This document shows, in pieces, positions 1 through 20,000 of a stretch of DNA of 20,000 bases. The stretch spans positions 1,291,988 through 1,311,987 of the forward strand of contig MU004199.1 of the NCBI GenBank assembly GCA_010093605.1, given 5' to 3'. The stretch is from Lophium mytilinum. Taxonomy: Eukaryota. The position numbers were made by a program, and so were the translations under genes. The first letter of the stretch is position 1, and each line of letters opens with the position of its first letter. The notes beneath the pieces are model-generated. The model saw only the letters and a list, made by a program, of their open reading frames with translations, searched no databases and had not been told where the DNA came from.

Positions 1-604
1 GATAGATACTAGTTAAATAGTTTTTATATTTATTTTAATAGTTATTTCTCTATTTTAGTAATATAGTTTATTATAGTTATTCTCTAGCTACTAAACTTTT
101 AAATAGCTATATTACTATTACTAACTCTATTATTACCTTAAGTATCTACTTTATAGTAATAAGACTATAGGTTTATAGTACTACCTTATATAGGCTACTT
201 ATAAAGCTTATAGTATTTTAAAAGTTCTATTTTATTAAAATCTATATAGCTCTTAGTATATACTTTTATTATAGCTTAGCTAAGCTAGTACTTATATAGC
301 TAGAATATACTAATATCTAGTAGCTAGTATAGGTGCGTTATATATAGTAGTATTAGAAATAGAAGAATATTATAAATATTATAATATTTAATAATCTATT
401 AAGTACTATAGATAGTATAGCTATCTAAAAAAAGTATTCTATAGGCACTTTTCTATTACTTAGCCGTCTATTAATTAAATAACTAGATTTATTAGAATAC
501 TAGCTAGTTATTTATATAGGCTATTTTATTAGCTTTAAGTATATATTTAGATTAAATAGTTAATTAAGTAAACTAGTATATCTACTTAACCTTCTCTTTA
601 AGTA
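1..604 (-). pseudogene. C-terminal part of RIP-degraded Fot1/pogo-family (DDE_1) transposase; continues beyond window start
   Basis: Minus strand reads YRILFLDSYTIYST..IIKYYNIYNILLFLILLYITHLY*LLDISIF*LYKY. Reversing transitions gives YRILFLDGH..H.T..IIEYC..HNI.P.P.PPHTTHL.QPLDVGVFQPYKH, the Fot1-type second/third catalytic Asp motifs. Confidence 0.85.
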
Positions 605-648
605 CTATATTAACTAAGATTATATAAATACTAGGCTTAGCAGCACTA
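605..648 (+). repeat. Left TIR of pogo-like element
   Basis: CTATATTAACTAAGATTATATAAATACTAGGCTTAGCAGCACTA, preceded by TA; reverse complement present at 4671-4714. Confidence 0.9.
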
Positions 649-990
649 CTAAGTAAGGAAGGCGGTAGTAGTATAATTATATTAAATCGCAGCTAAATCT
701 CTTTATAGCTACTATAAGCACTAATATCCTTACTATTAAAACGTTGTATTTTTCTATTATATATATAATAAAAGTTATAAAGCTTATAATTTTCTATTAA
801 TTACGCTTAAAACTACTAATTTTAGAGTTATTTTAAGTTATAAAGCCTTAGTATTAAATTTACTTTTAGAGGAATATACTACTAGTATATAGATATATAA
901 ATAATAATAAACCCCTTTTCTATTTCTTATAACTTAACTCTACTAATTTTCTTCTAATTTACTTAATTTTTACTATATTTTCTTACCGCT

Positions 991-3015
991 ATACCTCTTA
1001 AAGAGCTTAATTCTAATACTATTACTAAAAGGTCTTATATCTATCTATTTAAGTTAGAAACTCCTTTAAAAGAGCCTAAAAGAAAGTTAATTAAGAACTA
1101 TTCTATTAAATAAAATTAGCCTATTAAAAAGGCTAGAAGGTTCTTTAGTATATAGAAAAAGCTAGAAATTCTTACCTAGTAGTACTACTACTATATAGAA
1201 GTATAGCCTAGTAAGTAGAGCTATATTAAGCTAGGCTTACTTCTATAGTAGCTAGAAGCTAACTACTATTCTTCTATAGGTAATAAGGTAGCTACTTTTT
1301 AAAAGGTTTCTCTTAGTACTATAGGCTTCTAGAAGAAATAAATAGAGGCCCTTTCTAATACTCTATATAATAGCTATATAGTAGCTAGATCTATCTAGCT
1401 TAGTAAATAGAATAATCTAGAATAATAACTATATACTAGATTTATTAAAAAAAGAAAAAGAAAGCTATAAGTTTAAGTATATTAGTTTTAATAGTATTCT
1501 AAGGCTATATTTAAGAAGCTATATCTAGCCCTTATAGTAGCTAATTAGTATATCTAGATCTTCTCTTAGGGGTAGTTTTAAGGGTTTCTATTATACTCTA
1601 GAATCTCTTTTAGAGTAGTAACTAAGAAGGTATTAAAACCCCCCTAATTACTATAAATAGAAGTACTTTCTTAGTTGCTTTTTAACTAGAAAATTACTTA
1701 ACTAATTTATATACTAGCTACCTTCTAGAGCACTATAATAGACTAGCTACTAGCCTAAATTAATACCGCTAATTACTAGATATATAGGTAATAGTTTTAT
1801 CCTTTAAGAATTATAAATATAGATAAAACTTCTATTTCTTTTAAGTAGGTTAATTACTATACTTATAACTTTATAGGCTCTATTAAGGTTACCTCTAAAG
1901 TAATTAAGTTAGGTAATAATAAGTACTAAGCTACCCTAATCCTCTATATATATATAGATAGAGTAGCTAGATATAACTCTATACTTATATTTAAGGGGTT
2001 ATTAAAAGAGGGTAGAACTATACTAAAAAATAAGTAAGATTTATATATAAAAGGGGTGGAAGTATATATTAATAAGACCGCCTATAATAATAAGGCGCTA
2101 TTTTATAATTAGATAAAGAGAGTATATATTCTAGCTAATTAGAATACTAATAAGTAGCTGCTAGAGTCTCTTCTTTTACTTAATACTATAGTATTCTATA
2201 AGACTAAGGCTATTAAGAATCTCTTTATAGAAAATTAGGTATTTATATTAATAATTTCTGGAGGCTATATAGGCTATCTATAGCCCCTTAATATAGCTAT
2301 TAATAAGCCCTTTAAGAAGTAGATTATAAAGAAAGTTAATAATAGAATTAATAAGAAAATTAAGGTAGAAGAGAATACTAAGAATAATATTCTATATAAT
2401 AAGAGAATTCTTACTACTATAGTAGTTATAGAGGCATAGAAGAAGCTTATAGCTAGACCTAAGCTTATAATTAAGGCCTTTAAGAATATAGACCTCTTAC
2501 TACTAGCTAATAGTAGTAAAGACTATAAAATTTATATTAAAACATTTATCTATAGAGAATTTAACCTTTCTAGATAGAGAAATATACTAGAGGTACCTCT
2601 ATATATTAAATAGAAGCTTAATACTAATAATAATAAGCTTAAATTTATAGATAGAGATAATATACTATATAATTAGAGCTAATATAAGAGCGCTATAAAG
2701 ACTACTCTATTAAGACTATATAAAAAGAGAAATCTACCTAGTATAGCTATTAGAAAGTAATAGCTTATTAAGAGGCTTCTAGCCTATAATATAAAAAGAG
2801 TAGAAGAATTAGATTTAGGCGGCTATTTAAATACTCTAAATAACTCTATTAATTTAACTATTACGTCTTATAATAGCTTTCTATCTTCTAGTATTATAGC
2901 TAGTAGCTTAAGTAATAACTCTATTATCTTAGAATCTAGATATAATACTTTTTAGAGGAGTTATAGTAGTTTAGAATTATAGAGTAGATATACTAAGTAA
3001 ATAGAGGACGCCTAA
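991..3015 (+). pseudogene. RIP-degraded pogo-like transposase (HTH/CENP-B-like + DDE_1 + SAP-like C-terminal motif)
   Basis: A single frame carries FS*G*F*GFL..SRISFRVVTKK (1561; CENP-B HTH-like FSxGWFxGF), IINIDKTSISF (1810; NMDET), ATLILYIYIDR..ILIFKG, and IISGGYIGYL*PLNIAINKPFK (2251; IPGGCTGYLQPLDxxINKPFK). The start (ATA from ATG) and end are approximate. Confidence 0.9.
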
Positions 3016-3236
3016 AAGAGGCTAGAGTTATAAGAGGGAGAAGGGCTAATTTTTTATTCTTTTTACTATAAATATAGTACTAATCTTAATCTATATACTA
3101 TAGATTTCCTACCTAGAGTTATAGCTAATTAATTATAATATATTCTATCTTATTCTATCTAAAAGGGCGTTCTAATCTATCTAATATTAGCTATTCTATA
3201 TCCTCTAGTAGTAGCTACTAAGAGTATATTATAAGG

Positions 3237-3984
3237 AAATAGAAAGTCTATAGAAGAGCCGCGCAGCCTTACTATAAATCTACTTAAGAGTAATAACTTA
3301 ATTAAATATTTATTAACTCTTATATACTTTTTATAGGTTAATAGCGTATATATAGGTAAATAGCGCGCTTAATTATAGCTAGACTATATTAGTAGATTTA
3401 AGAGATTTATAGTTTAAAGGTATATATATATTAAATATTTTATAAGTAAATTTATCTAGTTCTAGTATAGCTTAATAGTTAGTATAGTACTTCCGCAGAT
3501 TAAATTCTTAATATAATAAGCTTAAGGAGCTTTTATTGCAAGAATTTAATCTATAGAAGTATAGGGAGTAGAAGGTTAGTAGTACTCTTTTTATAGTTTA
3601 ATTTCTAGCTAGACCGCTTTCTTTTTACTTAAATATTTATTAATTCTTACACGCTTTTTATAGGTTAATAGCGTATATGCGGGCTAATAGCACGCTTAAT
3701 TATAGCTAGATTATATTAGTAGATTTAAGAGATTCGCGTACTAAAGAAAGTATAATAGCTAGAGGTGTAGACTATTTTTATACTCTAGGCCTATATATCT
3801 TATTTAAACTATAAATCTCTTAAATCTACTAATATAATCTAGCTATAATTAAGCGCGCTATTAGCCCGCATACACGCCGTTAACCTATTAAAAGCGCATA
3901 ACTATTCTATAATAATTAACTAAGTTATTACTCTTAAGTAGATTTATAGTAAGGCTATATAGCCCTTCTATAGACTTTCTATTT
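3237..3984. repeat. Fold-back / multi-palindrome cassette inside the pogo 3' region
   Basis: About 180-bp arms at 3237-3416 and 3803-3984 are reverse complements. A third, direct copy of the inner ~105 bp lies at ~3630-3734, and there is a central hairpin at 3488-3561. Confidence 0.85.
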
Positions 3985-4670
3985 TATGCGGTCTATTATA
4001 AAAAAATTTACAACTTATTTAAATTTCTATTAATTTTATTTAAACTAGAAGTAAATTAATTAAGTTTATCTAATCTATTTACTATTTAAAGTAGAACTCT
4101 ATATAACTATTATAGAGGTAGAAATCTATACCTAGAAACTTAGTAAAATATATACTACTATTATACTAAACTTTATCTTCTACTTAATACTAAGGTAACT
4201 ATCTAGATACTTATAGCCTCTACCTAGGCGTATTATATATTTAATAACACGCCTACTAGCTTATAGGCGTATATTAATAGGCACGCAATTCTCTTTCTTT
4301 ACCTAACCTTAGTATTATCTCTTAGTATTTTAGAAAGAGATTCTAGAACCTCTAGATATATTATATATCTAATCTATAGGTTAATAATAGATAAGAATAT
4401 ACTTCTTATTTATTTTAAAGTATAGAGAATTAATAAAGTTATATATAGTATCTATAAAATAAGAATTAGTAAAGTAATATATAAGAAAGGGGGAAAATTA
4501 TATATAAATTACCTTAAAGTCCCCTATAGATACGCTTATTTTTATAGAAGTAGTTATAATAATAAGGTATATATAATTACTAGCTATTATAGGCTATTTT
4601 AATATACTATAGCACTAAGCTAATATTAAAATTAAAGATAGAAGCTAATAGGCGCTTAATTAGATATAGC

Positions 4671-4714
4671 TAGCGCTACTAAGTCTAGTATTTATATAAT
4701 CTTAGTTAATATAG
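4671..4714 (-). repeat. Right TIR of pogo-like element
   Basis: Reverse complement of 605-648 with 3 transitions; followed by TA. Confidence 0.9.
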
Positions 4715-4716
4715 TA

Positions 4717-5391
4717 TAATAAAGAGTAGAAAAATATTACTATTAGCTAAAATATATTTACTAACTATATAGAATTTATAGCTAGTTATTATTCTAGACT
4801 TAATATAACTATATATAACTTCTATAATAACTTTCTATTACTTTTCTATATCTAGCTAAATACCTATCTTATTATAATTATATAGATCTATATCTTAAAT
4901 ACTATAGTCTATTATCTAGTACTCTAGTATTATAAACTAAGTACTAAAAGCCTTTTAATTCTTAGCTACCTCTTAAGTAAGCTTCTTAGAGTTATTAGTA
5001 TATATAATATAGTCTAGGTACTACTAGAGAAATTAATATATCTAATACTTACTATAAATACACGCCTAGTATTAAATAAGGGGTTAGTAATATACTAAGA
5101 AAAAATATAGTTATATTTATTCTAGATTATTTAATAGGTAATATATATCTAAATAGTAAGTAATTAATTAAGCTAGGTAATAAGGCTATTCTCTTTAGAT
5201 AGTATTAGTAGCTTATTAGTAGCTAGCCTATCTATCTATAATACTGCGCTATATATATATAATTTAACGCGTCTAATTAGAGTATTATATTCTATATAGA
5301 TAGTAAGAATTAATAGATAAATACCGCCTAAGATAGCACGCAATATATCCTGCACATATTTTTTAATATTCTAGGCACTTCTCTCTATTAT
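4717..5391 (-). pseudogene. N-terminal part of the RIP-degraded Fot1/pogo-family transposase
   Basis: Minus strand has an HTH-like N-terminus (..LRAILGGIY..; TNKLL.LSKENSLIT*L), SKY*IY*FL**YLDY (GKHWIYRFLxRHP), DLYNYNKIGI (YNxDETG, first catalytic D) and SKYILANSNIFLLFII (ECISADG..PPFII). It joins in frame to 604-1; there is an apparent frameshift near 5060-5100. Confidence 0.85.
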
Positions 5392-5430
5392 TATAGTTAA
5401 TATTAGGGGTATTATAATAGGGGGGGTGGC

Positions 5431-5476
5431 ACAGCTAGTAAGCTAGAAAGCTAGTAAGCTAGCGGCCCCCCTACTG
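5431..5476 (-). repeat. Probable 5' terminal repeat of the Fot1-like element with two internal direct repeats
   Basis: AGCTAGTAAGCTAG at 5433-5446 and 5449-5462, just upstream of the transposase start. Fot1-type TIRs contain such paired direct repeats. The partner TIR is outside the window and no TA is seen at the presumed end. Confidence 0.5.
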
Positions 5477-6014
5477 CGCAGGGGGGCTAGAAAGGCCCGA
5501 GTAGAGCCCGCTATTAGCCCTATTTATCTAATACTAAGTACTAGACCGGAATTTATTCTAATTATAGTTATTATAAAATATATATATATTACTAAAAGCT
5601 TTCTTATTTCTTCTTATAAGGATGTTAGATACTTATAATATTACTATAGATAGTAGTTTAACTAAACTAGAAGATACCTATAAAGGTTATATAGACTTAT
5701 AACTTAAGCTTCTAACTTCTTATTCTAGTAGTTTTACTATAATATTATAAATAATCTTAGACGCAGCTAATAGAGAATATAATAGTTATTATATTCTTAG
5801 ACCGGTAATTATAAAGTTAGAATATAAAACCCTAATACTAATAATAGACGTATATCTAAATACTAGAGTTAGAAGAGAATTTAAACTAGCACTCTATATT
5901 ATTATTAGTAGAAGACATTAGACTATAATCTTACTTTATTCCCTACTAGGTATATTACGGTAGTTTCTTCTTACTATTAGGCACGCACAATAATAAAGGC
6001 AGAAAGGAAGTAGG

Positions 6015-6282
6015 TGTAAGGATTATAATAGTATAAGTATTATATCCTTATACATAATAGGCTTAAAAGCCTTTAAACGGGACGAAACTATAAGCATTTA
6101 AACGTAATATAATAAACGTTAGATAACGTTATAAGAATATTAGAGAAACGTTTTATAATGCATTAAATGCTATATATATATAACTCTATTACTATTAATA
6201 TAGAATAGAACTTAAGTAATATAATTTCTATCTATCTATCTATCTATCTATCTATTTTTATATTAACTCTATACCTTTAATA
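6015..6282 (+). repeat. 5' LTR of copia copy 1
   Basis: Aligns with 13580-13843; differences are mostly C>T/G>A changes plus TATC unit number. Confidence 0.95.
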
Positions 6283-6292
6283 GGTTATAAGC
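6283..6292 (+). promoter_or_regulatory. Primer binding site (internal tRNAi-Met fragment type)
   Basis: GGTTATAAGC directly after the LTR (copy 2: GGCTGTGAGC). The consensus GGTTATGAGC is complementary to GCUCAUAACC of the initiator tRNA anticodon arm, as in Drosophila copia and Ty5. Confidence 0.8.
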
Positions 6293-7020
6293 ATAGATTG
6301 TACTACGCAATCTACAGCTATATAAAGCACTAACAGGCAGGTTCCATCTTAAAATTAACTAGATATTAATTAAAATTACCCAAATCAATAAAATATTAAC
6401 TAGAATTATTTAAATCAACTAAATATTAGACAAAAACAACGCCGTTTACTATCTTAATTACTATCTCCAGCGTATAAACCTACTATACCACCCTATAAGT
6501 AGTTTTAAGCACAAAACAAAGCCAAAAACAAAGCCAAAATTAAAGGAGATAAAGTTATTAACTATAAACCCGCTATATAACAGCTAGAACGCAAGCTAGA
6601 ATTATAAATCTATTACAAATAAAATTAGACTAAAGAAATATTACCTATTTATTATATCTATTAATATAAAGCTTCTATAAGCTTATATTACATTATAAAT
6701 TACGTAATTAACCTTCTAACGTCTATTATCTATTACGTATTAAATCTAGATACTCCAGATTAGATTATAACCTTTTATCCTATTATTTTATCTAATATAA
6801 GATAGAGAAATTGATTAAAATTTAAAATATTTCTCTTTCTATCTATCTATCTATTTATTAAATATATAGATACATAGAATTTATCTATCTATCCATTTAC
6901 TAAATACATAGATAGATAGAAATCTATCTATTTAATAAATCTATAGATATATAGAAATCCATCTATTTATCTATCTATCTATTTGCCTAACGGGCTATCT
7001 ATCTATCTATTTAATCTAAA

Positions 7021-10000
7021 ATGGATAAAATTAGTATTACTAAGCTAGTTAGTTAATCTAACTATAAAGTTTAGGCTCTAAGAGTACAATCTCTCTTAGT
7101 AGAAAAAAGTTGTAGTAATGCTATTAGCAGTACTACGCCTATTCCTATTAATAAGGAAAATAATGTAAAAGTATTAGCCACTATTAGGCTTACTATAGAG
7201 GACGGTCCTCTATTATAATTATAGTATTCTACTACTGTAATAGAAGCTTAGAAGCTACTAAAAAAGCTATATAGCCCTAAGGGCTTTAGTTCTAAATTCC
7301 TTATTTATAAGGAACTATTTAATACTATTTTATCTAAGTTTTTAACTATAGAAGACTACTTAAATAAGATAAAATAGTTAATAGATTAATTAAAAGCAAA
7401 AAAGCTTAAATTACTAAATTAAGTTGTTGTAGCTTAGGTTCTAAATAACCTAATGGACCCCTATAATAGCTTTATAACTATAGTTACATAATCCTATAGG
7501 GAAAATTTATCTAATATTAAACTAGATAATTTATTCTCTAATTTAATAGATAAAGCAAGATAATAGAAGTCTAAAGAGTATAAAACGGCTCTATTTAATA
7601 GAACTAAAAGGTTCTTACTAAAAAAGAATAGAGTAGAAAAAATAAGATATTATAAGAAGTGTAAAATAGCTATGCACCTTATAAAGGATTATTTCTATCT
7701 ATTTCTAGAAAGAGCTCTAAAATGGTTTAGAATAAAGGAGTACTTTAAACTACTAAAAGATAATAAGAATAAGGAAGAATCCTTACTTACAGAAGAATCT
7801 AACCCTAATAACTAGGCAGATTTCAATATAGATCTAGATGCAGCTAAAGTAAAGGTATTTCTAGCATCCTATTATACCCCTAATAATAAAGCTAATTATA
7901 TATTAGACTCCAGGAGCACAAGCCATATAATAGTAGATAGAAATCTATTTACTAGTTATAAGGAGCAAGCTATTATATTTAATTAGGGAGAAAATAAAAC
8001 TATAACTATAGAAGGTGTAGGAAATGTATAATTAAAACTAAATAGGAATATATTTCTACTAGAAAAGTGCCTTTTTATACCTAACTTTAGATATAATCTA
8101 ATATCTATAAGTAAACTAGATTCTATAGGAATAAACGTTATGTTTAAGAATAAAATAGCTATTATATATAAAAAGAATAATATACTAGTAATAGCATTAC
8201 TTAAAAACTCTTTATACTATATAAATATAGAGAATACAACGCTTTTTATAAAATAAATAGATAAAAAGATAAATTATATATATAAATAGATAGATAAAAG
8301 CGATTTAATAAATATATATATAGATAGAAATAATCTATCTATTTAGTACTAAAAAATAGGCTATATAAGCTCTAGAAAGCTTAGTATACTATTAGGTATA
8401 AATATAAAAGAACCTATATAATATAAAACCTATATAAAAGCTAAAATAACAAAAAATAAGAGAAATAAGGAAATAATACTAAAAACGGTAATTTCTTTAT
8501 AAAAAGTCTCTTTAGATTTAGCAGGGCCTATAAATCTACCTAGTTTAGGGGGTAATAAATACGTTATCTTCTTTATAGATGCAGCTTTAAGATATATAGA
8601 ATATAAACTATTAAAGTCTAAAGATAAAGCTTATAACGCCTTTTTAGAATATAAAGCTAAGGCTAAAAATATAAATATAGGAGATAAAAGAAAAATATAA
8701 ATCTTTAAAACTAATAATAGGGGAGAATATATAAATAAGAAGTTTAAAATAACTCTTTTAAAAACAGGTATAACCTATTAATTCTTAAGCCCCTATACGC
8801 CGGAATAAAACGGCTTAATAGAATAAATTAACTTAACTATATTAAATATAGTAAGGGCTCTATTATATATAGCTAATTTACCTTTTAATCTATAGAGAGA
8901 AGCTGTAAATGCGGCTGTATATATATATAATAGAATACCGCACTCTAGCTTAAAAGATAAAACGCTATTTAAGCTATATTATAAAAGAAAAGCTAAAATA
9001 GATAATATAAAAATCTTTAGCTCTATAGCTTATTATAAGGTTAAAATACAAATAACTAAATTAGAACTAAGAGCTAAAAAGGCTATAGTATTAGGCTATA
9101 GTTTAAATATATATAGACTATTAGATTTAGAAAGTAAAAAGATCTTTTAGGCAAGAGATGTATCTATAATAGAAGGCTTCCTTAATAAAAGAAATAAAAA
9201 TAATGTTAATAAAAAGAAAAATCCTTTAGAATATGTTATTAATATAGAGCTACTAAAAGATAATACTATAAGTAGTAATACTAAAAGATAATACTATAAG
9301 TAGTAATACTATAAGTAATACTATAAGTAATAATACTATAAGTAGTAATAATTTAATAATAGATAAAAGCTCTAAAGATAAATTAGCTATAAAACTATCT
9401 AGAAATCTATCTATTTAAAGATATATATAAAATCTAAATTTAATAAATAGATATATAGATAAAAATTAAGTATAATTATTAAATATATATATAGATAGAA
9501 ACTAAACTTAATTATCTATAAATATATATATAGATAATCTATCTAAAGATAAATTAGCCTTTATTATTAGTAATAACAGCAAGCTAAATATATATAAATA
9601 AGCTATAGAATCTCCTTATAATAATAAGTAGAAAGAAGCTATATAAATAGAAATAGACTAGCTTAATAAGTAAAATACCTAGAAGTTAGTAGACTTACTA
9701 GTAAATAGAAATATATTAAAAGAATACTGGGTTTATAAAATTAAAACTAATATAGATAATAATATATCTAAATATAAGATAAGATAGGTAGTAAAAGGTT
9801 TTAGCTAAGTCTATAGTATAGATTATAAAGAAACCTTTACTAATACCTGCCGCCTAGAAGTATATAGGCTATTACCTATAATAGCTACCTATTATAACTA
9901 GAAAATAATATAATAGAACTTTAAAAATGCATTTATATATATAGAATTAGATAAAGAACTTTATATAGAATAACTATATAGTTTTAATAAAAATAATAGT

Positions 10001-10065
10001 AATAAAGTCTATAAACTAAATAAAGCCTTATATAGTTTAAAATAATTACCTAGATAGTAGTATAT
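7021..10065 (+). pseudogene. copia gag-protease-integrase-RT(N-terminal) polyprotein relic
   Basis: MDKISITKLVS*SNYKV*ALRVQSLL; degraded CX2CX4HX4C knuckle ~7651-7692; YILDSRSTSHI (protease) ~7897; I*Y*KIGYIS (WHxxxGH); LDLAGP; PYTPE*NGL; NT*KLVDL; WVYKIK; KLNKALYSLK*LPR. Confidence 0.95.
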
Positions 10066-12311
10066 TATTATTATTATTAAATTCTATTATACTAGTATAG
10101 CTTCTATTAGAGTCTATATAGCTATTCTATCTAGGCTAATTTATAAGAGAAAACTATTTACTACTAGATAGTATTTAAGTAAAAATCTTATTCTCTATTA
10201 TATCTAGTATTAGGCGCCCTTCTTCTTTATATTTTACTATAGGGGATATATAGTAGGTCTATAAAAACTACTATAAAATAAGCTATTAAAATATATCTTT
10301 CTATATCTATCTAGAAAGGTTTATTATTATCCTTCTAAATTTAGGCTAAGTAGAATCTAGATAGAAGGCTAGTATAAAATTAGCGTAAGGGCCTATATAT
10401 AAGTAGTACGCGCGCGGGGCCTTTATCTAAGGTAATAATAGTAAAGTAAGTAGTAGCTATATAGGCTATTTAAATAGAAAGGCTATATAGTATATAGATA
10501 GTATATAGTAGAGGTATATAGTAAGTATATAGTTTATAGATAGTCTATTATTTTATAGATAGGCTATAAGAGTAGAAGGGCTATAAGTAGCTATAAAGTA
10601 TAGAGTTTATAGCTATAGTAGTAGATATAAGCCCCTATAGTATAGCTAATAGCTATAGAAGGGCTAAAAGTATAGAGTATATAGTTTATAGTCTATAAGT
10701 AGAAAGTATATAGCTACTTATAGTAAGTCTAAGCCTTTATAGTATAACTAACTAATAGTAGAAAAAAGCCGCGTATATATACTATTATAAAGTAGGTAGA
10801 CTATTTAAAAATAGAAGAGCTATAAGAAATAAAAAGTATATACTATAGAGTATATAGTAGAAATCTAAAGCTAACTATCTATTAGTTCTAGTATACTATA
10901 GAGAGTATATAGCTATATATAGTAAGTATAAGCCTCTATAGTATAGCTAAGAGCTATAGCTTAGCTAAGAGCTATACTGCGGCTATAGTTAGTAATAGTA
11001 GGGTTATTAGTAATAGTAAGACTATTAGTAATAGTAAGGCTATTAGTAATAGTAAGGCTATTAGTAATAGTAAGGCTATTAGTTATAGTAAGGCTATTAG
11101 TTATAGTAAGGCTATATATAATAGTAGGGCTATAGTATTAAGTAGAAGGGCTAGATCTACTCCCTTTCTATTTCTCTTACTATTAAGAGGTAGAGTAGTA
11201 GGTCTATTTCTAAAATATATTTATATTATAGAGCTATAAGAGTTATATATAAAATAGAGTTAGGCGTAGCTCTTCTACTAGAACTCTCTACTATAGGTAT
11301 AGCTTACTAAATATATACCTCTATTCTATATATATCTAATTTACTTTATAAGCCTATCTTATAGCTAGCCTCTACCTCTTAATAGACTAATATATATATC
11401 TATTCTTTTAGGCTATATAAATAGTATTATTAGTAAGGGTTTAATTCTTTCTCCGCTATAGATTTACTAAGAGTTAGAGCCTAGTAAAGGGGTAAGGTTC
11501 TTAGAGCTATCTATTATTACTATTATATACTACGCCCTACAGCTCTTTTAGTTCTAGTAGCTATTTTGCGTTACCTATATTATTCTTATAATAATAGGCT
11601 AACTATATCTTATAGATAGAGGTATTAGCCTAATAGTATACCTAGTAGCTAGCTATTATTCTAATAGTAACCTAATACTATACGGCTACTATGCCTTCTA
11701 TCTACTAACTAAACTTATTATCCTCCCTTAGCTACTACCTGCATCTTTATCTATTCTAGCACTATGTTAATACATTCTTCCCCTACTTCTAAGTCTATTT
11801 CTAGCTCTCTAAGTTCTAGATTAATATCGCCGCAGCTAAGTTAATATTAATATAATAAGGATTAACATTATCTAATATAGTTAATAGTGCTAGAATTCTC
11901 CCTATCCTTGCTATAAGTATAATCTTAGAATAGAATAAGTATAGTAGTATCCTATTCTATTACTAGGCCTTCTACTTCTACTAGTAAATGCAGGCGCCGG
12001 CTTATAGTCTAGGATAGTAAGCTTCTAGATAGTAATAGATTAGGTGGTTCTTAAGAAAGTTCTACTATTTAAATTTCTATCTATAGATATTAAGTTTTAG
12101 TAGTAGTAGGCCGCTAAGACCCGTAAAAACTCTACTATTCTAGCGGCGTTAAGGACAACGTCTTTAAAGACAACCTCTAGCTACAACGTAACGCCGCTGC
12201 ACTAGTAATAAACGTAATTCTTACTCTTGTATAAGCCTTGCGGTTTAAATAAGACGGAAAGGAACCCCCGTACAACAATATAGATTAAATTATAATTTTA
12301 GTGTTTCTTTA
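10066..12311 (-). mobile_element. Non-LTR-type insertion (TAA-repeat tail, ~12-bp TSD) of unknown class inside the copia RT
   Basis: ATAGTAGTATAT is duplicated at 10054-10065 and 12312-12323; the uninterrupted site is present once in copy 3 (~19620-19640). (TTA)n at ~10063-10079 is a minus-strand (TAA)n tail. Confidence 0.8.
10989..11132. repeat. 18-bp tandem repeat, 8 units (TTAGTAATAGTAAGGCTA consensus)
   Basis: Units start at 10989, 11007, 11025, 11043, 11061, 11079, 11097 and 11115; unit length is a multiple of 3. Confidence 0.95.
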
Positions 12312-13386
12312 ATAGTAGTATATATATCTAGCTACCTATCTAGAAAAGTATAGTTTTAAAAGTACTATTATAGAGTAAGCAGTATTTAAAAATACGCAAC
12401 TAAATATAATAATAGTCTGCTATATAGATAATTTATTAGTATTTAGGCTAAATATAAAAGATATAGAAAATCTATAATTAAAACTAAGTAAAGACTTAGA
12501 ATTAACAAACTTAGACCCTATATCCTATTTTCTAGGCATAGAAATAATATATAATAGAAAAGAAAGAACCTTATTACTAAGCTAGAAAAAGTATATAAAA
12601 AGTCTATTAAAAAGATTTAATAAAAAGAAACTAAATCCCGTTTCTATACTAGGAGAAATAGGTATAAAACTAGAGAAAAACAATAAACAGGCATTAAAAG
12701 AAGATATAAAACTATACTAGTAATAAGTTAGAAGTCTTATTTATCTATCTATAAAAATAAGACTAGATATAGCCTATAGCATAAATCTATGCGCTTATTT
12801 TATGTCTAATTCTAGTCCTATTTACTTTAAAGCCTTAGAAAGGATCTAGAAATACTTATTATATAAGCCTACGCACGGAATTAGCGTTAAATTTTCTCCT
12901 AGTAATCCAGCACCCTATTTATTAGGATATTTAAATGCAGATCACGGGGGTAATATAATAGGAAGAAAATTAATAACTGGCTACTACTTCTCCTATGGAA
13001 AAACCCCTATTAGCTGGAATAGTAAATTATAGAAATCTATAGTACTATCTAGTTGCAAAGCTAAATATATAGCTTTAAAAGAAACTATAAAAGAATATAT
13101 ATACTTAATAAGTATATTAAAACAACTTAATAATAAAAATACAGAAGACTTCTATCTATTTACAGATAGTTAATTAGCTATAGAATTAGCTAATAATCCT
13201 AAACACTACTTAAAAACTAAATATATAGATATACAATATCATTTTATAAGAGAAAATATTTAAAATAGATTAATAAAGCTAGCCTACCTTAATACTAAGG
13301 AGTAAATAGCTAATATATTCACTAAACCATTAGTGGGAAGTAGTTTTACTAAAATAGTAGACTATATAAGATTAGATACTAAATAG
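12312..13386 (+). pseudogene. copia RT (C-terminal) + RNase H relic, copy 1
   Basis: IVCYIDNLL (YVDD), YFLGIEI, RPDI-like RLDIAYS, NADHGG..RKLITGY (DADW..RKSTTG), LSSCKAKYIAL, KYIDIQYHFIRE, IANIFTKPL; stop at 13384-13386. Confidence 0.95.
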
Positions 13387-13476
13387 ATACATAGATACAT
13401 AGATATAACTCTATTACGCAAATAGATAAATATATAGATTCTATCTATCTATCTATCTATCTGTGTAAAGAAGAAA

Positions 13477-13524
<48 letters not shown>

Positions 13525-13570
13525 CTCTATCTATTTAAAAAAGAATATATAAAATAAGCATATAACGCTT

Positions 13571-13579
13571 AAGGGAGTA
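13571..13579 (+). promoter_or_regulatory. Polypurine tract
   Basis: AAGGGAGTA immediately before the 3' LTR; equivalent site in copy 3 at 18335-18343 (minus). Confidence 0.75.
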
Positions 13580-13843
13580 TATAAGGATTACAATAGTATA
13601 AGCATTATATCCTTACGCATAATAGGCTCAAAAGCCTTTAAACGGGACGAAACCGTAAGCGTTTAAACGTAATACAACAAACGTTAGATAACGTTATAAG
13701 AACGTTAGAGAAACGTTTTACAATGCATTAAATGCTGTATATATACAACTCCGTTGCTGTTAATGTAGAATAGAACTCAAGCAATATAATTCCTATCTAT
13801 CTATCTATCCATCTATTCTTACATCGACTCTATACCTTTGACA
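13580..13843 (+). repeat. 3' LTR of copia copy 1 (less RIP-mutated than the 5' LTR)
   Basis: Ends ...CCTTTGACA followed by the TSD GTAGG. Confidence 0.95.
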
Positions 13844-14078
13844 GTAGGGATAGGTAGATAACTATAACGTGTTAGAACTTTATCCTCTAATACTTCTACT
13901 AATATAAATAGTTTATAACTATATATTTAAGACTTAGTAATAACGCTTCTTATAATTACTAGTAGTATCTATATTTAGCACGTAACGGACGCTTATTTAT
14001 AACACTTGCATTATATATAAAAATGTTAGCGGATCTTTAGATTTACTAAGTAGACGGGACGTTATTATATAGGATTAT

Positions 14079-14106
14079 TATTATAACGTATTGGACGACT
14101 AGAAGA

Positions 14107-14138
<32 letters not shown>

Positions 14139-14347
14139 GAATTGTATCACTTAAGTTCTATTCTCTATTAATAGCAGCGGAGTATATATATAGCATTTAA
14201 TGTATTATAAATATCTCTCTAATATTCTTATAACATTATTTAACATTTATTATATCACGTGTAAACGCTTATAGTTTTGTCCCGCTTAAAGGCTTTTAAG
14301 CCTATTATGCGTAAGGATATAACGCTTATGCTGTTGTAAACCTTATA
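14079..14347 (-). mobile_element. Solo LTR, variant subfamily of the same copia family
   Basis: 14101-14347 aligns to the reverse complement of the copy 1 LTR. The terminal ~25 bp differ and no TSD was found, so the left boundary is uncertain. Confidence 0.85.
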
Positions 14348-14677
14348 TAAGTTACTTAGTAAGAAACGCTTTCCTTTGAAAAAGGATGCCAATCTGCCAA
14401 TGCCTCCCTTGGGAGCCAAGCCAATCTCTCTCTTGTGCTAGGCAAAGACACTACAACGTTTCCCCTAGAAGTATTCACAATCTAGGCGGTAGGGGTTTTA
14501 GGCCATTTTTCCCTTATTAAGTTTGGCGCGCTATATTAAAGCGTGGTAGCACCTGTACCTAAAAGAGAACCGGCTACCTTAGCTAGTCTTAGAGGAGGTT
14601 TCCCTAATAAGGGCTAGTTTCCTTTAATAAGAGAATAACGCACTATATAGAGCCGCTGCATAGACCCTTATAGGAGC

Positions 14678-14721
14678 TAAATTAGCGTAATAAATTAGTG
14701 TAATAAATTAGCGTAATAAAT
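14678..14721. repeat. 13-bp tandem repeat x3 (TAAATTAGCGTAA)
   Basis: Units at 14678, 14691 and 14704. Confidence 0.9.
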
Positions 14722-14836
14722 AGATCTATCTATCTATCTATCTATAGTTTAATAATAGTATAAGCGTTATCTCTTTACTTATTATAGACTTAAGTATTAT
14801 TATATAGGGATAAAAATAAAAGGAATCTTAGATAAT

Positions 14837-14879
14837 TATTAAAGATACAAGGTTAGTAGAAGAATAGATAAATAGATAA

Positions 14880-14974
<95 letters not shown>

Positions 14975-15134
14975 CATAAATATATAGATAGATAAATATA
15001 AATTATAGTACTTAAGTTTTATTCTATACTAATAGTAATATAGTTATATATATATACTATTTAACGTATTTTAAAACGCTTCTCTAACATTCTTCTAGTA
15101 TTATCTAGCATTCCTTATATTACTTTTAAACGCT
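14837..15134 (-). mobile_element. Diverged, truncated LTR of the same family with an expanded (GATA)n tract
   Basis: Co-linear with the reverse LTR (…GAATAGATA…, ACTTAAGTTTTATTCTAT, TTTAAACGCT); pure GATA run ~14881-14974. Confidence 0.7.
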
Positions 15135-15531
15135 AGTAAAGATATAGAATTAGTATATTAATAGATAGATAGCTAGATATATATATAGATATATAGATAG
15201 ATAGATGCATAGATTATAGATATATATATAGAAAATAGCTTACTATTCTATCTTTAGTAGACTAGATTTTATATTTAAAAAATAATATTAGAGTAGTATA
15301 TATTAAAGTAGGTAAAATATATCCTATCTATAGAGGGTAGAAACGCAACTCAGCTAGTTTAATAGCTTAACTTTGCGGATAATTTTCTTGCATTCGGATT
15401 GGGGAGACATATTAATACATGTTCTAAGAATATAATAGAACATTATTGTGTTATACTATACGCATCCCTATAAATAATGCAGAATAGTAAAGGCTTAAGT
15501 AAAGAAAAAGAATTTGCTAGTAATTTCATAT

Positions 15532-17315
15532 CTAGATAATTGTAATAGTCTCTAGCGTCCAGTTAGAGTAATGTCCGGGAAATATAAATACCTCTCCCAC
15601 TCGCCTAAAGGTGGACACAGCCTTATCCACAGCTTTAACAACGATGCAGTCTGCGGAGCTGTAATGCTCTTTATCCCATACAACTGTAAAAATATAGACC
15701 TCCTCGCTAATAAACACTTCTATCTAATCCTTACATATCACATCTGGCTGAAATAGACATGCTCTTACCCCAACATTACGCCCCACATATAAGCCAAGGC
15801 CAACGCCCTCCTTTATAATAGTGCCTTAAGCAAATAGTCTACAAAGTGTTAGGGAGCTAGTGCCTAGTCCATATGGATTCTAGCCAGCCTATTCTGTTCA
15901 AGGTATAGAGTTGATGGGAGAATAGATGGATAGATAGATAGGAATTGTATTACTTGAGTTCTATTCTATATTAATAGCAACAGAGTATATATACAGCATT
16001 TAATGCATTATAAAACGTTTCTTATAACGTTATCTAACGTTCGTTGTATCACGTTCAAACGCTCACGGTTTCGTCCCGTTTGAAGGCTTTTAAGCCTATT
16101 ATGCGTAAGGATATAACGCTTATGCTATTATAATCCTTATATATTCTACCTTGATATCAATAATTTCCGAGAAGTATTCACCCACATCAACTGTGTGTAA
16201 GAGAACTACAGAGGTTACGGACGCCCAGCTCCACGTTGGGGCATACTGTAAGTTGTTCCGGTGGGAAGTTCCTTCGTATAATGTCCCCAAACCATCTGAT
16301 GTTTGCCAGAGCATATTCGTCAGGAGTTCTGGTTTCTACAAGCCAAACAAGTAGTCCTTAGACCTATACGGCTTCATCGCACTGGCTGCTCCTGCTATTG
16401 CGGGAAGGCAGTTAGTATTATACATTATCTTCCTCTCTATAAACTGAGAAACGATGCTTTCCCAGTTAAATCTTGGCCCGTTCTTCGTTGTAAGATCAAC
16501 GCTTTGGTATGGCTGTTGGTTCTTAAACAGTTGGCCTTTTAAGTTAAATTTCTCTAGAGTACATTTACAGCGCCAGTTTTCCTTGCACTCAAATACCATC
16601 TCAACTGCAGTGTAGTGGAGCGTCCTTAGAGAAAGTAGTCGCTCTTGAAATGTCCAAGCTCTTGTATCTAGCAGGGTTAACGTTAATTGTGGACTGTGCC
16701 TAACGTCCCTTTTAACTTCGTTGTAAATGGCAGTCCTAGTTCCGAATACATTTGTTTAGGATTCTATCTGCGCATATACCTGACTGGTTTTGCCTTCCAA
16801 AATTCCAGGGCAGGGTATGCTAATGGATTTGTTTGCCGATTGACCTCTCGCAGAAAAGATGCCTTCTCTCGCATCTTTGGCGCTGTCTGCTGAAATTGTG
16901 ACGTGAGCTTAAGAATAAACGTCTGCCATTCTTGATGCTTCCATTATCCAGGCACTCCTATTATTCTGGATAATACACAAAGCGTTAATCTAAAGGTAGT
17001 TAACCCTAAGAGCACAAGTAAGAATGATGGCTTCTTGAAACAACCTGGGCAGCGTTGCAAATAAAATTTGCGTTTCTTTCTTTCGTAATGTCGCCTCCGT
17101 GGTAGTAATCGGATGGTACTTATCCCAACAGTAGCTCAGTGCTACATATTTTGCGTGTTCCCCGTTCGAGTTGTAGAGTCTAGGCTTGGTTTCGGTTAAC
17201 CCGACATTGATTACCCTCGTGGGTAGTTGCGAAATGCTAATTTAACAATCGTGGTATAATTCTACGCATTTTTAGATCTACAAGCAAACAAGATCTATAC
17301 ACTTAGGCGAAGAGG
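15532..17315 (-). pseudogene. HET-domain (heterokaryon incompatibility, PF06985-type) protein pseudogene, split by a solo LTR and 5'-truncated
   Basis: One frame reads TSSPKC..L*I*KC...HDC..LPTRVINVG..YVALSYCW..TLPRLFQEAI..YL*INALCIIQN..W..EASRMADVYS*AHVTISA..TRAWTFQERLLS.RTLHY..EMVFEC..LPAIAG..YLFGL*..APTWSWASV | LTR | NPYG..FRRVG..ITII*. It includes track ORFs 16336-16599, 16120-16314 and 15532-15717. Confidence 0.95.
15895..16141 (-). mobile_element. Solo LTR inserted in the HET gene
   Basis: Reverse copy of the family LTR with a perfect 5-bp TSD TATTC (15890-15894, 16142-16146). Confidence 0.95.
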
Positions 17316-18077
17316 TATTAACTTTATACCTTAATAGGCTGTGAGCTTAGATTGTACTACGCAATCTACAGCTATACAAAGCACTAACGGGCAGGTTCTA
17401 TCTCATCTAAATTAACTAAATATTGTTCTAAATTAACCAAGTATTGGATAAAAACGCCGCTACTTACTATTACTAGTATATAAACCTACTACACTACTAT
17501 ATAAGTAGTTTCAAGCACAAAATAAAGCCGAAATTAAGAAAGAGGATGAAATTATTAAATATAAACCCGTTGTACAATAGCTGGAACATGATCTAGAATT
17601 ATAAATCTATCACAAATTAAATTAAACTAAAGAAATTTATATTTACTATTATAAAGCTTCTATAAGCCTATATTATATTATAAACTATATACTTAACCTT
17701 CTAATATCTATTATCTACTATATATTAAATCTAGATACTCTAAATTAGATTATAACCTTATATCCTATCATCTTATCCAACACAATATAGAGAAATCGAT
17801 TGAAAATCAAAATATTTCTCTTTCTATCTATCTATCTATCTATTTATTAAAGATATAGATATATAGAGTTTATCTATCTATCTATGCGCTAAATGTATAG
17901 ATAAATAGAAAGAGAAATATTTAATAATCTAAAGATATATAGAAATCTATCTATTTATCTATCTCTCTATCTATTTACCTAATAGGCTATCTATCTATCT
18001 ATCTATCTATCTACTTAATTTAAAATGGATATGATTAGTATTACTAAGCTAGTTAGTAAATCTAACTATAAAGTTTA
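17316..18077 (+). mobile_element. copia copy 2 fragment: last ~21 bp of 5' LTR, PBS, 5' UTR and first 17 codons of gag
   Basis: Aligns to 6261-7073; ATG at 18025 (MDMISITKLVSKSNYKV); interrupted at 18078 by copy 3. Confidence 0.93.
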
Positions 18078-18334
18078 TGTCAAAGGTATAGAGTCGATGG
18101 GAGAATAGATGGATAGATAGATAGAAATTGTATTACTTAAGTTCTATTCTATATTAACAGCAACAGAGTATACATACAGCATTTAATGCATTATAAAATG
18201 TTTCTCTAATGTTCTTGTAACGTTATCCAATGTTTGTTGTATTACGTTTAAACGCTTACGGTTTCGTCCCGTTTAAAGGCTTTTAAGCCTATTATGCGTA
18301 AGGATATAACGCTTATGCTATTATAATCCTTACA
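18078..18334 (-). repeat. 3' LTR of copia copy 3
   Basis: TGTCAAAGGTATAGAGTCGATG...AATCCTTACA, the reverse complement of the family LTR. Confidence 0.95.
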
Positions 18335-18380
18335 TACTCCTTTAAGCGTTATATGCTTATTTTATATATTCTTTTTAAAT

Positions 18381-18398
18381 AGATAGAGAGATAGATAA

Positions 18399-18472
<74 letters not shown>

Positions 18473-18510
18473 TTTCTTCTTTGCACAGATAGATAGATAG
18501 ATAGATAGAA
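18381..18510. repeat. (GATA)n microsatellite in the copia 3' UTR (equivalent TATC tract at 13441-13535 in copy 1)
   Basis: Long pure GATA run, longer than in copy 1. Confidence 0.95.
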
Positions 18511-18562
18511 TCTATATATCTATCTATTTACATAATAGAGTTATATCTATATATCTATATAT

Positions 18563-20000
18563 CTATTTAGTATCTAATCTCATATAGTCTACTATTTTAG
18601 TAAAACTACTTCCCACTAATAGTTTAGTGAATATATCAGCTATTTGCTCCTTAGTATTAAGGTAGGCTAGCTTTATTAATCCATTTTAAACATTTTCTCT
18701 TATAAAATAATATTGTATATCTATATATTTAGTTTTTAAGTAGTGTTTAGGATTATTAGCTAACTCTAAAGCTAATTAACTATCTGTAAATAGATAGAAG
18801 TCTTCTATATTTTTAATATTAAGTTGTTTTAATATACTTATTAAGTATATATATTCCTTTATAGTTTCTTTTAAAGCTATATATTTTGCTTCGCAACTAG
18901 ATAGTGCTATAGATTTCTGTAGTTTACTATTCTAGCTAATAGGGGTTTTTCCATAGGAGAAGTAGTAGCTAGTTATTAATTTTCTTCCTATTATATCACC
19001 CCTATAATCTGCATTGGAATATCCTAATAAATAGGGTGCTGGATTACTAGGAGAAAATTTAACGCTAATTCTATACGTAGGCTTATATAATAAGTATTTC
19101 TAGATCCTTTCTAAGGCTTTAAAGTAAATAGGACTAGGATTAGACATAAAACAAGCGCATAGATTTACGCTATAGGCTATATCTAGTCTTGTCTTTATAG
19201 ATAGATAAATAAGACTTCTAACTTATTGCTAGTATAGTTTTATATCTTCTTTTAATGCCTATTTATCGTTTTTCTCTAGTTTTATACCTATTTCTTCTAG
19301 TATAGAAACGGGATTTAGTTTCTCTTTATTAAATCTTTTTAATAGACTTTTTATATATTTTTTCTAGCTTAGTAATAAGGTTCTTTTTTTTCTATTACGT
19401 ATTATTTCCATGCCTAGAAAATAGGATATAGGGCCTAAGTTTATTAATTCTAAGTCTTTACTTAGTTTTAATTGTAGATTTTCTATATCTTTTATATTTA
19501 GCCTAAATACTAATAAATTATCTACGTAGCAGACTATTATAATATTTAGTTGCGTATTTTTAAATACTGCTTGCTCTATAATAGTACTTTTAAAACTATA
19601 CTTTTCTAGATAGGTAGCTAGATATATATACTACTGTCTAGGTAATTATTTTAAACTATATAACGCTTTATTTAGTTTATAGACTTTATTACTATTGTTT
19701 TTATTAAAACTATATAGTTGTTCTACGTAAAGTTCTTTATCTAATTCTGCATGCGTAAATGCATTTTTAAAGTCCTATTATATTATTTTCTAGTTATAAT
19801 AGGTAGCTATTATAAGCAATAGCCTATATACTTCTAGGCGGCAGGTATTAGCAAAGGTTTCTTTATAATCTACACTGTAGACTTAGCTAAAACCTTTTAC
19901 TACCCATCTTATCTTATATTTAGATATATTATTATCTATATTAGTTTTAATTTTATAAACCCAGTATTCTTTTAATATATTTCTATTTACTAGTAAGTCT
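18563..20000 (-). pseudogene. copia RT/RNase H relic, copy 3
   Basis: Minus strand reads WVYKIK, DFKNAFTHAEL, KALYSLK, VCYVDNLL, YFLGMEI, ADIFTKL; multiple RIP-type stops. Confidence 0.95.

Follow-up and report, generated by a model that had tools for sequence, protein, structure and literature searches.

The 2246-bp insertion at positions 10066–12311 of the 20,000-nucleotide stretch of Lophium mytilinum DNA analyzed here (the window) is probably a bipartite chimeric retrocopy, in which a non-coding RNA and the 3′ end of a LINE were joined in one LINE retrotransposition event. The insertion lies within the RVT_2 domain of a host copia element, with its sense strand on the minus strand. It is built of two parts, a 5′ unit that recurs with constant ends in relatives on metagenome contigs and a 3′ part whose terminus is homologous to LINE 3′ ends.

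An insertion in copia with an empty counterpart

The host element is a RIP-mutated copia, in which the RVT_2 match directly left of the insert (E 5e-23) is continued by the one directly right of it (E 3e-11). The features of the host and of the insertion site are as follows.

7000–10065, plus strand: left part of the host Ty1/copia, with gag, beta-barrel, integrase-related and RVT_2 (profile 2–128) matches (Pfam, stops read as X)
12314–13537, plus strand: right part of the host copia, RVT_2 profile 134–239 and downstream (Pfam)
10054–10065, no strand: left copy of the target-site duplication, ATAGTAGTATAT (direct reading)
12312–12323, no strand: right copy of the target-site duplication, the identical 12-mer ATAGTAGTATAT (direct reading)
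10066–10080, minus strand: terminal microsatellite at the 3′ end of the insert, with TAA repeated about five times on the sense strand (direct reading, TRF)
19626–19645, minus strand: empty site in the inverted copia copy (repeat comparison and direct reading)

The target-site duplication (TSD) around the insert measures 12–13 bp; position 12311 is A where the empty site has G, and could be the 13th TSD base if altered by RIP. TRF describes the tail as a period-3 repeat of 5.7 copies at 10063–10079, and the empty site, located in copia copy 3, is devoid of it. This inverted copy is uninterrupted (18412–20000) and reads ...TTACCTAGACAGTAGTATATATATCTAGC... at the site, with the TSD sequence present once, as ACAGTAGTATAT. 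Complementarity is 95% in each of the two pairs of arms (9691–10065/19626–20000 and 12314–13537/18412–19635), which share 10 bp in the uninterrupted copy, and a 20-mer spanning the empty site occurs 2 times in the window compared to 0.20 expected from shuffles. Sequencing-run contigs also connect 10055 to 12314, with 10 letters in common, and may represent copia copy 3 itself.

The letters read at these positions confirm the original prediction of a 2246-bp insert with a duplication of ~12 bp, a (TAA)n end and an empty site in copy 3, and the TSD, tail and empty site together uphold its placement by LINE-type target-primed reverse transcription. The predicted lack of TIRs and LTRs is likewise borne out: the termini are not joined by any inverted repeat among the 25 longest of 425 inverted pairs, and blastn within the window revealed no LTR-like direct repeat on the insert. 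Furthermore, the termini are asymmetric, with a microsatellite at a single end, and do not have the form of a TIR DNA transposon (e.g. Mutator-like). Comparison of the insert with the rest of the window (blastn) gave 5 weak low-complexity matches and no second copy.

Two parts of the insertion

To characterize relatives of the insert, we scanned metagenome contigs with a degenerate 27-mer and obtained 8 loci, 7 of which carry 8 copies of the 5′ unit (L002a, L002b and L003–L008); all of these relatives come from two metagenome samples. Locus L001 (70% GC) was rejected as a relative, showing no similarity to the insert. The parts of the insert are listed here, with the evidence for each in brackets.

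11212–12311, minus strand: 5′ unit, putatively a WEIRD-like non-coding RNA of roughly 1.1 kb copied in full (alignment with 8 metagenome copies)
10066–11211, minus strand: 3′ part of 1146 nt, probably derived from a LINE, rich in repeats and saturated by RIP (RIP index, contig variants, terminal homology)
10989–11137, minus strand: 18-bp tandem repeat, 8.3 copies, in the 3′ part (TRF, repeat search)
10066–10329, minus strand: terminal 264 nt, homologous to the LINE 3′ end (3′ UTR) of L003 and L004 (RIP-aware local alignment)

The unit (1100 nt) aligns end to end with the 8 metagenome copies, and the window copy is 66.4% identical to their consensus (85.2% with C>T and G>A forgiven). Its 5′ start is common to all 8 metagenome copies, within a few nt, and to the window. 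Its 3′ end reads ...ATATATTCTGG or ...ATATATCTTGG in the metagenome copies and ...ATATATTTTAG in the window (at 11212), and is constant except in L002b, whose locus ends 2 nt before it; the flanks beyond are all different. An ordinary 5′-truncated autonomous LINE was considered and rejected as a description of the insert, since the 1100 nt on its 5′ side do not belong to a LINE ORF and the 5′ end is fixed in 9 copies.

The unit would be a transcript of its own, and it shows no sign of coding capacity: sense ORFs reach at most 83 aa in the nine copies, including those with little RIP (51–52% GC). Searches against Rfam at E≤1 returned no family in the window stretch and, on 41 kb of relatives, mir-7615 alone (E 0.9, taken as chance). 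ARAGORN detected no tRNA genes in the window stretch, and no tRNA-, 5S- or 7SL-derived SINE head was found by ARAGORN and Rfam in the window or by Rfam on the relatives. The 5′ domain of the unit (200 nt) has 95% of its cells paired, compared to 37–49% when slid, and both sides have changed in 9 of its pairs, compared to 0–4 when slid; the first 214 nt of the RIP-mutated insert sense strand, at z +0.34, do not fold better than shuffles. RNAalifold on the whole unit gave 292 pairs, 65 of them with double changes, a fold that we do not use as evidence because RIP makes GC-to-AU double changes and the slid control covers the 5′ 200 nt rather than the whole unit. The sense strand of the unit also carries a cluster of 3–8 CGTTAA-core motifs (shuffle mean about 0.3), mostly GCGRCGTTAAYC, a motif resembling the extreme 3′ end of one partner LINE (L002a). 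A telomerase RNA was evaluated as an identity for the unit and discarded, as a permutation of the 9-mer telomere template appears in 1/8 unit copies and is not conserved.

In the 3′ part, the last 264 nt run colinear with the 3′ ends of the L003 and L004 LINEs as far as the tail, with alignment scores of 129 against L004 and 124 against L003 (maxima of 34 control window pieces, 61 and 48), and both relatives have tandem repeats downstream of ORF2, at a position corresponding to that of the 18-bp repeat. Over the first 520 nt of the 3′ part, RIP-aware alignment to L003, L004 and L005 gave scores of 42–44, inside the shuffle range. The LINE homology thus demonstrated spans 264 of the 1146 nt; we infer that the upstream 880 nt are LINE 3′ UTR, such that the 3′ part would probably be mostly LINE 3′ UTR, and the stretch upstream of the last 264 nt could include a third component. 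The insert had been proposed to be a single element with cargo; instead it is bipartite, with a 3′ half that itself represents a LINE 3′ end, as aligned over its last 264 nt. Alignment to an ordinary LINE 3′ end, named in the original prediction as an outcome that would speak against it, is found for the 3′ half and not for the 5′ unit. A proposed 3′ stem-loop was not recovered: the last 134 nt, in their RIP-mutated sequence, fold at z = +1.03, with 176/200 shuffles folding at least as well.

The two halves also differ in RIP level and in variation. The RIP index, (CA+TG)/(AC+GT), is 0.00 at 10066–10810 and 0.03 at 10811–11190, compared to 0.24 in the 5′ half of the insert and 0.28–0.41 in the flanking copia. 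In contigs from runs X1 and X2 (one sample, probably the source of the window), variant letters per site were carried by 12–24 contigs in the 3′ part (e.g. 10186, 10338) versus 2–4 in the unit (11346, 12039, 12160), with contig depth not equating to copy number. On the basis of these variant counts, rather than of copy number, the 3′ part is high-copy in the window’s own genome. No contig of a further run, X3, could be placed on the window, and the runs listed for this stretch include none of RNA.

No Pfam family was detected in the insert in six frames at E≤1, in agreement with the proposal that it is non-autonomous and lacks a recognizable RT. Missing RT in RIP-saturated DNA is weak evidence, and here the absence is explained by the LINE piece being probably mostly 3′ UTR. 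The accompanying argument that domains are readable in every other, equally mutated element does not hold, because window 1–7000 yields no Pfam domain in six frames (in a scan of the window outside 13600–18400) and because the index of 0.00–0.03 at 10066–11190 is far from that of the flanking copia.

Relatives and competing origins

In the relatives, the unit continues into LINE sequence of matching orientation, and six different entry points were mapped in L003–L008, ranging over ORF1, endonuclease, RT, ORF2 C-terminus and 3′ UTR. In L007, an Exo_endo_phos_2 domain (E 3e-12) lies 467 aa downstream of the unit, preceded by CCHC knuckles recognized by eye, and RVT_1 is found from aa 156 in L006 (E 1e-23) and from aa 20 in L008 (E 4e-19). 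Pfam detected no families after the unit in L002a, L003, L004 and L005, of which L004 and L005 were placed by alignment: the LINE part of L005 begins at residue 172 of the L008 ORF2, that of L004 enters 773 nt further 3′ than L005, and that of L003 a further 581 nt 3′ of L004. Downstream of unit L002a lie 933 nt that match no Pfam family and resemble none of the other LINE parts. Among the 8 copies with a visible downstream side, none shows the unit without LINE-like or unknown sequence after it. Where the attached LINE proteins could be compared, they are 47% (L006 and L008) and 37% (L005 and L008) identical, and the units of chimeras with such diverged LINEs are 84–89% identical in DNA; therefore, one RNA pairs with several LINE lineages.

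Two of the relatives are complete chimeras, L003 with a 16–19 bp TSD and an (ATT)7 tail, and L004 with a 14 bp TSD, in line with the expectation that family members would have individual TSDs. The 3′ end of the other 5 copies falls beyond the sequence examined, and TSD pairs thus derive from the window, L003 and L004. Tails among the relatives consist of ATT or CT repeats or are degenerate and A/T-rich. Two contigs from the window’s own genome suggest further chimeras with other junctions: one carries a second copy of the unit whose alignment ends at 11209, with 268 nt of contig beyond it, and the other connects unit position 11336 to LINE position 10292 via 153 other letters.

This material bears on three other origins of the insert. 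Were the unit the 5′ UTR/promoter region of a LINE, the insert would be an internally deleted derivative moved in trans by intact copies. Such an origin would agree with the lack of solo units and with L007, where the unit precedes an almost complete LINE (CCHC region and endonuclease), and long 5′ UTRs are normal in LINEs. However, in the 8 copies with a readable junction the left breakpoint is constant (±0–4 nt) and the right one ranges from ORF1 to the 3′ UTR, which argues against internal deletion because random deletions would vary on both sides. In addition, L007 has only about 105 codons before its CCHC knuckles (counted by eye), resembling a truncated ORF1, and it is the unit that is conserved at 84–89% in DNA while the attached ORF2s share just 37–47% in protein, although 5′ UTRs normally evolve faster than ORFs. 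We therefore regard internal deletion as unlikely.

An assembly from two separate events, in which a 5′-truncated LINE inserted exactly where an older unit ends on its 3′ side, or a unit at the 5′ end of an older LINE fragment, appears very improbable. A single TSD pair encloses all 2246 bp, both halves are missing from the empty site, and the internal junction has no second duplication. In favor of a nest, RIP-rich regions are mosaics of nested insertions and the halves are unequal in RIP level, but L003 and L004 repeat the layout with a single outer TSD, and a second insertion would have needed to land on one identical nucleotide each time. It is harder still to credit the origins favored by the original prediction, namely a dedicated non-autonomous and possibly coding retroposon (HAL1-like), a retrocopied mRNA or a 3′ transduction. 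The insert does combine a TSD and tail with no RT, and the family has a defined 5′ end; however, the LINE junction differs between copies, and therefore the 2.25 kb as such is not a propagating unit. A HAL1-like element does not fit because the unit, with its short ORFs and no Pfam family, gives no sign of coding capacity and no ORF1 is recognizable, and for a 3′ transduction the foreign part is on the wrong side, lying 5′ of the LINE part. A retrocopied mRNA with a LINE partner came close to the truth as regards a retrocopied RNA joined to a LINE, and fails as regards a coding mRNA, there being no long ORF.

Relation to known chimeras and a possible mechanism

The chimeric retrocopy proposed here has a close architectural counterpart in the MINE of Magnaporthe grisea, described by Gogvadze et al. 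2007 (PMC2104539, citing Fudal et al. 2005) as consisting of the non-coding WEIRD RNA in its full length of 1.1 kb, fused to a 5′-truncated MGL LINE of 230–5461 nt, with TSDs of 10–20 bp. Both have a full-length, non-coding 5′ RNA of ~1.1 kb (fixed 5′ and 3′ ends in nine copies here) and a variably 5′-truncated LINE as 3′ part (varying truncation sites in L003–L008). They also share the same orientation and direct joining of the parts, one TSD pair around the whole (here in the window, L003 and L004), the lack of a solo copy of the 5′ RNA and the invasion of other sequences. This likeness is one of architecture, the unit and WEIRD having been compared by description only. The insert family differs in its strongly RIP-mutated host genome, in its tails of TAA, ATT or CT repeats, and in the pairing of the unit with at least three diverged LINE lineages from more than one source; MGL and Mg-SINE are the WEIRD partners reported in 2007 (PMC2104539). 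The MINE chimerization motif, GCC*A/U, could be compared at one readable junction (L004 in L005, AGC[T/C] joined to ACCAAT), which is compatible but ambiguous (n=1). The same text gives WEIRD RNA as being as abundant as a housekeeping mRNA and, as of 2007, reports no homologue in other genomes and no solo gene (PMC2104539). In our literature search, the term MINE/WEIRD was used in Magnaporthe papers only, among the matches listed.

Other systems resemble the insert in part. Mammalian U6 snRNA-L1 chimeras and other template-switch retrogenes, attributed to an RT template jump, likewise join a full-length small RNA on the 5′ side to a variably truncated LINE within one TSD pair (PMC2104539), but their small RNA is about a tenth as long as the 5′ partner here, which has no Rfam match. 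Fungal SINEs and other LINE dependants, such as the pairs Mg-SINE/MGL and SINE2-1_BG/Tad1-24_BG mentioned in PMC3747384, are also non-autonomous, LINE-mobilized and equipped with a LINE 3′ end on their 3′ side. In contrast, the insert is 2.2 kb long without a tRNA, 5S or 7SL head, and the LINE part of the unit chimeras varies in length whereas the LINE-like tail of a SINE is fixed. The Drosophila I factor (I clade), for which the same text gives 3′ UAA repeats as needed for a precise start of reverse transcription (PMC3747384), shares with the insert a (TAA)n 3′ tail directly next to the TSD, unlike the insert’s relatives with their ATT, CT or degenerate A/T-rich tails.

In the mechanism that we propose, a LINE endonuclease would have nicked the copia RT region, and reverse transcription, primed where a resident LINE RNA ends in (UAA)n, would have copied about 1.15 kb of the 3′ end of that RNA. 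The RT would then have switched to a second template, a separate non-coding RNA of roughly 1.1 kb, entering it at the 3′ end and proceeding as far as the 5′ end, a template jump that we infer, and integration of the joined cDNA would have produced the 12–13 bp TSD. Both halves would later have been subject to RIP, with the high-copy LINE half becoming saturated. More tentatively, the unit could itself be a retroelement, a 5′ hitch-hiker with its own promoter and transcript end onto whose 3′ end the RTs of several LINE lineages jump, a possibility we rate below even. Each chimera would then be a new source gene, which would explain why no solo gene is seen here or in Magnaporthe, and the GCGRCGTTAAYC-type motif may recruit the LINE RT. 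Conservation of the unit across fungal species (85% with RIP-type changes set aside), its kept base-paired 5′ domain and its CGTTAA-core motif cluster are observations that fit such a hitch-hiker.

Repeat annotators will misread inserts of this type as unknown non-autonomous retroposons. MINE/WEIRD has so far been a curiosity of one species, and the same architecture is now seen in a RIP-mutated genome and two metagenome samples, which suggests that LINE template switching in filamentous fungi recurrently involves a dedicated long non-coding partner. The unit copies provide sequences with which to test what the 5′ RNA is.

The insert and its host element

The window is AT-rich (18–33% GC except for one island) with strong RIP signatures, and a Pfam search in which stop codons were translated as X placed a Ty1/copia element on its plus strand, with Retrotran_gag_2, Pol_BBD, rve_3 and SH3_retrovirus at 7000–10065 and an RVT_2 domain split by the insert (profile positions 2–128 end at 10065; 134–239 start at 12316). 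The plus strand of this 2246-bp insert starts with TATTATTATTATTAAA, which on the minus strand reads as a TAA-repeat tail. An inverted second copia copy (18412–20000, 95% alike) crosses the site without the insert; its arms overlap by 10 bp at the empty site, which reads ...CCTAGACAGTAGTATATATATCTAGC..., and a 20-mer spanning that site occurs twice compared to 0.20 expected. Terminal inverted repeats of the insert were absent among the 25 longest of 425 inverted pairs, and a second copy was not found elsewhere in the window. These readings confirm the original prediction of a 2246-bp insert with a duplicated 12-mer, a TAA tail, no terminal inverted repeats and an empty site in the other copia.

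Features of the window
10054–10065 and 12312–12323: target-site duplication, ATAGTAGTATAT (direct reading)
10066–12311, minus strand: insert, comprising the unit (5′ half, 11212–12311) and the probably LINE-derived 3′ half (10066–11211)
9691–13537 and 18168–20000: inverted copia copies, 93–95% alike, both heavily RIP-mutated, one carrying the insert
1–7000: RIP-mutated DNA with a palindromic repeat group at 3237–3984
16336–17241, minus strand: HET-domain (heterokaryon incompatibility) gene remnant, inside a GC-richer island (15500–17500)
13477–13530, 14861–14980, 18380–18480 and further sites: recurrent long (TAGA)n/(ATCT)n microsatellites bordering LTR-like repeats

The high likeness of the copia copies suggests either duplication after most RIP or convergence of RIP in both. 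The HET remnant, where Pfam HET matches at 16993–17241 (E 2.8e-4; 21.7 bits, just below the 22.5-bit cut-off) and a 139-aa open frame at 16336–16755 has no Pfam match, fits a filamentous ascomycete.

The absence of a recognisable reverse transcriptase in the insert was borne out, as Pfam finds no domain in six frames at E ≤ 1. The accompanying claim, that equally mutated neighbours stay readable, fails because the 3′ half is RIP-saturated, with a (CA+TG)/(AC+GT) index of 0.00 at 10066–10810 and 0.03 at 10811–11190 compared to 0.28–0.41 in copia (0.24 at 11191–12313), and because Pfam likewise finds no domain in the six frames of positions 1–7000. Furthermore, no insert frame has a stop density as low as that of the copia frame.

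Contigs of two sequencing runs of one sample were aligned to the window at ≥80% likeness. In one run (X1), 600 contigs aligned, differing mostly by A>G (113 places) and T>C (115 places), and other copies are therefore less RIP-mutated. Variant letters were carried by 8–24 contigs per site at 10111–10377 and by 2–4 at 11346–12160, so that the family of the 3′ half is far more abundant than that of the 5′ half, on evidence from contig tables only, in which depth is not copy number. One contig matches 12009–11209 at ~80%, breaks off at 11209 and continues for 268 further letters; another joins 11336 to 10292 via 153 other letters.

Relatives and RNA features of the unit

Metagenome contigs were scanned with a degenerate 27-mer that represents the CpG-rich hairpin close to the insert's 5′ end, which yielded eight loci (L001–L008). 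L001 (70% GC) shows no resemblance to the insert. The remaining loci (35–42% GC, two samples) hold eight sense-oriented copies related to the first ~1100 nt of the insert only. All unit copies share a 5′ start within a few nucleotides, with a ...AAGGAACACC... motif, and end in ...ATATATTCTGG or ...ATATATCTTGG (L002b, the second copy in L002, is 2 nt shorter because its locus ends there); the window unit ends in a RIP-mutated form of this at 11212, and flanks both upstream and downstream differ in every copy. Identity between the window unit and the consensus of its relatives is 66.4%, with 184 of 328 mismatches being C>T or G>A, and rises to 85.2% once these are forgiven. The longest open frame is 83 aa on the sense strand and 110 aa on either strand, including copies with 51–52% GC; the unit thus appears non-coding. 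Rfam gave no match to the unit, and telomerase RNA was rejected as its identity.

An RNAalifold structure of the 5′ 200 nt pairs 95.4% of cells compared to 37–49% with partners slid, and nine pairs changed on both sides, a count reached by 1 of 500 shuffles, compared to 0–4 when slid; it was derived from the same nine mutually related sequences as were tested, and RIP favours GC-to-AU double changes, so that a base-paired 5′ domain is suggestive only. The motif CGTTAA recurs 3–8 times on the sense strand of each of the eight less mutated units, in varying number and mostly within GCGRCGTTAAYC, compared to a mean of about 0.3 (maximum 3) in shuffles and 0–2 on the antisense strand.

CGTTAA cluster
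L002–L008, unit positions ~420–575, sense strand (for example, L004 3332–3460)

Since the very 3′ end of the sequence partnering the first unit of L002 (L002a) reads almost like the GCGRCGTTAAYC motif, one idea is that this cluster may be a candidate RT-recruiting site.

LINE sequence downstream of the unit

In L003–L008 the unit is followed by LINE sequence in identical orientation.

LINE sequence past the junction
L008: RVT_1 from residue 20 (Pfam)
L006: RVT_1 from residue 156 (Pfam)
L007: Exo_endo_phos_2 at residues 467–573 (Pfam), three CCHC knuckles upstream (by eye)
L005: entry at the counterpart of residue 172 in the ORF2 piece of L008 (alignment)
L004: entry 773 nt 3′ of that of L005, in the ORF2 C-terminal region (alignment)
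L003: entry 581 nt 3′ of that of L004, within 3′-UTR tandem repeats (alignment)

Protein identity is 47% between L006 and L008 and 37% between L005 and L008, whereas the corresponding unit DNA is 84–89% identical; by these comparisons the LINE parts are diverged. Two chimeras are complete: L003 (unit, ~690-nt LINE part, (ATT)7 tail, TSD of 16–19 bp) and L004 (unit, ~1320-nt LINE part, degenerate A/T-rich tail, TSD of 14 bp). The L004 chimera lies near ordinary-looking sequence, including a 226-aa open frame 2.2 kb upstream (2–682, plus strand, cut at the locus start, no Pfam match); the element is not confined to repeat blocks in that organism.

The L002a unit is followed by 933 nt that match no Pfam family, do not resemble the LINE parts of the other loci and end in (CT)n; directly behind this tail, 2033 nt after the start of the first unit, a second unit begins (L002 2885–6027). 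Head-to-tail chimeras occur in both sources, as a further contig of X1 joins 12311 to 10068 via 13 letters, a tail being followed there by another 5′ start. Repeated template jumps, target preference or tandem duplication are possible origins of such arrays.

Under a scoring scheme in which C>T and G>A changes on the window side are tolerated, the 1146-nt 3′ half as a whole scored 146 against the L003 LINE part and 129 against that of L004 (shuffles about 43 ± 6; reversed sequence 44–57). Its last 264 nt are colinear with the last ~267 nt of both, up to the tail, scoring 129 and 124 compared to maxima of 61 and 48 among 34 other window pieces on both strands; its first 520 nt had no significant match to the relatives in this alignment. 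Upstream of the last 264 nt lie internal repeats of 18 bp, 79 bp and ~200–335 bp, and the relatives also carry tandem repeats directly after ORF2; the window junction therefore probably lies near the ORF2 end or in the 3′ UTR, judging from these repeats. The LINE 3′ UTRs (a probable one in the window) contain 16–18-bp tandem repeats whose unit differs from source to source, at window 10989–11137, L003 sense 1230–1350 and L004 sense 1800–2100. These repeats resemble a VNTR-like region that separates ORF2 from the conserved LINE 3′ terminus.

Probable template switching and rival readings

Gogvadze et al. (PMC2104539) give five criteria for LINE template-switch chimeras. The insert family combines a constant, complete 5′ RNA, variable LINE entry, same orientation, direct joining and one TSD pair; with all five together, the insert is read as one TPRT event, and it is quite probably a LINE template-switch chimera. 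Priming of TPRT would take place at the (UAA)n terminus of a LINE RNA, and the reverse transcriptase would then jump to the unit RNA within the same event. UAA repeats serve precise initiation in the I factor (PMC3747384).

Were the unit the LINE's own 5′ UTR and the insert a product of internal deletions, the fixed left breakpoint and the contrast in conservation between unit and ORF would be hard to accommodate, and this reading is disfavoured. The single outer TSD, together with the empty site, also speaks against two-step nesting of unit and LINE part. The coding, HAL1-like or 3′-transduction origin envisaged originally is not supported, and the terminal stem-loop predicted at the insert 3′ end folds no better than shuffles.

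Template-switch chimeras of this kind are already known from U6-L1 and from MINE of Magnaporthe, which joins a 1.1 kb non-coding WEIRD RNA to 230–5461 nt of the LINE MGL, with TSDs of 10–20 bp (PMC2104539). The architecture of MINE is as in the insert, the unit being likened to WEIRD by description, not sequence. What is new here is the RIP-rich genome, a 5′ partner conserved between sources, and the joining of that partner to several LINE lineages.
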